This document shows positions 1 to 64,000 of a DNA stretch of 64,000 nucleotides, in pieces. A model generated the notes under the pieces. It did no database searches. It saw only the letters and a program-made list of their open reading frames with translations, and was not told the DNA's origin. How positions within the stretch are numbered: the stretch's first letter is position 1; every line of letters starts with the position of its first letter. The DNA comes from a bacterium. Lineage in GTDB: Bacteria > Armatimonadota > Zipacnadia > Zipacnadales > UBA11051. The translations under genes and the position numbers were made by a program. Location of the stretch: the NCBI GenBank assembly GCA_030604405.1, contig JAUVVY010000006.1:14589-78588 (forward strand). The letters run 5' to 3'.

Positions 1-131
1 TATTCACCAGCCAGCCCGAACTCTGGATGGAAACATCGCCGCCATATTCTACCACACGAACGCCTGGGGCGCACCGACAGGTCACTGCCGCGCTCAGTCG
101 CCTGCACCAAACGCCTCTTGTCGCGACAGCC

Positions 132-899
132 TCATCCAGAGCTACATACCCTCAACGCCAGCGCCGGGTCATTGCTTACTATGTTGTCCACACGCATCAG
201 GTTGAGCTCGGCGAGCCGTTCTTTGTCGTCCACCGTCCACACCCACAAGCCCACTCCGCATTGCCGGCACCTGACGACCAACTCGGGCGTCACATCTGCG
301 TGGGTTACGCTCAAGGCCTGCAAGTTGCCTGCCAGAGCGAGCTTCACCAGTTCGTTGGGTGGCTTTGGCGTCGCTCCCCCGGAGTATATCAGCGCAACAG
401 GCAACTCCGGTCTCAGCTTTCGCGCCTCCACGCACACATCATGGCTGAAACTGCACAGGGAGGCCCACTCATGCGCATCGCACTGGTCAATCACCTCTAT
501 TGCTCGCTGCGTGCACTGGTAGTCCTTTATCTCTACGTACAACATGCCGCGGCCGACATGCGTCTCCAGCACTTCCGCCAGTAGCGGCACCCTTTGGCCG
601 GCGAACTCCGCACCCTTCCAGCTCCCCGCATCGAGCGCCCTGACCTGCTCCAGCGTCATCTCGCCGATGGCGCCGGTTGCGTCCGTCGTTCGGTCCACGG
701 TCGCGTCGTGGATCACGACTATCTCCCCGTCCGCCGTGCCGCGCACATCACACTCGCAGCCGTCAGCGCCGAGCGCGAGGGCTTGCTCGAACGCTACCAG
801 CGTGTTTTCCGGTGCAAACGCCGAGTTCCCCCGGTGAGCCATGACAAGCGGCCGATAGGGCCGGTCTGAGAAAGCGTCCGAGTGCGTACTTGCGCTCAT
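132..899 (-). CDS. Glycerophosphodiester phosphodiesterase (GDPD/UgpQ family)
   Basis: Motifs AHRGNSAFAPENTLVAF, ECDVRGTADGEIVVIHD, YVEIK, SFS, VWTVD, DNIVSNDP. Start trimmed to the ATG at 899. Confidence 0.92.
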   Translation of the reverse strand: MSASTHSDAFSDRPYRPLVMAHRGNSAFAPENTLVAFEQALALGADGCECDVRGTADGEIVVIHDATVDRTTDATGAIGEMTLEQVRALDAGSWKGAEFAGQRVPLLAEVLETHVGRGMLYVEIKDYQCTQRAIEVIDQCDAHEWASLCSFSHDVCVEARKLRPELPVALIYSGGATPKPPNELVKLALAGNLQALSVTHADVTPELVVRCRQCGVGLWVWTVDDKERLAELNLMRVDNIVSNDPALALRVCSSG

Positions 900-992
900 G
901 CGTAACACACACCCCCGTGTCAGTGAACGTGGAACCAGGTTGGCAGTTGATGGGCCGCGTCGTCCCGTCAATGCAAGCTTCTCTGGCCTCGG

Positions 993-2099
993 TCAGGTAA
1001 CCTCCAGAATGGAGCCGGCAATGTGACGCGTCCCGTCATCTATGTTGAAGTAATAAGCAATCAGCATACGATCGTCAGCCATGCGAACAGCCCAGGGATA
1101 GCCGATGTCACCGTTGCCGCCGTCGGTGCGAATGACGAGCTCCCCCGCTTCATTGAGATTCTCGCACTCCGGCTCCAGCAACCGACAGCGGATTCCGAAC
1201 GGCTCCCTGCGATAACCGTACGCCAGTAGAATGCGACCGTCCGGCACTGTGGCAGTCGTAAACGGATGCCCCCACACTTCAGTACGGTCCCATTGCGAGA
1301 AGGTCTTGCCGCCGTCAAGCGAATACGCTACTGCCAGATGCCCGTCCATGTCGGCGGTCCGCATGAACGCCATCAGCTTCCCGCCTGCGGTCATGTGCAG
1401 AGTTGGCTCGCCGAACTTGACGGTTTCATCCGCGGCTATCTCGCTGAAGTATCGCCAGCTCTCTCCGCGGTCATCAGAGCGGTACAGTATCGCGGATCTC
1501 AACGGCCCGGGCTCCGGTGTGCAATACGCCGGCAGTAGCACCGTACCGTCATCCAGCTCGCACATCCGCCCTCTGCAGTACGCACGGTTGGGCGCGCCCG
1601 GAAACCACTGCGGATAGCTCGGCACGGGCTCCAGTGCCACCGGTCCCGACCACGTCTCGCCTCCGTCCTCCGAGCGCACGACGCTCCCGCCCAGGCACAT
1701 CATCCACCAGCCAGTGCCTGACTTCCCGGCACCCTCTACTTCGTACTCCGCCACACCGTCACACAGCAGCTCCCACGAGAAGGTCGAGCAGAGCAGAGTT
1801 CCGTCTGAGAGTTGCGCCAAGCAGGGGTCCTGGTTCCCCGCCCGAGGGTGGATGAATACTGGCGTCGGCTCCTCACTCCACGTTTGGCCGTCGTCATCTG
1901 ACACGACCTGGACGAGCCAGCTATTGGGGTCCGAGTGGGTAACCTCCGCGCCGGGCCTGGTGCGCCGCTCGGGAGCACGCCGGAAAGCGAGAATGAGGCG
2001 ACCATCCGACCGGCAAATCACCGATGGAAACGAAGAATAATACTCCTCATCGCTATATGTGACTATGTCCTGGACCTTGTGCAAATCCATCTGGATCAC
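993..2099 (-). CDS. Sialidase-like (BNR/Asp-box) beta-propeller glycosidase
   Basis: Asp-box repeats SDDDGQTW, SEDGGETW, SDDRGESW, SLDGGKTF; FPSV...FRR and DIGYP motifs. Confidence 0.8.
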   Translation of the reverse strand: MIQMDLHKVQDIVTYSDEEYYSSFPSVICRSDGRLILAFRRAPERRTRPGAEVTHSDPNSWLVQVVSDDDGQTWSEEPTPVFIHPRAGNQDPCLAQLSDGTLLCSTFSWELLCDGVAEYEVEGAGKSGTGWWMMCLGGSVVRSEDGGETWSGPVALEPVPSYPQWFPGAPNRAYCRGRMCELDDGTVLLPAYCTPEPGPLRSAILYRSDDRGESWRYFSEIAADETVKFGEPTLHMTAGGKLMAFMRTADMDGHLAVAYSLDGGKTFSQWDRTEVWGHPFTTATVPDGRILLAYGYRREPFGIRCRLLEPECENLNEAGELVIRTDGGNGDIGYPWAVRMADDRMLIAYYFNIDDGTRHIAGSILEVT

Positions 2100-2137
2100 T
2101 CACACTCCGGAGGGCATTTGTCAGCATCTGCGGTCTA

Positions 2138-4309
2138 TCAGCCGACCCAGGGAATCGGGGTGACATTCATGAGTTGGAGTTCCGGCACCTCGGTCAGCTC
2201 GCCGGCCTTGGCCTGTGCTCGCACCTCAGCCAGTGCGTCATTGAGCTCCAGCAGGAAGGTTCGGAGCAGCGTCATCTCGCGCAGCATGTGCGGGACCTGG
2301 TAGCTCTCGCGATGCGTCTCGATGTACTCGAACAATTCGTCCATCTGTGCCACCGCCGCCTGCAAAGCCTCATCGCTGCTTGCCAGCGTCTCGACGGCGG
2401 CTGCGATCTCTTCAGTTCCGGCGCCGGCTTCGAGGTTGCGATAGGCTTTGATTATTCCCGCCGCGCTGTTGAAGCAGGCGGCCATGGTCTTGATGCGCTT
2501 GAGTTCGACGGCGTAGATGTGCCGCAGCGATGCATCCTTCCACGGCAATTTGTCAAACATGTCCAGCCCGCGATCCGCCTCGGTTATCACGCTGGTCAGC
2601 AGATTCGTGGTCATGTGCGAAGGCTTGCCAGCCATGTGCTCAAGCTGGGGGCGTGGATAGTTGTCGCGCGCGGTCGCTTGCTCCCGCGTCTGTCCATAGT
2701 CGTAACTATAGCGGAACAGGCTGGAGATAAGTCCCAGGGCGGGCGGGCTGTCAACGAGGCTGCCGAATATTCGCAGTCCCTCCAGGCCCTCCTGCCAGTT
2801 GTCACCGAATAGGCTCCGGGCATATTTTTTCAGGAAATCCTCTATTTCGCCGCCGCCGTCGTGATTCCAGCTCCATTCGCTCTGAGCTGCAAAATGGCGG
2901 TGGAAGGCCGGATCGAAGACGCCGTAACTCTCCATGCCTTCGGCATCCTCTTCATGGCCCAGGCGCGCGGCCAGAAAGATATTGTCCAGATGGCCGCGGT
3001 AAGACATCTGATAGTAGTAGCCCGTCATTGGGACCACCCAGCGGCGGAAACCGAGCTCGGGCATCGTGGTGTCGAAAAAGCTGCGGTAGCGCCACCACTC
3101 GAGGATAATGTCGTCGCGCACGCCGGCAGCCTCAAGATTGGCGGTCAGTTCCTCGTTCATACTGCCGCCGCGGACAAGCTGGTCGTGCCACATACTGATG
3201 TTCTCAATGCCGTTTTCTTTGAGGCGCTTGACTATCGCGCTTATGTATTTCACGTAAAGCTCGGCTTCCGTGAATTTGCTGCACGTAGAGCACTGGCACC
3301 AGGGGCTGATGCGCTCATAGGGGCGGTCGGGGTGCATCCCCGACAACGGATAGACCTCGTCAGCCGCAATGTGATACGATCGTGAACCGTTGGGCAGCAG
3401 ATATTTCTGGCAGATCTCGTCAATTATCTCGAACATTACCTCGTAGGTCCGTGGATTAGTCAGGCAGAAGCCGTAGCCGGTCGGGTTGCCCTCGGCATCA
3501 AGCGCAGAGAGCTCCGGGATCGTCCGGGGTATCAGTGAATTGTGCCCGGGCGTGTTAAAGTGCGGCCGAATCATGACGCCAAGCGAGCTGCCATAGGCCG
3601 CCAGTTCTCCGAAGAAGTCCTCTTCAGCCATCCGCGGGATATAGTCGAGCACCTTGTCCTCGCCATCGCTGGCTGAATAGTACTCAATGTGCTGCGGACT
3701 TTTCAGCTCCGGGTGGCTCTCGAGGTTGAGCATCATCCATTCGGAGACCTGGCCGTGATACTGCATCGGCCAGCAGTTGTAAACACCCACGGTCAGCACG
3801 TTATATTTCATGTCCACGAGATAGTCCACGGCGTCTTTCCAGTCCTGGAGCGACATCAGGTCCTGGCCCCAGCGCGACTCGGCAAAGAGCCCGCGCCACT
3901 TGCGGTCGGGCCAATCACGGATCGTCAGACCCTCGGCGCCCAGCGCGCCATTACGCTTCTCAATCAGGGCCGCCAAAGTCACAGCGCCCCAAAGCAGGCC
4001 CTGTCCCGCAGAGGCAGTTATCGTCGCCCGCCCACTGGCGATAGTCAACTCATAGGCCTGATCGGCGTTGCTGCTTGCAAAGCCCGTCGCCGCCTCATCA
4101 AGAACGAACCTAATATCAGCCTCGCCCTCGGCGACGCGGCCGCCTGCGGCCTCGATGCCGCGGCTGATGCGAGCAATAGCCGCATCGGCCAATTCGCCCT
4201 CACCATCCGGTGCGGCGATGCCGACTACACCCTGGCCGTCGCCCAGGGTAACGAAAACGTCACTCCACTTCATCTCTTTTGGTTGCGGAAAGATTACAGG
4301 TTTGTCCAT
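2138..4309 (-). CDS. GH20-like beta-N-acetylhexosaminidase family protein
   Basis: N-terminal PQPKE and EAYxL-type domain, IRDWPDRKWRG, NTPGH, catalytic-like HIAADE. GGAG RBS before ATG 4309. Confidence 0.78.
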   Translation of the reverse strand: MDKPVIFPQPKEMKWSDVFVTLGDGQGVVGIAAPDGEGELADAAIARISRGIEAAGGRVAEGEADIRFVLDEAATGFASSNADQAYELTIASGRATITASAGQGLLWGAVTLAALIEKRNGALGAEGLTIRDWPDRKWRGLFAESRWGQDLMSLQDWKDAVDYLVDMKYNVLTVGVYNCWPMQYHGQVSEWMMLNLESHPELKSPQHIEYYSASDGEDKVLDYIPRMAEEDFFGELAAYGSSLGVMIRPHFNTPGHNSLIPRTIPELSALDAEGNPTGYGFCLTNPRTYEVMFEIIDEICQKYLLPNGSRSYHIAADEVYPLSGMHPDRPYERISPWCQCSTCSKFTEAELYVKYISAIVKRLKENGIENISMWHDQLVRGGSMNEELTANLEAAGVRDDIILEWWRYRSFFDTTMPELGFRRWVVPMTGYYYQMSYRGHLDNIFLAARLGHEEDAEGMESYGVFDPAFHRHFAAQSEWSWNHDGGGEIEDFLKKYARSLFGDNWQEGLEGLRIFGSLVDSPPALGLISSLFRYSYDYGQTREQATARDNYPRPQLEHMAGKPSHMTTNLLTSVITEADRGLDMFDKLPWKDASLRHIYAVELKRIKTMAACFNSAAGIIKAYRNLEAGAGTEEIAAAVETLASSDEALQAAVAQMDELFEYIETHRESYQVPHMLREMTLLRTFLLELNDALAEVRAQAKAGELTEVPELQLMNVTPIPWVG

Positions 4310-4491
4310 AGTTGTTCTCCTCTTTCCTGGACACACTGATTCAATACCGACAGATGCCACTAATGACCGGCCATGGCGGCGCCTTCCCCGCATAACAAGC
4401 CCACACACCTCAGCAGCGGACCTACCACCGTAGCGATAAATTCTTCGCCGCCAGTCAGTTGATTTCCTCCTTGGAACGACCTGCGACAGGG

Positions 4492-4521
4492 CAAAGCCGG
4501 ACGCAGATGCGTCCGGCTTTG
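4492..4521 (-). terminator. Perfect 13-bp hairpin, probable terminator of the 4551-6722 gene
   Basis: caaagccggacgc-agat-gcgtccggctttg, about 30 nt past the stop; the U-tract is short. Confidence 0.6.
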
Positions 4522-4550
4522 TCAGTTCACCGCTGGCGTCTTGGAACCTG

Positions 4551-6722
4551 TTAGAAGTCCATGTGGTATCTCAACTGGCCGGTTATGGTGCCGTCCTCGG
4601 TTGGCATGCCATCCGGGGCGGTCTCGCGATCGAGCGTCAGGCTCAGTCTGCCCAGGTCGCCCCATTTGCGAGAGTAAGTCAGCTTCAACAGCGACCGCGG
4701 CAATGTCTTGCTACGTTTCGGATTGGGCACGAATTCGCCGGAGATGTATGAGAGGGCCACCTTGCCACCCCGGTCCTCACTGCCCCCGGTCAGCCTGATG
4801 TCGTAATGCTGATCGACGAGTTCCTCTTCGATATAGTCGCAGTAGCGGACACCGAGCTTGAGATTGACATCGCCGCCGAATATCGTACGGTCCAAGATGG
4901 CATCGTAAACATCGGCTCGTTGGATGGTTTTGCCATCCGGCCCCAGGGAGTTCTGCCCGTAGCCTAGTTGCATGTTCCCGCCGAGGGCGGCAAACGCAAC
5001 ATGCAGGCTGCGGTCGGGGTCAACGCGCCCCTGTTGATCCTGATACCTGAACTGCACCGACCTATCCTTGTCCAAACTGTGCCGGAGTATGACTTCAATG
5101 AACGGATGCTCGTCGTAGCGGTTCAGCTTCTTTTGGTCGTCAAACTCGCTGTACTTGGCGTCGAGTCGGATGCCGGCTTCTTTGCCCATACCAATTTTGA
5201 CCAGGGCTGCAGGCTTGACTGCCTCGCCGTCAACTCCGTGGGCGACGTAGCCGCCACTCAAGGCCAGGCCTGAAGCCTTCTTCGGCGTTTGCTCCAACTC
5301 CAGATGACGCAATATCGTGGGGCCTTTATCAATGACTTCCTGCTCGCTGAAACGGTATTTGAGCGACAGGTTGTCTGTGAAGTCCCAAGTCGTATTGAGC
5401 AGGCGGCTCTCAACAGCCATCTCGGGGCCGTTATCTGTCAACTTCCATTTCGCAGCCATGTCGAGCGGGCGGAAGGGATGCACGTCGAGGGCAAGATCGG
5501 TCACCCTCAGGGTATCTTCCCCGACCGTCTCGGTGGTACTGCGCGAGGCATGGAATTGCCCTATACTGCCAATGCGGAAACTGGGTGTCTTCACTACCAA
5601 CTGCCGCTGCTTCCACTCTCCGTCGTCAGCGTTTGGCTTCGTCTTGACCTGGCGGTGCAGCATCGCGTTTCCGCCACTAATTGGCACACTCAATTCCGTC
5701 TGGAAAGTGTCGGTGGCGATCCCGTCAAGCTCTTGGCTGCTCAGAGTGTGTTTGTGGCCGATGGTCCTGCCACTAATACTGAACGGTAGGCTCAGCACGG
5801 TGGTCTTCTTTTCAGTGAGAGTTGATGCTTTGAGCTTTTCTTCTATCTTGTGCTCAAATGAGCCGGTTTCTCCCAGGAGTTTCAGGGGGCTGAAGAATCG
5901 GGTCAACCTGGTGCGCTTCTCGTTGGCCAACGGCTTATAGAGGGTATGGTGCTCAGCTATGGCCTGCCCCCCGCTGACGGAGAAGGGAGCAACCAGATCT
6001 ACTGTCTGTGTCTTGCCCTCGTTCCCATCTGCGATTGTCCGCGTGGCGGTCAGCGCAAAGGTGCCTGTGCCGCCGGATAGCGGCATTGCAAGGTTGCCGG
6101 AGAAATCCCTGTTCCAGTAGCCGCCCGGCTTGTTGGCCTCGGTGTCGCACAGCTTCATGCTCAGGTCCCAGTCATCGGCCAATTCAGAGTCGAGCGTGTA
6201 CCGCCATTGCGTCATCTTCTCTTCAGGTGCCAAGCCTTCCCGCTTCGAGGTCACCTTGCGCGTAAAGCCGAATGTGGTGGCCGAGGCGCCGCCGCCGAAG
6301 TCCTGCTGGAACCCCATAGTGCTGACTTCGGTTGAGGTGATCAGCATTTCTCGGAAGTCTGTGGTGCTGCTGGCGCTGGTGGCGAAGTTGAGATGCGTCC
6401 CCTCGAAGGGATCCCACTGCAGCCCTGACGACGTAGTCTCCTTGATTCCGACTGCCAACGGCAAGGCCTCGTGCTGGATCGCCTCGCGCGTGAAATTACG
6501 CGTCAAGCCAAAGTTCTCGAAGGGTTCGAACTCAAATTGATAGTGATGGGGGTCCGGGGCCATGGCGCCATCAACCGCCTGGCCGGTCAGGTCGCCGCCC
6601 AGTTGGCGATGTGTAGGCCACAGTGCCTCGAGGAAGATCGGGTCGGCAGCCTGCCCTTGCACGGCAGTTGTAAGCCCTGCAATTGCGGCAATAACTAGTA
6701 TGACTCGCAACAACTTAGTCAC
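4551..6722 (-). CDS. Secreted beta-strand-rich protein, putative outer-membrane beta-barrel/beta-repeat protein
   Basis: AAGGAG RBS then GTG at 6722; signal peptide (TKLLRVILVIAAIAGLTTAVQGQA); amphipathic strands; C-terminus ITGQLRYHMDF ends in Phe. Confidence 0.7.
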   Translation of the reverse strand: MTKLLRVILVIAAIAGLTTAVQGQAADPIFLEALWPTHRQLGGDLTGQAVDGAMAPDPHHYQFEFEPFENFGLTRNFTREAIQHEALPLAVGIKETTSSGLQWDPFEGTHLNFATSASSTTDFREMLITSTEVSTMGFQQDFGGGASATTFGFTRKVTSKREGLAPEEKMTQWRYTLDSELADDWDLSMKLCDTEANKPGGYWNRDFSGNLAMPLSGGTGTFALTATRTIADGNEGKTQTVDLVAPFSVSGGQAIAEHHTLYKPLANEKRTRLTRFFSPLKLLGETGSFEHKIEEKLKASTLTEKKTTVLSLPFSISGRTIGHKHTLSSQELDGIATDTFQTELSVPISGGNAMLHRQVKTKPNADDGEWKQRQLVVKTPSFRIGSIGQFHASRSTTETVGEDTLRVTDLALDVHPFRPLDMAAKWKLTDNGPEMAVESRLLNTTWDFTDNLSLKYRFSEQEVIDKGPTILRHLELEQTPKKASGLALSGGYVAHGVDGEAVKPAALVKIGMGKEAGIRLDAKYSEFDDQKKLNRYDEHPFIEVILRHSLDKDRSVQFRYQDQQGRVDPDRSLHVAFAALGGNMQLGYGQNSLGPDGKTIQRADVYDAILDRTIFGGDVNLKLGVRYCDYIEEELVDQHYDIRLTGGSEDRGGKVALSYISGEFVPNPKRSKTLPRSLLKLTYSRKWGDLGRLSLTLDRETAPDGMPTEDGTITGQLRYHMDF

Positions 6723-6800
6723 CAACCACTGCTCCTTGCCTCTAGAAGTGTGCAAAGAAAACAGCCAGCCTGGTGAACGCATACACTCTTCACCAAGGCT

Positions 6801-6829
6801 ACTATATAACCTAGCAGGCGAACTGTCAA
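6801..6829 (-). promoter_or_regulatory. Sigma70-type promoter TTGACA-17-TATAGT
   Basis: On the minus strand, -35 at 6824-6829 and -10 at 6801-6806 with a 17-nt spacer, about 80 nt before the GTG start. Confidence 0.8.
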
Positions 6830-7122
6830 TAGCAACAAAGAGTTTCTGGCGCTAATGACGCTGACAAGAGGGCTCGTCAGGTCTGCGACTAGTCCCCTCT
6901 TCTCCCAATTCATAGCGAATCTACCCAGTTTAACAGGCTCCCAAACATCTGACCCCAGATGGCCTCAGAGGCCGAATTAGATCTTGCATTCTTTTCCTGC
7001 ATCCCGGCAGGGCAGTGTCGTCGTGCCCACTATAACCTTCGTCCTCTTTGACGGACTCTTGAGCGAATTAGTTTCTGCAAGTTTGAGGCCAGCAGGCCAG
7101 CATCGTGTGGCCTTCACACCGC

Positions 7123-7998
7123 TTATTCGGGACGCGCCTGCCTTTTGCCCCGCCTTCGTTGGCCCCGTGCCTGGCAGACCGGGCAAAAGTATGTGCTGCG
7201 TTGTGCGATCTTGCGCCTGCGGATTACTCCGACACAGCCTGGCACCGGGCAGTTCTGCCCGGCCTTTCCGTACACCCACAGGCATCGTTGGTAGCCGCCG
7301 CTTTGCCCCAAGCCGGTCTGGTACTGGGAATCGCCAAGAGTGGTACCACATGCATCGATCGCTTCCTGCAGAACCTCTCGGGTCACATCTACGATTGTTT
7401 GCATCTCTTTGGCCGTCACACGGTTGGCCGGTGTAGCGGGATGCAGTCCGACACGATACAATATCTCGCTCGCATAAATGTTGCCTATTCCCGCAAGGTG
7501 GCTCTGATCAAGCAGAAATTGCTTGATGCCTACGCTGTGCGCCAGAGCGGCCGCCAGCAGCTCTTCGGCCGACAGGGCCTCCGACAGCGCATCCAGCCCA
7601 ATATTCCGCAGGATAACCGATTCATCGAGTCGGCCGAGGTGCAACAACTCGAGCCGTCCGAAGCGTCGCGGGTCAACATAGATAAGCCGCCTCCCGCTAG
7701 AAAACTCAGCCAGCATGTGCGTGTGCGGTGGCAGCTCGTCATTGTTCTGCACCACCAGGAGTCGGCCAGTCATGCGCAGGTGTACGCCTACAGCAATGTC
7801 GCCTTCGAGGCTCAGCCACATGGCCTTCCCACGCCGGTCGGTGCCGAGCACGCGCTTGCCGCCAACGGCAGCCAGAAAGTCCTGCGGATCGCCGCAGACA
7901 ATGTCAGCGCGCCTCAGCGTAACCTTCTCGATTTTATCGCCAACGAGATGCTTATGCAGGTCACGGCGGATGGTTTCGACTTCCGGGAGTTCTGGCAT
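7123..7998 (-). CDS. mutM: DNA-formamidopyrimidine glycosylase
   Basis: N-terminal MPELPEVE, HLRMTG, DPRRFG, GIGNIYASE, C-terminal zinc finger CPVPGC...RSTYFCPVCQ. Confidence 0.97.
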   Translation of the reverse strand: MPELPEVETIRRDLHKHLVGDKIEKVTLRRADIVCGDPQDFLAAVGGKRVLGTDRRGKAMWLSLEGDIAVGVHLRMTGRLLVVQNNDELPPHTHMLAEFSSGRRLIYVDPRRFGRLELLHLGRLDESVILRNIGLDALSEALSAEELLAAALAHSVGIKQFLLDQSHLAGIGNIYASEILYRVGLHPATPANRVTAKEMQTIVDVTREVLQEAIDACGTTLGDSQYQTGLGQSGGYQRCLWVYGKAGQNCPVPGCVGVIRRRKIAQRSTYFCPVCQARGQRRRGKRQARPE

Positions 7999-8035
7999 CG
8001 TTGTCTATAACCTGTTGGTGGACGTACAGGCTTTT

Positions 8036-8353
8036 TCAGTTATTGTCGTCGTCTTCTTCAGGGGGAGCCATGAAAGGTAACGGCGAGCTTGGTGGTGACT
8101 GCTGCTTTGCGTCACTTGAATCAGGATCGAGGAGCTGCGTGGGACGCTGAGCCTTCATCATCTGCTCACTGTATTCGAAGCCTTCCTGCATGGCGCGGAA
8201 CCGGCGCACAAATACCAGGATCAATACTAGCGGGGCAAGGTAGTATATGAGGATATGGTACCAGAGCGGGTCGTAGCCGAGGAATATGCGCGGCCACCAT
8301 GCGATGATGATGAGCACTATTAGAATCCATTCGACCAGTTCTCTTCTACTCAT
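8036..8353 (-). CDS. Small two-TM membrane protein, unknown function
   Basis: Two hydrophobic segments and an acidic/Pro tail; tightly packed in the folE2-mutM operon. Confidence 0.7.
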   Translation of the reverse strand: MSRRELVEWILIVLIIIAWWPRIFLGYDPLWYHILIYYLAPLVLILVFVRRFRAMQEGFEYSEQMMKAQRPTQLLDPDSSDAKQQSPPSSPLPFMAPPEEDDDNN

Positions 8354-8356
8354 GGC

Positions 8357-9355
8357 TTAGATACCTGCCTCCCCGCTGGGCTCGAGCTGGCGGATAGCTA
8401 TCAGCGTTTCGTAAATGCTGACGCGCAGACAGTCATCGAGCGGCAAGTCCTCGAGCGGACACTGTGGCTGCAACAAGCCGGGGTCAACGTCGCCAGCAGG
8501 CCAGTCGGGGTCCTCGCAGGCCGCTGCCGAACCGAACCGCGCCCGGAATGCATTGATGCGTTTGAGCAGAGCTTCGGCTTCCGCCTCCAGGTTCTGGCTC
8601 TCCATCGCCACCGGATTCGGCGTAGGAGGCTTGCGGCGGATGCGGTCGAGCCATGTGTCCTGTCGCGGGGCCACCAGATATCGCTGCGCTGTCAAGCCGA
8701 TGCCGACATAATTGCGCAGATCCGAGTATATGCAGCCGCGCTCCCAGAAGCTCATCTCCTGGCGCATCGCCTTCAGAGCATTCTCCAGCAAGTCATCCAA
8801 ACTCACCCACAGGTCATCTTCGGGAATACCGTCCTTGCTCGCCGTTTCTGCTTTCTTCGCCCGCCTCTTGTATATCATCTCAAAGGCGATGTTAAGGCTG
8901 TCGCATATCGGACTGCTGGGAAAGCTCTGCAGTTGCCGCACGCGCAGCTCCCAGGCCTTGTGCGGAAACGGGGGCATGAAGCTGGCGTCTCGCGGCACCA
9001 GCCGGAACTTGATACAGCCATTCTCATAGAGCTGAATAAGCGTCGTATAAACGATCTCCTGTGCGAAATCCCGTGGGTCGAGCTCGGTGTCACTGGCCAG
9101 ATCAAATGCCCGGTCGCGTGGGATGGAGCCCAGTGCACGCCGCGTCGCCGGTTTCACGAATTTGCCGGCAAACATATAGACCAGACCATCGTTGGCGATC
9201 TCGCCCTCCGGCTCCACAGGCTCTATATCCTGCTGGTCGGTCTTCGGGTCGGCAACCGGCCGCGGCTTGCTCAAGCCCTGCAACAGCCTGAGCAGTGACC
9301 AGAACGCCCACAGGCCGATGGCCCCTAGCACTAAAACAATTACCACTTGAACCAT
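8357..9355 (-). CDS. Membrane-anchored hypothetical protein
   Basis: N-terminal TM, then a soluble domain of about 280 aa; start abuts the folE2 stop. Confidence 0.75.
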   Translation of the reverse strand: MVQVVIVLVLGAIGLWAFWSLLRLLQGLSKPRPVADPKTDQQDIEPVEPEGEIANDGLVYMFAGKFVKPATRRALGSIPRDRAFDLASDTELDPRDFAQEIVYTTLIQLYENGCIKFRLVPRDASFMPPFPHKAWELRVRQLQSFPSSPICDSLNIAFEMIYKRRAKKAETASKDGIPEDDLWVSLDDLLENALKAMRQEMSFWERGCIYSDLRNYVGIGLTAQRYLVAPRQDTWLDRIRRKPPTPNPVAMESQNLEAEAEALLKRINAFRARFGSAAACEDPDWPAGDVDPGLLQPQCPLEDLPLDDCLRVSIYETLIAIRQLEPSGEAGI

Positions 9356-10141
9356 CTAGATGTCACCATACTTCGCATACGCACATGCAGAATGATTGTG
9401 TATGGATTCGAAACTTTCACAGTCGGCCGAACAGCCGATGACTTCCGGCTGCTCTTTCAACGCAATTATCGTATCCCGCACCACGTCTTCGACAAACTTG
9501 GGATTGTCATAGGCCGCTTCAGTGACCATCTTCTCATCTGCGCGCTTCAGCAGCGGAAACATCTCACAACTTCCCTGCGCCTCCAACAAAGGTATCAAGT
9601 CCTCGAGCCATAGTACCGCCCCTGACTGACAATTCACGCGTGCGGATAGCATCGCCCGCTGGCTGTGAGCGCCGCGGTCAGAAATCTCCTTCGAGCACGG
9701 ACACAGCGTGACGATTGGGACAGTCGCACCCACCAAGAACCGGAAGACGCCATTTTGGATGGTACCCCTGAAACTGCAATCATAATCAAGCTGGCTGACG
9801 TGCCCCGAAGCCGGGGCAGTTTTGGACAAGAAATACTTGAACTCCAACAGCAGGCGTGCTGCCGGCGCTGCGAAATCATCCAGGATCCGCCGCAGCGTCG
9901 CTTCCATCTCGACCATCGAAACCGCTTGCTTGCTCCAGGATGATAGAATATCCACGAAGCGGCTCATGTGCGCGCCGCGCTGGATATCCGGCAGCGTCAC
10001 GCTGGCCTCTACCTGCCCCAGCACACGTGCATACCCGCCATCCTTCGCCCTGACCTGCACAGGCAAGTGCAGGTCTCTTATGCCGACCCGATCAATCGTG
10101 ATGCCCCTGTCATCAGTCTCTGACGCTATGTCTTTCATCAC
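9356..10141 (-). CDS. folE2: GTP cyclohydrolase IB (FolE2/MptA family)
   Basis: IDRVGI, RGAHMSRF, TLCPCSKEIS..GAHSQR, AYDNPKFVED, FESIHNHSA. Confidence 0.96.
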   Translation of the reverse strand: MMKDIASETDDRGITIDRVGIRDLHLPVQVRAKDGGYARVLGQVEASVTLPDIQRGAHMSRFVDILSSWSKQAVSMVEMEATLRRILDDFAAPAARLLLEFKYFLSKTAPASGHVSQLDYDCSFRGTIQNGVFRFLVGATVPIVTLCPCSKEISDRGAHSQRAMLSARVNCQSGAVLWLEDLIPLLEAQGSCEMFPLLKRADEKMVTEAAYDNPKFVEDVVRDTIIALKEQPEVIGCSADCESFESIHNHSACAYAKYGDI

Positions 10142-10172
10142 TTGCCTCGTGCCATCAGAGAAACGGAGTGCG

Positions 10173-11321
10173 TCAAAGAGGATCGCTTACATCAACCCAT
10201 CTGCCCTCTGCGACACTTTGCCTTATCGCTGCATCTGCCGCCTGCGTCCGGGCACCATCGTACAGGGTAGCCGTTCCCAGACGACCTTCACTCAGAGCCA
10301 TCAGGAAGTCAAAGATGCTCTGGATATGGAAACGCATCCAGCCGACAGGAAGTTTGGGCGCGGGCAACGCCGACGGCTTCGGGTAGCGCTGTACGCACTC
10401 GATCTGCTTGTAACCACGACTCCCGCCCAGCTCGCCCTCCTCATCGCGCATGTCGTAAGCATAGAGAAAATTCGCGTCCATCATGTCGAACTTCAGGGAG
10501 CCGTTTTCACCGTATATCTCATAGGTGAAACCGTCCTGCGTGCCGGTGGCGAAACGCGAGGCCTCGATAAGCCCACGCCCACCGCGGGCCATCTCCGCCT
10601 CGAGGCACACGTAATCGTCCACCTCGACCGGGCCCATTTCGGTCGAGCCTGCCGCGACCGGCCGCTGTGCGATATACGTCTGCATCGAGCCGCGCACCCT
10701 GGCAATGTCGCCGAGCAGATACTGCATCATGTCAATGATGTGACTGCCGAGATCGCTCAGCGCCCCGCCCCCAGACTCCTTCTGCAGCCGCCACGACAGC
10801 GGCCGCGAGGGGTCGGTATAGCCGGCGTGGTAATAGGTGGCGCGGAAATGGTAAAGCTGGCCCAAGAAGCCATCGGCTAGCATCTGCCGCGCCCGCATGC
10901 AGGCCGGAATGAAGCGGCAGTGAAACGCCATCCCATGGTATTGCTCCGGTCGCTGACGGGCCGCGGCCACGATCTGCTGCGCCGAGGCCAGCTCCACCGT
11001 CAGCGGCTTGTCACAATAGACATGCTTGCCAGCTTCCAAAGCCGCAATGATCTGGCCCTTGTGCAGATGGTTCGGCGAGCAGATGTCAATGACATCAATG
11101 TCCTCGCGCTGCAGCAACTCTTCAAGGTCCGTGGTGCCGAAGCTGAAGCCGCCTTGGTCAGCGGCTCGCTTTGCCGTCTCTGGCCGGCTGGTACAAACGC
11201 CCACCAGTTCCGCCTTCACAGGACACTGCTCAAAAAACAGGGGCAGACTCTGATACGCATGAGTATGCACCTTGCCGATGAAGCCGAAGCCGACGAGGCC
11301 GATGCCGATTCGCCTGCTCAT
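10173..11321 (-). CDS. Gfo/Idh/MocA family oxidoreductase
   Basis: GLVGFGFIG Rossmann motif, ICSPNHLH, VYCDKP, GGGALSDLGSHIID. Confidence 0.93.
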   Translation of the reverse strand: MSRRIGIGLVGFGFIGKVHTHAYQSLPLFFEQCPVKAELVGVCTSRPETAKRAADQGGFSFGTTDLEELLQREDIDVIDICSPNHLHKGQIIAALEAGKHVYCDKPLTVELASAQQIVAAARQRPEQYHGMAFHCRFIPACMRARQMLADGFLGQLYHFRATYYHAGYTDPSRPLSWRLQKESGGGALSDLGSHIIDMMQYLLGDIARVRGSMQTYIAQRPVAAGSTEMGPVEVDDYVCLEAEMARGGRGLIEASRFATGTQDGFTYEIYGENGSLKFDMMDANFLYAYDMRDEEGELGGSRGYKQIECVQRYPKPSALPAPKLPVGWMRFHIQSIFDFLMALSEGRLGTATLYDGARTQAADAAIRQSVAEGRWVDVSDPL

Positions 11322-11435
11322 TGCGCTGCTCACCTGTGTTCTCGCTCTTCTGCGGGATACCTGGTCTTATCAAGGATAACATATATTTCGCCGCCGTAGC
11401 GTTGATGCCTGCCGGTAAGTACAGGAAAATATGCA

Positions 11436-11459
11436 GGCGGAGCCTGCCGACGCTCCGCC
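11436..11459 (-). terminator. Possible terminator hairpin after the DegT-family gene
   Basis: ggcggagc-N8-gctccgcc with a weak downstream U-tract. Confidence 0.4.
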
Positions 11460-11486
11460 CACCTGATCCGCTGAGCCCGCAATCCG

Positions 11487-12749
11487 CTACTTCTGGCTGC
11501 GGTAGTAGTCGGCCACCTTGCGAATGCCTCTGGCGATTATCTCGGCGTGTTCTATGGTGTGGCCCTCGGTCCAGCCGGAGGCGAAAATGTTCTGCTGCCC
11601 CCAAAGTGCGCCCGGATAGTCATTGACATCGTACTGCGGATCGCGGCCATAAGGCGGCTCCCACGGAAACTCAGAATCGCCGTACGCGACATGGTTGGCG
11701 ATGCACGGTGTGGTGACCATAGGTGTGCCACCAGCATAACCGGTTGCGAAAGGCATGCCCTCGGCGCTGATAGCTTGGGCGAATGTCTGCCTGTCTATGC
11801 CGAGGACCTGCTCGTCAATAGTGAAGGCGAACCGCCACCACGAGTGTCCCGTGGTCTTCGGATACATGTACGGCGGGTTGATGCCCTCGATAGCCTCGAG
11901 CAGACTGACAAGATGCTCCGCCGACTCCCGCCGGCGCTGAAGGATACTGGGGAGCTTGCGGGCCTGGGCCAGAGCCACCGCGCCGGTGACCTCGTTCATC
12001 CGGTAGTTGATGCCGATGCGCTGCACGATCCGCCCCTCGGTGCGACCGGTGCGATCGTAGAACTTATCGTGGAAGTCACGAGTGCGGGCATAAAGCTCCT
12101 CGTCGTTAGTCGCCAGCATACCTCCGTCGCCGGCCGTAATCTGCTTGCTCTGCTGCAGGGAAAAGCAGCCGATATCGCCGAAGGTGCCGACGGGCTGCCC
12201 ATCGTAGGTGGCACCGTGAGCCTGAGCGCAGTCCTCGATCACATACAGGTCATGGCTGCCGGCAATCTCCATGATCTCGTCCATCAGGCAGGGCTGCCCG
12301 AACAGGTGCACGACCAGAATGGCGCGGGTGCGGTCGCTTATCCGCTCTTCGATTGACTTGGGATTCATGTTGAGTGTCAGCCTGTCGAGGTCGGCGAAAA
12401 TCGGAATGCAGCAGCACTGCACGATGCCGATGTAAGTGCCCATGTCTGTGACCGGGCTGGTGATAATCTCATCACCGGGGTTCAACTCCAGCGCCGCTAC
12501 CGCGGTGTGCAGCGAGGCACTGCCAGATGTCACCGCCTGTACGTGTTTGATGCCCAGGAATTGAGCGTACTCCTTTTCGAACTGCTCGACCATGGTCCCG
12601 GAATAGCGGAACATCTTGCCGCTGCGAATCACTTCCGTGACCAACGCGATCTCTTCATCGCCCAGATCGCGTCCGCTGACGTCACCGGTTGAGGGGAAGC
12701 CCTCAGTCGCTGTCTTCGGCCCGCCATTGATCGCAAGTTCTTCAGCCAT
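11487..12749 (-). CDS. DegT/DnrJ/EryC1/StrS family PLP aminotransferase
   Basis: VTSGSASLH, VHLFGQP, IEDCAQAHG, FSLQQSKQITAGDGG (PLP Lys), GINYRM. Confidence 0.94.
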   Translation of the reverse strand: MAEELAINGGPKTATEGFPSTGDVSGRDLGDEEIALVTEVIRSGKMFRYSGTMVEQFEKEYAQFLGIKHVQAVTSGSASLHTAVAALELNPGDEIITSPVTDMGTYIGIVQCCCIPIFADLDRLTLNMNPKSIEERISDRTRAILVVHLFGQPCLMDEIMEIAGSHDLYVIEDCAQAHGATYDGQPVGTFGDIGCFSLQQSKQITAGDGGMLATNDEELYARTRDFHDKFYDRTGRTEGRIVQRIGINYRMNEVTGAVALAQARKLPSILQRRRESAEHLVSLLEAIEGINPPYMYPKTTGHSWWRFAFTIDEQVLGIDRQTFAQAISAEGMPFATGYAGGTPMVTTPCIANHVAYGDSEFPWEPPYGRDPQYDVNDYPGALWGQQNIFASGWTEGHTIEHAEIIARGIRKVADYYRSQK

Positions 12750-12793
12750 TTGAAAGCCTCCGTCTGTATTATTGCTAAACGGTGTCGCTACTC

Positions 12794-12856
12794 GCCTAAC
12801 CCCCTAGCCCCCTTCCCTAGCAGGGAAGGGGGAATCAAAAGGGCGTTGGGTTAGGC
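12794..12856. repeat. Nested palindromic REP-like element
   Basis: Inner perfect 11-bp inverted repeat cccccttccct-agc-agggaaggggg (12808-12832) inside a 9-bp outer repeat gcctaaccc/gggttaggc. Confidence 0.7.
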
Positions 12857-12890
12857 CAAGCCACAATGTCAGTACTTACCTCAGATGAGT

Positions 12891-12919
12891 ATCATAGACA
12901 GGACGCCAGCGAATTGCAA
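12891..12919 (-). promoter_or_regulatory. Sigma70-type promoter TTGCAA-17-TATGAT with extended TG
   Basis: -35 at 12914-12919, -10 at 12891-12896, upstream of the DegT gene. Confidence 0.6.
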
Positions 12920-12930
12920 ATCGGCTCGGA

Positions 12931-13758
12931 CTACGCGCAGGTCGCCGCTATTTGCCGCGCCAAAGCCCGGTTGTCGGCATGGCCGGTGCGATATGCCAGC
13001 ACATGCGCACACAACGGTTGGCCCAATAGATACAGGTCACCCAGCAAGTCCAGCAGCTTGTGCCGCGCCAGCGCATTGCCCGCAAAAGGCGACTCCGAAT
13101 AGTGGTCATCATAGACGATCAAGCAGTTCTCTTCGCTGCCTGCGGCGATCATCCCCGCCTGCTGAAGCTGCTGCAGTTCGTGCTCCGTGGCAAACGTCCT
13201 GGCAGGCGCGATCTCTTCGCCAAAACCGTCCGTGGTCGTGTCGAAGTCGGCAAACTGGTGGCCGATGAGCGGGTGCGGATGAACCAGTGAATAGGAGAAC
13301 CTCGCCGCATCTGCCGGCAGCAGAATCAAGGCCCTGTCCTCAGCGATGTGGAAAATCGGCTCGTCGGGAGTAATCGGCGCGTACTCGGCCGCAAGTGACT
13401 TCTGTCCCGCTGCCTCTAGCGCCTGATAGAACGGCAGTGCGCTGCCATCGAGTAGCGGAATCTCCGGCCCGTCAACAGCTATTCGCACATCAGTAATCCC
13501 CCACGCCCACAAGCCGGCCAGCAGGTGTTCGACGAAATCAACTCGGCCACGGTCATCACCAATAGAGGTGCAATTGGGCAAGGCGAGCGTATGATCGAGG
13601 TCAACCGGCCAGGTGAGGTCAAGGTCGCTGCGGGTGAGCGTAATGCCGCAGTCCGCCTCCGCCGGCAGCAGTCGCAGCGTGATGTGCTTGCCACTGCGCA
13701 CGCCGAGGCCGGCAATCTCTATCTCGTCTCGTATTGTTTTGCGCGGTACGGTGCTCAT
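12931..13758 (-). CDS. lpxC: UDP-3-O-acyl-N-acetylglucosamine deacetylase
   Basis: VEHLLAGL, EIPLLDGSA, IAPARTF, ARHKLLDLLGDL, GHADN. RBS before ATG 13758. Confidence 0.95.
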   Translation of the reverse strand: MSTVPRKTIRDEIEIAGLGVRSGKHITLRLLPAEADCGITLTRSDLDLTWPVDLDHTLALPNCTSIGDDRGRVDFVEHLLAGLWAWGITDVRIAVDGPEIPLLDGSALPFYQALEAAGQKSLAAEYAPITPDEPIFHIAEDRALILLPADAARFSYSLVHPHPLIGHQFADFDTTTDGFGEEIAPARTFATEHELQQLQQAGMIAAGSEENCLIVYDDHYSESPFAGNALARHKLLDLLGDLYLLGQPLCAHVLAYRTGHADNRALARQIAATCA

Positions 13759-13832
13759 CTCGCCTCGGTTTTCACTTATACACTCAGGGCTTGGGCTTCG
13801 CTCGTTCTTTATGGGCTGCCAGTTCACCTCTG

Positions 13833-14144
13833 CTACGAGGGCTGCTTGCGTGGGTGCCCGGGGCACAAGACGCCGTGGACGACATACCAGACTTGTTCGT
13901 CGTTGGCCTGAGGTAATACCTCGCTTATGGCGGCTTCAACGGCTGCATTCTCCTCCTCGGCCAGGCCGCCCTTCTCGAAGCCTGTCGCCTTGCTCTTTGT
14001 TTTGTACCAGTCGCAGCCACCCCCACAGCCGTATCTGTGCAGCAGTTTCCGCGCCGCCTCGCTGTCCACGCCTTGCGTCTCCGCGACCCGCGAGATAATC
14101 TCTTCGACCTGGCTTTTCTCCTGCTCGGTTGCCTCCATATTCAT
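13833..14144 (-). CDS. Small acidic hypothetical protein with CGGGC and CPGH motifs
   Basis: AAGGAG RBS; helical acidic sequence; HRYGCGGGCDWY and HGVLCPGH. Confidence 0.7.
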   Translation of the reverse strand: MNMEATEQEKSQVEEIISRVAETQGVDSEAARKLLHRYGCGGGCDWYKTKSKATGFEKGGLAEEENAAVEAAISEVLPQANDEQVWYVVHGVLCPGHPRKQPS

Positions 14145-14371
14145 CTCCGCTCCTTTACCGAGATACTTGCGCTGTGAGCGCGGCTCTTCATATGCTGATG
14201 AATCTCAAGCCCGTCACTCATGGGTGTTTGTAGTTGTCGCACTCGTCTGGCTCCTCTTGCACCCTTCCCCGCCGTCCGAACAGTAGCCACGCCTCAAGGG
14301 ATGAAGAGAGGACTGTCCAGCGTGGGCATCTCTACGCGCGGTAGGATAATATGTCCGCCAGCCGGTCCCAC

Positions 14372-15538
14372 TCAGTAGCTTGCCTGCAGGAGTTGCATCA
14401 GGTGCTCGCGGGTTACTTCGCCGGGAGTCTTGGCGATGGCGTGGTGCATGTATCGCTGCCCATCATCGGCAATCGTGTCCAGCATGTCCTCCGGAACGCC
14501 CAGGTCGCTCAGCGTCACGTCCATATCCACACGAACCAGGAACGCCTTGAGGGCTGCGGCTGTCTGGGATGCGGCCGCCTTGTCATCCGGCTCGTCAACC
14601 CCAAAGATGCGCGCGATTTCGGCGAATTGCTCCGGCGCTCGCTCCCAGATCATCTCGGCCCACGCCACCAGCACCGCCGCCAGGGCCGCGCCGTGGGGGA
14701 TTTCCGGACAGCGCCCGCTAATCGGGTGCCCGACACCGTGCATGATATTGGTGCCGGTCTGGGAAAGGACATAACCGGCAAAAACGTTGGCCAGCATCAT
14801 CCCTCGGCGGGCCTGCTGGTCGCTGCCATCGGCCACTGCGGCAGGCAGATGCGCTGCCACCAGTTCGATGGCTCGCAGCGCCCACTGGTCTGTTATCGGG
14901 TTGCCGACTCTGGATACGTAGCCTTCGACGGCGTGACAGACCACATCCACGCCTGTGCCAGCAGTTACCTCCGGCGGCATGCTGTAGGTAAGCTCAGGAT
15001 CCTCAATCGCGACGCGGGCGTACAACGCGTCTCCCGTGAGGGAAGTCTTCTCCCGAGAGTCCGGTACGGTGACAACCGCGAATGGCGTCAATTCGGATGA
15101 GGTGCCCGCAGTTGAGGTTACTGCGATGATGGGTAGCGTGGCCTCGGTGGGCGGCTTTTTCTTGCCAGTCTCATCGGGGAGGAGAAATTCGGTCATAGAT
15201 TCGTGAGTCGCAGCCACAGCAATGTTCTTGGCGCTGTCCATGGCGCTGCCACCGCCGAGGCCGACCAGGACATCGCAGCCCGCCTGCTTAGCCATCCGGC
15301 CGCCTTCGACAATGACATCAAGTGTGGGGTTAGGCGGAATCTTGTTGAAAACAGTCACCCGCATCCCGGCCTGTTCGAGCAGGTCCTGGGCCTTCTGCAG
15401 GTAGCCGGACTTTTCCATGGCGTAGCGGCCGGTGACCAGCATCGCGTGCCGGCCCAACGGTGCGGTCAGATCTCCAAGCTGTGAAAATGTCCCTTCTCCG
15501 AAGATAAGCCGTGTCGGGTTGTAGTACGAGAATTCCAT
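14372..15538 (-). CDS. Iron-containing alcohol dehydrogenase family
   Basis: NPTRLIFGEG, PNPT, GLGGGSAMDSAK, TTAGTSSE, DVVCHAVE, MHGVGH, HG motif. Confidence 0.93.
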   Translation of the reverse strand: MEFSYYNPTRLIFGEGTFSQLGDLTAPLGRHAMLVTGRYAMEKSGYLQKAQDLLEQAGMRVTVFNKIPPNPTLDVIVEGGRMAKQAGCDVLVGLGGGSAMDSAKNIAVAATHESMTEFLLPDETGKKKPPTEATLPIIAVTSTAGTSSELTPFAVVTVPDSREKTSLTGDALYARVAIEDPELTYSMPPEVTAGTGVDVVCHAVEGYVSRVGNPITDQWALRAIELVAAHLPAAVADGSDQQARRGMMLANVFAGYVLSQTGTNIMHGVGHPISGRCPEIPHGAALAAVLVAWAEMIWERAPEQFAEIARIFGVDEPDDKAAASQTAAALKAFLVRVDMDVTLSDLGVPEDMLDTIADDGQRYMHHAIAKTPGEVTREHLMQLLQASY

Positions 15539-15542
15539 GTGT

Positions 15543-16931
15543 CTATTGCTCCTCTTCTATCTCAGCCAGTTTCTGAGCTGCCCTCATCATCTCGAGGGCC
15601 TCCGGTGAGCCGGCGATAGGTATGCGGAAGGTCATGGTTGTGCCCTCGCCCTGGACACTTTCGACCCATACTTCTCCGCCATGCACGTCCACGACGTTTT
15701 TGACGATTTTTGTGCCCAGGCCTGTGCCCATCGGCTTGGTACTCACCGCATCATCAGTGAACAGCTTCCGCCGCACCTCTTCGGGCATCCCCTCACCGGT
15801 ATCCTCAACGGCCACTTCCAGATAACCCCCATCCGGGAACTCGCCCTCCTGCACGGTCGCACAATGCACAATGATTTTGGCACCCTCCGGACAGGCCTGC
15901 AGGGCGTTGTTTACCAGGTTATAGATGGCGTTGTACATCTGCTTGACGTCCATCACCGCCAGAGCGATGTCCTCAGGCACATCCTTTTCTATCGTCACGT
16001 CCTGCTTCTCAGCGACTATCGCCAGCATCGGCACAACCTGATCAACCACCATAGTGATGTCGTCTTCGTGGAAGCTGGGTTCGGTGACCATGCCCTTGAC
16101 GGCGGCGGACACCTCGGCCATGCGCATCTGAACCGCGTCACATCCGCTCTTCATCATGTCAGTCATTTCGGGCAGCAACTCGCGCAAGCTGAGGACCGCG
16201 TCCGAAACGGTATTGCTGCCGCTGTCGCCCAGTCCTTGACAAGCCCCATCGAATTCTGACCATGTATCCTCGGCCATAAACTCCAGCGTCTGGGCGGCAG
16301 TTTGCACGGGGGTCATCATGTTCTTCACATCGTGGCTCAAGTTACCGATGAAGCGAACGACCTCCGCCAGCCGCGCCTCTTCATTGAGCCGCGCGGTTTC
16401 CAGGGCTGCTGCGATCTGCGATGCGAGGATGTCCAGAATCGCCACATCCGCCTGGTCGAAGACCCCGTCGGTCTTATTGACCACCTGCATGACGCCTATC
16501 GCCCGGCCCTCGACGCTCATCAACGGAACGGTGACCATGTTCTTGGTCATGTAGTGAACCTGGTCTCCGACCCGTCGGTCATGCTTGGCGCTGGCGGTGA
16601 CATCGTCGCTGACGTCAATCTCGCCGCCCTGAAATACCGCCCCAGCCAGCCCCTGATCCGGCTCCATTTGCATCCCCGTAAGCTCGTCGGTTGCTTCGCC
16701 GACGACATACTTAAATACGAGCTTATCCTTGTCCTCATCGTACAGAATCACTGAGCCGGCCTCGGCCCCGACGCACTCAAGCGACACGTCCAAGGCCCTC
16801 TGGACCAGCTCGTTGACCTTGGTGACCTGACAAAGCGCCGCGCTAATGACTCGCACGGCCGCCATTTGCGCATTGCGCTCCTCAAGTTCTCGCGCTATGA
16901 TTTCCGCTTGCTTTCCGTCCTGCTCGCTCAT
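15543..16931 (-). CDS. GAF-domain sensor histidine kinase
   Basis: GAF (NMVTVPLM...GVMQVVNK...F), H-box SHDVKNMMT, N-box NLVNNA, G1 EDTGEGM, G2 GTGLG. GGAGG RBS before ATG 16931. Confidence 0.93.
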   Translation of the reverse strand: MSEQDGKQAEIIARELEERNAQMAAVRVISAALCQVTKVNELVQRALDVSLECVGAEAGSVILYDEDKDKLVFKYVVGEATDELTGMQMEPDQGLAGAVFQGGEIDVSDDVTASAKHDRRVGDQVHYMTKNMVTVPLMSVEGRAIGVMQVVNKTDGVFDQADVAILDILASQIAAALETARLNEEARLAEVVRFIGNLSHDVKNMMTPVQTAAQTLEFMAEDTWSEFDGACQGLGDSGSNTVSDAVLSLRELLPEMTDMMKSGCDAVQMRMAEVSAAVKGMVTEPSFHEDDITMVVDQVVPMLAIVAEKQDVTIEKDVPEDIALAVMDVKQMYNAIYNLVNNALQACPEGAKIIVHCATVQEGEFPDGGYLEVAVEDTGEGMPEEVRRKLFTDDAVSTKPMGTGLGTKIVKNVVDVHGGEVWVESVQGEGTTMTFRIPIAGSPEALEMMRAAQKLAEIEEEQ

Positions 16932-17056
16932 CGGCTGATGACCTCCTCCACAGATATGAGATGATTGCAGGTCCGTCGCACCATGTTGCCGCTTAGTCCG
17001 GCCAGCACCTCTGCCCATCCCCAGGCCTCCGTGTACAGCCTCGGGCCTGCAGCGTT

Positions 17057-18037
17057 TTACAGCGGCAGCGTCGTGCCTACGGCTTGTGCCACTGCCCGAT
17101 CATAGATGAGTTGTGCTGTCATTGCGTCATCCACCGCAATACCCATCAGTATGGACATGGTGCGCTCTTGTGGCCGCTCACGGCCGGGTTTCTTCCCGGC
17201 GACGATTTCGCCCAGGTCAGCATACGGCTTGGGAACATCCTTGAAATAGCCCTTGGAACGGTAGTAATCCATCTGGTCGTGGTCGTCTGTTATCAGCTTA
17301 TCAACTTTTGCGGCCAGTTCACCCTCCCACGCGCCCATATAATCAACCGGCGCGGCCATTGCCCCCGGTTTCAGCCATTCATCTTTGAGATATGGAGTGG
17401 GCTCTCTGGGGCTGGGCCCGGCCGTGACTATGACATCCGCACCTTCTACGGCCGCTTGTGGTCCGGCGACCGGCACGACATCGAAATCGTACTTGTCTCT
17501 GGCCTCCTCAACGAAGGCGTTCAGAGCAGGTTGGGAAGTATCGTAGCAGCGCAGTTGTACGATCTGCGGATACCTGGTATGCATGGCCAGCAGGTTGCTG
17601 CGGCCCTGAACCCCGCAGCCGACGATCGCCACGGTTTCGGCGCGCTCCGGGCCCAGGTACTTCATGGCCACCGCGTTAGCTGCTCCGGTGCGCATGGCGG
17701 TAACCCAGCTTGCGTCCATGATGCAGATAGGGAACATCGTCTCCGGATCATTGAGGATAATCAGACCGGAGATGCTGGGCAGGCCGCGCTTACGGTTGTC
17801 GTCATTGCCGCCGACCCATTTTATCGCCGCTATGTCGAGTTGGCCGACATAGGCGGGCATGGCGTGCAGAAATGTCTCGCCCCCACGCGGCTTGATAGCG
17901 GTCTTGGGTGGCATCTGTGCTTCGCCCATACCATTGCGCCGGAAGCCTTCCTCCACGACCTCGATGACCTCGGCCATAGAAATACTCAAGCTCTCGACAT
18001 CAGACCTGCTCAAGTACCTGAGATTCAAAGCTCTCAA
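17057..18037 (-). CDS. Ornithine cyclodeaminase / mu-crystallin family protein
   Basis: MPPK, HAMPAY, IKWVG, ITAMRTGA-type motif (VTAMRTGAA), IVGCGVQG, GIAVDDA. Confidence 0.92.
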   Translation of the reverse strand: MRALNLRYLSRSDVESLSISMAEVIEVVEEGFRRNGMGEAQMPPKTAIKPRGGETFLHAMPAYVGQLDIAAIKWVGGNDDNRKRGLPSISGLIILNDPETMFPICIMDASWVTAMRTGAANAVAMKYLGPERAETVAIVGCGVQGRSNLLAMHTRYPQIVQLRCYDTSQPALNAFVEEARDKYDFDVVPVAGPQAAVEGADVIVTAGPSPREPTPYLKDEWLKPGAMAAPVDYMGAWEGELAAKVDKLITDDHDQMDYYRSKGYFKDVPKPYADLGEIVAGKKPGRERPQERTMSILMGIAVDDAMTAQLIYDRAVAQAVGTTLPL

Positions 18038-19029
18038 CCGTCCTCTGCGGCGAAGTCGTCCTGGAGCTGCGAACGTATGCGCGGAGCAAACTGCGCAGCG
18101 GTGCTACGCGCCTGCGCCGCCTTTTCATCTTCCCCTAAATCCTCCAGGATTTCGCCCAGCCGCATCCATATCTGGTAATTCTGCGGATGGTCCTCCGCCG
18201 CCCCTGCCATTTCATTGGCGGCGTCAAATTTCTTATCCTGCAGAAAAAGCACCCAAGCCGCCGCTGAGGCCGCGGTGCCGTCTCCGGCCTCAATGCTGTC
18301 TGACTTCAGCGCCCAGGTACGAGCCTGATCCAGTTCCTTCTCTTGCACGATGTACAAGTTGGCGAGCCGCCGATAGGAACGAGCGTGTTCTGGGTCCTTA
18401 CGGATGGCGGCATGATACTGTTGTTCTGCCAGATCCAGCTTGTCATCGAGTACATATATGTCGCCCAGAGCAAAATGTGGCGTGGCACTCTCGGGGTCGG
18501 CCTTACTCGCGCCTCTGGCGGCCTCCACAGCCTTGTCCATATCGCCTGATACTTTGTAGGCCGCCGACAGGTTGAGCCAAGCCAGAGTATGATCCGGATG
18601 CTTCTCAACGGTTCGCTTAAGAACCCTTATGGCGTCTCGATTGCGTCCCAGCCGCAAGAACAACCTTCCCTTCAGTTCCATAACCTCTGCCGATTCCGGA
18701 CGCAACTGCAGCGCGAGGTTGACCCAGTCCAGAGCCTCTACCTCGTTGCGCAACTCCGTATTCGCCTGCGCCATGCCCCACGCGATGTCATAGTCATCGT
18801 TCACAAGCTCAGAGGCACGCTTAAACGCGACGAAGGCGTCGTTGTACTCTCGGGCCTCCAGATGTGCCTGCCCACGCTCCTTGAACAGAGCTGCCTGTTC
18901 GGTCGGTGTCACCTCCACAGCAGTGCCAACGTCTGCTGAGTCCGATTGCGATGGCCCTCGGCACCCGCTGATCCCTGCGAAAACCAGCAACCCGGCGCTC
19001 AGAACCACAAACCAACCAAAGTATCGCAT
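18034..19029 (-). CDS. TPR-repeat lipoprotein
   Basis: Lipobox ISG-C after a hydrophobic signal; about 7 TPR-like helical pairs. Confidence 0.85.
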   Translation of the reverse strand: MRYFGWFVVLSAGLLVFAGISGCRGPSQSDSADVGTAVEVTPTEQAALFKERGQAHLEAREYNDAFVAFKRASELVNDDYDIAWGMAQANTELRNEVEALDWVNLALQLRPESAEVMELKGRLFLRLGRNRDAIRVLKRTVEKHPDHTLAWLNLSAAYKVSGDMDKAVEAARGASKADPESATPHFALGDIYVLDDKLDLAEQQYHAAIRKDPEHARSYRRLANLYIVQEKELDQARTWALKSDSIEAGDGTAASAAAWVLFLQDKKFDAANEMAGAAEDHPQNYQIWMRLGEILEDLGEDEKAAQARSTAAQFAPRIRSQLQDDFAAEDG

Positions 19030-19116
19030 CGTTACTGAGTCCACTTTCCTGAACGGTCGCAAAACCGCTGCCAAATCCGTATGTATCCTAAGATTCGCTA
19101 TTGTGGAACCCGCTAC

Positions 19117-22100
19117 CTACCGCGGCGGCCCTGCCTCTGCTACGCAATATTCACACAAGCGCTGATAATCACAATTCGCACACCAGGTGCCTGGCCGGTG
19201 TCCGAATTGTCCTCCGTGCAGATTGCTCAGTAGCCGCCTGGCCTCACTCAGCGCTGCTCCTATCACATCCTCAACGGGTAGCCGCTTGATCTCAGCAACG
19301 CTCAGATAGACCAGCGTCGCGGAGGCCGGCAACTCCCCGCGACTCTGCCGCACAGCCTCACAGTACAGCCCTATCTGAAATTCGTACGGCGACAGCCCAT
19401 CAGTGTCCGGCGGCCGACCGGTCTTGTAGTCCAGCACATGGACGCTGCCGTCAGACATCTCGGCAAGGGCGTCAATCTTGCCCTCGATGATTACCTCGTC
19501 CACGACAAACAATACCGGCAGCTCCGAGCGCAGGTGTTGTGCCTGGCTGACAATTGTAGCATAAGTTGGCGTATTCAGGTAAGTCTGAATCCAGTTCTTG
19601 ACGTCCTGTATCTGCTTTGAGTTGAGACGTCCGCCGACTTCCGGTGACCTTTCGGCACTCTCCATCGCCCCATCAAGTGCATCTATTCCCTCTCTGCCCA
19701 CCATCTCCAGCACCAAGTGAGCGAAGCTACCTACGATCACACCTGAAGCGCGGTCCTCAAGCCGTCCGACGCCCCACGTCTCGTCCACAGCCGGTGTGTC
19801 CTCGATGAATCTGAGCTTATATGAAAGCGGGCACTGTCGGTACTGGGACAAGCCTGTCACAGCTATTGCCTCAAGATCGGCCACCGCAATCGAGACTACG
19901 TCCACCTGTCTTCGCAACTCCGCTGAGGCGCGGGCATCGCCGATTGTCTGCCCGGCCAAGACCGCAGCCTGGTGCCGGTCTGCCAGGGACTTGCGGCCGG
20001 AAGAGGCCGGCGGCAGCTCCGATGGCGGCACCATCTGTAGCGGCATCTGCCAGGAACCCTCGCCAAGCTGCCCGCACTCGCCAGCATCAAGATCCCAGCC
20101 GCTAACCCCCGCCAGCCAGCCTAGCCAGGTGTTCGACGGGTAAGTCTTCGGGTTGGCTGCATCTATGGCCGACGAGATAATGAGGTAGTCCCTGGCGCGA
20201 GTGGCAGCAACATACAGGACCCGCCGGCGCTCTGCCAGGTCCCTTCGCTCATTCGCCTGCCTGATCAGTTCCCCGATGGCGCACTGCTCGCTATGGCCGT
20301 TGTTGTTTTGTCCGGTGCGCGCGCAGATGCCATATTCAGTTGACGTTACCAATGTCTTGCTGCCCGCCCGAAAGGTTCGCCCGAAGTCCGGTATAGCCAC
20401 TACCGGCCACTCCCGACCCTTTGCCTGGTGGATAGTCACCAGCTCCACGGCATCTCCTTCGGCCTTCGATAGCGGCGCTTCCCCCTCACGGTCTTCCATT
20501 TCACTAAGTGTGTGAACGTAGGAGACGAACTCTCCCAAAGTATAATTGCTATCTCGCTCGAACCCGCGTGAGATATCAATCAGCTTCTCGATATTCGCGA
20601 GCATCCGCCGACCCGCAAACTGCGCCGCCATCGCCGCTGAATAGCCGGTCTCATCCACAATCTTCTGAAGCAGCACCGATAGCGGCACCGCACCCGACAA
20701 ACTGCGGAATTCCTCTGTCTTAGCGCGTGCCCACCGCGCCTTCTCAACCGTGTCAGCAGGGGCCACCGGGTCTGCATTACCTTCGCCCAAAGTGCATAAG
20801 CCGGCAAACAGTGAATCGCCGGCCAGAGCCGCCCGGTACAGCTCATTGTCGTCAAAGCCGAACATCGGCGAGCGCAATACACCCGCCAGCGCTACACTGT
20901 CGTTAAAGTTGTCGAGAACGCGTACCATATTGAGAATGTCGCTTACCTCGGCCCGGCGCCAGAAGCCCCTGCCAACAACCGTATAGAACGGAATGTTATG
21001 ACGCCGCAGCGCCCGCTCGTAGAGGTTGATGTTGGTCGTGGCGCGGAACAGCAGGGCGATGTCGCCAAGTGCAATTGGCCGAGGCTTTCCGTCCTCGCCA
21101 TCAACCCGGAAGCCACTGTCCAACATCTCCGCCAGCCGCTTTGCGATATTGGCTGCTTCCGCCTCGCGCCGCAGCTCGGCATTGAAATCATCGTCACCTG
21201 CATCGCCATCTTCGCCGCGGCCCACGTTGGTCATCAGCACTTCACCGGCCAGACCGTCGTCCCGAGCCTCGCGCTGGGTTTCGACTGCCTCGAAGCGCGC
21301 GGCATAGTCCGGCTTTTCACCAGTGCCCATCACCGCCTCATGCGCAAATAGCCAGTTGTGGAAGCCCACCAGGTTCTCTGTACTTCGGAAGCCGGCCTGG
21401 AGCACGAGTTCATCTACACCATCACAACCCGCTGCGAAGTCCTCTCGCGCGCGCCGGAAAACAGTCACGTCCGCATTGCGGAAGCCATAGATTGACTGCT
21501 TCGCATCGCCGACCAGAAACAGACGCGGCCCCTGGCGATCCGGATTTTGACTGTCGAATCCGGTGATTGCCGAGACGATCTGCCACTGGAGCCGATTGGT
21601 GTCCTGGAATTCATCCACCATGACCTGCTTGTAGCGCTGCCGGCAGCGGCTCCCCACATCTGGATTGTCAGCCAGGAGCCGCACCGTCTGCAACTGCAAG
21701 TCAGTGAAGTCGAGAGCGGACTGTTCGGCCTTGGCTGCCTGGAAAGCCTGCGAGCACGCTGCCGCCTCCTCCCACAGAGCCGCGGTCTTGGCCGCTGCTG
21801 CCTGCGTGGATTCGGTTTCCTCCAGCATCTCAAGCGCTTTGCACAAGGGGGCCAGTGCATCCTCGACCGCATTCAGTGCCGCCTTGATAAGTTCAAACTG
21901 TTCCTCGCTTGCCCAGCCGTCCCACTTTTTTGCGGTCCTGCTGCCGTCCACGGCCGCACGTGCCTGCATGAGGGTATCGAGCCGACTTTGCGGATTGAGG
22001 CTGCTATCACCGATAGCGCTCGACAGTGCTGTAAGCACGATTTGGCGCTTGTCCGCGTATCTGGCCTTCTCATCTGCCGGCGGGGTCTGCTCCAGGATGT

Positions 22101-22773
22101 TTAGTGCGCCGTGCAATTCTGACGAGGCCAGCACCTCCCGCACGCTGTCCTGTATAAGCTCGGGCCTGATTTCGTCCCAGTATTCCAGCACCTGCTCCGC
22201 CGTTGGTGGATTGTCCAGCCACTTCACGTAATGCTCGCGCGCGTGCAAAATGCTGTGCAGCAATTCCTCCGCTTTCCAGCGCCCATATTCGCTGACAACC
22301 ATGACACAGCTTTCTTCGCCCTCCGCCAGTCGCCCCAGGAGAGTCTCCTTTACGATCCTGCGACGCAGCAGCCATGTCGGGCGCTCTTCCATAACTACAT
22401 AGCGGGGATCAAGGCCCGCCTCGATTGCAAAGTCCCGCAGCAGGGCGCCGCAAAAGCTGTGTATGGTCGTAATCGGGGCAGTCTCCAGCTCGGCTGCAAT
22501 GCGTCGCCAGTGCCGGGCTTGCGCGGGATCGCCAGCAGCAATCCTTTTCTGACATTCTTGACGGAGGCGGCCGCGCATTTCAGCCGCCGCCTTAACCGTG
22601 AAGGTCACCGCGACGATCTCGTGCGGCGACACTCCGGCCTCAAGTGCGGCCATGTAGCGGCCGACCAGCACCGTGGTCTTGCCGGTTCCAGCGCCGGCGG
22701 CGAGGAACACGTCACGGTCCAGATCCAGCGCCTGGTCGCGTATGTTTTGGTCCAGAGGCGGCGGCTTAGTCAT
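19117..22773 (-). CDS. addA: ATP-dependent helicase/nuclease subunit A (UvrD-like helicase plus PD-(D/E)XK nuclease)
   Basis: AGAGTGKT, VDEFQDTN, VGDAKQSIYGFR, TIHQAKGREW, RRVLYVAATRA, GKIDAL...DYKTG. Confidence 0.93.
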   Translation of the reverse strand: MTKPPPLDQNIRDQALDLDRDVFLAAGAGTGKTTVLVGRYMAALEAGVSPHEIVAVTFTVKAAAEMRGRLRQECQKRIAAGDPAQARHWRRIAAELETAPITTIHSFCGALLRDFAIEAGLDPRYVVMEERPTWLLRRRIVKETLLGRLAEGEESCVMVVSEYGRWKAEELLHSILHAREHYVKWLDNPPTAEQVLEYWDEIRPELIQDSVREVLASSELHGALNILEQTPPADEKARYADKRQIVLTALSSAIGDSSLNPQSRLDTLMQARAAVDGSRTAKKWDGWASEEQFELIKAALNAVEDALAPLCKALEMLEETESTQAAAAKTAALWEEAAACSQAFQAAKAEQSALDFTDLQLQTVRLLADNPDVGSRCRQRYKQVMVDEFQDTNRLQWQIVSAITGFDSQNPDRQGPRLFLVGDAKQSIYGFRNADVTVFRRAREDFAAGCDGVDELVLQAGFRSTENLVGFHNWLFAHEAVMGTGEKPDYAARFEAVETQREARDDGLAGEVLMTNVGRGEDGDAGDDDFNAELRREAEAANIAKRLAEMLDSGFRVDGEDGKPRPIALGDIALLFRATTNINLYERALRRHNIPFYTVVGRGFWRRAEVSDILNMVRVLDNFNDSVALAGVLRSPMFGFDDNELYRAALAGDSLFAGLCTLGEGNADPVAPADTVEKARWARAKTEEFRSLSGAVPLSVLLQKIVDETGYSAAMAAQFAGRRMLANIEKLIDISRGFERDSNYTLGEFVSYVHTLSEMEDREGEAPLSKAEGDAVELVTIHQAKGREWPVVAIPDFGRTFRAGSKTLVTSTEYGICARTGQNNNGHSEQCAIGELIRQANERRDLAERRRVLYVAATRARDYLIISSAIDAANPKTYPSNTWLGWLAGVSGWDLDAGECGQLGEGSWQMPLQMVPPSELPPASSGRKSLADRHQAAVLAGQTIGDARASAELRRQVDVVSIAVADLEAIAVTGLSQYRQCPLSYKLRFIEDTPAVDETWGVGRLEDRASGVIVGSFAHLVLEMVGREGIDALDGAMESAERSPEVGGRLNSKQIQDVKNWIQTYLNTPTYATIVSQAQHLRSELPVLFVVDEVIIEGKIDALAEMSDGSVHVLDYKTGRPPDTDGLSPYEFQIGLYCEAVRQSRGELPASATLVYLSVAEIKRLPVEDVIGAALSEARRLLSNLHGGQFGHRPGTWCANCDYQRLCEYCVAEAGPPR

Positions 22774-25700
22774 TTTCCGCCTCCCTTATCTCGGCACCGC
22801 CACTGCACATACCGGCACCCCGCGGCAAAGTCACACCACCGGCACGCATCCTCAGTATTCGGTGCCACCGGAAAACGCCCAGACCGGATCTTGTTCGCGA
22901 ACTTGACAATATGCCTTCGTGCAGCCGTCAGCAGCGTGTCGCGGTCCAACCGCTTATCGCCGGGCTTAATCTGAATCGCGCGCCGTGCCCTGGCATTTCG
23001 AATCTGATAGTACGAGGCAAGCAGGCACTCAAGCTGCGGCTCCTCGCCCGCCAGCAGCGTCTCTCCGGCCATTATGTATATGGGTAGCTGCAGGTCCTCG
23101 CCCCTAGTCATCGCCGGGCCACCCGGCAGCGAGCTCGATGTCTTGTAATCAAACACCGCAAATCCTACAGCGTTCCCCTCGGCATCAACTACTCTGTCAA
23201 GCCGGTCAATCCGTCCCCTGATTTTGACTGCTTCATCCTCGCCTTCGATCACCAGTGGCGCGTTATCGCCGTACCCATACGGCGCCTCCAGCATCAGGGG
23301 CACATAATGAAGGCCTGCCTTGCCGGCATTTGCCTTTGCTTCGGCAGCCGGCAGAGCCGACAGATCGGCTCGCAATTCCTGCTGCATCATTTGCCACAGG
23401 CGTTGATGCGCGACGAGACTGTCTCGCTCGTGCAGGGCCAGTATTTCATCAGCAACCCGCTGCAGCGCAGCGTGCGCCTGCTGTAAATCCGTCTCAAGTA
23501 TCGCCCGCGAGTGGCTGTCATCGCTGATCCAGTCAGTCAGGAACCTGGCCAGGATGCGATGTGCCAGACTGCCACGCGCGGCCCGGTCAATCTCCTCCTC
23601 CGGCTCGTCAACACTTTCCAGCGCCAGCACGCGTTCCATGAAGAACTTGAAGGGGCACGAGCCGTATGTTGAAAGCTGGCTGGCACTGTAGAGGTGCTCT
23701 GGCCCCCAATCCGTCGCCAGTTGTCTGATCAGGGCCTCGTCATCCAGCATCCCATCGTAGCAATCGAACGGCTCGCGGCTGTAGCGTCGCCGCTCAGCCA
23801 GCGCCGACATGGCCGCACGCAGTAGCACCACTTTGTCAATTTCACAAAGCAGGTTGTACGCCGCCAGCACGTCGTCGTCATTCGCTTCCGATGAATCGGT
23901 GGCAAACATCCGCGTGAAAGTAGATTCCCGCAACTGCCGAACTCCGTAAACATCCATTGTCTCTGCAGCGCTTGTTGCCTCTGGCTCTTTCGCCGCGCTG
24001 CCGTTGCGCTCGACCAGCCGCTCGACTTGCTCGAAATACTGTGATGGCAGTATTGGATTGCCATCGCTGCTGGTGTCAGCGTAACTCAGATATAGGCGCT
24101 GCGTGGCCGCGGATACTGCCTCATGAAACAGAAACGCCTCTGCCATTTCATTGTTCAGTCGGGTGCGCAGGTCAAAGTCGGCCTGCTCCGACAGCCGTCT
24201 CCGCTCGGCTTCGGGGTAGAAGACATCTTCACGGAACACAAGCGGGAACGAGTTCTGCGCCAGGTCGGCCAGGAACAAGTACAGCACTCGCGCCTGGCGC
24301 AGATCATAAACATCTACCACCCGCACGCGGCCTTGTTGCTGGCGGTCGGGACTGAACTTGACGTGTCTGACCAGGGCGTTCAGCTCGCCAATGAACACGG
24401 CGGCGCTCATCACGATCTCTGACGCGCCCAGGCGTTCCACCTCTTGGTATTGCCGCAGAGCTTCACAAAAGGCGTCGAAGGCGCGAATGTTGTCACGGTT
24501 GCGGAGCGTCGTGGCCGATCTCTTGGCTAGCCCATCAGCCGACAGGCCAAAGCGCTCCATTAGCCTCTGCAGTGCAGCGATATGCTGTCCCATCGTGCCT
24601 GTCTGCGGCAGCCTATCCAGCTCGGTGAAAAGAGCCGAAAGCAGGTTTTCCACGTTTTCGACATCCCGCCGCCTGGCCGCGACATCGTCCGCTTTACTAA
24701 TCATGCGAAAATCGTCGTCCAGTTCGTCCGGATCCCGCTCTTGGTTTTCGATTGCTCTTTGATGACGGACCAGGCGCTGATTGTATAATTCCAGCCCCCT
24801 GATCCACTGCTCGCGGCCAGCGACTATGCCCGCCCGGCACGCCACCGTGTACACCGTATCGCTGTCAGGTTTGCCTGCTTCGTCCTGCAGGCACGACAGG
24901 TCAACCAGATCACTGCGCAGGAAATTGACAACATCATCTCGCCGGAGATCATTCGCGATGATGTTGAGCAGGCTCATCACCACTTGCACCAGCGGCTGCC
25001 CGGCAATACCGTCCTTACCGGAAAAGTAGTGGGGCACGCCGTATTCATCGAAGGTCTGGCTTATCAGGTCCCGGCACTTCTGCGGCTGTCGGAAGGCCAC
25101 GCAGATGTCTGCTGCAGGGATGTCTTGCAGCAGCAGGCGTTTGACCTCTGCAGCGATCCAGGAGACCTCCGCCCGGGCGCTGTCAGCAACCGTAAGGCGG
25201 ATTTGCTCGGTGCAATCACCCGATGGTGGCGGGCTGATGGCGAAGAGCTGCTCCCGCAAGAATGCCAGCGCGTCATCAGGGCTGTCCGCGCTTGCAACCG
25301 ACTCGCACACCGCCTCGGGCATTAGCTCTTGGATGCGCCGCAATGTCCGCTCGGGCAGCAATCTGACTTCCTCGCGTGTCTCGTCCGGCTGGTAGGGAAG
25401 TGTGATGACAGTCTCTTCGGCAAATGAGGCCAGGTGCGCCAGCACCTGAATCTGTGTGGTGGTGAAGTCGGCAAACCCGTCAACAAATAGCCGCTTCATG
25501 CCTTCTAATGGCGCCAACTTGCCCTGCTTCAGCAGGTCGCGTGCTTCCCAGAACTTCCCAGCCGCATCGTACAGTCTCTTCTCGCTCAACAGGTCCTGGT
25601 GGCGCCCATAGATCGCGCACAACTCGCGGTCGAGGGGTCGGTCGAGGCCGACCTGCGTCAGCCTGGCAGCAAAATCATCCGGTCTGATTGCGGCCCGTTT

Positions 25701-26096
25701 GAGTTCATCAATGAAGCCGAGCAACGCCTGCACCAGCCCCGGGGTGTGCGCCGAGCCCGCCAGCGCGCCGAGCCCATCATCCGCTGCGACCTCCCTGAGC
25801 ACCTGCCGCATCAGCAGTCCCTGCTGCAGATCGGTAATCTCAGGTGCCTGCGCGTGGTTGGCACGCAGCAGCTCTTCGGCCAAATCGGGGAAAGTGAATA
25901 TGCGGGCGTCAGCCAGCCCGTTCAGAAGGCCTTCTTTCAGAAGCCTGCGCGATGTTCCACGTGAAACATTGGCAGTAGGCAGAAGCAGCACAGCGGAATC
26001 AAATCCTGCATCCTGCACCTGTGCCACGTAGCGGCTGACTATCTCTTCGCTTTTGCCGCAGCCTGGTGGGCCGCAAAGCAGCTTTACATTGGCCAT
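22770..26096 (-). CDS. addB: Helicase/nuclease subunit B
   Basis: GPPGCGKS, VDGFADFT, SASQLSTYGSCPF, RGRIDRLD...DYKT..LQLPIY, CRWCDFAAGC; 4-nt overlap with addA. Confidence 0.92.
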   Translation of the reverse strand: MANVKLLCGPPGCGKSEEIVSRYVAQVQDAGFDSAVLLLPTANVSRGTSRRLLKEGLLNGLADARIFTFPDLAEELLRANHAQAPEITDLQQGLLMRQVLREVAADDGLGALAGSAHTPGLVQALLGFIDELKRAAIRPDDFAARLTQVGLDRPLDRELCAIYGRHQDLLSEKRLYDAAGKFWEARDLLKQGKLAPLEGMKRLFVDGFADFTTTQIQVLAHLASFAEETVITLPYQPDETREEVRLLPERTLRRIQELMPEAVCESVASADSPDDALAFLREQLFAISPPPSGDCTEQIRLTVADSARAEVSWIAAEVKRLLLQDIPAADICVAFRQPQKCRDLISQTFDEYGVPHYFSGKDGIAGQPLVQVVMSLLNIIANDLRRDDVVNFLRSDLVDLSCLQDEAGKPDSDTVYTVACRAGIVAGREQWIRGLELYNQRLVRHQRAIENQERDPDELDDDFRMISKADDVAARRRDVENVENLLSALFTELDRLPQTGTMGQHIAALQRLMERFGLSADGLAKRSATTLRNRDNIRAFDAFCEALRQYQEVERLGASEIVMSAAVFIGELNALVRHVKFSPDRQQQGRVRVVDVYDLRQARVLYLFLADLAQNSFPLVFREDVFYPEAERRRLSEQADFDLRTRLNNEMAEAFLFHEAVSAATQRLYLSYADTSSDGNPILPSQYFEQVERLVERNGSAAKEPEATSAAETMDVYGVRQLRESTFTRMFATDSSEANDDDVLAAYNLLCEIDKVVLLRAAMSALAERRRYSREPFDCYDGMLDDEALIRQLATDWGPEHLYSASQLSTYGSCPFKFFMERVLALESVDEPEEEIDRAARGSLAHRILARFLTDWISDDSHSRAILETDLQQAHAALQRVADEILALHERDSLVAHQRLWQMMQQELRADLSALPAAEAKANAGKAGLHYVPLMLEAPYGYGDNAPLVIEGEDEAVKIRGRIDRLDRVVDAEGNAVGFAVFDYKTSSSLPGGPAMTRGEDLQLPIYIMAGETLLAGEEPQLECLLASYYQIRNARARRAIQIKPGDKRLDRDTLLTAARRHIVKFANKIRSGRFPVAPNTEDACRWCDFAAGCRYVQWRCRDKGGGK
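25953..25968. promoter_or_regulatory. parS: parS site (ParB loading site)
   Basis: TGTTCCACGTGAAACA, an exact match to the widespread consensus TGTTNCACGTGAAACA, inside addB. Confidence 0.85.
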
Positions 26097-26112
26097 CTAT
26101 TCCCGTCCACTC

Positions 26113-27111
26113 TTACCACTCCACGGCGTTGGTGCGCAGTTCGTGCGAGCCGTCGGGCCGCGTCCACTCATAGAAAAAGTGCAGGTGGGTCTCCGTCGGC
26201 ACGACCTCGATGTAACGTATCGTCCTGGTTGCGTGCGGAGACAGCACGAAGGGACCGTCAAGCGTAATGCGCTCCCAGTGGCGCAGATCGTGGCTCACGC
26301 AGACGCCGGCTTTCTCCTCGTAATTCTCCTCGACACTGGCGCTGCCATCGTAGAAGCCGATATACACCGGCGGCGTGTAGAGTACCGAACTCAGGCGCGT
26401 GCAGTACTGGTCCCAGCCGCTGTCGGGTGGCGTCAATATATCGCCCCGCCAGATCCAGTCAATCCCATTGCCGCTGGTGGCCAGCCCGCTGTGCGATTTG
26501 ACGATGCCGGTGTTAAAAACGTCGCCGGTGCCATGCATCTTCTCTCCCATGCCGGCGTCAGCAGCCCTGGGGTTCGGCGCATAGCTGACGATCATGTGCA
26601 GCAGGCCACCGATATTGTAGATGACTGGGTCCTTGACGCCCTCTGCATCGCAGTCGTCGGCATTGAGTATGGGGACGCGGTTGGTTACGTCGAACTTGTC
26701 CGGAGCGGCGGCCTCGGTCAGCTCTATGCACCAGCGGCCGTCCTGATCCACAAATGACATATACAGCCGCCACAGATCATCGGCGGCCTTGAACAGGCAG
26801 GCTTTCTCCATTGATTGCGTGTCAATCTCTTCTTTAGTGGCGTTCCAGATATCCTCAAAGTGGTAGCCGTCGTCGCTGGCAGCCACGCGGCAATCCACCC
26901 CGCGTCCCAGCTCTCGCGGCTTGCGCAGCCGATAGTACAGGTAGAATCTGGAAGAAGCTGCGTCATACATGGCGCTGCAGCCGCCGGCCCACCAGCCGAC
27001 GCCCTCTCCGAGCGGCTCTTTGACTGTGAGGCCCTCAGCAGGGTCAAAAAGTGGTATCCGGGCCATGTAACGCGCTGCGCGGCTTTGCCAATTTCTATCA
27101 TCAGTCTCCAT
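26113..27111 (-). CDS. Putative five-bladed beta-propeller glycosidase (GH32/43/130-like)
   Basis: FYLYYR, SDDGYHFE, WRLYMS, GVKDPVI, SHDLRHWER blade motifs; AGGAG RBS. Confidence 0.65.
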   Translation of the reverse strand: METDDRNWQSRAARYMARIPLFDPAEGLTVKEPLGEGVGWWAGGCSAMYDAASSRFYLYYRLRKPRELGRGVDCRVAASDDGYHFEDIWNATKEEIDTQSMEKACLFKAADDLWRLYMSFVDQDGRWCIELTEAAAPDKFDVTNRVPILNADDCDAEGVKDPVIYNIGGLLHMIVSYAPNPRAADAGMGEKMHGTGDVFNTGIVKSHSGLATSGNGIDWIWRGDILTPPDSGWDQYCTRLSSVLYTPPVYIGFYDGSASVEENYEEKAGVCVSHDLRHWERITLDGPFVLSPHATRTIRYIEVVPTETHLHFFYEWTRPDGSHELRTNAVEW

Positions 27112-27163
27112 TGCTCACTGATCTCCTGCACGGTAGTGGCAGCGTCTTAGTGCCAGCGGCGGG

Positions 27164-27178
27164 AAGCGAAATTCGCTT
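27164..27178. promoter_or_regulatory. Perfect 7-1-7 palindrome, candidate operator
   Basis: AAGCGAA-A-TTCGCTT between divergent operons, 6 nt upstream of a -35 box. Confidence 0.4.
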
Positions 27179-27184
27179 TGCCCC

Positions 27185-27213
27185 TTGTCAGCGGCTGCCA
27201 TCACCTCTATAAT
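27185..27213 (+). promoter_or_regulatory. Sigma70-type promoter TTGTCA-17-TATAAT
   Basis: -35 at 27185-27190, -10 at 27208-27213, pointing at the HEAT-repeat operon. Confidence 0.75.
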
Positions 27214-27443
27214 TCAATGGTAATACCTATTTTATCCGTCCACGACTGAATTCCTCTCTACCGGGAAGGTAAATCGCGGGCTTTGGAGAAGGATTTCTGT
27301 GCCATGCCGGAGAATTATCTCTGGTTGACGCTGGCAAGCTTGACCGCCGGCGCTAGTATGATGCGCCACAGCATTGCAGCTCATTACTACTGTCGGCCGA
27401 CAGACAGTACTGGCATATTTGCCTTTTCGAGGAGTTGACATCA

Positions 27444-30074
27444 GTGGACGAACGCACCAGGCGGCAAATAGACTGGATAGTAATTATCGGGGTCGTTGCC
27501 TGTTTAATCGTCTGGGGTATCGGTCGTAGCCAGCGGATGGCCCGCATGCAGAATCAGCTCGGGAGCGGGACGCCAGACCAACAGATAAAGGCGGCCCAGA
27601 CACTCATTGACGGTCGCATTCTCGCTGATGCGGTTAAGGACCAGCCGCGTTGGGTACAGGAGCGCGTTGTTTCGGCGGTGGCTCAGATCGGCACCGCCCA
27701 GGCCTGGTACCAGCTCTTGACGGCGTGGTATCTGCTCGACGCCCCGGTGCAGGCGCGCGCCACCGAGCTGCTCACCAACGCCGGCACCACGGCGATCCCT
27801 ACACTTGTGGAAGCCCTCAGAGACAAGGACGCCAATACCCGCAAAGGCGTCAATGCCGTTCTGATTGCAATAGGCGAGCCGGTTATCCCCTACCTCCTGC
27901 CGCTGATGGACGCCTGGGATGACTACGTGCGAGCAGGCGTCAGCGCCGTGCTCGGCGGCATCGGTGAGCCCGCGATAGACGAAGTCATCGCTGTTGTCAA
28001 GAAGACCGCCCCGGGTGCCGATCAAGACTCTGAAGAGTACCTTCGCGAGCGAACCGCCGCCCAAGCTGCGCTCAAGGTAATGAAGGCCGGGGCCTTCGAC
28101 GCAATCGTCAAGGACTTGCTTACTGACCCCAACACGGACACGCGCGGCATCGGCGTAACACTGCTCGGGGCTATTGCCGATCAATCACTCGTAACCCCCA
28201 TCCCGCCTGAGGAAGCTGCCGGGGTACTCTCTCCGCTGCTGGCGAGCCTGCAGAATGACAATAGCTATGCAGTACGCCGCAAAGCGGCGCTCTCGCTTGG
28301 GCTGCTCGGCGCGGTCGGACGCGAAAACGGCGCGGGCGCACCCCTCATCGCCCGCTTGCAGAATCCTAGCGAGCGCCCTGACGTGCGCGCAGCGGCTGCC
28401 GAGGCTCTGGGCAAGCTTGCCGACCCGGCCGCGGCCGCGCCACTCGTACAGGTCCTGATCAACAGCCGTCAAGGCATCGCCGACGAGCTGGTCCGGGCGC
28501 TGGAGAGGATCGGCCCCGCCGCAGTAACCCCACTGGCGCAAGCAATCACTCACCCTTCCGCGGAAGTACAAGTGCTAGCCGTGCGCGCACTGTCAAATAT
28601 CGGCGGGACCGGGCCGGTCGTGCCGCTCGCTACAGCGCTTTCCACAGCTTCGGCCCCGGCGGTTCGTCGAGGTGCCGCCGAGGCGCTTCGGGCGCGGGCT
28701 GCCGGCAACCTCTCTGTCCATGTCGGCACCATCGTGGGGCCACTGACCAAGGCACTTTCTGACCCGGATTGGCACGTTTACTATGCAGCGCGTGACGCCC
28801 TGAGCAAGTGCGGCCCCGCTGTTGTCCCAGCCCTCTTGCAGGTGCTTGGTGGCGATCACGTCCGCGCGGCTCACATGGCCCAGCAGGCCCTGGTCCGCAT
28901 CGGCAAACCAGCCATCAGCGAGCTGATTGGCGCGCTCAAACAGGCGCACAGCAACGCGCGTCTGGCCAGGTGGGCCGCCATCGCGCTAGGTGAGCTCGGT
29001 CACGAGGCTGTCAAGCCGGTCTCCGCGATACTTGGGGATGCTACTCAGCCCACCACGGTTCGCGAGGCGGCCATTGTTGCTCTCGGCCGCACTCGCAGCA
29101 AGGATGCACTACCAGTTCTGCAGGAGGCATATTCCGGAAGTCAGCCGCCTGTCGCCAAAGCGGTTCTGGAGGCGGTCGGCAAGATCAGTTGCGAAGGTGG
29201 TGTGGACATCTTACTCGATGGTCTCCAGGCCGCCTCGCCCGGCGTGCGCGACACTGCCACGGACACGCTCATCCAGTGGCGCTTGGGGCAACCGGAAGGC
29301 AAGCTCAGACAGATGCTACAAGCTGAGGACAAGGACCTTCAGTACCGCGCAGCAATCGTCCTGGTGCTTGGCACATCGGCTCGCGCCGAGACCTTCTCGT
29401 TCGCCGGAATTGGTGGCGTCACAGAAGTCGAACTTGCCCCAGCCGTGCGCGGCAAGGTCGGCACGCTCCTTTCCGAGGCGGCCGCTGACGACAGCGCTAC
29501 CCCCACCGTGCGCCACTATGCCATCAAAGCACTTGGACAGATGGGCTACACTGAGGGCCTGGCCGTCCTGGGCGAACTGCTCAAGTCTGGCGGAAAATAC
29601 GCCGCCGACGCCGGACAGTCGGTGGCCTGGATTGGCATAAAGACTGCGGAAACCGAAGCCGATGAAGACACAGGGCAACTCAGTGAAGCAGCGAAGTTGC
29701 TGATTGGCCTGTTGACTGACCCAGACAGCAGCGATGATATCAGAGTGCAGGCTGCCGTCGCGCTGGCGATGATGCAGGCCGGCCCGGTCGAGGCGATGAC
29801 TCAAGAACTCGAGGGTGCTCCTGACGATATCAAGCCATGGCTGGCAGCCACACTGGGCGCGGCTGGCAGGTATGCGACAGAAGAAATCTATGAGACGTAC
29901 AAGCGTGCCAAGGACCCCGCATATCGCATGTGGCTTGCCGTCACCATGCAGTGCATCGGGGACGACAAGTCCCTAAAGACGCTCAAGCAGATACCTGAGC
30001 AGGAACAGCCGGACGAGGCGAAGAGTGCCGCAGCATTGGCACTGACCGCCCAGATACGCCTGCAAAAGAAGTAG
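27444..30074 (+). CDS. Membrane-anchored HEAT-repeat (PBS-lyase-like) protein, about 876 aa
   Basis: GAGGAG RBS then GTG 27444; N-terminal TM; many repeats of the type VRxAAAxALGxIGxxAVxPLxxAL. Confidence 0.88.
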   Translation: MDERTRRQIDWIVIIGVVACLIVWGIGRSQRMARMQNQLGSGTPDQQIKAAQTLIDGRILADAVKDQPRWVQERVVSAVAQIGTAQAWYQLLTAWYLLDAPVQARATELLTNAGTTAIPTLVEALRDKDANTRKGVNAVLIAIGEPVIPYLLPLMDAWDDYVRAGVSAVLGGIGEPAIDEVIAVVKKTAPGADQDSEEYLRERTAAQAALKVMKAGAFDAIVKDLLTDPNTDTRGIGVTLLGAIADQSLVTPIPPEEAAGVLSPLLASLQNDNSYAVRRKAALSLGLLGAVGRENGAGAPLIARLQNPSERPDVRAAAAEALGKLADPAAAAPLVQVLINSRQGIADELVRALERIGPAAVTPLAQAITHPSAEVQVLAVRALSNIGGTGPVVPLATALSTASAPAVRRGAAEALRARAAGNLSVHVGTIVGPLTKALSDPDWHVYYAARDALSKCGPAVVPALLQVLGGDHVRAAHMAQQALVRIGKPAISELIGALKQAHSNARLARWAAIALGELGHEAVKPVSAILGDATQPTTVREAAIVALGRTRSKDALPVLQEAYSGSQPPVAKAVLEAVGKISCEGGVDILLDGLQAASPGVRDTATDTLIQWRLGQPEGKLRQMLQAEDKDLQYRAAIVLVLGTSARAETFSFAGIGGVTEVELAPAVRGKVGTLLSEAAADDSATPTVRHYAIKALGQMGYTEGLAVLGELLKSGGKYAADAGQSVAWIGIKTAETEADEDTGQLSEAAKLLIGLLTDPDSSDDIRVQAAVALAMMQAGPVEAMTQELEGAPDDIKPWLAATLGAAGRYATEEIYETYKRAKDPAYRMWLAVTMQCIGDDKSLKTLKQIPEQEQPDEAKSAAALALTAQIRLQKK

Positions 30075-30141
30075 CTACACCACCGCCACTAACATCTCAG
30101 AGTTGGCCGCTGGAGTTTTTCACGGCCCGGGCGAGGGTTGA

Positions 30142-31104
30142 TTGCTGGTGAATACACGGAGCATCATGATAGTAGCTGTCATCCTGATAATACTGGCCGC
30201 CATTTATGGCATTACTCTCTACCAGAGAGGCGTCAAGCTTCAGCAATACGTGGTCGAGCTCGACAGCGACGACTCCGCTGCCGTCCTCAAGGCGATAGAC
30301 GGGCTGAGTTCTTCCGGGCGCAGGATTGTGGGACGCGTGGACTTTTATCTTGACAACGTCCGTCCTGAGGTCCGCTCGCGCGCTGTGATGGTAATCGGCA
30401 CCTGCGGTAGTAGCGCTGACAGCGCCATCATCTTCCCGCTGCTCGAGGGCGACGATGACAAATTCGTGCGCCGCGACGCGGCCGTGGCGCTCGGTAAGCT
30501 CGGAGGCGACGGGGTAGTAGCTGCTCTGACCAAAAAGTTGGGAGACGGTTCCGAGGATGTTTTGGTGCGTGCGGCCGCTGCTAATTCCCTGGCCATGCTG
30601 GGCGCAGCCGAAAGCATCGCCGGGTTGGTCGCCGCTCTGGCCAACCGTCCTCCAGTTCTCGAGCCGGTCTCTGAAGAAGATGCCGAGGCGGAAGAGGCGC
30701 CTGAAGACGCCACCCTCCCGCTGCGTATGGCCGCAGCAGAAGCACTCGGCCGCTTGGGAACCGATGCAGGCGTCAAGGCACTCGGCGAAGCTGTGTTAGA
30801 GAACACCGAACCCGGCGAGCGCGTCCGGGCCGTAGCAGCTTACGCACTCGGAGACGCAGCACTCAACAATGACAACGAAGAGGAAATGAATACGCTGCTG
30901 GAGAGCCTGCTCACCGCTAGCGGCGATAGTATCGGCGACGTGCGAATTGCCGCCATTCAGTCGCTCGGAAAGGCCACACTCATACCAGATACGTTCCAAG
31001 CAAGGCTTGACAAGGTCTTGACCGCTGCGGTGGCAGACGAGCACTACTGGGTGCGCGAGGCTGCTAAGGAGGCCCGACGCAACGTCGGCCCACTGGGTAC
31101 CTAG
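30142..31104 (+). CDS. Membrane-anchored HEAT-repeat protein
   Basis: N-terminal TM; repeats VRSRAVMVIG, VRRDAAVALG, VRAAAANSLA, VRAVAAYALG, VRIAAIQSLG. Confidence 0.87.
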   Translation: MLVNTRSIMIVAVILIILAAIYGITLYQRGVKLQQYVVELDSDDSAAVLKAIDGLSSSGRRIVGRVDFYLDNVRPEVRSRAVMVIGTCGSSADSAIIFPLLEGDDDKFVRRDAAVALGKLGGDGVVAALTKKLGDGSEDVLVRAAAANSLAMLGAAESIAGLVAALANRPPVLEPVSEEDAEAEEAPEDATLPLRMAAAEALGRLGTDAGVKALGEAVLENTEPGERVRAVAAYALGDAALNNDNEEEMNTLLESLLTASGDSIGDVRIAAIQSLGKATLIPDTFQARLDKVLTAAVADEHYWVREAAKEARRNVGPLGT

Positions 31105-31157
31105 CTTTTGCTTACCTGCCGCTCTACGCACTTCATCCACATTCCGGAGGGAAACTG

Positions 31158-31751
31158 ATGGGCTTGGATCTGAGAACTGCGGCTTTCATGTTGGCCCTGG
31201 CAGCGCTGGTTATGGCTGGCGGCTGCGCGCTCGACCCGATGGAGGAGCTTGGCAACCAAATACAGTCTCAGGATGTGGGGACGCGGACTCAGGCTATCAT
31301 CGGGCTGGCTAACCTCAAGGATCAGCGCGCGACCGAGGAGCTACTCGGAGTGCTCGAAAAAGACGACGAGCTGTTTGATCTGGCAGCCGTCGCTCTGGTC
31401 AAGAAAGGGCGCGAGATCGAACAGCGAGACGACAAGGCGCTCAACAGGATTGTTGAGGACGCGGGCAAGATCCTCAGCAATGCCCATCTGGCCGAACGCT
31501 TCCGCGCCCGGGCCGCGTGGACGCTTGGCGAGATAGGCAGCCGGGAGGCAGTGGCGGTGTTGCTGACCGGCACCGTGGCAAAGGTGGGTGTGGTCGCGGC
31601 CGCACTGGTACGCGAGTACAGTACACAAGCTCTCGAGAAACTCGGCTACTACTCCGACGGCCGCGCCTATGAAATTCCCATGGGAACGCTTCTCGAACAG
31701 CTTGACATCCTTCCGGAGCCCGAGCCGCTCGCCCTGCCGGAAGTCGAGTAA
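31158..31751 (+). CDS. HEAT-repeat lipoprotein
   Basis: GGAGG RBS; lipobox MAGG-C; repeats TRTQAIIGLA, FRARAAWTLGEIG. Confidence 0.83.
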   Translation: MGLDLRTAAFMLALAALVMAGGCALDPMEELGNQIQSQDVGTRTQAIIGLANLKDQRATEELLGVLEKDDELFDLAAVALVKKGREIEQRDDKALNRIVEDAGKILSNAHLAERFRARAAWTLGEIGSREAVAVLLTGTVAKVGVVAAALVREYSTQALEKLGYYSDGRAYEIPMGTLLEQLDILPEPEPLALPEVE

Positions 31752-31790
31752 GCTTGCTGGATCAGTTTCATCAGCGGATCGCATCTTCCA

Positions 31791-33536
31791 GTGGCCGGGC
31801 TTGGCCAGCGAGTCCGGTCGCATTGCTTTCACATCTCGCCACTAAGCCCAGACGCCGATCGAGTGCCTCTATTGAAACGCACTGCGACGCATGATCCCGC
31901 GACGCGCCCCAGCCCTACGCGGACGGCAGCGCTGTGCGCAGCCGTAGCGGCCACTCTCCTCTTGCTCACCCACGCTTCCCACGCGACCGACCGGCCGACG
32001 CGCGCCTTTCCCGTAGTCGGCGCCGACTTTGTAGCCCAGGCACAAGACGATCTTTCACTTGGCCTGACTCACGACCCCTACGCAAAGATCGCCCTGCCGC
32101 GGTGTGATTTGATGGGTGGCGCCGAGCGCCCTGACACGACTGCCCGGTGGGGCCCACCGATTGCGCAGCGCCTTCCCCGAGGCGTCAGGATGTCGGCTCC
32201 GCTCGACCTCGCGCTTCAGTACCGCGTCCCATTGGAGTTCTGTCCCGACTACTGGCCAGAACACGAGCCTGGCAAGACCCTCGCCGAGTTCTGCGAGGAT
32301 GAGTACCTCGGCTACTGGCCGCTGGAGCAAGACCTCGCAGACAATCCCTTCGCCATTGCTAAGCAGCAGGTGGAAGCCCTTAACGAGGACCGTGCTGCCG
32401 TCCAACGGCGCGTCACCGCAGCTCTCGCCCACTGGTGGCTCAACGGTCACACCACCGAGGCTGTTGGCAGTACCGTATTAGGGGCTCTGGCCAGTGAGAA
32501 GCAACTCCACAACGACATAGTTGTGGAGATGACCAAGGACCTGCTGCTTGAGATCGGTCCTGAGAGCCTCTGGCAGGTGGTGGCCGACGAAACGTCGCTG
32601 GCGGTTGATTTGCGGATAAGCTCATCGCTTTCTCACGACACTGCAGTCAGCATGTCGAGGATGCTGCAATTGGCGGCCCAGCGCGGTATCAACGCGGTGG
32701 TGGTAGCTGACCCCGGCCACATCGGCGGCGCCCAGGAAGCCGCCCGCATAGCTGAGAAGCTCAAGTGCCAGGGGCTGCTGCCCGAGAGCTTCCAAGTTGT
32801 AACCGGGGAGCATGTCAACTGTTTAGGTGGCACCCTCACCGCTGTGGGCATAAAGTACCGCGTCCTGGAAGGAATGACCTTCGAGCGCACCATTGACGAG
32901 ATTCACGCTCAAGGCGGCGTGGCTCTTCTCAATCATCCCGGGAAGCTGGGTGGAATGGATCTGCTGCGCCGCCTTGATGTAGATGGTTACTTCATTCAGC
33001 CTTCTCTGTTCGAGTTGTTCCGCACATTGAATATCCTGTATGATCCCCAACTGGCCGACAAACCGGCGCTCTACGGAAGTCACACCCGCCACGCCCAGGG
33101 CGTGGGGCTGCCCTATTCGGCAGTCATCACTCAAAGCGCCGAGCCTGAAGCGATCGTTGCAGCGTTGCGGCGCGGCGACGCCTACGCGGCAAGCAACCTC
33201 TATTTCCCGCTGATGGGGCTCCTCGTTCTCAAGCCGATTGCCTCTTTTGAGAAAACCCTCAACGGATACTTCATCGCTCACGACTGGCTCACCACTCACA
33301 CCCGGACGTTACTCAACGCCGACCACGTCATCATAACCACTACCTGGGATGAGAGCGTGCAGGGCCTGATGAGCCTTGACGACACGTTCAAGGAGATGCG
33401 TGCCATCTCTGATGGCGAATCGCCGCTGTTGCGTGCGCCCAAGATCACTTCTATCGCTGCCCAATACGGACCTTTACAGATACAATACTCGCGGCATACA
33501 GACGAAGTGTGGCTCCGAGGCAGGGCCAGCTTCTGA
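31791..33536 (+). CDS. Secreted protein with a degenerate PHP domain (start uncertain; 31863 or 31872 likely)
   Basis: Signal-like TAALCAAVAATLLLLTHASHA; PHP-like segments DLRISSSLSHD, RGINAVVVAD, TGEHV, IHAQGGVALLNHP, GSHTRH. Confidence 0.65.
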   Translation: MAGLGQRVRSHCFHISPLSPDADRVPLLKRTATHDPATRPSPTRTAALCAAVAATLLLLTHASHATDRPTRAFPVVGADFVAQAQDDLSLGLTHDPYAKIALPRCDLMGGAERPDTTARWGPPIAQRLPRGVRMSAPLDLALQYRVPLEFCPDYWPEHEPGKTLAEFCEDEYLGYWPLEQDLADNPFAIAKQQVEALNEDRAAVQRRVTAALAHWWLNGHTTEAVGSTVLGALASEKQLHNDIVVEMTKDLLLEIGPESLWQVVADETSLAVDLRISSSLSHDTAVSMSRMLQLAAQRGINAVVVADPGHIGGAQEAARIAEKLKCQGLLPESFQVVTGEHVNCLGGTLTAVGIKYRVLEGMTFERTIDEIHAQGGVALLNHPGKLGGMDLLRRLDVDGYFIQPSLFELFRTLNILYDPQLADKPALYGSHTRHAQGVGLPYSAVITQSAEPEAIVAALRRGDAYAASNLYFPLMGLLVLKPIASFEKTLNGYFIAHDWLTTHTRTLLNADHVIITTTWDESVQGLMSLDDTFKEMRAISDGESPLLRAPKITSIAAQYGPLQIQYSRHTDEVWLRGRASF

Positions 33537-33640
33537 ATCACGTGTGCCTCAAGCACTGTCATGCCGCCGTGTGAAAGCCGCTCTTGTGGGACGAACTTAG
33601 AGGGAAATTGCAGCAGCCACGATTGATGAATGGCTCGGGC

Positions 33641-34918
33641 TCAGCCGCGACACGTAGTCACAAGCAACCACAGGGCCAGCAGTAGGTGGCCCGCCCCGCT
33701 GCCCCAGCTTGCGGCTCTCTCTATCGCGCCCAGATCCAATGCCGTCAGCGGCACCAGTAGGTTGACGCCAACATGCATCGCCAGTGCCAGGCCGATCACG
33801 ACGATCGCACTCCAAACCAGTACGCCCTTCACACCGGCCGCTGCTTGCGGCCCCAGGAGGCCGACGAACAGCGTTATTAGCAGGTAGCTACCCAACCCCG
33901 TCCGTAGCACTTCTCTCAGCCCGTGGCTTACAGGAGGAAGCAACACTTCGCTGGTACTTCCCAGCCATACGCCGATGCCGGCTATGATCGTTACGGCTAC
34001 CAGCACACTCACCACAGCAACCGAGGCTGCGACTTTAGCCAGAGCCCGGCGCCCATCTTCTACCCGTGCGCCAAGGTACTCAAGAGCGCTCAGGTCCCTG
34101 AGCATGTAAACCGTAGCAGCGGCCAGTCCCAGTCCGGTGAGCGCTAGCGGCATACGCACCCAGGTGTACGGATACGGCAAAGACCACGCTTCACCAAGCA
34201 CCCACATGACAAGCAGGACGTTGTAGGCCACTATGCTGTTGACGGCGCGGCGACGCGGTTCCTGGGTGCCCAAGAAGCGTGGCATTATCGAGACTAGCAG
34301 CCATAGGCCTGTATTGCAGACGAAACCCAGGGCAAACCCTTCGTACACGGCACCAGATGAACGCAGATAGACGACACCCCCGTATTCCAGTGCAGCGCTT
34401 ACATTGGAAGCGAAGTGTACAGCCACCGCCCCCAAGAACCACAGGGCCCCCACCCGTAACAATATGTCGCGAACGGACGGGTGCAAGGAGCGGAACACAT
34501 CTTGCCATGTGGCCCACAAATAGACCACGGCCCCGCCCAATTGCATCGCCGAACCAAACACCGCCAACCCGTTGCCGATTACAGGCCCGGTCAGAACCGC
34601 GCGTCCTACCGCATCGGTCACATATCCCAAGAGCAATAACCAAAAGCAAATCCTGGCCCGCGTTCCGGCTTGGTCCCGGACCTCCTTGAGCTGCGGTACC
34701 AGCCACATGCTGACACCGATCAGCATAAACGCAGGCCAGGCCATGAAGGACAGCCAGTCAAGTGTGCGGCTGTCAACAACAATTGCCATGTATTTGCTGG
34801 CCCAGCCACCAGTGTCGGGTCCCAGGAGCTTAAACGCGAGCATATCGGCACTCAACAGCACCGCGCCTGTACACCCGAACAACCTCAATATGGACCTTTT
34901 CGAGGCCTCATTACTCAT
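33641..34918 (-). CDS. Polytopic membrane protein (about 11-12 TM), weakly NnrS-like
   Basis: Many hydrophobic segments; repeated LG/FxxxxG...P(R/Q)(F/L) units. Confidence 0.7.
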   Translation of the reverse strand: MSNEASKRSILRLFGCTGAVLLSADMLAFKLLGPDTGGWASKYMAIVVDSRTLDWLSFMAWPAFMLIGVSMWLVPQLKEVRDQAGTRARICFWLLLLGYVTDAVGRAVLTGPVIGNGLAVFGSAMQLGGAVVYLWATWQDVFRSLHPSVRDILLRVGALWFLGAVAVHFASNVSAALEYGGVVYLRSSGAVYEGFALGFVCNTGLWLLVSIMPRFLGTQEPRRRAVNSIVAYNVLLVMWVLGEAWSLPYPYTWVRMPLALTGLGLAAATVYMLRDLSALEYLGARVEDGRRALAKVAASVAVVSVLVAVTIIAGIGVWLGSTSEVLLPPVSHGLREVLRTGLGSYLLITLFVGLLGPQAAAGVKGVLVWSAIVVIGLALAMHVGVNLLVPLTALDLGAIERAASWGSGAGHLLLALWLLVTTCRG

Positions 34919-35014
34919 GTGGTCAGCGCCTGGCCAGCTTTGGTCTCAGACCGGCTAGAATAGCAGGCCGTTACACGACCGTCTGCCGCAGCTTTGCTCA
35001 TCATTAAGCAATAC

Positions 35015-35043
35015 TTGTACCTTAGCATAACTTACGATATACT
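35015..35043 (+). promoter_or_regulatory. Sigma70-type promoter TTGTAC-17-TATACT
   Basis: -35 at 35015-35020, -10 at 35038-35043, about 40 nt before ATG 35084. Confidence 0.7.
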
Positions 35044-35083
35044 TTTGGACAAGGCCCGCACGATACATTACGGAGGCGGCGTC

Positions 35084-36034
35084 ATGAGAGGTTGTCAACT
35101 GCTGTTGTACGTGATCTCGGTGTCCCTTGCAATAAGTCTGGCTGTGACGAGGCCCGCCAGCGCGATCACGCCTGATGTGCACTGGCACCCCACCTTTGAC
35201 GGCGCCCGAGCCCAGTCGGCACAAAGTGGCAAGCCGATCCTGGTCTTAGGCTACAGCCCGGATGATAGGCATTGTGAGACCCTCATCATCTCGATACTCA
35301 GACACCCGGACGTTGTCAAAGAACTCGGCAAGTTTGAATTGTTTGCCGCCAACGCCGACGATCCGGCACTCGGGCAGTTCTGTGCCACTTTCCGCATCGG
35401 CGTTGTGGACCAAACCGACACATGGATAACCCAATTCCCGGTCCTGCCGGTATTCCTATTTCTAGAAAACAATGCCCATGAGTACTTCCGCGATTACGGC
35501 TACACTCCCGCCAGGCGCGGCAGCGAAAGGTCACGTGACCTCGCCATCGCGGGCGCCGCCTTTGCTCTGCGGCTGCAAAAGATTCAGCGGCTGATCGCTG
35601 GTCTGCGGCAGATCGCCGCCGGCCCCACTGCCACTGCGTATGCTCAGGTCGGCCACATTCTCATTGAGCTGGAGCATTTCGACGAGGCGCGGCCCCATCT
35701 ACAAAAGGCTGTGCAGCTTGACCCCACTAATGAAACCGGTGCCTTCGCTGATGCCTATCTGGACCTTATCGTCCTCGACATTGCCGAAAACCCGGGCCGT
35801 TCGCTGCAACAGCTCGACGATTTCGCGACCCGCTACGGTGAGAGCGACCGCTCACTCGAGGTCCGCTATTACAGGGGTGTGTGCCTGATAGCCCTGGAGA
35901 AGTATAAGCAGGCCCGCACGGTACTGCGCACCTTCGAGACCGGTGATCGGACCGCGCCTGAATTCGACTCCCCGTGGACTCCTCTTGCCTTAGGGTTGCT
36001 GCAACAGTTGGATAACCTGAAACTAGGCTTGTGA
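35084..36034 (+). CDS. Secreted thioredoxin-like plus TPR protein
   Basis: Signal peptide; WHPTFDGARAQSAQSGKPILV...DRHC thioredoxin-like N-terminus, PVFLFL; C-terminal TPRs. Confidence 0.75.
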   Translation: MRGCQLLLYVISVSLAISLAVTRPASAITPDVHWHPTFDGARAQSAQSGKPILVLGYSPDDRHCETLIISILRHPDVVKELGKFELFAANADDPALGQFCATFRIGVVDQTDTWITQFPVLPVFLFLENNAHEYFRDYGYTPARRGSERSRDLAIAGAAFALRLQKIQRLIAGLRQIAAGPTATAYAQVGHILIELEHFDEARPHLQKAVQLDPTNETGAFADAYLDLIVLDIAENPGRSLQQLDDFATRYGESDRSLEVRYYRGVCLIALEKYKQARTVLRTFETGDRTAPEFDSPWTPLALGLLQQLDNLKLGL

Positions 36035-36105
36035 AATCGTGGCCCAGTCGAACCGGCGCAGTCGTGGAACCGGCTCGAGTGTTGTATTGCCACCCCTCGT
36101 TTGGC

Positions 36106-37380
36106 TCATCTCAACTGCCGCAGTAAGAACACGCCAAGGACTTTGATGCAACGGATGAGCGCTTCCAGGTCAATGTACTCGTTGTCGGTGTGCGGGGCGT
36201 CGCTGGCACCTGGCCCGTACAGGATCGTCGGGATGTGCCCATAAGCCGACGGCCAGCAGGCGTCGGTCCAGGCCACCATCCGGTCAACCTCCGGCCGCTG
36301 TCCGGTAATGCTTTCGAAAGCGTCAGACATCTCCCGCACCAGCGGCTGGTCCTCGTCCTCGCTGAACGCCACCAGGTCCTTGATCCAGGTGATCTCGCAG
36401 GGGTGTTCGCGCAGCCACTGATCTTGCTGCTCGGCGGCGCGGATGTACTTTTCGTACTCCTCCCTGACCACAGCGCCCCCCCAGATACCGGTCTGCTCCT
36501 GGCCGGCCTGTGCTTCATCCAGCTCATAGACCATGTTCATTTCCAGCCGCGCCTCAGCGGGTACGACTGCCGGGTGGATACCGCCCTGGAATACGCCCAG
36601 GTTCAGCCGCGCCTCGGGCCGTTGCGTCTCCCGGTCGCGCTTGAACTTGTATGTCGCTTCCTGAATGATTAGAGCTTTTTCGATGGCGTTGACGCCGGTG
36701 CCACGGGCCGCGTGTCCTGCCAGCCCCTCAACATCTACCGCAGCGGTCAGACAGCCATTGCAGCCGACGGTGATAGTATCATCCTTACCGTCCACGAATA
36801 CGGCCATATCGCCGGTGTAGCCGGCCTCGATGCAGGCCAGCGTGCCGGCGCCACTACCATTACACTCCTCATCAACAACGCTTTCAAATATCAGCTTCCC
36901 GGTTAGGTTGTCGGCGACATCCAACAGGCCTCTGATGGCGCTTACGCCTGCCGTGATGCCGCCCTTGCAGTCGCTGGTGCCGCGGCCCAGCATCCTGCCG
37001 TCGGCGATGCACGCGCTCAGTGGCTGCCCATCGTAAGTGTCAATACCGACTGTATCCATGTGGCCATTGACAATAACAGTGGGCCCGTCGCCGCCGAGGT
37101 CCCACGTCCCGACCAGGTTCGGTCTGTCCTTGAAATCTCGGCTCCTCGGGCCGATGACATTGGTGCGCTCGTAGATGTCGTCGGGGCAGTCGAACAGATC
37201 TATCTCTGCGCTCATTTCCTCCAATATTGGCCGCAAATACTCCTGACCCGGCTTCTCACCCGCCGGATTCGCATCGCCCGAATACGGATTGGTAGTCTCT
37301 ATGCGCACCAGATCCTGAAGCAGCTTGAAGATCTCTTCGCTGCGCCCACCAATTAGTCCGGTCAACTTCTGTTCTATCAC
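36106..37380 (-). CDS. M20 family metallo-hydrolase (ArgE/DapE-like)
   Basis: NGHMDTV, GRGTSDCKGG, DEE, GHAA, YGPG...HTDNEY. AGGAG RBS then GTG 37380. Confidence 0.92.
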   Translation of the reverse strand: MIEQKLTGLIGGRSEEIFKLLQDLVRIETTNPYSGDANPAGEKPGQEYLRPILEEMSAEIDLFDCPDDIYERTNVIGPRSRDFKDRPNLVGTWDLGGDGPTVIVNGHMDTVGIDTYDGQPLSACIADGRMLGRGTSDCKGGITAGVSAIRGLLDVADNLTGKLIFESVVDEECNGSGAGTLACIEAGYTGDMAVFVDGKDDTITVGCNGCLTAAVDVEGLAGHAARGTGVNAIEKALIIQEATYKFKRDRETQRPEARLNLGVFQGGIHPAVVPAEARLEMNMVYELDEAQAGQEQTGIWGGAVVREEYEKYIRAAEQQDQWLREHPCEITWIKDLVAFSEDEDQPLVREMSDAFESITGQRPEVDRMVAWTDACWPSAYGHIPTILYGPGASDAPHTDNEYIDLEALIRCIKVLGVFLLRQLR

Positions 37381-37439
37381 TGTGGCTCCTCCCGGCCTCA
37401 AAGGATACATTGCCTCCGGCATAAGTGACTTGCAGTATC

Positions 37440-37643
37440 CTACGGGCCCTCGTCGGGATAGACCTCAGATGACGGCTTGCCGCCTACACCCCAGTTATGC
37501 TTCGGATACTCCTGCAACAGCACGGTGACATACTCGGGCTTTACCTCCATGCTCTCGGCCACTGCTTCGGTTACTTTTGCGATGACATTGGCTTTCTGCT
37601 CGGCGCTTCTACCTTCCCACATCTGTACGGTCACAAAGGGCAT
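37440..37643 (-). CDS. 4-oxalocrotonate tautomerase family protein
   Basis: N-terminal catalytic Pro (MPFVTV), EGRSAEQK, NWGVGG; GGAGG RBS. Confidence 0.92.
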   Translation of the reverse strand: MPFVTVQMWEGRSAEQKANVIAKVTEAVAESMEVKPEYVTVLLQEYPKHNWGVGGKPSSEVYPDEGP

Positions 37644-37771
37644 CTTGTCACCTCCCTAATAGTTATTGCGAGGTTAGCTTCTCCTTTGCACATGCTACGA
37701 CCTGCCAGGCAGGTAAAGACAGCTTGGCGAAGAAAGAGATACTAAAGCACAAGCCACCATAGCCGCCTAGA

Positions 37772-38773
37772 GTGATGCGAATGCATGACATAATCAGTGT
37801 TGGCAGCGCCACGGAGGACGTTTTCGTAGGCACCAGGGATATGAAGCTCATCTCCGTGCAAGACATTAACGCGGAAGTGTCGTACATTGCGTTCGAGCAC
37901 GGTGCTAAGATCCCCGTGGACAATATCTTCATCGCCACAGGCGGCGGGGCGACTAATTCGGCGGTGGCTTTCTCGCGGCTGGGCCTGAGAGCCGGCATTA
38001 TATCCAAAGTCGGTGATGACGACGCTGCCGAACGCATAATCGCCAAGCTGCGGCGCGAAAACGTTGACGTCAGCGCCGTGGTCACGACGACCGAGCATTC
38101 GACCGGTTACTCCGTGATACTGACTTGCTTCACCGGCGACCGCACGGTCCTGGTGCATCGCGGAGCCAGCACGCAGTTGCGGCAGGACGATATTGACTGG
38201 GATGGTTTGGCCTCGGCCCACTGGATCTATCTCTCATCAATGTCCGGTGACAGCGCGCCGCTGTTTGAGAAAGTAGCCTTGCATGCCCGGGACAACAACG
38301 TCAAGCTGGCGCTGAACCCGGGGGGCACCCAGTTGCAGGCGGGGCTGGAGGCACTGGCCCCGGCCCTACAAGCCGCGCACGTCATCTTCGTTAACAAGGC
38401 CGAGGCGTACTCCCTGGCAGGGGTGGAGCCAAGGCGCGGGCCTACTGACGAGTTGCAGGCGCTCCGGACGCTGCATGATGCCGGCTGCGACATTGTTGTG
38501 ATGACTGCCGGTCTTGAGGGTGCGGAGGCCTATGACGGTCATACCCACTACACCGTCCCGGCGGTGGAAGTGAAGGAAGAATCAACGCTCGGCGCGGGTG
38601 ACGCTTTTGCTGCAGCCTGCGTGGCGGCTCTGTTCCGCGGCCTGGATATCCGCGAGGCGCTGCGCGCCGGGGCCATCAATGCCGCCAATGTGGTCCGCTA
38701 CCTGAGCGCCAAGCGCGGCCTGATGACGCGAGAGGCGCTGGAACCCGAACTGGCCGCCTACCGACGGACATAA
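37772..38773 (+). CDS. PfkB family carbohydrate kinase
   Basis: GGGATNSAVAFSRLG, NPG, FVNKAE, STLGAGDAF. Confidence 0.92.
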   Translation: MMRMHDIISVGSATEDVFVGTRDMKLISVQDINAEVSYIAFEHGAKIPVDNIFIATGGGATNSAVAFSRLGLRAGIISKVGDDDAAERIIAKLRRENVDVSAVVTTTEHSTGYSVILTCFTGDRTVLVHRGASTQLRQDDIDWDGLASAHWIYLSSMSGDSAPLFEKVALHARDNNVKLALNPGGTQLQAGLEALAPALQAAHVIFVNKAEAYSLAGVEPRRGPTDELQALRTLHDAGCDIVVMTAGLEGAEAYDGHTHYTVPAVEVKEESTLGAGDAFAAACVAALFRGLDIREALRAGAINAANVVRYLSAKRGLMTREALEPELAAYRRT

Positions 38774-38837
38774 AGCGCCACGGCTCGCTGGCTTTCGATA
38801 TGGCGTGTGCCCGCGCGTTGTAGCCGGCATATCGCAG

Positions 38838-39593
38838 CTACTCGGTCACCGGCGAAATTACCAGGACGCGGTCGTTGCCTTCACCCTCGCTGTAGGTCTT
38901 TACCTCGGGATCATCGCGCAGCGCCATGTGGACTATCCGCCGCTCATACGCATTAAGGTCAGGCATCACAAGCTCCTCGCCCTGGTCCTTGGCCTTCTGG
39001 GCGTATGACCGCGCCATGTCCTCCAACATCTCAGTATGCCGCTGGCGGTAATTTTCGGTGTCAAGGATCACCCGCACGCCGTCCTCGAGGCCCTTGTTGG
39101 CACTGATTGCCACTACCAACTGCATAGCCTCGAGGGTTTCACCGTCGCGGCCGATAAGCAGCCCCGCATCATCTGCCTGTATCTCAAGGGCTATCTCCCG
39201 CTCACTGATTCCCCTGACGATTACCTCGGCATTCTCCACGCCTATGAATTCAACTATGTCAGCAGTAATCTGCTGCGCACGCTCGGCTATCTGCTGGCGT
39301 ACCTGCGCTCGGGCATCGCCCTGCTCTGGCTCCGGCGCCTCTGCCCCTTCAGCGGTTTTTGGTTGTTCTTCGACTTCTGCAGCGGCCTCCGCGCTCACTT
39401 CGCCACCTTCGTCCTGGGCCTCTGCGGTGACGGTCGCTCTCACGAGGTATTCCCCGCCGCCAAACAGCCCGGCTACCGCGCCGGGCCTTTTCAGTACCTC
39501 AAATTCGACCTCGGCCTCAGAAACACCAAGTTGCTCAAGCGCAGCCTGTTCTGCCTCTTCAATGCTCTTGCCTGTTACCTCAATAGATCTCAT
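38838..39593 (-). CDS. jag: RNA-binding protein Jag/EloR (KhpB)
   Basis: Jag-N (EVTGKSIEEA), KH (GLLIGRDGETLEAMQ), R3H (LNAYERRIVH..L....SEGEG..R). Confidence 0.96.
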   Translation of the reverse strand: MRSIEVTGKSIEEAEQAALEQLGVSEAEVEFEVLKRPGAVAGLFGGGEYLVRATVTAEAQDEGGEVSAEAAAEVEEQPKTAEGAEAPEPEQGDARAQVRQQIAERAQQITADIVEFIGVENAEVIVRGISEREIALEIQADDAGLLIGRDGETLEAMQLVVAISANKGLEDGVRVILDTENYRQRHTEMLEDMARSYAQKAKDQGEELVMPDLNAYERRIVHMALRDDPEVKTYSEGEGNDRVLVISPVTE

Positions 39594-39657
39594 TTCAGGT
39601 TTCCTCTTTGCTGTGGTATGTTAAATAACGCACGCACCGGTGCTTCGGTCCGCAACG

Positions 39658-41382
39658 TTACTTACGATTTCTTTTCTTGTCGGACTTGCTCGTTTTCTTA
39701 CCGTCTTTGGCGGCTTTCGCTTCAGCGTAGCTCTTGCGCTGTCCGCGGTCTTCGCTGTCATCTTCCTCCGCAGTCTTTTTTGCCGAAAGCATCTTAACCA
39801 TGCTCCCAACAAATCCGCCGGGCGGCTTCTTATCTCGGTCCGGGGGCGGTTCTTCGTCGTCCGCGCTGCGCTTGCGATGTGAGTGCACATACTGTTCGCC
39901 AAAGTAGATCATATTGCTTGCCAACCAGTAAAGTATGAACGCCGCAGGAAAGGTCTGAAAGAAGAAAAAGAACATGATGGGCATCAAATAGGTCATCATC
40001 TGCTGCTGTTGGGCCTGCTGGGGGTTCATTGCTGCGGTCGGCTGCATCCGCTGGGTCGCCTTCTGGAACATGATCATACTGATGGTGTAGGCAACCAGCA
40101 GGATCATATCGGGCCCAGCCAGGTTGCTGACCCAAAGGAACCCCGCGCCATCGAACTGCCAGATGTAGGCGCGAATGCCCCGGTACAACATGATGAGGAT
40201 AGGCAACTGCACCAGCATGGGCAAGCAGCCGCCTAACGGATTAACCCCGTGATCCTGGCATAGCTTCCAGAACTCCTCCTGGAACTTCTTCTTGTCGTCA
40301 ACATGTTTTTCCTGAAGAGCCTTGATCTGCGGCTGCAGATCCTGCATGGCCCGCGCTGATTCCAACTGCTTGCGCGTCAGAGGCCAGATCATGAGGCGTA
40401 CGACTATGGCCATAAGAATAACGCCCAGAGACGGGCTGTTGCCAGCAATTCGCACAAACCCACCAACAATGCGGTACCAGAAGCTGTTCTGGTTGAGTTC
40501 GTCCAGCTTGGGGCCGATGGCACCGCGCAGCGGCTCTTGCTGCCACTTGCCATCCACCGGCCGCCAGACCATATACTCGGACTTGCCAGCACTGTCCAGT
40601 GTCGCATAGTGGGTCCACGCGTTGTTGTAGAGCTTTTCGGCAAGCCCCCGGTCATCGAGCTCCGTCAGGGCCAGTTCGGCGGCTCTCACCATCGCGTAGC
40701 CGCCAAACAGGGAATCGGCCTGCCTGGCCAGCGTCGCCGACTCATCATAGGCGTCAACCGCCTGCTCGTAGTCGCCCTGTATCTCCCTGACGCGAGCCAT
40801 ACGCATAGTGGCAAGCCAGTCGGAAGGCACGATTTTTGTGGCATGAATCGCCGGCTCGGGCTGGGGCGAATCGCTAACGGTCTCGACTAGCCCTGTCACT
40901 ACAGCCGGCAGGCCAACGATATCACCCTCACCGAAGCCTCGGGGTGCCACGCCGCCGCCAAGAGTAATCACAACCTCTCCCCCGCCGGCGCGCAGCACAC
41001 CCCCGTCCTCTTCGCCGGCGGTGTAAAGGCCGACGACGCTGAGTTTCTCTCCCTGCACATCACCGAGGTGCTCTTCCAGGTCTTCGACTGTGAGCTGCAT
41101 GGGCTCGTCGGAAGCCACAAAGAACTTCTTGAGGCCGCTGAGAAAGCCGCCCTTGGGCCGAGGGTCGTGCTCAACCACCCACTGTGCCATCGCCGCCAGG
41201 CGTTCGGCCTGCTCATCCAGCGGCAGCTCTGTATCAATCACCAGTTCCGGCGGCAGGCCGTCCTGAAAGCTGATGCCCTCGGCGGCACAGACGACGGAAA
41301 CCGCTGGCCCAAGCAAGTAACACAGCAGGCCTAGCAATAGGGGTATTGTACCGAAGCTTTGACTACTATGCGTGTGAATCAC
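39658..41382 (-). CDS. yidC: Membrane protein insertase YidC with an atypical N-terminal domain
   Basis: Core VRLMIWPL...MQDLQPQIKALQEK...GVNPLGGCLPMLVQLP...LYWLASN. Confidence 0.95.
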   Translation of the reverse strand: MIHTHSSQSFGTIPLLLGLLCYLLGPAVSVVCAAEGISFQDGLPPELVIDTELPLDEQAERLAAMAQWVVEHDPRPKGGFLSGLKKFFVASDEPMQLTVEDLEEHLGDVQGEKLSVVGLYTAGEEDGGVLRAGGGEVVITLGGGVAPRGFGEGDIVGLPAVVTGLVETVSDSPQPEPAIHATKIVPSDWLATMRMARVREIQGDYEQAVDAYDESATLARQADSLFGGYAMVRAAELALTELDDRGLAEKLYNNAWTHYATLDSAGKSEYMVWRPVDGKWQQEPLRGAIGPKLDELNQNSFWYRIVGGFVRIAGNSPSLGVILMAIVVRLMIWPLTRKQLESARAMQDLQPQIKALQEKHVDDKKKFQEEFWKLCQDHGVNPLGGCLPMLVQLPILIMLYRGIRAYIWQFDGAGFLWVSNLAGPDMILLVAYTISMIMFQKATQRMQPTAAMNPQQAQQQQMMTYLMPIMFFFFFQTFPAAFILYWLASNMIYFGEQYVHSHRKRSADDEEPPPDRDKKPPGGFVGSMVKMLSAKKTAEEDDSEDRGQRKSYAEAKAAKDGKKTSKSDKKRNRK

Positions 41383-41654
41383 TATGTCCCCGTTGGTTCA
41401 GTTCCGTCATTGTGCAAGCCCATTTCGGGCGCTGCAGGATCGCCCGGAACCGGATCATAGCCGCCCGGATTGAACGGGTTACACCGACAAACGCGGCGAC
41501 ACCCTAAGAGTAATCCGCGCCAGAAGCCATGTATCTCTAGTGCTTTGATCGTATATTCAGAACACGATGGCGTAAACCGGCACGTACCGGGCACCACACG
41601 CGACATGGTGCCCTGATAGAGCCGTATCAGCCATATTAGCGCTCGTGCGAACAT
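41382..41654 (-). CDS. yidD: Membrane protein insertion efficiency factor
   Basis: CRFTPSCSEY, HGFWRG, CRCNPFNPGGYDPVP. Confidence 0.96.
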   Translation of the reverse strand: MFARALIWLIRLYQGTMSRVVPGTCRFTPSCSEYTIKALEIHGFWRGLLLGCRRVCRCNPFNPGGYDPVPGDPAAPEMGLHNDGTEPTGT

Positions 41655-42022
41655 GGGTGTTTGTTGTTATCAGGCTCCAGAACGCCGGCCTTGGCCAGCA
41701 GCTCTGCCAGTTGCTCGTGCAGGCCCCAGTAGCCAGCTTCCTCGGCTCCCGGTTTGGCGATCACTATGATGTCGCGGTCGTGACAGCGGTCGCCGATCAA
41801 ATGCCGCGCCGCCTCGCGTAGCCGCCTTCTCACTCTGTTGCGCCGTACCGCTCCGCCGAGTTTCTTGCTCACCACAAACGCCATACGGGTAACGCCTGTC
41901 TCGCCGGCTGCCGCCACGATCGCTGTCAGATGCCGGCTCCCGAACCTGCGCCCGTTCGCGAATATGCGGCGGAAGTCCTTCTGGAGACGAATAGTGGGGA
42001 GCTTGCTCACAACGCGCACCAT
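41636..42022 (-). CDS. rnpA: Ribonuclease P protein component
   Basis: RLQKDFRRIF, AFVVSKKLGGAVRRNRVRRRLRE (RNR motif), DIIVIAK. Confidence 0.95.
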   Translation of the reverse strand: MVRVVSKLPTIRLQKDFRRIFANGRRFGSRHLTAIVAAAGETGVTRMAFVVSKKLGGAVRRNRVRRRLREAARHLIGDRCHDRDIIVIAKPGAEEAGYWGLHEQLAELLAKAGVLEPDNNKHPCSHER

Positions 42023-42053
42023 TTGCACCGACTTGCCGATAAACGACCGGACA

Positions 42054-42082
42054 AGTATAGCATACTGACACCGCTTGAGCAA
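42054..42082 (-). promoter_or_regulatory. Promoter TTGCTC-17-TATACT with extended TG, for rnpA
   Basis: -35 at 42077-42082, -10 at 42054-42059. Confidence 0.65.
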
Positions 42083-42086
42083 ACCT

Positions 42087-42485
42087 CTACGATTCGCCGG
42101 CGGGGAAATCCTCGCCCATCATTGCCCTCACATATAGCGACCAGATAATCGCCTGCATCATGGCATTGAGTAGCAACACGCCCACAGCCTGCCAAAGGCT
42201 CGCGCGAAAGACCAGCTTGATCGTCATCACGGCGAGGATTATGAAGCCGACAGCAACTATAACGACGCCGCCTGCAGCAAGCTTCACCAGCAAGCCGACC
42301 GAGCCGGTGGTTACGATTGACAGTATTGCAAAGGCAAGGAGTGCCCGGCCGAGGCCGGCCTCTTTGATATTAACGATCACGGCGGCCAGCCACATCATCA
42401 GCACGCCGACAATTGAGGCGACTAGCCCCATCGCGGCCATTGCCACAGGTGACATCTGCTGGCTAGCTTCTTCCAAGTCGCTCAC
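42087..42485 (-). CDS. Small four-TM membrane protein (start uncertain)
   Basis: Four hydrophobic helices; candidate starts at 42485, 42476 or 42455. Confidence 0.7.
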   Translation of the reverse strand: MSDLEEASQQMSPVAMAAMGLVASIVGVLMMWLAAVIVNIKEAGLGRALLAFAILSIVTTGSVGLLVKLAAGGVVIVAVGFIILAVMTIKLVFRASLWQAVGVLLLNAMMQAIIWSLYVRAMMGEDFPAGES

Positions 42486-42632
42486 GGCTGCCTTTGAGCA
42501 GAAAAGCGCCAAGGCCCGGTTCGGCCCTTTTATATCGTGGCCAAGGCAGGCCTCTACTGCTCACTGTAGAAATTGAGAAGCGGTATCGCATATTAAACCA
42601 TGCCATCAAGTTGTTGGCAAGGAGGCTATCAC

Positions 42633-45353
42633 ATGAGCCTTTCACAGTTTGCAGCCATTTCCTGTAGTCTGATTATTGTTGTTGCGGCGCTGCCCACGTC
42701 CGCGCAGCAGCACCCGGTCTATGACCCGGGCACACCATCCACTACTTATACAAGGTACGCGGACGAGTGCCTCCGATTTTCCGAGGCGCAAGTCCGCGAG
42801 ATGATCACCGAAAAGGCGGGGTTCCACGAAATCCAGTGCCCCAATTGCACCATGGGGCATCAGGGCGCTCAACTGGTGTGGGACCCTGCGCACCCCAAGC
42901 AGGTCAAATGCAAATACTGCGGGATGGTTTATCCCAACGAGAAGTACCCCATGGACAAAGTCTATCAACACCAGGCCCCGACCGGCAAGATTCAACAGTA
43001 CCCTTACTACGAGCGCGAAGACGGCTTCCACCACTTCTTCCAGGCCAAGATTGACTATCACGCCCGCTACTGGCTGGCCGGCAACGCCTATCACTGCGCG
43101 TTGACGTACTGGCTCACCAAAGACACCAAGTATGCGCGGCGGGCAGTAGTCATACTGCACCGCATGGCAGAGGTGTATCCGCACCTGCCTATCCACGGCC
43201 TCGACGGCTACACCTTTCGCCGGCCAATGTGGGCTGACAACGAGCCGCCGCATCCCTACCTGTCACAGAAACTGGGCTCAACCTGGTTCTACAGCGAGAT
43301 TCACACCGGCATGGTGCGGGCTTGCGACATCCTCTATGACAGCGGGGAGTTCGAGAAGCTTTCGCAGGAAGTTGGCGTGGATGTCAAGCAGATGGTTCAG
43401 AAAGACCTCATTGAGGGCATGGCGGACTTTACGTTGACCTTCGACCGCTGGATAACCAACATGACGCCTAGCTGGTGTAACAAGCTGATCGTCGCCGGGC
43501 GCGTCGTCGGCAAGCCGAACTACATTCATGAGGGCGTCAACATGCTCCGCAAGACCCTGAATGACAAATTCTTTGCCGACGGAGTGTGGAGCGAGTCGGC
43601 GGTGTCGTACCACCGCCAAACGGTCGGTGGACTGCGCAGCGCATTTAGTGTCGCGGTGGGATATTCCGATCCGGAGGGATACAGTTTTCCTGAAACGGGA
43701 GAACGCCTCGACGATTACGATCCATTTGCGGCTGAGACTTTCCTGCAGAAGGTTCTTGTGGGCATGGAGCCAATCGCCTATCCCGATGGTGTCTATTGCT
43801 GCGTGCATGATACGTGGGCCAGGGCAAAGACTGAGCCGGCTGCCGAAGCAAACTCCACACTGCTGTGGAGCATGGGCCATGCGGTGCTCGAATCACAGAT
43901 CGGCCCACTGGCTGCCGAAGCACAATTGCACTTCTCCGGCTCACATGGACACGCTCACGCCGACCCGCTCAATCTGACCTACTGGGCCTACGGGCACGAA
44001 CTGGTCTCCGATCTGGGCTACACGCACACCATATACCGCAGCTATGCCGGTTCAGCGGCGGCACACAATCTGGTCATTGTTGACGAAATGCCCGGTTACC
44101 ACGGTACGCATAGTATTCCGTGGGATGGCGAGTTGCGGGTATGGCATCGGGCCGGTGACATCGCCAAAGCAATCAGTGTAAATGTGCCGACAGCTTACGG
44201 GAATTGCGATCTGTATCAACGCACGGTCGCACTGATTGAGCGGCCGGATGCGCCGGCGTATATGGTGGACTTCTTCGATGTGCGTGGTGGCTCGCAACAC
44301 GATTGGCTGATGCGTGGCAGCGCCGACCACGATCAGACGGCATCCGCACATGTACCGATGGAGAAGCTGGACTATACGCTGCTGGGGCCGAGCCGCAAGC
44401 TCGTGCGCTATATCAATGAAGGCGGCCATCGGCTGGTGGCAGTAGGCGCCAAGTGCGCCAACGACAAGCCCGAAGAGGGCGCTGAGGTGCAGTATAATCC
44501 GTATGGCCTGATTCGCGACCTGCAGCGGGCTCAGACAGCGGACAACTTTGTCGCCACGTTCGAATACATCGAGCCTGATAAGCCGCGCATGGAGCTGCAT
44601 CTGCTGGCCGATGCGCAGAGCGAATACTATCTCGGCACCGCTCCCAGCATCAAGCGGTCAAACCAGGACTCGGCAACCGTTGACGATGTGCGCCAGCCGC
44701 TGGTGGTCGTGCGGCGCAAGGGCGAAGAGGGCCTGCAAAGCCGCTTTTCGGCGTTGCTTTGGCCCTATATGCAAGAGGCTGGCTTGACCTCATTTGCCTC
44801 GCTTACAGCCGAAGGCCAGGTAGTAGGAGCCGAGGTTCAGTTCCGCGGCTACACTGACCTGATCGTAGCGCCCCCACAGAAGGCTGAGCAGCCCATCAAT
44901 ATAGCCGAGCACGACCTGACAACCGATGCGGCTTTTTGTATAGTGCGGTTGCAGGATGGCAAGGTAATCGCAGCCGAACTGAACAATGGCACACTGCTGC
45001 GGCTTGGCGAGTTCAAGATCGCCGCCGAGGGGCCACTGACTGGTGAAATTGTCGAGGCGAGCGGTGGTCTGAAGGATGGCTCCACGGCGCTCAAGGTTGC
45101 AAACTTGAGCACCGGGCACGAGCCGCTGGCAGGTGCTGACGTTTACGTGCAACACGCCGACGGCGCATTTTCACTGCTCGAACTGAAGAGTGTAGAAAGC
45201 AAAGATGGGAACACTTATCTGCACGTGGTCGAACCGCCGGATTTCAGTATCGAGGGCGAAGAGACCAAATTCCACTTCTACCCGCTCCGCACCATCGAGG
45301 GGCGGCCGAAGTTCAGGATTAATTCTTGCGTGAGCTGGCAGGTGCAGAGTTAA
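42633..45353 (+). CDS. Secreted heparinase II/III-like polysaccharide lyase
   Basis: AGGAGG RBS; signal peptide; alpha/alpha region with DGVWSESAVSYH; HGHAHADPLNL, DLGY, AAHNLVIVD. Confidence 0.82.
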   Translation: MSLSQFAAISCSLIIVVAALPTSAQQHPVYDPGTPSTTYTRYADECLRFSEAQVREMITEKAGFHEIQCPNCTMGHQGAQLVWDPAHPKQVKCKYCGMVYPNEKYPMDKVYQHQAPTGKIQQYPYYEREDGFHHFFQAKIDYHARYWLAGNAYHCALTYWLTKDTKYARRAVVILHRMAEVYPHLPIHGLDGYTFRRPMWADNEPPHPYLSQKLGSTWFYSEIHTGMVRACDILYDSGEFEKLSQEVGVDVKQMVQKDLIEGMADFTLTFDRWITNMTPSWCNKLIVAGRVVGKPNYIHEGVNMLRKTLNDKFFADGVWSESAVSYHRQTVGGLRSAFSVAVGYSDPEGYSFPETGERLDDYDPFAAETFLQKVLVGMEPIAYPDGVYCCVHDTWARAKTEPAAEANSTLLWSMGHAVLESQIGPLAAEAQLHFSGSHGHAHADPLNLTYWAYGHELVSDLGYTHTIYRSYAGSAAAHNLVIVDEMPGYHGTHSIPWDGELRVWHRAGDIAKAISVNVPTAYGNCDLYQRTVALIERPDAPAYMVDFFDVRGGSQHDWLMRGSADHDQTASAHVPMEKLDYTLLGPSRKLVRYINEGGHRLVAVGAKCANDKPEEGAEVQYNPYGLIRDLQRAQTADNFVATFEYIEPDKPRMELHLLADAQSEYYLGTAPSIKRSNQDSATVDDVRQPLVVVRRKGEEGLQSRFSALLWPYMQEAGLTSFASLTAEGQVVGAEVQFRGYTDLIVAPPQKAEQPINIAEHDLTTDAAFCIVRLQDGKVIAAELNNGTLLRLGEFKIAAEGPLTGEIVEASGGLKDGSTALKVANLSTGHEPLAGADVYVQHADGAFSLLELKSVESKDGNTYLHVVEPPDFSIEGEETKFHFYPLRTIEGRPKFRINSCVSWQVQS

Positions 45354-45373
45354 CGGCGTCTGTCACAAGAGCA

Positions 45374-45402
45374 TTGTGGGCGCGTCGCGTTTGTGCTATA
45401 CT
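45374..45402 (+). promoter_or_regulatory. Promoter TTGTGG-17-TATACT with extended TG, for the T-box leader
   Basis: -10 at 45397-45402, about 28 nt before T-box Stem I. Confidence 0.65.
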
Positions 45403-45427
45403 GGCTCGAAATCAAACTGCAGCGCAA

Positions 45428-45745
45428 AAGGCGATGAAAGGGACAAGTAGGATCGGCGATTGCTCTGAGGAGACTTGCGAAGCTTGATTCCTCGCAGAGA
45501 GCCCGGTTGCTGAGAACGGGCGGGCAAGACCGGTCTGAAGATCGCCCTGGAGCCGCGAACCGAACGGACCAGCGCTCTGCCACAGGGCAAGGCCAGTCCT
45601 ATTAGACTTCGCCGGAGCTTCGACCGTTATCCTGAAGACGACATCGGCTCTCACCGGCCTGTGTCGCCTAAGAGGTTCCCGCAAGGGAGCAAACAGAGTG
45701 GTACCGCGGATAGATCCGTCTCTGATCAGAGGCGGATTTTGTGCC
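45428..45745 (+). ncRNA. T-box riboswitch, Ile specifier (AUC), transcriptional
   Basis: GA motif GCGATGA, AGUA (45446), AG bulge AGAGAG, apical GGTTGCTGAGA, GAA-G-ATC-G specifier loop (ATC 45541-45543), CCGTTA in Stem IIA/B, T-box AGAGTGGTACCGCG (45695-45708), terminator. Confidence 0.93.
45715..45742 (+). terminator. T-box attenuator terminator
   Basis: tccgtctct-gatc-agaggcgga-tttt; its 5' arm overlaps the 3' arm of the antiterminator. Confidence 0.88.
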
Positions 45746-45802
45746 ATCTGCCGATACCGGGGTTTAGTTTGTCAGTGTGCGCTCGGCCAGGAGGGGTCTC
45801 AG

Positions 45803-47374
45803 ATGCAAAGGGTCGCAATCTATGACACAACATTGCGCGACGGCTGTCAGGCTGAGGGCGTTGCCTTCAGCGTAGAAGACAAGCTGCGGATAGCGCGGAG
45901 GCTGGATCAGATCGGCGTAGCCTACATCGAGGGCGGCTGGCCCAATGAGACCAACCCCCGCGACCGGGAGTTTTTCCAGCGCGCCGCCGACATCGAATGG
46001 CAGACGGCAAGGATCGCTGCCTTCGGAAGCACTCGCCGAGCCAATATTGCCCCTGAAGACGATCAGCAACTCCAGGAGCTTATCGCTTCCAGGGCCCCGG
46101 TGATAACCATCGTTGGCAAGAGCTGGGACTTTCACGCCACCGATGTCCTGCGCGTGAGCCTGGATGAGAACCTGCGGATGATCGAGGACACCATCGCCTA
46201 TCTGAAGGATCAGTGCGAGGAAGTCATATTCGATGCAGAGCATTTCTTTGACGGCTACAGGGCGGACGCTGAGTATGCGATGGAATGTCTGCGTGCTGCC
46301 GATAGAGCCGGGGCCGATGCCTTGGTCTTGTGCGATACTAACGGCGGAGCGCTGCCTGATGCAATCCGACAGATCGTGGCGACGGTGAAGGTCGAGTTCG
46401 ACACGCTGCTGGGGATTCATTGCCATAGCGATGCCGGCGTGGCAGTTGCCAACAGTATTGCTGCGGTGCAGGCCGGCTGCAGCCAGGTGCAGGGCACCAT
46501 CAACGGTTATGGCGAGCGCGCCGGCAACACCAACCTCTGTGTCATCATCCCTAACCTGGAACTGAAGCTGGGCATGCGGTGTCTGCCCGAGGGCAATCTG
46601 GCTCAACTGACCGAACTGGCTCACTTTACAAGTGAGATCGCCAACCTGCCACCGGACAACCGCCAGCCTTATGTGGGAACGTCTGCTTTTGCGCACAAGG
46701 GCGGGATGCACGCCAACGCGGTCTTGAAGAATCCGACTTCGTTTGAACACGTCGAGCCAGAGACAATTGGCAACGATCGCCGCATCCTGGTTTCCGACTC
46801 CTCGGGAAGCTCCACGATAGTCCACAAGCTGCGGGAGATTTGGCCCGACCTCCAGCGCGATGATCCGCTGGTGCGCCAGGTGCTTGACCGCATCAAGCAT
46901 CTCGAAAAGGACGGATACGAGTTTGAGGCTGCCGAGGCCTCATTCGAACTGCTGGCAAAGCGGCTCAAGGAAGGCCTGAGCCCGCCGTTCAATTTGCACG
47001 GCTACCGTGTTACCATCTACAAGGCCGATGAGAACAGCGAACCGTACTGCGAAGCTACCGTCAAGGTCGGGGTGGGAGACAAAGATGTACACACCGCCGG
47101 CGAAGGCACCGGGCCGGTCAATGCTCTGGATAACGCGCTGCGCAAGGCTCTGACAGAGCTCTTCCCGAAGCTCACAGACTTCAGCCTCACCGACTATAAG
47201 GTGCGTGTTCTGCGGGCCGATGAGGGCACTGCGGCGGCAGTCAGAGTGCTCATAGAGACCTCCAACGGCGAAAAGAGCTGGGGCACCGTTGGCGTGCATG
47301 AGAACATCATCGAGGCAAGCTGGCAAGCTATCATCGACTCGCTGATTTACGGTCTGCTCAACAGCGGCGATTGA
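45803..47374 (+). CDS. cimA: Citramalate synthase (LeuA-related CimA clade)
   Basis: YDTTLRDG.Q.EG, IEGGWP, GKSWDFH, FDAEHFFDGY, CDTNGG, HCHSDAG, SAFAHKGGMH, C-terminal allosteric domain; AGGAGG RBS. Confidence 0.88.
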   Translation: MQRVAIYDTTLRDGCQAEGVAFSVEDKLRIARRLDQIGVAYIEGGWPNETNPRDREFFQRAADIEWQTARIAAFGSTRRANIAPEDDQQLQELIASRAPVITIVGKSWDFHATDVLRVSLDENLRMIEDTIAYLKDQCEEVIFDAEHFFDGYRADAEYAMECLRAADRAGADALVLCDTNGGALPDAIRQIVATVKVEFDTLLGIHCHSDAGVAVANSIAAVQAGCSQVQGTINGYGERAGNTNLCVIIPNLELKLGMRCLPEGNLAQLTELAHFTSEIANLPPDNRQPYVGTSAFAHKGGMHANAVLKNPTSFEHVEPETIGNDRRILVSDSSGSSTIVHKLREIWPDLQRDDPLVRQVLDRIKHLEKDGYEFEAAEASFELLAKRLKEGLSPPFNLHGYRVTIYKADENSEPYCEATVKVGVGDKDVHTAGEGTGPVNALDNALRKALTELFPKLTDFSLTDYKVRVLRADEGTAAAVRVLIETSNGEKSWGTVGVHENIIEASWQAIIDSLIYGLLNSGD

Positions 47375-47416
47375 CCGCCGTCGCTCATGCGGCCGGTCAA
47401 TGCGGGGCGAGGAACC

Positions 47417-48148
47417 ATGAAATGGACGCGGTATTGTGCCGGCTGCGGCTATGCGATGTCGCACCTGGACGAAGTATGTCCACGCTGCGGACTGGCGGAA
47501 GATGCCGAGCCAGCCGAGGCTAAGCACGTCGAGCCTGCCGCCTCACAGCCACCCGAATACGAAGGCGACGAAGCGAAGCCAGAGACGGTGGTACAACAGC
47601 CTCGCAGCATCACTCCGCTGATAATCGGGGCAGTATTATTGCTAGTAATCATAGGGGCTGGAGCGCTTTGCTATATGCTGGCGCGAGACGGAGTGGACCC
47701 TCAGCCCGCTGCGCAGCTTGGCCCCGGAGCCCTGACCGGGGCCCTGCCCCATCGCTCAAGCGACAGGGCGCTGCCACCCGGGCGGTCGCTGCCGGCTTCC
47801 GGTTCGGAGATGGCACTGCCCCTGCCTTCAGGAATTGGGACGCTCTTCGAGGCTCAGCCCAGCCCCCAGGTGACGCCCACCGTCGTCATGGCGAACCGCT
47901 CAGACGAGACTATATATGTAACTTTCCGTGGCCCAGCAGCAGTCGCCAAGACCATGCCGCCGCATGGCACCATCGAATTTCAACTCCCACGGGGCACCTA
48001 TTCGCTTGCCATGTGGTCTTACAGCGTCCCGCAGCAGCAGGGAACTGCGGTCTTTAGAGAGCGCACCCGCTACACCAGCCAATGGTACATCATCCAGGTG
48101 GCCCCGTGGGAAGCCGGGGAGCCGATACGCATGGGCGATATTGAATAG
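47417..48148 (+). CDS. Zinc-ribbon bitopic membrane protein
   Basis: CAGC...CPRC at the N-terminus, Pro/Glu linker, one TM, C-terminal beta-sandwich-like domain. Confidence 0.75.
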   Translation: MKWTRYCAGCGYAMSHLDEVCPRCGLAEDAEPAEAKHVEPAASQPPEYEGDEAKPETVVQQPRSITPLIIGAVLLLVIIGAGALCYMLARDGVDPQPAAQLGPGALTGALPHRSSDRALPPGRSLPASGSEMALPLPSGIGTLFEAQPSPQVTPTVVMANRSDETIYVTFRGPAAVAKTMPPHGTIEFQLPRGTYSLAMWSYSVPQQQGTAVFRERTRYTSQWYIIQVAPWEAGEPIRMGDIE

Positions 48149-48181
48149 ATTACAAGCGCTATCTATCAGGGAAGGCAAGCA

Positions 48182-48985
48182 ATGGGCGAAGAATTCGACA
48201 GTCAGCAAGCCTTGGAGCTAACGCGCGAACTGGTCAGCCAAACGGGTCGGCTTGCGAAGGACAGCTTCGGCCTGGCCGAGGCGCAAATGAAGGCCGATGG
48301 CAGCCTGGTCACCAAGGCCGACCGGATGATAGAGCAGATCATCCGCGAGCGCCTGCAGCGCCACTATCCCGACCACGCCGTCTATGGCGAGGAGGACGGC
48401 CTGACCGGCCCGCAGGACTCCCCATTCTTGTGGCTGATTGACCCCATTGATGGCACCAACAATTTTGTCCGCGGTGTCCCGCTGTGGGGCGTCTCGCTCG
48501 GTCTTTTCTATGAAGGCATGCCCTGCCTGGGCGTCTTCGGGATGCCTTGCATTGAGCAGACTTTCTGGGCCGCAGAGGGAATGGGTGCGTACTGTAACGA
48601 CCACCCGATTTCGGTTTCCCGAGGTGGCGAACTGGCGCACAATGACCTGCTTATCACCTCCGCGCCCAACATAGGCTGCTGGGACTACTGCGGCCCGGTG
48701 AAATATCGCAACGTCGGTTGCGCTGCGTATGGGATGGCCCTGGTTGCCTCGGGAAGCGCGATAGGCTTCATCAACGGCCACTGGCATTTGTGGGACGCGG
48801 GGGCGACATTGTCTCTGCTCAAAGAGGCCGGCGCACTTGTGACCGACGTGAGAGGCAAATCCCTTTACGACATAAGCGGCTGTGACTATGCGGCGCTGTG
48901 TCCGTGCATGATCGCCGCCTCGCCGGAGTATCATAACCTGTTGATGGAGCATGTAAGGCCAACTGGGCAAAGCCCATCTTTCTAA
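48182..48985 (+). CDS. Inositol monophosphatase family (SuhB/HisN-like)
   Basis: VTKAD, GEE, WLIDPIDGTNNF, WDAGA. Confidence 0.92.
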   Translation: MGEEFDSQQALELTRELVSQTGRLAKDSFGLAEAQMKADGSLVTKADRMIEQIIRERLQRHYPDHAVYGEEDGLTGPQDSPFLWLIDPIDGTNNFVRGVPLWGVSLGLFYEGMPCLGVFGMPCIEQTFWAAEGMGAYCNDHPISVSRGGELAHNDLLITSAPNIGCWDYCGPVKYRNVGCAAYGMALVASGSAIGFINGHWHLWDAGATLSLLKEAGALVTDVRGKSLYDISGCDYAALCPCMIAASPEYHNLLMEHVRPTGQSPSF

Positions 48986-49047
48986 GGGGCTCTCCTCCCA
49001 CAAGCACAGGGACATTGTAAGCAAGAAGGGCGCATCTTCTTCTAGCT

Positions 49048-50019
49048 ATGGACTACGAGGAACTCGCACAAGACATCCTGAGCAAGGCGACAGGGCGTGA
49101 AACCCTGGTGCCGATTGTGGCCAGTGTAGGCCTCTTCGTCGTCATGGGCTTTTTCTCGCTGCGCGCGCTCAAGCGGTTGCCCGACTTCGAGCACAAAGCA
49201 GAGATGGTGTGGGGGGCCAAGTGGTACTGGGCTGTGTGGTTGGCCATGTGCGCAGTAGTTTACGGTACGTTGTACTATGGCCTGACGGCGACACCTTACT
49301 TGCTCACTACTCTAATCACGACACCGGTTCTGTTGTCCCTGCTGTGTTGGTTGTCCATACGCTACCTGGACCACCAGAGCACCGGTGCTCTCTTTTGCAT
49401 GAACGTGTTCAGCGCGCGACTGCGCGGAAAGAAGTTTGACCTTGGCGAGTGGCAGGAACGCCAGCGTAAACTGGCCAGCAAGCAACGCATCATCCGAGCT
49501 ATTGTCCACGCCCTCCACATCGTGATCGGAGTATTCTATCTGTACATCGTGCTTGCAGTGAGCTATCCGGCGGACCGTTGGTCGGCCGAAATGCGACGCG
49601 TTGAGACACTCGGTGAGCATATCAAGGTGCAACTGCACTCCGAACGCATAGACGAATTTGACGCCGTTCCGGCCATCCCCGATTTCGAGCATTTCCTCTC
49701 CACAGGCGGCGTGCAGCAGGCCTGGCTATCATTGAGAGATATAGTACACCTGGCGCCCAAGGTGCCCGGGCCGCCTGACCGAGATCTCGACTACTACCAC
49801 ATCTTCATCAAGGCAACACCCGGGACTGGCCAAGCCGAGGCAGAGGAACTCTTGGCCCGCACACAGCAGGCACTAATCGCCGCAGGCGAGGACCACTACT
49901 GGAGGATCATCATCTCCAGCCGCGACAAGGCTGTGTCGGTGCGGGGCGTGTGGCCCGAAGGAGCCTCCGTAGGTCAGGAGGGGGGAAATTGGGGACAGTC
50001 ACCTATTCCAGAGGAATAG
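49048..50019 (+). CDS. Three-TM membrane protein with a C-terminal soluble domain
   Basis: Hydrophobic segments; no motif recognised. Confidence 0.7.
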   Translation: MDYEELAQDILSKATGRETLVPIVASVGLFVVMGFFSLRALKRLPDFEHKAEMVWGAKWYWAVWLAMCAVVYGTLYYGLTATPYLLTTLITTPVLLSLLCWLSIRYLDHQSTGALFCMNVFSARLRGKKFDLGEWQERQRKLASKQRIIRAIVHALHIVIGVFYLYIVLAVSYPADRWSAEMRRVETLGEHIKVQLHSERIDEFDAVPAIPDFEHFLSTGGVQQAWLSLRDIVHLAPKVPGPPDRDLDYYHIFIKATPGTGQAEAEELLARTQQALIAAGEDHYWRIIISSRDKAVSVRGVWPEGASVGQEGGNWGQSPIPEE

Positions 50020-50067
50020 AAGTGGGACTTGGAGAAGTGGGAATGAATGGGTGACTGTCCCCAATTT
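49986..50067. repeat. 23-bp inverted repeat (REP/REPIN-like doublet)
   Basis: aaattggggacagtcacctattc (49986-50008) and gaatgggtgactgtccccaattt (50045-50067): one mismatch, 36-nt spacer. Confidence 0.8.
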
Positions 50068-50083
50068 AAGGGAGAGATCAACA

Positions 50084-51553
50084 ATGCCTCCGAAGATACA
50101 AGCCGGCCCTGGAGCTACCTGCCTCGGACTGGTCAAGCATCCGGCCATCGGCATTCGCATTCCAGAGCTTTTTCTCCCCGGTATTCTGGCCGCCTACAAG
50201 CAACGCAATGTGGCCGGCGACCTGATGCTGTCGTTCGGGCGCGAGACCGCGCCGGAAAAGGTGATCAGGGCCAAGCCGGGCGTTTGGGAGATAACCCGCG
50301 GCCATACCGGTACGTCCATCAAGAAATATATGACCCTCGGCGCACGCGAGGCGAAAAAAGCCGGCGTCACCGTGGAGATCGAGGCCGACCATCTCATTGT
50401 GATCGGCTCATCCACGGCGGCTGTGCAGCGCATCGCCGGCTACCACGCTGAGTCGCATATCAGCCCGCAGGAATTAAAGAAGTCGCTTGAGTACAATAAG
50501 ATGGCTGTTGACGAGGCAGTGGCGACCGGCGTGGTCGGCTGCTTCACTACGGACACCTCGGACCTCTTCTGGCTGGAGGCCGATAGGCTCAGCGCCGACC
50601 GAGTGCGGCGCGTATTCGCCGAGCGGTTCAAACCCGAGGCCGCCAAGAAGCTGCTGAGACGCTACCGCAGAAAGCGGAAGTTCCGCGCCCCGGGCGGCAA
50701 AAGCGTCAGCGTGACCATCAGCCCGCTGCAAGCCATGCGGATGGCGCTGAAGTTCCAGGAAAGTCTCAAGATTAACGCCCGGATTTGCCGCTACTGCAAG
50801 AAAAAGCTGGGCCGCAAACCCTTCAGCTTCGAGATCTCCCTGGATGAGACGGCCGATATGACCAGCCCCAGGGAGACGCTGTTCTACCTGACCGAGTGGA
50901 AGGCGATGGGGCTGCCGTGCCACTACTTCGCCCCCAACATAGGCTTCGAGAAGCGCGCCGACTACACGGGCGATATGGCAGAACTCGAGAAACGCACGCG
51001 CCAGCACCATGCCATCGCCCAGCGTGTGTCGGGTGCTCTGCTGTCCATTCACTCCGGCTCCGGGACCACACCTTACAGCGGCAAGGGCAAGAATACCTAT
51101 GAGGCGATTTTAGCTGCTACGAGAGGTCAGGTGAAGTACAAGATCAGCGGGGTGTACTATGAGCTGCTGCTGGAGCTTCTGGCCGCTCTGCCGCCACGCA
51201 GCGAGGGCCACAGACTGTACAATCAAATATTCGATGGTGTGCTTAAACTCGTGAAGGCCGAGGTCAGGCAAGGCAGGCCGCTCGCTCAACCGCTGCTAAT
51301 CCAACAACTCAACAAGTACCATAGCCAGGTCGCCAGAAACCCAAAAAAGAAGCGCGATCCCCGCGCTGATTTCTTCCGCTTTAACTCGTACCTGGCCCTC
51401 AACATGCGCGATGAGAAAGGCAAACGCTACTTCCGGGATGCCCTGGTCCAGTATGTGAAGAGCGATAAGGCGTTCCGTACTGAATTCGACGAACAGGTCC
51501 AGGCACTCACACTGCGGCTGATTGACGGCATGGACTTCACGGATAACCTGTAA
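50084..51553 (+). CDS. uxaE: UxaE-family (tagaturonate/fructuronate) epimerase-like protein
   Basis: EIEADH, FEISLDET, APNIGFEKRADY, LSIHSGS, KYKISG match the UxaE catalytic pattern; RBS before ATG 50084. Confidence 0.72.
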   Translation: MPPKIQAGPGATCLGLVKHPAIGIRIPELFLPGILAAYKQRNVAGDLMLSFGRETAPEKVIRAKPGVWEITRGHTGTSIKKYMTLGAREAKKAGVTVEIEADHLIVIGSSTAAVQRIAGYHAESHISPQELKKSLEYNKMAVDEAVATGVVGCFTTDTSDLFWLEADRLSADRVRRVFAERFKPEAAKKLLRRYRRKRKFRAPGGKSVSVTISPLQAMRMALKFQESLKINARICRYCKKKLGRKPFSFEISLDETADMTSPRETLFYLTEWKAMGLPCHYFAPNIGFEKRADYTGDMAELEKRTRQHHAIAQRVSGALLSIHSGSGTTPYSGKGKNTYEAILAATRGQVKYKISGVYYELLLELLAALPPRSEGHRLYNQIFDGVLKLVKAEVRQGRPLAQPLLIQQLNKYHSQVARNPKKKRDPRADFFRFNSYLALNMRDEKGKRYFRDALVQYVKSDKAFRTEFDEQVQALTLRLIDGMDFTDNL

Positions 51554-51555
51554 GA

Positions 51556-51579
51556 GAAAAAGGCTCCGTTTCCTTTTTC
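51556..51579. terminator. Short palindrome/bidirectional terminator between convergent genes
   Basis: gaaaaagg-ctccgttt-cctttttc. Confidence 0.5.
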
Positions 51580-52813
51580 ACTTCTTGCGCTCGTAGGGCT
51601 GAAGCTTGCTGTCCACGAAGTGCTTCTGGAAGACCGGGTAATTGGGCAGCCCCTCGGGCAACTCCACGGCCGCGCCCGAGATCAGCGGCATGGCATATTC
51701 GATGAACTCATCGGTGACGCCGTTTTGCTCCTCGTTGATCCAGTCCTCCGGTACTTCCTTAGTAACGTCGGCCACGCTCATCAGCGAAGTCGTCTCGGTC
51801 TCGAATTCAAAGGGATCGTTATTGAGCCGCTGGATGGTGATCATGATGTCGGTTTCGCCTGCGACGGCGCGGTTGACTGCATCCTGACCTACGGCGTAGG
51901 CCTCGTCATTATCCACCTTTGACATGCACGGGCTGAATGCGCGGTGCAGGTTGCCGAGCTTATCGAAGCGGCAGCGCACACCGACGGTCTCCTCGACCAT
52001 TTCTGCCAAGGCCTCTGCGACGCCGCCGAATCGGGCATGGCCGAACTCGTCGAGCTTTTCCGAGGTGGTAGCGACTTCACTCTTGCCAAACTTGAAGCCC
52101 TCCGACACGGCCACCACCAGATAGCCGTACTCGGCATATATGTCCTGACAATCAGCCAGGAACTTGTCGGGGTCAACGGTGACTTCCGGCAGATAGACCA
52201 GGTGCGGGCCCATCCAGTCCTCGCGCCGTCCGCACTGCGCCGCGCCGGTCAGCCAGCCGGCGTCGCGGCCCATGACCTCCACCACCTCGGCGTTGCCGAA
52301 GGCCATGGCATCGCGAGCCGCGCACTGCACGGCCCATGCCGCATAGCGACCGGCGCTGCCAAAACCAGGGCAGTTGTCGGTGATCGCCAGGTCGTTGTCA
52401 ATGGTCTTGGGGATGCCGATTACCTGCATATCCCAGTCGCTGCCCTTGGCCAGCTCGGAGATCAGGTGGCACACAAGCTGCGAGTCGTTGCCGCCGTTGT
52501 AGAAGAAGTAGCGGATATCGTGCGCCTTGAAGACCTCCATGCACCTGTTGAGGTCCTCCTCGGTGGCCTTGAGCCGACAAGTGCCGAGCGCGGCAGACGG
52601 TGTGTAGCGCATCTGCCGAATTAACTCATCGTCTTCGCGGAACAGGTCAATCATCTGCTCGTTGAGCACACCGGTCAGGCCGTGGACAGCGCCAAAGAAC
52701 TCGTCAATTTCCGGATGCTTTTCGGCAGCCTCGATCGCTCCGACCAGGGATGCGTTGATGACGATGGTGGGGCCGCCGGACTGCCCGATTAGCGCATTGC
52801 CTTGCAGCGACAT
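51578..52813 (-). CDS. 6-phosphofructokinase, probably PPi-dependent
   Basis: GQSGGPT, NGGNDS (Asp at the PPi-specificity position), PKTIDND (Lys), EVMGRDAGWL. Confidence 0.9.
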   Translation of the reverse strand: MSLQGNALIGQSGGPTIVINASLVGAIEAAEKHPEIDEFFGAVHGLTGVLNEQMIDLFREDDELIRQMRYTPSAALGTCRLKATEEDLNRCMEVFKAHDIRYFFYNGGNDSQLVCHLISELAKGSDWDMQVIGIPKTIDNDLAITDNCPGFGSAGRYAAWAVQCAARDAMAFGNAEVVEVMGRDAGWLTGAAQCGRREDWMGPHLVYLPEVTVDPDKFLADCQDIYAEYGYLVVAVSEGFKFGKSEVATTSEKLDEFGHARFGGVAEALAEMVEETVGVRCRFDKLGNLHRAFSPCMSKVDNDEAYAVGQDAVNRAVAGETDIMITIQRLNNDPFEFETETTSLMSVADVTKEVPEDWINEEQNGVTDEFIEYAMPLISGAAVELPEGLPNYPVFQKHFVDSKLQPYERKK

Positions 52814-52876
52814 GTAGTGTCAGCCTCCCGTGCGGATACGAAGTTCTTCTGCGTGCATTCGACTCTATAGCGGGCG

Positions 52877-52905
52877 AGTATAGCACAGTCAGCGCCGCGC
52901 TGCAA
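52877..52905 (-). promoter_or_regulatory. Promoter TTGCAG-17-TATACT with extended TG, for the PFK gene
   Basis: -35 at 52900-52905, -10 at 52877-52882. Confidence 0.7.
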
Positions 52906-52960
52906 AACCCGCCTCAGCCGAAAACAAACGCTTCGACACGCAGACGGGCAGGGAACGCGA

Positions 52961-52990
52961 CAGGGCCGCAGCACATTGGCTGTGGCCCTG
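52961..52990 (-). terminator. Hairpin downstream of the tRNA operon
   Basis: cagggccgcagc-acattg-gctgtggccctg, 12 bp with one mismatch, about 8 nt past tRNA-Cys. Confidence 0.5.
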
Positions 52991-52997
52991 AGAATTA

Positions 52998-53073
52998 TGG
53001 AGGCGGCAACCGGACTCGAACCGGTGAATAGCGGTTTTGCAGACCGCTGCCTTAGCCTCTTGGCTATGCCGCC
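52998..53073 (-). tRNA. tRNA-Cys(GCA)
   Basis: Cloverleaf; anticodon arm gcggt-ctGCAaa-accgc; encoded CCA; U73. Confidence 0.96.
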
Positions 53074-53083
53074 GGAAAAGACA

Positions 53084-53159
<76 letters not shown>

Positions 53160-53205
53160 TCTAGCAACTGAAACAGCTATTTCCCACACCTAATGCCTAT
53201 CTTCT

Positions 53206-53281
53206 TGGAGCGGGAAACGGGGATCGAACCCGCGACCCTCAGCTTGGGAAGCTGATGCTCTACCGACTGAGCTATTCCCGC
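53206..53281 (-). tRNA. tRNA-Gly(CCC)
   Basis: GCGGGAATAGCTCAG...ttCCCaa...TTCGA...CCCGCTCCA. Confidence 0.97.
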
Positions 53282-53284
53282 TTG

Positions 53285-53360
53285 TGGTGGGCGGTAGAGG
53301 ACTCGAACCTCTGACATCTTCTGCGTGAGAGAAGCGCTCTTCCGACTGAGCTAACCGCCC
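53285..53360 (-). tRNA. tRNA-Val(CAC)
   Basis: GGGCGGTTAGCTCAG; anticodon arm cttct-ctCACgc-agaag; CCA end. Confidence 0.96.
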
Positions 53361-53376
53361 GTGATGCTGTCAAGAT

Positions 53377-53464
53377 TGGTGCCGAGGGCGGGATTCGAAC
53401 CCGCACAACCTAGTAGGTCACTAGCCCCTCAAGCTAGCGTGTCTGCCAATTCCACCACCTCGGC
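53377..53464 (-). tRNA. tRNA-Leu(GAG)
   Basis: GCCGAGGTGGTGGAATTGGCAGACAC; ctagc-ttGAGgg-gctag; long variable arm; CCA end. Confidence 0.96.
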
Positions 53465-53475
53465 GCACGCCAATA

Positions 53476-53504
53476 ATTATACTAATCGCCCCGCCGCTTG
53501 TCAA
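53476..53504 (-). promoter_or_regulatory. Consensus sigma70 promoter TTGACA-17-TATAAT of the tRNA operon
   Basis: -35 at 53499-53504, -10 at 53476-53481, about 12 nt before tRNA-Leu. Confidence 0.92.
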
Positions 53505-53531
53505 ACCCATGCCTGGCAATGCTATACCACG

Positions 53532-53951
53532 TTAAGTGTCGAATACCACCTGGGTGCGCAAGCCGCTGGACGTCTGCTCGATCTCAAGATTATGATACGT
53601 CACGGCCTTTATCAGTCCGCTCACGTGCGGCTCAGCCGCGGCCATTTCTACCACGCCAATGTTGAGGCTCACATGTGCCTCATCCTGTGACAGCAGCCGC
53701 ACCGTAACTGGCATCAGGCCTTCATCTTCCGTCAGATACAGAATCTCAGAAAGCGCGTCATGCAGCAGCACCTCAGGGCCCTCAGCGTTTACGGCGATGT
53801 GAACTTCGCGTACGGGGCTGAGCTGCCCAGGCTCCACCAGCAGTTCGATGAGTCCGCGGGCGGCCTGAAGAATAAGCTCCCCGAGGTCCGGAGCCCACAC
53901 CTCGATGGCCTTGTCAGCGGTGTGGTCAATTGTACGGTAGCCTGCTTCCAC
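53532..53951 (-). CDS. Archease
   Basis: YRTIDHTADKAIEVWA...IKAVTYHNLEI...VVFD, the two signature archease motifs; GTG start at 53951. Confidence 0.93.
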   Translation of the reverse strand: MEAGYRTIDHTADKAIEVWAPDLGELILQAARGLIELLVEPGQLSPVREVHIAVNAEGPEVLLHDALSEILYLTEDEGLMPVTVRLLSQDEAHVSLNIGVVEMAAAEPHVSGLIKAVTYHNLEIEQTSSGLRTQVVFDT

Positions 53952-53958
53952 GACAACG

Positions 53959-53988
53959 AGTATAGACCTCTGCTCAGGCAGATGTAAA
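53959..53988 (-). promoter_or_regulatory. Promoter TTTACA-18-TATACT, predicting a leaderless archease mRNA
   Basis: -10 at 53959-53964 ends 7 nt before the GTG; no SD between them. Confidence 0.55.
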
Positions 53989-54097
53989 GAAGCTGTTTGC
54001 GGAAGTCGGCTAAAAGGTATTGTCAGCACAATATGGAAATCAAACGCGTACGGCAAAGCGTCCTCAAAGCATGATCGCGTGACTGGAGTGAGACGCC

Positions 54098-55279
54098 GTG
54101 ACAAGTGAGCAGCAGTTTCCCGAGTGCCGGGTTCTGACAAAGGGCCCCAAGTATCACTATTTCGGCTACTACGACAAGTTCCCCTATGACGCTACGGGCA
54201 GATACCTGCTGGCACTGGAAGTGGATTTCATGGATCGGCCGCCGACGCCCGATGATGCGGCAAGAATCGGGCTGGTTGATCTGGAAGGCAACGGCGAATT
54301 CGAGTCGGTCGCCGAAACCTACGCCTGGAACTGGCAGCAGGGCACGCACCTGCAGTGGCTGGCGACTGCGCCCGACCGCGAGATCATCTACAACATCCGC
54401 GAGGGTGATAAGTACGTGGCCTGTGTCCATGACGTAAAAAGCGGTGAAAAGCGCATCTTGCCGCGACCCATTTATGCAGTAAGCCGCAGCGGCAAGGAGG
54501 CGGTGTCGGTGAACTTCTCGCGCATTCACGCCTGCCGGCCCGGCTACGGCTACAACGGCGTCCCCGACCCCTGGGCTGATGATATTCATCCGCAGGAGGA
54601 TGGCATCTACTGGATGGACCTGCAAACCGGCGAGGCCAAGTTGATTATTTCTATCGCCCAGGCAGCCTCCATCGAACCCGACGACACCATGGACACTGGC
54701 AAGCACTGGTTCAACCACCTACAGTTTTCCACCGATGATTCGCGCTGCCTTTTCCTGCACCGCTGGCACCGGACATTGCCCGACGGCCGGCGGACCTGGT
54801 TCACGCGCCTGTTGACAGCCAATCCCGACGGCTCGGAAGTCTATCTGGTGAACAAGGATGACTTGACCTCGCATTTCGACTGGAAAAGCGGCAACGAGAT
54901 TCTGGCCTGGGCGCGGCAGTTCGGCATCGGCGATTACTACTTCCTGTTTACCGACCAGACCCACGAAGTCGAAATCATCGGCGCGGACGTACTCACATGC
55001 GACGGCCATTGCTCGTATTCACCCGATCGGCGCTTCATTCTCACTGACACCTACCCAGAGGGCGAGGAGCATCTGCGCATGCTGATACTTTACAACAACG
55101 CGACCCGACAGCGTACTGACATTGGCTGCTTCTATTCGCCGCCGGAGCTGCAGGGCGAGATCCGCTGCGATCTGCATCCGCGGTGGAATCGCGACGGTAC
55201 CAAGGTGTGCTTTGACTCGATGCACGAGGGCCCGCGCCAGATCTACGAAATTGATGTTTCTGATATTGTTTCGACTTAG
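54098..55279 (+). CDS. Oligogalacturonate lyase-like / TolB-like beta-propeller
   Basis: HYFGYYDKFP, WNWQQG, WFNHLQFS, GHCSYSPD, RCDLHPRWNRDG. Confidence 0.68.
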   Translation: MTSEQQFPECRVLTKGPKYHYFGYYDKFPYDATGRYLLALEVDFMDRPPTPDDAARIGLVDLEGNGEFESVAETYAWNWQQGTHLQWLATAPDREIIYNIREGDKYVACVHDVKSGEKRILPRPIYAVSRSGKEAVSVNFSRIHACRPGYGYNGVPDPWADDIHPQEDGIYWMDLQTGEAKLIISIAQAASIEPDDTMDTGKHWFNHLQFSTDDSRCLFLHRWHRTLPDGRRTWFTRLLTANPDGSEVYLVNKDDLTSHFDWKSGNEILAWARQFGIGDYYFLFTDQTHEVEIIGADVLTCDGHCSYSPDRRFILTDTYPEGEEHLRMLILYNNATRQRTDIGCFYSPPELQGEIRCDLHPRWNRDGTKVCFDSMHEGPRQIYEIDVSDIVST

Positions 55280-55377
55280 CTGTATGCCAATGCAGGTATT
55301 TGCCCGAGCGGACGGCGAATACTAGCTCAGGTGCTGCTACAGACTGGGAAGTTCACAAACGGATTGGAGGACGTATT

Positions 55378-56703
55378 ATGAGATCCTCTGGGAAAAGGCT
55401 GTTGCTCGTGTCAATGTTGGTACTCGGCCTTCTGCTCGGCGGCCTCGCTCAGATCGCAGTGGCTCAGGACGAGCCGCCGACAGAGCCTGAGCCGCCGGCT
55501 CCGGCCGTACGAGTTAATTCCGCCGAAATCACTGTTACTCAACTCGAAGAGGCGCTGCCTAAGGGTTTTACAGGGCCGGCGCTGAAGCAGCTTATTGATC
55601 GCGAACTCGTGCGCCAGGAGGCAGCCAGGCTCAACGTGGCAGTGACCGAGGAGCAGATAGCGGCTTACATCGCGGCCGCCGACACCCAGATGCCTACTCT
55701 GCGCAGAGCCGGTCGAGAGGGCCTTAGTACCGAGGCACTAAAGACGCAAATGCGATACCAGGCCCTGCTGCACACCTTGATGAGCCAGTTCCGCACCAGG
55801 CTCATCGAGCGCGAGGCTAAGACCTACTACGAGGCCAACAAGTCCAAGTTCTCAGCCGGCCCGCAGGTCCATATCCATGAATTGGTCACGACTGACATCA
55901 AGCAAGCTTACGTGGCTACAGAACGGATTAAGAGTGGCGAGCAATTTGCCGAGGTTGCGGCCGAGCTTTCGATGGAAAACAAGCAATCCGGCGGCGACCT
56001 GGGATGGATGGCACCGCAAGATTACCACCTGGCAAACGAGATAGCGACGATGGGCACCGGCGAGGTGAGCATGCCCATTGCCAAAGGCGGCAAGTACTAC
56101 ATTGTCTATGTCAAGGCAAGAGCCGACGCCAAGCCTGCCGCTTTCGAACAGGTAAAGGATGAACTCGTCGCGCTATTGGCCGGTACCCCGAGGATGAATT
56201 TCTCCGATGATGAATTTCTGGAACTGCTGGCCCGCCGCGCCAATATCGAGGTAACTCACGAGCCGCTCCAGTACCTCAACGCCTACTACAATGATCTCAA
56301 GCGCATCCGTGTGTGCGTCGCAGGCGAAGAGGTGAAGCCGCCCACGTCGGTAGTCCGGCTGGAGTCCGGACATCTCATGATTCCCCTCAAGCCGGTGTTG
56401 CAGGAGATGGAAGCGACCTTGAGTTGGATTCACCAGACGCAGTCGCTGGTTGCGCGCAGCAGGCTGGGCAAGGTGCAGGTGAGCGTCGGCTCCAAACTTG
56501 CGCAAGTGGGTCTGGTGCAGACGAGCGAGATCGAGATGAGCGAGGCGCCGCAGTTGCGCGAAGGCGTGCTATTCGGCTCGCCGAGAGTGATAATCGAGGC
56601 GCTCGGGGGAAGCATATATTGGGACGGTGTGCGCAATTTACTCGAGGTCACGCCGCCGACGTACCCCGAGGATACCCCCGGCGGCCTGCAAGTGGAACCC
56701 TAG
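55378..56703 (+). CDS. Secreted PrsA/SurA-like foldase (parvulin) fused to a copper-amine-oxidase N-terminal-like domain
   Basis: Signal peptide; SurA-N-like helices; GEQFAEVAAELS...SGGDLGW...GEVS; C-terminal MIPLKPV...LSW...EALGGSIYWDG. Confidence 0.8.
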   Translation: MRSSGKRLLLVSMLVLGLLLGGLAQIAVAQDEPPTEPEPPAPAVRVNSAEITVTQLEEALPKGFTGPALKQLIDRELVRQEAARLNVAVTEEQIAAYIAAADTQMPTLRRAGREGLSTEALKTQMRYQALLHTLMSQFRTRLIEREAKTYYEANKSKFSAGPQVHIHELVTTDIKQAYVATERIKSGEQFAEVAAELSMENKQSGGDLGWMAPQDYHLANEIATMGTGEVSMPIAKGGKYYIVYVKARADAKPAAFEQVKDELVALLAGTPRMNFSDDEFLELLARRANIEVTHEPLQYLNAYYNDLKRIRVCVAGEEVKPPTSVVRLESGHLMIPLKPVLQEMEATLSWIHQTQSLVARSRLGKVQVSVGSKLAQVGLVQTSEIEMSEAPQLREGVLFGSPRVIIEALGGSIYWDGVRNLLEVTPPTYPEDTPGGLQVEP

Positions 56704-56726
56704 ATGGGAAGTGCCGAGCCATGCGC

Positions 56727-56763
56727 GAGCAGGGCGGCGCCGATGGCCGCTCTGCTCTTTTTA
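56727..56763 (+). terminator. Rho-independent terminator
   Basis: gagcagggcggc-N7-gccgctctgctc followed by ttttt. Confidence 0.8.
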
Positions 56764-56799
56764 TGGCGTTGAGTTACGGCGGCTCTACTGAGCAGGTAA

Positions 56800-58314
56800 T
56801 TGAAAACCAGCAGGGAAACAATCAATGACCGGTCGCCGCCGGCGTGTTCCCCACACCCTGCCCGTGTTCAGGAGCCAGACTTGCCAGACCAGCAGCCCGC
56901 CAATCTGTCCGACCAAGTCCTCAAGGTGCTTCACGAACGCCCGGACGAATGTGCTTACTGGACACTGATCCGGACGCAGAAGATCCTGCTCGCGGCGGCG
57001 CTGTTGGTTGCCGCTGTGCTGGCGGTCTTTCACGGTTACTTGCTACTGCTGGTACTGAATGCGCTGGCCATCACATTCTATATCGTGCATTCGATGTACA
57101 AGTTCTGGCTCGTATGGCGGTCCCTGGAGCATAAGCGGGAGCTTGCCTACACGCCGCAGGAACTGGCAGACCTCGACGAAGAGCAGCTCCCCACTTACAC
57201 CATCCTGGTGCCGCTTTACCGTGAGGCCGAGGTCTTGCCCAACCTGGTGGCATGTTTGTCCAAACTGGATTACCCGACGGACAAGCTGGATATTATGCTG
57301 CTGATCGAGGAAGATGACGCCGAGACGAAAGAGGCGTGCGACAGTCTGAAGTTGCCGGCGCATTTTCGTCCCATTATCGTCCCCCACAGTGAGCCTAAGA
57401 CCAAGCCAAAAGCGTGCAACTATGGGCTTTACGCCTCCGGAAGCGACCTGCTGGTCATCTACGATGCCGAGGACCGCCCGGAGCCGGACCAATTGAAGAA
57501 GGCCGTGGCTGCGTTCACAGATCTTCCTGATAACGTCATCTGCTTGCAGGCGAAGCTCAATTATTACAATCAGCGCCATAATCTGCTGACGCGCTGGTTC
57601 ACCTCAGAGTACTCGGTATGGTTCGACCTGTTCCTGCCGGGCCTGACTTCCGCCAGAGCGCCGGTGCCGCTGGGCGGGACCTCAAACCACTTCAAGGCGG
57701 ACCCGCTGAAGGAGCTCGGCGGCTGGGACCCCTTCAATGTCACAGAAGACTGTGACCTGGGCATCCGGATGCACAAGCACGGCTGCTACACCGCCATGAT
57801 TGATTCGACGACGTGGGAAGAGGCCAACGGCGAGCTTTTCTCCTGGCTCCGGCAGCGCTCCAGGTGGGTCAAGGGCTACATGCAGACGTATCTGGTGCAC
57901 ATGCGCCGCCCGGTGCAGTTGCTCCGCCAGCTAGGCCCCAGCGGCTTCTTCGCGTTCCAGATGACCATCGGCGGCTCGCTGCTGTGCTTTTTCCTCAACC
58001 CTATCTACTGGCTCATGACCGCCGTGTGGTTCTCGATCCAGCCCGAGATCATCTCGGCGATCTTCCCGCCTGTGATATTCGCCCTCGGCACTTTCTGTCT
58101 CTTCATCGGCAATTTTGTGTTCGTCTATCTCGCGGTTGCCGGCTGCGCCAATCGCCAGTATTACGACCTCATAAAATACGCCGTGCTGACGCCGGCCTAC
58201 TGGTTGCTGATGAGCATCGGGGCTTACAAGGCTCTGGTGCAGCTAATCCATCGGCCCCACTACTGGGAGAAGACGGACCACGGCCGGTTCGGAGGGGGTG
58301 TGCCTGTTGGCTGA
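56800..58314 (+). CDS. Processive GT2 glycosyltransferase (D,D,D,QxxRW)
   Basis: LVPLYRE, TKPKACNYG, YDAED, GGTSNHF, NVTEDCDLG, RQRSRWVKG; two N-terminal and three C-terminal TMs. Confidence 0.92.
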   Translation: MKTSRETINDRSPPACSPHPARVQEPDLPDQQPANLSDQVLKVLHERPDECAYWTLIRTQKILLAAALLVAAVLAVFHGYLLLLVLNALAITFYIVHSMYKFWLVWRSLEHKRELAYTPQELADLDEEQLPTYTILVPLYREAEVLPNLVACLSKLDYPTDKLDIMLLIEEDDAETKEACDSLKLPAHFRPIIVPHSEPKTKPKACNYGLYASGSDLLVIYDAEDRPEPDQLKKAVAAFTDLPDNVICLQAKLNYYNQRHNLLTRWFTSEYSVWFDLFLPGLTSARAPVPLGGTSNHFKADPLKELGGWDPFNVTEDCDLGIRMHKHGCYTAMIDSTTWEEANGELFSWLRQRSRWVKGYMQTYLVHMRRPVQLLRQLGPSGFFAFQMTIGGSLLCFFLNPIYWLMTAVWFSIQPEIISAIFPPVIFALGTFCLFIGNFVFVYLAVAGCANRQYYDLIKYAVLTPAYWLLMSIGAYKALVQLIHRPHYWEKTDHGRFGGGVPVG

Positions 58315-59884
58315 CGCCGACCGCCAGCACAGGCTCATTTCCACCTGGCACAGGGCCGAAGGTCTGCTCCTGTTTGTGTTGACCTACAAGGTCGTCCAGT
58401 ACGCAGGCATGACCGCGCTAGTCTTTCATCAACTGGTCAACTGGGACGGGCTGTCCGCGCTGGCTCACGCGGCTGACGTGCTGTACCGGGAGCCGGCCAT
58501 CAACCTCGCCTTGATCGGCTTTGTGGAGCCGCCGGCGCCGGCCTTACTGTATCTGCCCCTGGTCGCGCTGTCCCCCACTTTGGCCCAGAGCGGCTTCTTC
58601 ACAGCCTACTTCGGGGCGATAATCCTCGGCCTGTGCGCCGTCCTCCTCAATACGCTGGGGCGACGGCTCGGCTTACCGTGGTGGCTGCGCTACCCGCTGG
58701 TGGCCATTATGGTATTGCACCCCGTGTCCCTGAGTTACGCCGCACTCGGCTCCCCGATGACACTGCTTCTGTTTGCTATCCTGGGGATGACCAAGAGCCT
58801 TGCCGCATGGGGCGAAGAGCAGCATCTGCGCGACCTCATCGGCTGTTCGCTGTATGCCACGGTTGCGCTGCTGACCCGCTATGAGGCGGCATTTGTAGTC
58901 GCCGCAGCGGCCCTCTATATAGGCGCACGCTGCGCGATGAGCAAATCGGACCGCTACAGCCGCGTCGAGGGCACGCTGATTGCGTTCCTGCTGCCGATAG
59001 TGTATTTCGGCGGCCTGTGGATAGGGGCCAACTGGCTGATAATGGGCGACCCGTGGCACTCGCTGGCGGCGACCTTCGCCGGCGCCGGTGCTCCGACTGA
59101 AGAGTGGGCATCGGCCGTGCTTGTGCTGCCGCTGCTCATCTTCCCGTTCTGCTATGCACTGGCCTATCATGAGCTGCGACTACTTGGCCCGTGGCGCGGA
59201 GGTGCTGCGGCAGCTCTGCTGATGGTCGCCGCAATTGCCATGCCGCTGCTGTGGCCGCGACTCTACGCAGGCCTCGGCGACGGTGCCTCATGGTGGTCGC
59301 CGCTGGCAAGCGTAAGCGTAACCGTGCTTGCGGCAAGTCTGGTGCTGGCGATGGTGATAGCCGCCAGGTATCTCAACGAGCCCGAAAGCAGGAAGCAGAT
59401 GCACCGGCCTCTGGGAGGCACCGTGGTATTGGCAATCGCCGGTGTCCTGGTGTTGGTTGCAATCCGGCCGATGGGAGCCACGCTGCCGACAAGTGCCGGA
59501 GATGCCCTCAAAGGCTATGTCGCCTTCGCTCACTCCGCCGTGGCCGAACAGGAGGCAGCTCCACGCGTCGCCTTCGAGCTACGCAGAGGCAGACAAGTTG
59601 TCATCGCCGGCTGGCCGGGATTCGCCATAGCGCTTTTTTCGGGGGAAGCCGGCCAGGTCACCGTGTTGCCTGAAGTGAGACCCGATGAGAAAGTCGCCCG
59701 GACTTTGCGCCCAGGCGACTTGCTGGTATTGCTCGAAGGCAGAGATGAGTGGGACGGCGTACTGGGCGACTACGCGACCACGCCCGAGTGGACTGCCGGA
59801 CAATGGCAGGGCCTGCGGATCATTCAAGCCGCCGAAAAGGACGATGCCGCTCCCGGACTACCGCCTCAGTCATCTAGGCCGTAA
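58298..59884 (+). CDS. Polytopic membrane protein, GT-C/PMT-like
   Basis: About 11-12 TMs; loop IGFVEPPAPAL, LLTRYE, YFGGLWIGANWLIMGDP; overlaps the GT2 stop. Confidence 0.65.
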   Translation: MCLLADADRQHRLISTWHRAEGLLLFVLTYKVVQYAGMTALVFHQLVNWDGLSALAHAADVLYREPAINLALIGFVEPPAPALLYLPLVALSPTLAQSGFFTAYFGAIILGLCAVLLNTLGRRLGLPWWLRYPLVAIMVLHPVSLSYAALGSPMTLLLFAILGMTKSLAAWGEEQHLRDLIGCSLYATVALLTRYEAAFVVAAAALYIGARCAMSKSDRYSRVEGTLIAFLLPIVYFGGLWIGANWLIMGDPWHSLAATFAGAGAPTEEWASAVLVLPLLIFPFCYALAYHELRLLGPWRGGAAAALLMVAAIAMPLLWPRLYAGLGDGASWWSPLASVSVTVLAASLVLAMVIAARYLNEPESRKQMHRPLGGTVVLAIAGVLVLVAIRPMGATLPTSAGDALKGYVAFAHSAVAEQEAAPRVAFELRRGRQVVIAGWPGFAIALFSGEAGQVTVLPEVRPDEKVARTLRPGDLLVLLEGRDEWDGVLGDYATTPEWTAGQWQGLRIIQAAEKDDAAPGLPPQSSRP

Positions 59885-60866
59885 CCCTCGCGATATTGAG
59901 GCTGTTCACATCCGCCGTCCCTACTCCCGCCTCGGCAGCCAGCATGATGTGCGACACGTCCTGTGGGGTCTTGCCTAACAGGCCGCAACAGTAGGCGTCC
60001 GCGGCAACCATGTCGGTACTGACAATGAGCTCACCGGGCTTCTCAACTGTGCCGGGGCCCTTCGGCCCGCCGGTAAGCAGCACCCGAGAGGCGTCAATGA
60101 TATTCAGTGTCGGCTGCAGGCCGGTGGCGGCGTCGGCAATGCACTGCTGTAGCCCCGTGCGGTGGTAGGCCCCTCGGTTCCATATTGAGCCCATCTGGTT
60201 CTTCAGCGTCACCGTAACGACCGTGGCGCTATGGACCTTTACAATTGGCATGTTGATATAGACGGTGGATTCGACGATCTGGGTGATGATGCCATCGGAC
60301 TTAAGAGTCTTGCCGTTTGGGTAATTCACCTGTGTGTACATCTGCTCGCTGCCGGGGCAGATCAGCGGCACATTATGCTGCGCACAGACCTGCTTGGCCC
60401 CACTCAGTTCAAAGGTCACCTCAGCCGAATCGCACGGGTGCTCAACCACAACGAGTTCCGCAGGCCCGATCTTCTGCAACTCCTCCAGTACGGCCGTCAG
60501 CACGTCCGGGTGCGTATTTGCGGCTTGCTCGGGCGTGCGCGCCCATGCCAGGTTCGGCTTCAGCACGACCTTATCATCCTTGCCCACAAATTGCTCAAGG
60601 CCACCGTAAGCGCCCAGCGCGGCCACAGTGGTCGCTGCTATATCTTCGCCCTCAGCCACAGCTATATCGCACGGCGGGGTAACCTGTTTCTTCTTGATAG
60701 CGGGACTTGAGCCGATGCCTTGGCCAGAGCCAGGGGCGCCGGCGGGCGCCTCCGCAGCAACCGCGCTATTGGAGCCTGCCTGCGGCCTGCATCCTGAGAA
60801 CAACTTGCTTGCGCCGAGGCCGGCCAATCCCAGCAGACATGTCTTAATGAAGTCCCGTCTGGTCAT
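59874..60866 (-). CDS. DUF362 domain protein with a Tat signal
   Basis: MTRRDFIK twin-Arg; KVVLKPN, THP, INMPIVKVH, TLKNQMG, DMVAADAY. Confidence 0.88.
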   Translation of the reverse strand: MTRRDFIKTCLLGLAGLGASKLFSGCRPQAGSNSAVAAEAPAGAPGSGQGIGSSPAIKKKQVTPPCDIAVAEGEDIAATTVAALGAYGGLEQFVGKDDKVVLKPNLAWARTPEQAANTHPDVLTAVLEELQKIGPAELVVVEHPCDSAEVTFELSGAKQVCAQHNVPLICPGSEQMYTQVNYPNGKTLKSDGIITQIVESTVYINMPIVKVHSATVVTVTLKNQMGSIWNRGAYHRTGLQQCIADAATGLQPTLNIIDASRVLLTGGPKGPGTVEKPGELIVSTDMVAADAYCCGLLGKTPQDVSHIMLAAEAGVGTADVNSLNIARVTA

Positions 60867-61067
60867 ACACAGTCAATCCTCCCAATACTTGATTCAGTAA
60901 TCTCGCCAAAATGAAGGAAATAACCGCAGGCTGGCGAATATTATTCCTTGCACGTGTCGCTTACTTGACAGATTCGACGCGGCTGGCCTCAGTTCCTGCA
61001 AGACGAATGTAATCAGGCCAAGCGCACGAAGTTAGCACAAGCATCAGACTATTCGGAGGTGTCATTG

Positions 61068-62108
61068 ATGAGTATCAAATGGGGAGTTATCGGTGCAGGC
61101 GGGATTGCCGACCGCAGGACCATACCCGAGGGTATCGTCGGCGCCGAAAAAGCCGAGCTGGTCGCAGTCCAGGACATAGACGCCCAGCGTATTGAGGAAG
61201 TGGCCGCCAACTATGGCGTGACCAAGTACGACACAGAGTACGACCTGCTCAATGACGACAACGTTGAGGCCGTCTATATCGCCACTCCCAACCAGCTCCA
61301 CCACGGGCAGGTGCTGGCGGCTGCGGCCGCCGGCAAGGACGTACTGTGCGAAAAGCCGCTGGCCCTGACGCTGGCAGACTCCGAAGAGATGGTCGAGGCC
61401 TGTCGGGACGCGGGAGTCAAACTGGGCATCAACTTCATGATGCGCTTTCACGCCTGCCACACTGCGATCAAGGACATGATTGAGGCCGGCGATCTGGGTA
61501 CATTGGTCATGGGCCGCGCGGAGCTCACCTGCTGGTATCCGCCCATTCCCGGCGCATTCCGCCAGGACCCGGCGCTGGGCGGCGGCGGTGCCTTCGCCGA
61601 CATGGGCAACCACTGCGTTGACCTGTTAGAGATGTTGTTCGGACGCACCGAGCGGGTAAGCTGCTTCATTGCCAACCTCGTGCAGGACTATCCTGCTGAG
61701 GACACTGCGGTGGCCCTGCTGGAGTTCGAGAGCGGAGCCAAGGGTATGGTTGACGCCCTGTTCAATGTCCCGGATGCAGCGGCCCACAACGCCCTCGAAG
61801 TCTATGGCTCGAAGGGTTCGGTCGTCTCCTTCGGCACCATCGGCCAGGAGTCGGGCGGCTCAATAACCGCTGTGCTCGAGACCGGCGACAAGGAGTATGA
61901 CGCCGACCAGGCTCGCGACGAGGACCCCTCGCAGGTAATCGAGCCGGAGCCGGTCAACATCTATGCCGCTCATATCAACGCCTTCTGCGAGGCCATAGAG
62001 AACGATACCGATCCGCCGATTACTGCCGAGGATGGCATCTGGAGCCACAAAGTCATTGAGGCCTGCTACAAATCCGCTCAGACCGGCGAAGCGGTGGACA
62101 TAGAGTAA
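61068..62108 (+). CDS. Gfo/Idh/MocA family oxidoreductase
   Basis: GVIGAGGIA, IATPNQLH, LCEKP, GGGAFADMGNHCVD. Confidence 0.93.
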   Translation: MSIKWGVIGAGGIADRRTIPEGIVGAEKAELVAVQDIDAQRIEEVAANYGVTKYDTEYDLLNDDNVEAVYIATPNQLHHGQVLAAAAAGKDVLCEKPLALTLADSEEMVEACRDAGVKLGINFMMRFHACHTAIKDMIEAGDLGTLVMGRAELTCWYPPIPGAFRQDPALGGGGAFADMGNHCVDLLEMLFGRTERVSCFIANLVQDYPAEDTAVALLEFESGAKGMVDALFNVPDAAAHNALEVYGSKGSVVSFGTIGQESGGSITAVLETGDKEYDADQARDEDPSQVIEPEPVNIYAAHINAFCEAIENDTDPPITAEDGIWSHKVIEACYKSAQTGEAVDIE

Positions 62109-62220
62109 CGGGCCTGAGCACAACGCGCCTCTCTAACGCGTGGGCACCCACGCCAAAGGTGTGGGTCAGCCCGCGAATGCAGCAGATTCATACCGCACGC
62201 GCAAAAAAGGAGCGTGACAA

Positions 62221-63252
62221 ATGCCTACTGCAGTGACCTTTGGCGAAATAATGCTGCGGCTCAAGCCGCCCGAATTCCTCCGCTTCAGCCAGACTAGTGT
62301 CCTGGAGGCGACTTACGGCGGCGGCGAGGCTAACGTCGCCGTCAGCCTGGCCAACTTCGGGGTGGACGCCCGTTTCGTCACCGCACTTCCTGACAATCTC
62401 ATCGGCGACGCCTGCCTCAACTCCGTCCGCCAGTACGGCGTGGACACCAGCCACATCCTTCGCCAGGGCGAGCGCCTGGGCATCTATTTCCTCGAAGCCG
62501 GCGCGGTGCAGCGGCCCTCCAAGGTCATCTATGACCGCACCGATTCAGCCATTTCCCAGGTCAAGCCCGGCGACATCGACTGGGAGGCCGCTTTCGACGG
62601 CGCAGACTGGTTCCACTGGACCGGCATCACTCCCGCCATATCGGAGGCAGCAGCCGCTGTGGTCAAGGAGGCGCTGGAGATCGCCAAGGCCAAGGGCCTC
62701 AAAATCTCCGCTGACCTCAACTATCGCAAGAACCTCTGGAAATGGGGCAAGGCCCCCGGCGAGGTCATGCCGGGGCTGGTCGAGTACATTGATGTCGCAG
62801 TCGGCAACGAAGAGGACGCCGACAAGGTATTCGGCATTGCAGCCCCCGGAGCAGATGTCGAGGGCGGCCACGTCGAGGCAGACGCCTACCGCTATGTCGG
62901 CGAGAAGCTGATGGAGCGCTTCCCCAATCTCAGTACCGTGTGCATCACCCTGCGCGGCAGCATCAGCGCCTCCCACAACACCTGGAGCGGCGTGCTTTAC
63001 GATGGAAGCGACATGTATGTCGGCCCGGAATACGACATCACCCACATCGTGGATCGCGTTGGCGGTGGCGACAGCTTCGCAGCCGGCATGATTTACTCGA
63101 TGCTCTCCGGCAAGAGCCCGCAGGAAATTCTCGACTTCGCCGTCTCAGCAAGCTGCCTCAAGCACTCTATCCACGGCGACCCCAATATGGTCAATGTGGC
63201 CGAGGTCGAGCATCTGATGGAATCCGGCGGTTCCGGCCGCGTGCAGCGCTAG
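62221..63252 (+). CDS. kdgK: 2-keto-3-deoxygluconate kinase-like PfkB kinase
   Basis: VTFGEIMLRL, GGGEANVAVSLA, DLNYRKNLW, GNEED, DRVGGGDSFAAG. Confidence 0.85.
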   Translation: MPTAVTFGEIMLRLKPPEFLRFSQTSVLEATYGGGEANVAVSLANFGVDARFVTALPDNLIGDACLNSVRQYGVDTSHILRQGERLGIYFLEAGAVQRPSKVIYDRTDSAISQVKPGDIDWEAAFDGADWFHWTGITPAISEAAAAVVKEALEIAKAKGLKISADLNYRKNLWKWGKAPGEVMPGLVEYIDVAVGNEEDADKVFGIAAPGADVEGGHVEADAYRYVGEKLMERFPNLSTVCITLRGSISASHNTWSGVLYDGSDMYVGPEYDITHIVDRVGGGDSFAAGMIYSMLSGKSPQEILDFAVSASCLKHSIHGDPNMVNVAEVEHLMESGGSGRVQR

Positions 63253-63276
63253 GCACCACCACGCGCAACCGGCATC

Positions 63277-63308
63277 AAAAGGAGACCCAACTTAGGTCTC
63301 CTTTTTTT
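63277..63308 (+). terminator. Rho-independent terminator (bidirectional-type)
   Basis: aaaaggagacc-caactta-ggtctcc followed by a run of 7 T. Confidence 0.88.
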
Positions 63309-63415
63309 ATGAGACCACGCCGTCCGAATTGCAGGCATCCTGCGACCAGCCGAGGAAATCTAGCCCACGTCCAGACTTGCGAAGTACACTGCCGACACAA
63401 GGAGGCTCCAAAGCA

Positions 63416-64000
63416 ATGCCTCAGCCATGGCACATCTCTTTCGTCCCTGGCTCACATTTTGATCTCGGCTGGTGCGGCTCCATCGGCGAGACGCTGCAGT
63501 ACGGCGACGACATTATTAAACAGGCAATGGAAGACATTACCGGCGATTATCCCGCTTATCGCTTCACAGTCGAGTATGCCATCTTTGCCAAACACCTCCT
63601 CCAACGCCACCCGGAGCTGCTGGAACCCCTGAAGCGCCTGGTCGCGGAGCGCAAATTGGAGGTCTGCGCCGCTTACACCGGCATGATGGACCAGATTTAC
63701 GATGGGGAGACCACGCTGCGCAATCTGATTTACGGGAAGCTCTGGTGTCGGGAGGTCCTGGACTACGATGCCCCGACCGCCCGGCAGAGCGACTGCCCGG
63801 GCCACTGCCGTCAGCTCCCCCAGTTCTTGCAGATATGCGATGTTCCCTATCTCGTGCATTCGCGCTACGGCCCGCCTGCTGCGCTTTACAACTGGGAGGC
63901 TCCCGACGGCTCAACCGTCATCGCCGCAAACGACATGCAGGGCCATTATGTGGGCATATACAAGGACATGGGCATCCTCTCCGGCATTGGCTACGGATGG
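63416..64000 (+). CDS. GH38 alpha-mannosidase-like N-terminal domain, truncated at the window edge
   Basis: AAGGAGG RBS, ATG 63416; my translation gives MPQPWHISFVPGSHFDLGW...RQSDCPGH (HxDxxW and nucleophile motifs); open to 64000, so it is absent from the ORF track. Confidence 0.85.
   Translation, partial: MPQPWHISFVPGSHFDLGWCGSIGETLQYGDDIIKQAMEDITGDYPAYRFTVEYAIFAKHLLQRHPELLEPLKRLVAERKLEVCAAYTGMMDQIYDGETTLRNLIYGKLWCREVLDYDAPTARQSDCPGHCRQLPQFLQICDVPYLVHSRYGPPAALYNWEAPDGSTVIAANDMQGHYVGIYKDMGILSGIGYGW

Follow-up and report, generated by a model that had tools for sequence, protein, structure and literature searches.

Within the window, i.e. the whole 64,000-nucleotide stretch of DNA analysed here, we observed three consecutive open reading frames on the same strand, as a preliminary description of this DNA had reported. 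They encode a large, a middle and a small HEAT-repeat protein (hereafter the trio; Table 1). The GTG proposed as the start of the large gene was upheld, with a Shine-Dalgarno site in front of it and a stop codon, in an orthologue, between the upstream TTG and this GTG. For the middle gene, the second of two candidate starts (GTG 30148) is more likely than TTG 30142, as GAGGG lies 10 nt upstream of it and the orthologues start V-N-R-R-T.

The intergenic gaps are 53-73 nt here, and elsewhere the co-stranded genes are separated by 4-57 nt or overlap. We found three Shine-Dalgarno sites across the trio and one near-consensus promoter-like site, which was the sole match to the consensus pattern within 26900-36200. 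The hairpin behind the small-protein gene is a possible end of the three-gene unit, and the true start of the PHP-like gene that follows is probably downstream of it. One RNA run exists for the source sample, and no part of the trio locus was found in it. As judged by strand, short gaps and gene order across divergent genomes, the three genes would appear to behave as one conserved operon.

Table 1. Positions of the genes and sequence features of the trio locus within the window
Feature	Position	Strand	Remarks
Promoter-like site TTGTCA-17-TATAAT	27185..27213	+	11/12 consensus match; ~230 nt 5' of large-protein gene
Large HEAT solenoid, 876 aa	27444..30074	+	starts at GTG; Shine-Dalgarno GAGGAG 9 nt before it
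Single TM helix of large protein (aa 9-27)	27468..27524	+	MDERTRRQ before, RSQRMAR after
Acidic loop AETEADEDTG of large protein (aa 735-744)	29646..29675	+	pLDDT dips to 72-75
Middle HEAT solenoid	30142..31104	+	320 aa from TTG 30142, or 318 aa from GTG 30148
Single TM helix of middle protein (aa 7-27)	30160..30222	+	QRGVK follows
Acidic, Pro-rich loop SEEDAEAEEAPED of middle protein (aa 177-189)	30670..30708	+	
Small HEAT lipoprotein, 197 aa	31158..31751	+	AF2 pLDDT 94.7
Signal peptide with lipobox (LVMAGG-C), up to Cys23	31158..31226	+	ALDPMEE, then first HEAT helix
Extended C-terminal tail of small protein (aa 162-197, GRAxEIPMGxL…LPxPxPL)	31641..31748	+	conserved
Imperfect 13-pair hairpin, weak T tract	31791..31821	+	40 nt 3' of small-protein gene; pattern match
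PHP-like protein, exported	31863..33536	+	facultative neighbour
Trx-like (single Cys, no CxxC) and TPR protein, exported	35081..36034	+	steadiest neighbour of the trio

HEAT identity and predicted folds

All three proteins matched HEAT_2 (PF13646) above its gathering cut-off of 27.7 bits: the large protein with 205.9 bits (E 8.6e-62), the middle with 81.1 (E 7.3e-23) and the small with 36.8 (E 5e-9). No domain other than HEAT was found in them in Pfam or NCBIfam, and the earlier view that they are made almost wholly of HEAT repeats, without a catalytic domain, was borne out by these matches to HEAT families alone. The AF2 models of the large and small proteins are stacked helical-pair solenoids, generic in kind. 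The large protein (pLDDT 91.9, pTM 0.70) was modelled as all-alpha, with ~48 helices and no second domain, and its TM helix is continuous with the first post-membrane helix (one helix, aa 3-41). The small protein is helical except for one short hairpin and the extended tail. This tail was modelled without secondary structure and yet with high confidence (block-mean pLDDT ~95-96 up to ~aa 190, 82 at the last residues), and we therefore infer from the model that it may pack against its own solenoid.

In a fold search, all matches were HEAT proteins, the best in the PDB being alphaRep binders, CAND1, transportin and SF3B1, with low TM-scores. AlphaRep proteins were the nearest in structure to the small protein, with 27-31% identity over ~140 columns. 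A bilin lyase-isomerase was also among the fold matches, and NCBIfam returned CpcF, NblB and CpcE (E 1e-21 to 1e-12), as would be expected if the trio belonged to the CpcE/F family, as enzymes or chaperones resembling bilin lyases or NblB. However, the large protein scored 77 (cut-off 220), 69 (300) and 48 bits (330), and the middle protein 46 bits. Since these scores are below the equivalog cut-offs, the likeness is at the level of the repeat only. The trio proteins also carry membrane or lipid anchors, and the host lineage consists of sediment heterotrophs (PMC10290634), so that an identity as bilin lyases is scarcely credible.

The acidic loops that had been described in two of the proteins were both present. 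The one in the large protein sits in its least conserved part. The acidic, Pro-rich insert of the middle protein, of variable length and often after RPP, was seen in most of 20 aligned orthologues and was reduced in the two most divergent of them. In contrast, the motif that the large and middle proteins had been said to share after the TM segment, R..(M/L)Q...L.S.(D/T)...A...L, had 0 matches in both proteins and 90 orthologues; the likeness there is loose and amounts to the consensus of a first HEAT repeat.

Conservation of the trio and its neighbours

The three proteins form distinct orthologous groups, with a mutual identity of only 29%, in local segments. Since the genome also has only 17 HEAT-like ORFs, the adjacency of three HEAT genes is not due to chance. 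Orthologues of the large protein formed ~71 full-length clusters (identity 34-88%). The order large, middle, small was kept in all of the ~25 intact loci read, from 10 GTDB families, while the flanks varied; a few further loci were interrupted by contig ends. The small protein was single-copy in 43 of the 44 sampled genomes of the host's order, with the large protein in nearly all, and the sole genome without the small protein also lacked the large and the Trx-TPR proteins. Three more families of the class also had the trio; it was absent from the remaining sampled class members and, as judged by the small-protein profile, from the rest of Armatimonadota. Thus the operon is conserved as a unit, its order kept where the flanks have changed, but not across the phylum, being confined to part of one class. 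Conservation in the small lipoprotein family (CA-x-DP-M/I-E start, ALVKKGRE, RARAAWxLGEIGDR) is high enough for its use as a clade marker gene.

Since all of this conservation lies within one clade, shared descent could explain part of the synteny and co-distribution. Taken to its limit, the trio would be diverged tandem HEAT paralogues with no joint function, adjacent by descent; HEAT genes of this genome do cluster by duplication elsewhere, and all the linkage evidence comes from one class. We consider this quite improbable, as the proteins have different anchors, fall into old and distinct orthologous groups, and are encoded by tightly spaced or overlapping genes. The invariant order across 10 families despite reshuffled flanks, and the near-universal presence of the small protein in single copy with the large one in nearly all genomes, also argue against it.

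Among the neighbours, the Trx-TPR family was full-length in most of the trio-bearing genomes tested (weaker or partial in families f6, f52 and f53), and class members without the trio gave only domain-level matches to it. The PHP-like gene is not a constant partner: the closest relative has no copy beside its trio, nor do about half of the loci. Of seven orthologues of its product that were read, six ended in F or W, and the seventh ORF overruns the usual end. Both the Trx-like/TPR and the PHP-like proteins carry signal peptides, as judged by eye. By the same inspection, a signal peptide or lipobox was seen in 7 of 14 other HEAT ORFs of the genome, and six had no signal. Further HEAT gene clusters, a run of three and a run of two cytoplasmic paralogues, were found on contigs C69 and C6.

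Membrane anchors and orientation

The third protein had been described as a lipoprotein whose first repeat comes straight after the anchor, and we could confirm the signal peptide, the lipobox and Cys23. The lipobox Cys was invariant in ~130 small-protein homologues inspected, with L-[AST]-G-C in most relatives. Lgt (PF01790, 204 bits) and LspA (PF01252, 115.7 bits) are encoded in the genome, adjacent on contig C27. Since the signal peptide, lipobox and Cys are conserved and both enzymes are encoded, the small protein is outside the cytoplasm, with a predicted lipid modification. Omp85 is encoded in the genome as well. The LolA profile was not detected in this genome, nor was ExbD or a LolA homologue in the lineage.

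The large and middle proteins each have one strongly hydrophobic N-terminal segment of ~19-21 residues, preceded by Arg (19-mer Kyte-Doolittle ~2.3-3.0), as had been claimed. The N-in/C-out orientation claimed with it could not be read from the sequence, as both flanks of the TM segment are basic and K+R tends to be higher on the C-terminal one. The stretch of 15 residues behind the TM exceeded the N-tail in K+R in 55 of the 71 orthologues of the large protein and in 30 of the 40 of the middle one (means of 3.2 against 2.25 for the large protein and 2.35 against 1.55 for the middle one). Immediately behind the TM, most large orthologues have RR or RK, and most middle ones Q-R/K-x-x-R/K. Three penicillin-binding proteins of the same genome with readable N-termini, which are true N-in/C-out proteins, showed the opposite charge bias.

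These observations would fit a split topology (i.e. large and middle proteins N-out/C-in, with their solenoids on the cytoplasmic face, and the small lipoprotein alone periplasmic), giving either a two-sided membrane assembly or two cytoplasmic scaffolds and an unrelated lipoprotein. The classical location of PBS-type HEAT proteins is the cytoplasm, no signal was seen in six HEAT ORFs of this genome, and an N-out/C-in topology is known from LapB (YciM), ZipA and EzrA. In these three, as in the two TM proteins, a single N-terminal TM leads straight into basic residues and a domain of helical-repeat or coiled type; they bear no sequence relationship to the trio, however, and their N-tails are without its conserved basic pair.

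N-out proteins of this type normally have zero or one basic residue in the N-tail, whereas both TM proteins keep a basic pair there (but a single R in the host's genus for the middle protein). For the large protein this was RR in 54 of 70 orthologues and RQ in 11 of 70, with RH and NR also seen, and in the divergent families f51-53 its N-tail holds 4-5 K/R, a number that sits poorly with its translocation. For the middle protein, the C side did not exceed the N side in net charge once acidic residues and the N-terminus were counted. A TopPred-style rule disregarding long loops would give N-in for both proteins, and the conserved neighbourhood consists of exported proteins. On balance, a C-out orientation of both is what we would favour from their sequences, with modest confidence, and the split topology appears rather unlikely. 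The trio had been described as exported as a whole; this stands for the small protein, with its lipobox and invariant Cys, but not for the placement of the large and middle proteins at the periplasm, on which the charge rules conflict.

The solenoids could also fold in the cytoplasm and then cross via Tat as signal anchors, and basic residues after the hydrophobic segment would therefore be tolerated. T-R-R-Q-I-T-W (large) and N-R-R-T-V-T-L (middle) resemble S/T-R-R-x-F-L-K, the genome has two tatC genes, and a basic region behind the hydrophobic segment, as found here, is typical of Sec avoidance. However, Tat substrates would be expected to have an invariant RR before a mildly hydrophobic segment, and here the RR varies in both proteins, as described above, while the length and hydrophobicity of the segments are those of typical Sec/SRP anchors. 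Export by Tat is thus very unlikely.

A candidate envelope scaffold and its relation to known systems

The reading that we favour, at a probability of roughly 0.45, is a class-restricted operon of three anchored HEAT solenoids that form a joint scaffold on the outer face of the cytoplasmic membrane. The repeats of each protein begin only a few residues beyond its membrane anchor, an uncleaved N-terminal TM helix in the 876-aa and 318-aa proteins and a Cys with predicted lipid modification in the 197-aa protein. The small lipoprotein would probably remain in the membrane that holds the other two, since LolA was undetected. Together they would make a membrane-hugging, protein-binding scaffold, whose concave grooves would bind extended segments of partners, as in alphaRep and importin-type solenoids; likely partners would be the exported Trx-like/TPR protein, which is conserved along with the trio, and the PHP-like protein in those loci that have it. 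A bolder version, which we regard as doubtful, is that the trio with the Trx-like/TPR protein, and sometimes the PHP-like pseudo-enzyme, would be a new class-specific envelope apparatus, in which a size-graded solenoid lattice or spacer lies flat on the outer face and positions non-catalytic partners.

At present, the trio comprises three uncharacterised protein families that are well delimited, a real, lineage-specific set of membrane-tethered putative scaffold proteins, probably located in the envelope. If the periplasmic-face assembly is true, it would mark a lineage-specific envelope feature of an uncultured and poorly understood diderm class of Armatimonadota.

With PBS lyase HEAT-like and HEAT_2 proteins (PF03130, PF13646) and the engineered alphaRep binders, whose concave face binds other proteins, the trio shares its repeat type and fold. 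The known PBS/HEAT_2 members are soluble and mostly cytoplasmic, whereas the trio is membrane- or lipid-anchored and fixed as a trio, in family-specific orthologous groups with motifs of their own (ALVKKGRE, RARAAWxLGEIGDR, DQPRWVQ and DWHVYYAARDAL). The membrane-coat-like proteins of PVC bacteria, to which the preliminary description had likened the trio, are also alpha-solenoids associated with membranes. They are, however, peripheral and combine a beta-propeller with the alpha-solenoid, while the trio is anchored by TM or lipid. The analogy did not hold: no beta-propeller was seen in the large and small models, the middle protein had HEAT-only matches, and the host belongs to Armatimonadota.

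Non-catalytic helical repeats that organise envelope machines through partner binding are known from the TPR lipoproteins BamD, LpoA (N-domain) and PilF/TadD, from the inner-membrane-anchored YfgM, and from CpoB, which is periplasmic and soluble. All but CpoB resemble the trio in having helical repeats held at the membrane by a lipid or an N-terminal helix. These are of TPR or Sel1 type, each with a defined partner machine, whereas the trio is of HEAT type, and no homology between them and the trio was detected. By analogy, the trio would most plausibly work like the membrane-tethered adaptors BamD, LpoA, PilF/TadD and YfgM. We found no published HEAT (rather than TPR) solenoids acting as anchored envelope scaffolds in the literature; a trio assembled on the periplasmic face would be an example of such scaffolds built from HEAT repeats.

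Domain content and predicted folds

We observed that the large, middle and small proteins encoded in succession at this locus matched only HEAT-type families in Pfam (HEAT_2 at 8.6e-62, 7.3e-23 and 5e-9, respectively). They belong to the HEAT_2/PBS-HEAT repeat superfamily. In NCBIfam there were just sub-threshold, repeat-level matches to bilin lyases and NblB, and membership of these families was rejected, since the scores lay far under the cut-offs.

The large and small proteins were modelled with AlphaFold2 on orthologue alignments, and both models were confident. The large protein (pLDDT 91.9, pTM 0.70) was predicted to have ~48 helices, the transmembrane (TM) helix being continuous with the first post-membrane helix as a single helix of residues 3-41. 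The small protein (pLDDT 94.7) was modelled as four pairs of helices with one short hairpin, ending in an extended C-terminal tail that is conserved. This tail (aa 162 to ~190) appears to pack on its own solenoid, since its block-mean pLDDT was ~95-96 despite the absence of secondary structure. A fold search of the PDB returned alphaRep binders, deoxyhypusine hydroxylase and a bilin lyase for the small protein (TM-score <=0.55), and CAND1, transportin and SF3B1 for the large one (TM-score 0.2-0.3); as modelled, the two proteins match generic solenoids only. The absence of a catalytic domain, noted in the preliminary description, was borne out, with none indicated by Pfam, NCBIfam, the models or the fold searches. 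The analogy it drew with the coat proteins of PVC bacteria has to be dropped (the models contain no propeller, and the host phylum is not PVC), and the post-membrane motif said to be shared by the two TM proteins gave zero matches anywhere when run as a regular expression.

The operon and its distribution

ORF calling on the window gave three plus-strand ORFs in succession. The large gene starts at GTG 27444, as first described, rather than at TTG 27435: GAGGAG ends 9 nt upstream of the GTG, the in-frame 'EEL' that precedes the gene in orthologues is the Shine-Dalgarno site itself, and in one orthologue (L003) a stop codon separates the two candidate starts. The middle gene most likely starts at GTG 30148, judging from its context (there is a GAGGG 10 nt ahead of it, and orthologues start V-N-R-R-T), while the ATG of the small gene has GGAGGG 6 nt upstream. 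Rfam gave no match in the 230-nt leader or the operon, and no reads from the locus were present in the sole RNA run on the source sample.

Features of the HEAT operon and its surroundings
Feature	Position	Strand	Remarks
332-aa protein	26113-27111	-	55-93% identical across families
Promoter-like site	27185-27213		TTGTCA-17-TATAAT, near-consensus; sole such match in 9 kb
Leader	27214-27443		~230 nt from promoter-like site to first start codon
Large gene	27444-30074	+	876 aa
Middle gene	30148-31104	+	318 aa (most likely start)
Small gene	31158-31751	+	197 aa
Hairpin	31791-31821		13 pairs; 3' of small gene
Trx-TPR protein	35081-36034	+	exported, thioredoxin-like with TPR; single Cys, C-x-x-M in most orthologues, no CxxC

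The host genome is a marine-sediment MAG of the Armatimonadota, and its large protein is 88% identical to that of the closest public relative, which carries the label Candidatus Zipacnadia. Of 44 genomes sampled from the host's order, spanning 7 families and 22 genera, 43 were found by profile to have one copy of the small protein. We found it in none of 8 genomes from the other orders in the class, and elsewhere in the phylum the profile gave weak generic HEAT matches only. When the large-protein profile was run over 79 genomes of the class, orthologues, full-length or truncated by contig ends, were present in all genomes of the order but three (assemblies 59-87% complete), and three additional families (f51-f53) yielded full-length orthologues from four genomes. 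Five other families of the class (f8-f12) gave partial generic matches only. The sole genome of the order without the small protein also lacked the large protein and the Trx-TPR gene. Conservation of the operon across the phylum, proposed earlier as a check, held for the host's order and f51-f53, but not for f8-f12 or, judging by the small-protein profile, for the rest of the phylum. As all of this conservation lies within one clade, inertia may account for part of it.

The order large, middle, small on one strand was seen in ~25 intact loci from 10 GTDB families (a few more are cut by contig ends), with gaps of 4-73 nt, or overlaps, between the genes. In family f6, the most divergent of the order (L008/L050; region ~5280-13600 in L008), the three proteins are enlarged to 1072, 365 and 257 aa, and immediately after them, in place of the usual neighbours, come genes for an ABC transporter ATPase and two membrane proteins. 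The likeness among the three proteins is only distant (29% identity over 190 residues, E 6e-7; another match at E 4e-4), which marks them as old, distinct orthologous groups rather than recent duplicates. In contrast, two runs of adjacent HEAT-repeat paralogues elsewhere in the host genome (three at C69:90205-93826 and two at C6:131255-132981), without a signal peptide and with an N-terminus in common (…RRRLAMWPFKPNIEKMEKRGN…), look like recent tandem duplicates.

The flanks of the operon vary. AddB and the 332-aa gene lie upstream in some families (in f1, f4, f5 and f7 the latter separates the HEAT operon from addB), and different genes are found elsewhere; sequence searches of Pfam, NCBIfam and the PDB gave no match for the 332-aa protein. 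The steadiest neighbour is the Trx-TPR gene, adjacent or near in most loci. Its profile matched full-length in most of the operon-bearing genomes tested, although matches in f6, f52 and f53 were weaker or partial, and only at the domain level in families of the class lacking the operon. Its phyletic pattern tracks that of the HEAT genes within the class. The gene for a PHP-like protein, which runs to 33536 on the plus strand here, adjoins the operon in about half of the loci, not including that of the closest relative (L001). This protein probably starts at GTG 31863 or TTG 31872, since its annotated GTG falls inside the hairpin and alignments with orthologues start 23-74 residues past it. The orthologues have signal-like N-termini and, in 6 of 7 read, F or W at the C-terminus after a beta-strand-like pattern.

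Membrane attachment and sidedness

In the small protein, a signal peptide leads to a lipobox that ends at Cys23, a residue invariant in the ~130 homologues inspected, and the host encodes Lgt and LspA (adjoining each other). Since these agree, the earlier assignment of the third gene to a lipoprotein is upheld, and the protein is predicted to be extracytoplasmic. The family motif, L-[AST]-G-C-[AG]-[ILV]-D-P-[MI]-E, runs directly into the first HEAT helix. The lipoprotein probably stays in the cytoplasmic membrane, as no homologue of LolA (PF03548) was detected in the host genome. An Omp85 protein is encoded, and LPS genes have been reported for the class (PMC10290634). An exhaustive profile search returned mostly long generic HEAT proteins that score via many repeats, and the true family comprises only ~20 clusters at 50% identity. 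Two distant members (P0328 and P0343) carry an additional ~250-aa C-terminal domain, and some others have long acidic low-complexity tails.

Near the N-terminus of both the large and the middle protein lies a single, highly hydrophobic segment of 19-21 residues (Kyte-Doolittle mean ~2.3-3.0). The preliminary description had taken both as N-in/C-out; the single TM segment stands, but the orientation cannot be read from sequence, both flanks of the segment being basic. In 71 large orthologues, the N-tail (consensus MDExTRRQ) has on average 2.25 K+R and 2.1 D+E, and the next 15 residues after the membrane (YRRxExD…R) 3.2 and 1.8, with fewer K+R in the N-tail in 55. For the middle protein (40 sequences), the K+R means are 1.55 in the N-tail (MNRRT) vs 2.35 in the C-flank (WQRARET), and the N-tail is again the poorer in 30. 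Three penicillin-binding proteins of the host, certainly N-in/C-out, showed the usual charge bias, opposite to that of the large and middle proteins; only these N-termini were usable for calibration, since no ExbD/TolR homologue (PF02472) was detected in the genome, and they are too few to settle sidedness. A cytoplasm-facing arrangement of both proteins is the main rival, one that charge counting alone cannot dismiss.

We nevertheless lean to C-out for the large and middle proteins, with a probability of about 0.6. A translocated N-tail does not usually keep a pair of basic residues beside the membrane, and we observed RR at this position in 54, RQ in 11 and KR in 2 of 70 large orthologues. 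The lean also rests on the 4-5 K/R in the large N-tail of the divergent families f51-f53, on the other HEAT ORFs of the host (on visual inspection, 7 of 14 have a clear signal peptide or lipobox) and on the exported neighbours. Export through the Tat route is conceivable, the host having two tatC genes (C86:42279-42926 and C6:141107-141754); as RR varies among orthologues and the segments are too hydrophobic, these are not convincing Tat substrates, and we rejected this route as the main reading.

A putative envelope scaffold

Together, these are three non-catalytic solenoids, each pinned to a membrane with essentially no linker and encoded by one conserved single-copy unit, and one of the three is confidently predicted to lie outside the cytoplasm. 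Most economically, the three proteins would form an envelope scaffold that is attached to the membrane and binds other proteins. A literature search for exported HEAT lipoproteins in Armatimonadota gave no paper, and we class the proteins as new families within a known protein type, in an unusual, lineage-specific arrangement. In its working, such a scaffold may resemble the TPR adaptors that are tethered in other diderms, from which it differs in being built from HEAT repeats.

Follow-up and report, generated by a model that had tools for sequence, protein, structure and literature searches.

The closest described relatives of the system reported here fall into three groups, each matching it in a different respect. 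In the Bacillota, class I T-box leaders (Rfam family RF00230) include those of Bacillus subtilis ilv-leu (ilvB), tyrS and glyQS, of which the ilv-leu leader controls branched-chain amino acid synthesis through a Leu specifier (CUC). Outside the Bacillota, T-boxes that sense tRNA-Ile are found on ileS of Actinomycetota, Deinococcus and Dehalococcoides (Wels 2008), where the target is an aminoacyl-tRNA synthetase and the actinobacterial examples are translational, with a short Stem I. In Geobacter and Pelobacter, a T-box has been published before leuA, the gene of 2-isopropylmalate synthase (PMC2494555). The citramalate synthase (CimA) of Geobacter sulfurreducens, a member of the TIGR00977 group, accounts for most of the isoleucine-bound flux according to PMC12131731, which cites Risso 2008.

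The window analyzed here is a 64-kb stretch of DNA from a marine-sediment bacterium of the Armatimonadota (class Zipacnadia or 'WS1' label), and its cimA gene is preceded by what is very probably a functional class I (transcription-attenuation) T-box riboswitch that, judging from its sequence, would respond to tRNA-Ile and control cimA and possibly the three genes downstream. This leader has the same architecture as those of the Bacillota, from the K-turn to the competing terminator and antiterminator, but adds a stem before Stem III and a variable hairpin in Stem I. Like the B. subtilis ilv-leu leader, it would control branched-chain amino acid synthesis, but with an Ile (AUC) specifier, in an armatimonadotal host, and at a stand-alone cimA gene instead of an ilv-leu operon. 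It resembles the ileS leaders in its predicted sensing of tRNA-Ile outside the Bacillota, although their target is a synthetase, and the Geobacter and Pelobacter leaders in being a lone T-box before a LeuA-family synthase gene of a Gram-negative host outside the Bacillota, although theirs is leuA and not cimA. The G. sulfurreducens citramalate synthase belongs to the same TIGR00977 equivalog, catalyzing the first step of the threonine-independent isoleucine route (PMC12131731), but the cimA genes of Geobacteraceae are without a T-box at the loci examined. The original prediction had called the host LPS-producing, and the window does contain an LpxC gene (12931-13866, minus strand; PF03331, 244 bits).

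The complete leader, including its terminator, extends over 45425..45740 on the plus strand. The RF00230 covariance-model search proposed with the original prediction returned a match at 45425-45726 (plus strand, 95.5 bits, E 1.1e-19) that covers the full length of the model (positions 1-219 of 219) and exceeds the gathering score of 93 by the small margin of 2.5 bits. Stem I (45431..45553, plus strand; Rfam match, folding and covariation helices 1-5) comprises a K-turn (GCGAUGA / GGAGC), the UUGCUC/GGGCAA pairing, a distal helix (GCCCG/CGGGC), the AG bulge CAGAGA (45495-45500) and the distal loop GUUGCUGAGAA (45506-16). Pairing of AGGG (45439-42) with CCCU (45545-48) and of GGAUCGG (45450-56) with CCGGUCU (45530-36) flanks the specifier loop, in which AGUA (45446-49) is the S-turn partner of the 3' side GAAGAUCG (GAA-G-AUC-G, 45537..45544, plus strand; read from the sequence, Rfam and the related leaders). 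The hallmarks of class I, namely a long Stem I with K-turn, an S-turn specifier loop, an AG bulge and a distal loop, are all present. Stem II (GCGAA 45555-59 with UUCGC 45608-12) and the Stem IIA/B pseudoknot together occupy 45555..45637 (plus strand; Rfam match and covariation); the pseudoknot pairs CGG 45613-15 with CCG 45624-26 and CUUC 45618-21 with GAAG 45634-37, and contains the F-box CCGUUA (45624-29). Between the pseudoknot and Stem III lies an additional conserved stem (45639..45666, plus strand; covariation helices 10-11), which the Rfam model handles as an insertion. There follow, at 45670..45693 (plus strand; sequence, Rfam and helix 12), AAGAG, an instance of the RRRNG motif described for T-boxes (PMC7778990), then Stem III (GUUCCC-GCAA-GGGAGC) and AAA.

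Comparison with 14 orthologous leaders upstream of cimA on related Armatimonadota contigs provides strong evidence that this architecture is conserved as RNA structure. Across the 14 leaders, 92.1% of cells are paired, versus 34-51% in shifted controls, and compensatory changes occur at 34 of the 64 pairs of the full class I architecture; none of 500 shuffles reaches any of the covariation measures. RNAalifold likewise finds compensatory changes at 31 of 56 pairs, terminator included, with the terminator helix conserved and covarying at alignment columns 453-485. The compensatory changes are spread along the leader: they affect 5 of the 7 pairs in the specifier-proximal helix of Stem I, 11 of the 17 pairs in helices 6-9 (Stem II and pseudoknot, with 94-100% of cells paired), four pairs in helices 10-11 (the extra stem, 93-100% paired) and 5 of the 6 pairs in helix 12 (Stem III). 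Together with the full-length Rfam match, this covariation bears out the prediction of a complete T-box, every described element of which, the two helices flanking the specifier loop among them, was found in its place. Divergence of the leader tracks divergence of CimA (Spearman 0.72, p 0.006), which indicates that the two have long been co-inherited under selection.

The T-box sequence and antiterminator (CAGAG-UGGUACC-GCGGA-UAGA-UCCGU-CUCUG, 45694..45724, plus strand; Rfam, folding and helices 13-14) are followed by an intrinsic terminator (45713..45740, plus strand; folding and covariation) with an 11-bp stem at 45713-45738, a GAUC loop and the tail UUUUGUG. The two structures are mutually exclusive, as had been predicted, because 45713-45724 is common to both; the terminator is the more stable (-16.0 kcal/mol, z -4.1, a value equalled by none of 200 shuffles, versus -8.7 kcal/mol for the antiterminator). 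Because the weaker antiterminator overlaps with this stable, U-tailed hairpin, termination is predicted to be the default state. The seven-nucleotide antiterminator bulge UGGUACC (45699-45705), complementary to the tRNA 3' end ACCA, is invariant in all 14 leaders and implies an A73 tRNA, in agreement with the original reading of UGGU. The discriminator base of bacterial tRNA-Ile is generally A73, as it is for tRNA-Leu and tRNA-Val. No tRNA-Ile gene was found in the window or in the relatives' loci that were fetched.

Assignment to isoleucine follows from the specifier AUC (45541-45543), which occupies the first-choice frame of TBDB, the second to fourth nucleotides of the specifier bulge as counted from its 3' end (PMC7778990), with a purine (G) after it; AUC is the specifier preferred by Ile T-boxes (PMC7778990). 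AUC is kept in 14 of 14 leaders, preceded by G, A or U and followed by A or G, and the Ile reading frame, proposed at the outset, is secure because the codon is invariant while the base before it varies. TBDB also reports -1 and +1 frames in some T-boxes (PMC7778990), so that a genuine T-box might here sense another tRNA through a specifier shifted by one base, to GAU (Asp) on the 5' side or to UCG (Ser) on the 3' side, and the +1 frame does yield only the Ser codons UCA and UCG across the 14 leaders. A shifted frame is nevertheless extremely improbable: at -1 the orthologues give GAU, AAU or UAU (Asp, Asn, Tyr), which is incoherent for a single gene, whereas +1 loses the conserved purine after the codon and needs specifiers that are rare for Ser in TBDB (UCA 0.06, UCG 0.03; PMC7778990). 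Moreover, citramalate synthase is connected metabolically with Ile but not with Asp or Ser. It is also highly unlikely that the Ile leader acts on translation, as a class II sequestrator of the kind found on actinobacterial ileS, instead of on transcription termination. The organism is GC-rich, as are class II hosts, the U run is short (UUUU-G-U-G), and a simple terminator scan did not call the hairpin at 45713-45738; but every one of the 14 leaders keeps the hairpin and a U run, which is six U long in L001 and L002, the two closest relatives among the matches listed, and Stem I is of full length with AG bulge and distal loop, unlike the truncated Stem I of class II leaders (PMC7778990). Furthermore, the Shine-Dalgarno sequence GGAGG (45790..45794, plus strand), located by sequence 8 nt before the ATG at 45803, lies outside the hairpin, 50 nt past the terminator, and therefore is not sequestered by the switch.

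The gene that this class I Ile leader would control (45803..47374, plus strand) encodes a 523-aa protein that is CimA by protein family (TIGR00977 equivalog and Pfam domains), with pyruvate as its probable substrate. It scores 731.8 bits against TIGR00977, the NCBIfam citramalate synthase equivalog (cutoff 450), falls under the cutoffs of all LeuA, NifV and LysS (isopropylmalate/homocitrate synthase) models, contains HMGL-like (PF00682), HCS_D2 (PF22617) and C-terminal LeuA_dimer (PF08502) domains, and is 51-55% identical to CimA of Geobacteraceae among the matches listed. The protein does belong to the LeuA/CimA/homocitrate synthase superfamily, and the solved structures nearest to it are those of homocitrate and isopropylmalate synthases, which could be taken to mean that it acts as a 2-isopropylmalate synthase, or on both substrates, so that tRNA-Ile would be coupled to the synthesis of leucine or of mixed branched-chain products. 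Such an activity is very improbable, however: the best LeuA model (NF002085, the runner-up) gives 293 bits where its cutoff is 517, and there would be little regulatory logic in placing a leucine enzyme under a switch specific for Ile. The original prediction held that the RNA independently identifies this LeuA-like enzyme as CimA; the identity is upheld, but the RNA is not needed for it, since the curated protein model suffices.

A promoter-like site upstream of the leader (45374..45402, plus strand), read from the sequence, may consist of TTGTGG (45374-79), a 17-nt spacer with TG, and TATACT (45397-45402). A consensus promoter scan called nothing in the leader region and missed this site because its -35 element agrees at only 3 of 6 positions; an extended -10 of the form TGCTATAnT recurs 20-25 nt upstream of the leader in L164, L166, L167 and L169. 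The sole RNA run from the source sample gave zero coverage. Downstream of cimA are three genes on the same strand (47387..50019, plus strand; ORFs and Pfam), encoding a 253-aa protein of unknown function, a 267-aa inositol-monophosphatase family protein and a 323-aa protein of unknown function. They are possibly co-transcribed with cimA: the successive gaps are 12, 33 and 62 nt, and no terminator-like site was found between cimA and the next gene. Their membership in the regulon is uncertain because, among the matches listed, only the closest relatives have these genes after cimA. Apart from cimA, no branched-chain amino acid genes were found among the Pfam-scanned ORFs of the window.

In the proposed mechanism, transcription would start approximately 15-25 nt upstream of the leader, and Stem I would dock the tRNA by pairing the AUC specifier with the anticodon GAU and stacking the platform of AG bulge and distal loop onto the tRNA elbow. 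The 3' end ACCA of an uncharged tRNA would pair with UGGU and stabilize the weak antiterminator (45694-45724), permitting readthrough into cimA, whereas with charged tRNA-Ile the stronger terminator (45713-45740) would form and transcription would stop. By this charging-dependent choice, the enzyme that opens the citramalate route from pyruvate to isoleucine would be made only when charging of tRNA-Ile falls. The T-box mechanism is ordinary here, and does not change the understanding of how T-boxes work.

The association of the T-box with cimA has a narrow distribution. None of 155 cimA loci outside the clade, among the matches listed, has a T-box, including those of Geobacteraceae, Bacillota and other orders of Armatimonadota; among these matches, a sample and not a census, the T-box accompanies cimA in this clade alone. 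A T-box before cimA in Geobacter was considered and rejected, as none is present within 3 kb upstream of cimA at seven loci of Geobacteraceae and Desulfuromonadales (L026, L027, L047, L061, L064, L072 and L073), and the literature names leuA (PMC2494555). The literature search found no report of a T-box in Armatimonadota (Armatimonadetes), and its only mention linking T-box with citramalate was inside a COG name; an Ile T-box upstream of a cimA-like gene labelled 'leuA' may be among those in Vitreschak 2008 and Gutierrez-Preciado 2009. The claim of tRNA-Ile control in a little-documented lineage stands as regards the lack of reports for this phylum, but such control is less exceptional than was implied, given the published leuA leaders of Geobacter and Pelobacter and the placement of Armatimonadota by NCBI taxonomy within the kingdom Bacillati, alongside the known T-box phyla Bacillota, Actinomycetota and Chloroflexota.

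Comparison with relatives also reveals an extra 27-nt hairpin (45467..45493, plus strand) that branches off Stem I immediately before the AG bulge, the element that contacts the tRNA elbow. This hairpin is missing in a 93%-identical relative (L002), and 6 of the 14 leaders carry unrelated hairpins, 21-82 nt long, at this position. It was considered as a genomic repeat and rejected as such, being present in a single copy in the window. Because of inserted hairpins, 9 of the 14 cimA leaders do not reach the RF00230 gathering threshold; one of the 14 is not found at all. The Rfam threshold thus under-detects T-boxes with inserted hairpins, a point to consider when riboswitches are counted in metagenome-assembled genomes.

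The leader extends the documented range of T-boxes to the Armatimonadota, an outer-membrane-bearing, mostly uncultured phylum in which they are barely documented, and offers RNA-based, independent support for naming a clade of LeuA-like proteins CimA, an isoleucine-pathway enzyme. More tentatively, with the chances slightly below even, the Armatimonadota may own a structurally expanded T-box lineage, with the Stem I hairpin branch and the extra stem, that has long been inherited with its targets and largely missed by standard searches. If this is so, the recurrent Stem I branch may be a tolerated or a functional addition to the tRNA-gripping arm, and, if it holds across the phylum, T-box regulons would be both older and more widespread in the Bacillati (Terrabacteria) than present catalogues indicate.

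An RF00230 search, suggested with the original prediction, matches the T-box model over its full length at positions 45425-45726 of the + strand, above the gathering score (95.5 versus 93 bits, E 1.1e-19); this leader, which precedes cimA, is the sole T-box that Rfam identifies in the 64-kb window. Every element that had been named from the sequence is present. The leader comprises, on the + strand, a K-turn (GCGAUGA with GGAGC), helices AGGG/CCCU (45439-42/45545-48) and GGAUCGG/CCGGUCU (45450-56/45530-36), an S-turn with AGUA opposite GAA (45446-49/45537-39), an AG bulge (CAGAGA, 45495-45500), the distal hairpin of Stem I (GCCCG-GUUGCUGAGAA-CGGGC), Stem II, a IIA/B pseudoknot containing the F-box (CCGUUA, 45624-29), AAGAG directly before Stem III, the T-box sequence and antiterminator (CAGAG-UGGUACC-GCGGA-UAGA-UCCGU-CUCUG, 45694-45724), and a terminator hairpin (45713-45738) followed by UUUUGUG. 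Transcription probably starts near a candidate promoter element on the same strand, TG-n-TATACT (45394-45402). The gene directly upstream of the leader (42600-45353, + strand), which holds the same place in the closest relatives, encodes a 917-aa protein that gives no match beyond a weak one to heparinase II/III C-terminal.

An alignment of 14 distinct leaders gives GAA-N-AUC-R as the 3' side of the specifier loop. All 14 have AUC, with G, A or U seen at N and either purine (A or G) at R; UGGUACC in the bulge does not vary either (14/14). AUC sits in the first-choice frame of the T-box database TBDB, and isoleucine T-boxes prefer this specifier (PMC7778990), which upholds the predicted isoleucine specificity. 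The -1 frame was rejected, as it would specify Asp, Asn or Tyr across leaders of one same gene, and so was the +1 frame, which would give rare Ser specifiers and lose the conserved purine. No tRNA-Ile gene was found in the 64-kb window, and a cluster of five tRNA genes (Leu-GAG, Val-CAC, Gly-CCC, Gly-GCC and Cys-GCA; 52998-53464, - strand) encodes CCA in every case, with A73 in the Val and Leu tRNAs and U73 in those for Gly and Cys.

Terminator and antiterminator share the segment 45713-45724, and therefore only one of them can form, as had been proposed; folded alone, they reach -16.0 kcal/mol (z -4.1; equalled by none of 200 shuffles) and -8.7 kcal/mol, respectively, and termination is the default. 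The short U run in this genome explains why a simple terminator scan gave no call for the leader hairpin. Control of cimA at the level of translation (class II) is unlikely, because a distance of 50 nt separates the hairpin from the downstream Shine-Dalgarno sequence (GGAGG, 8 nt upstream of the ATG), Stem I has its full length, and the hairpin and U run are conserved. The best explanation of the leader is classical T-box attenuation, with a tRNA response predicted from its sequence: Stem I would pick tRNA-Ile(GAU) via AUC and the elbow platform, and uncharged tRNA would pair through its free ACCA end with UGGU and stabilize the antiterminator. Charged tRNA could not pair in this way, so the terminator would form.

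The regulated gene (ATG at 45803, end at 47374) encodes a 523-aa protein with HMGL-like, HCS_D2 and LeuA_dimer regulatory domains (Pfam). Its identification as citramalate synthase is borne out by the NCBIfam equivalog TIGR00977 (731.8 bits, cutoff 450), whereas the best 2-isopropylmalate synthase model (293 bits, cutoff 517) and the homocitrate synthase models fall under their cutoffs; the predicted substrate is pyruvate. PDB holds no solved structure in the CimA subfamily, the nearest entries being homocitrate and isopropylmalate synthases. Among the matches listed, Geobacteraceae orthologues are 51-55% identical, and for G. sulfurreducens a statement in PMC12131731 (citing Risso 2008) places isoleucine flux via the citramalate route above that via the threonine route. 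Three genes on the same strand follow cimA, with intervals of 12, 33 and 62 nt; directly 3' of cimA there is no terminator-like site, and the three may be co-transcribed with it. In more distant relatives, cimA is the only gene still linked to the switch.

The cimA loci compared were at least 80 from GTDB genomes, at least 80 from JGI metagenomes, and contigs encoding specific homologues. Motif and nhmmer profile searches found the leader at 16 loci, all of the query's clade (CimA identity 57-93%), and at none of the other 155 in this sample of the matches listed, which is not a census; the latter include Geobacteraceae, about ten Bacillota, Chloroflexota and three other Armatimonadota (Abditibacteriaceae L023; Chthonomonadales L030 and L055), and an Rfam search of 18 of them confirmed the absence of a T-box. 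Over the full structure, antiterminator and pseudoknot included, 92.1% of cells pair in the 14 leaders, versus 34-51% in controls with the partners displaced by 1-3 columns; compensatory changes occur in 34 of 64 pairs, and none of 500 shuffles reaches any measure. RNAalifold independently recovered the terminator with covariation. The divergence of the leader tracks that of CimA (Spearman 0.72, p 0.006), which speaks for a long shared inheritance and against a recent transfer.

The window leader departs from the textbook T-box leader by a 27-nt hairpin branch of Stem I (45467-45493), which adjoins the AG bulge on its 5' side, and by an extra conserved stem (45639-45666) between the pseudoknot and Stem III. 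The hairpin is missing from the 93%-identical relative and has no second copy in the window; 6 of the 14 leaders have unrelated hairpins, 21-82 nt long, at this site. Such insertions lower the Rfam scores: nine leaders (L084, L085, L164, L166-L171) fall below 93 bits, eight of them at 42.6-89.9 bits, and L169, whose Stem I carries an insertion of 82 nt with two hairpins, gives no RF00230 report at E <= 0.001. Only 5 of the 14 reach the gathering score, and therefore T-boxes of this phylum are under-detected by default pipelines.

Other features were encountered at these loci. The Abditibacteriaceae MAG locus L023, where the T-box is absent, has a tRNA-Ile gene with the rare anticodon UAU (2851-2929) about 60 nt upstream of cimA (start about 2989) on the same strand, with a terminator before the tRNA and none evident between it and cimA; this single observation could be coincidence. 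Two leaders, the most distant of the set, are separated from cimA by an inserted ORF of family PF05635 (23S rRNA intervening sequence protein), which lies 3' of the T-box terminator and has short runs of GATCGTA/GATGTGA-like repeats on either side (L171:2506-2934, a gene call; L170:2590-3000, not called). A fluoride riboswitch precedes crcB at L169:1744-1827 (- strand), and an Acido-Lenti-1 RNA lies just 3' of cimA at L167:3241-3288 (+ strand).

The sequence derives from a marine-sediment metagenome. Among the matches listed, the closest CimA homologues carry the names Armatimonadota, Armatimonadia, candidate division WS1 and Candidatus Zipacnadia, a class in Armatimonadota (NCBI kingdom Bacillati) that includes the best genome match, a MAG at 93% identity. 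The description of the host as LPS-producing is supported by an LpxC gene (12931-13866), grouped at 9356-13866 on the - strand with genes for a DegT/DnrJ-family aminotransferase (11487-12749), a GFO/IDH/MocA oxidoreductase (10173-11333) and a folE2-type GTP cyclohydrolase I (9356-10141); the group fits a cell that makes lipid A and bears an outer membrane.

Most T-boxes are found in Bacillota. Published examples elsewhere come from Actinomycetota, Chloroflexota and Deinococcus, and Geobacter and Pelobacter have a T-box before leuA (PMC2494555; PMC3766115). Among the papers covered by the literature search, none links a T-box to Armatimonadetes/Armatimonadota or reports T-box control of citramalate synthase. 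The observation of the original prediction is confirmed and its reading as an isoleucine T-box controlling cimA is supported. Citramalate synthase is a logical T-box target that has apparently gone unreported so far; the mechanism is an ordinary one, in a host phylum that is little documented for T-boxes.
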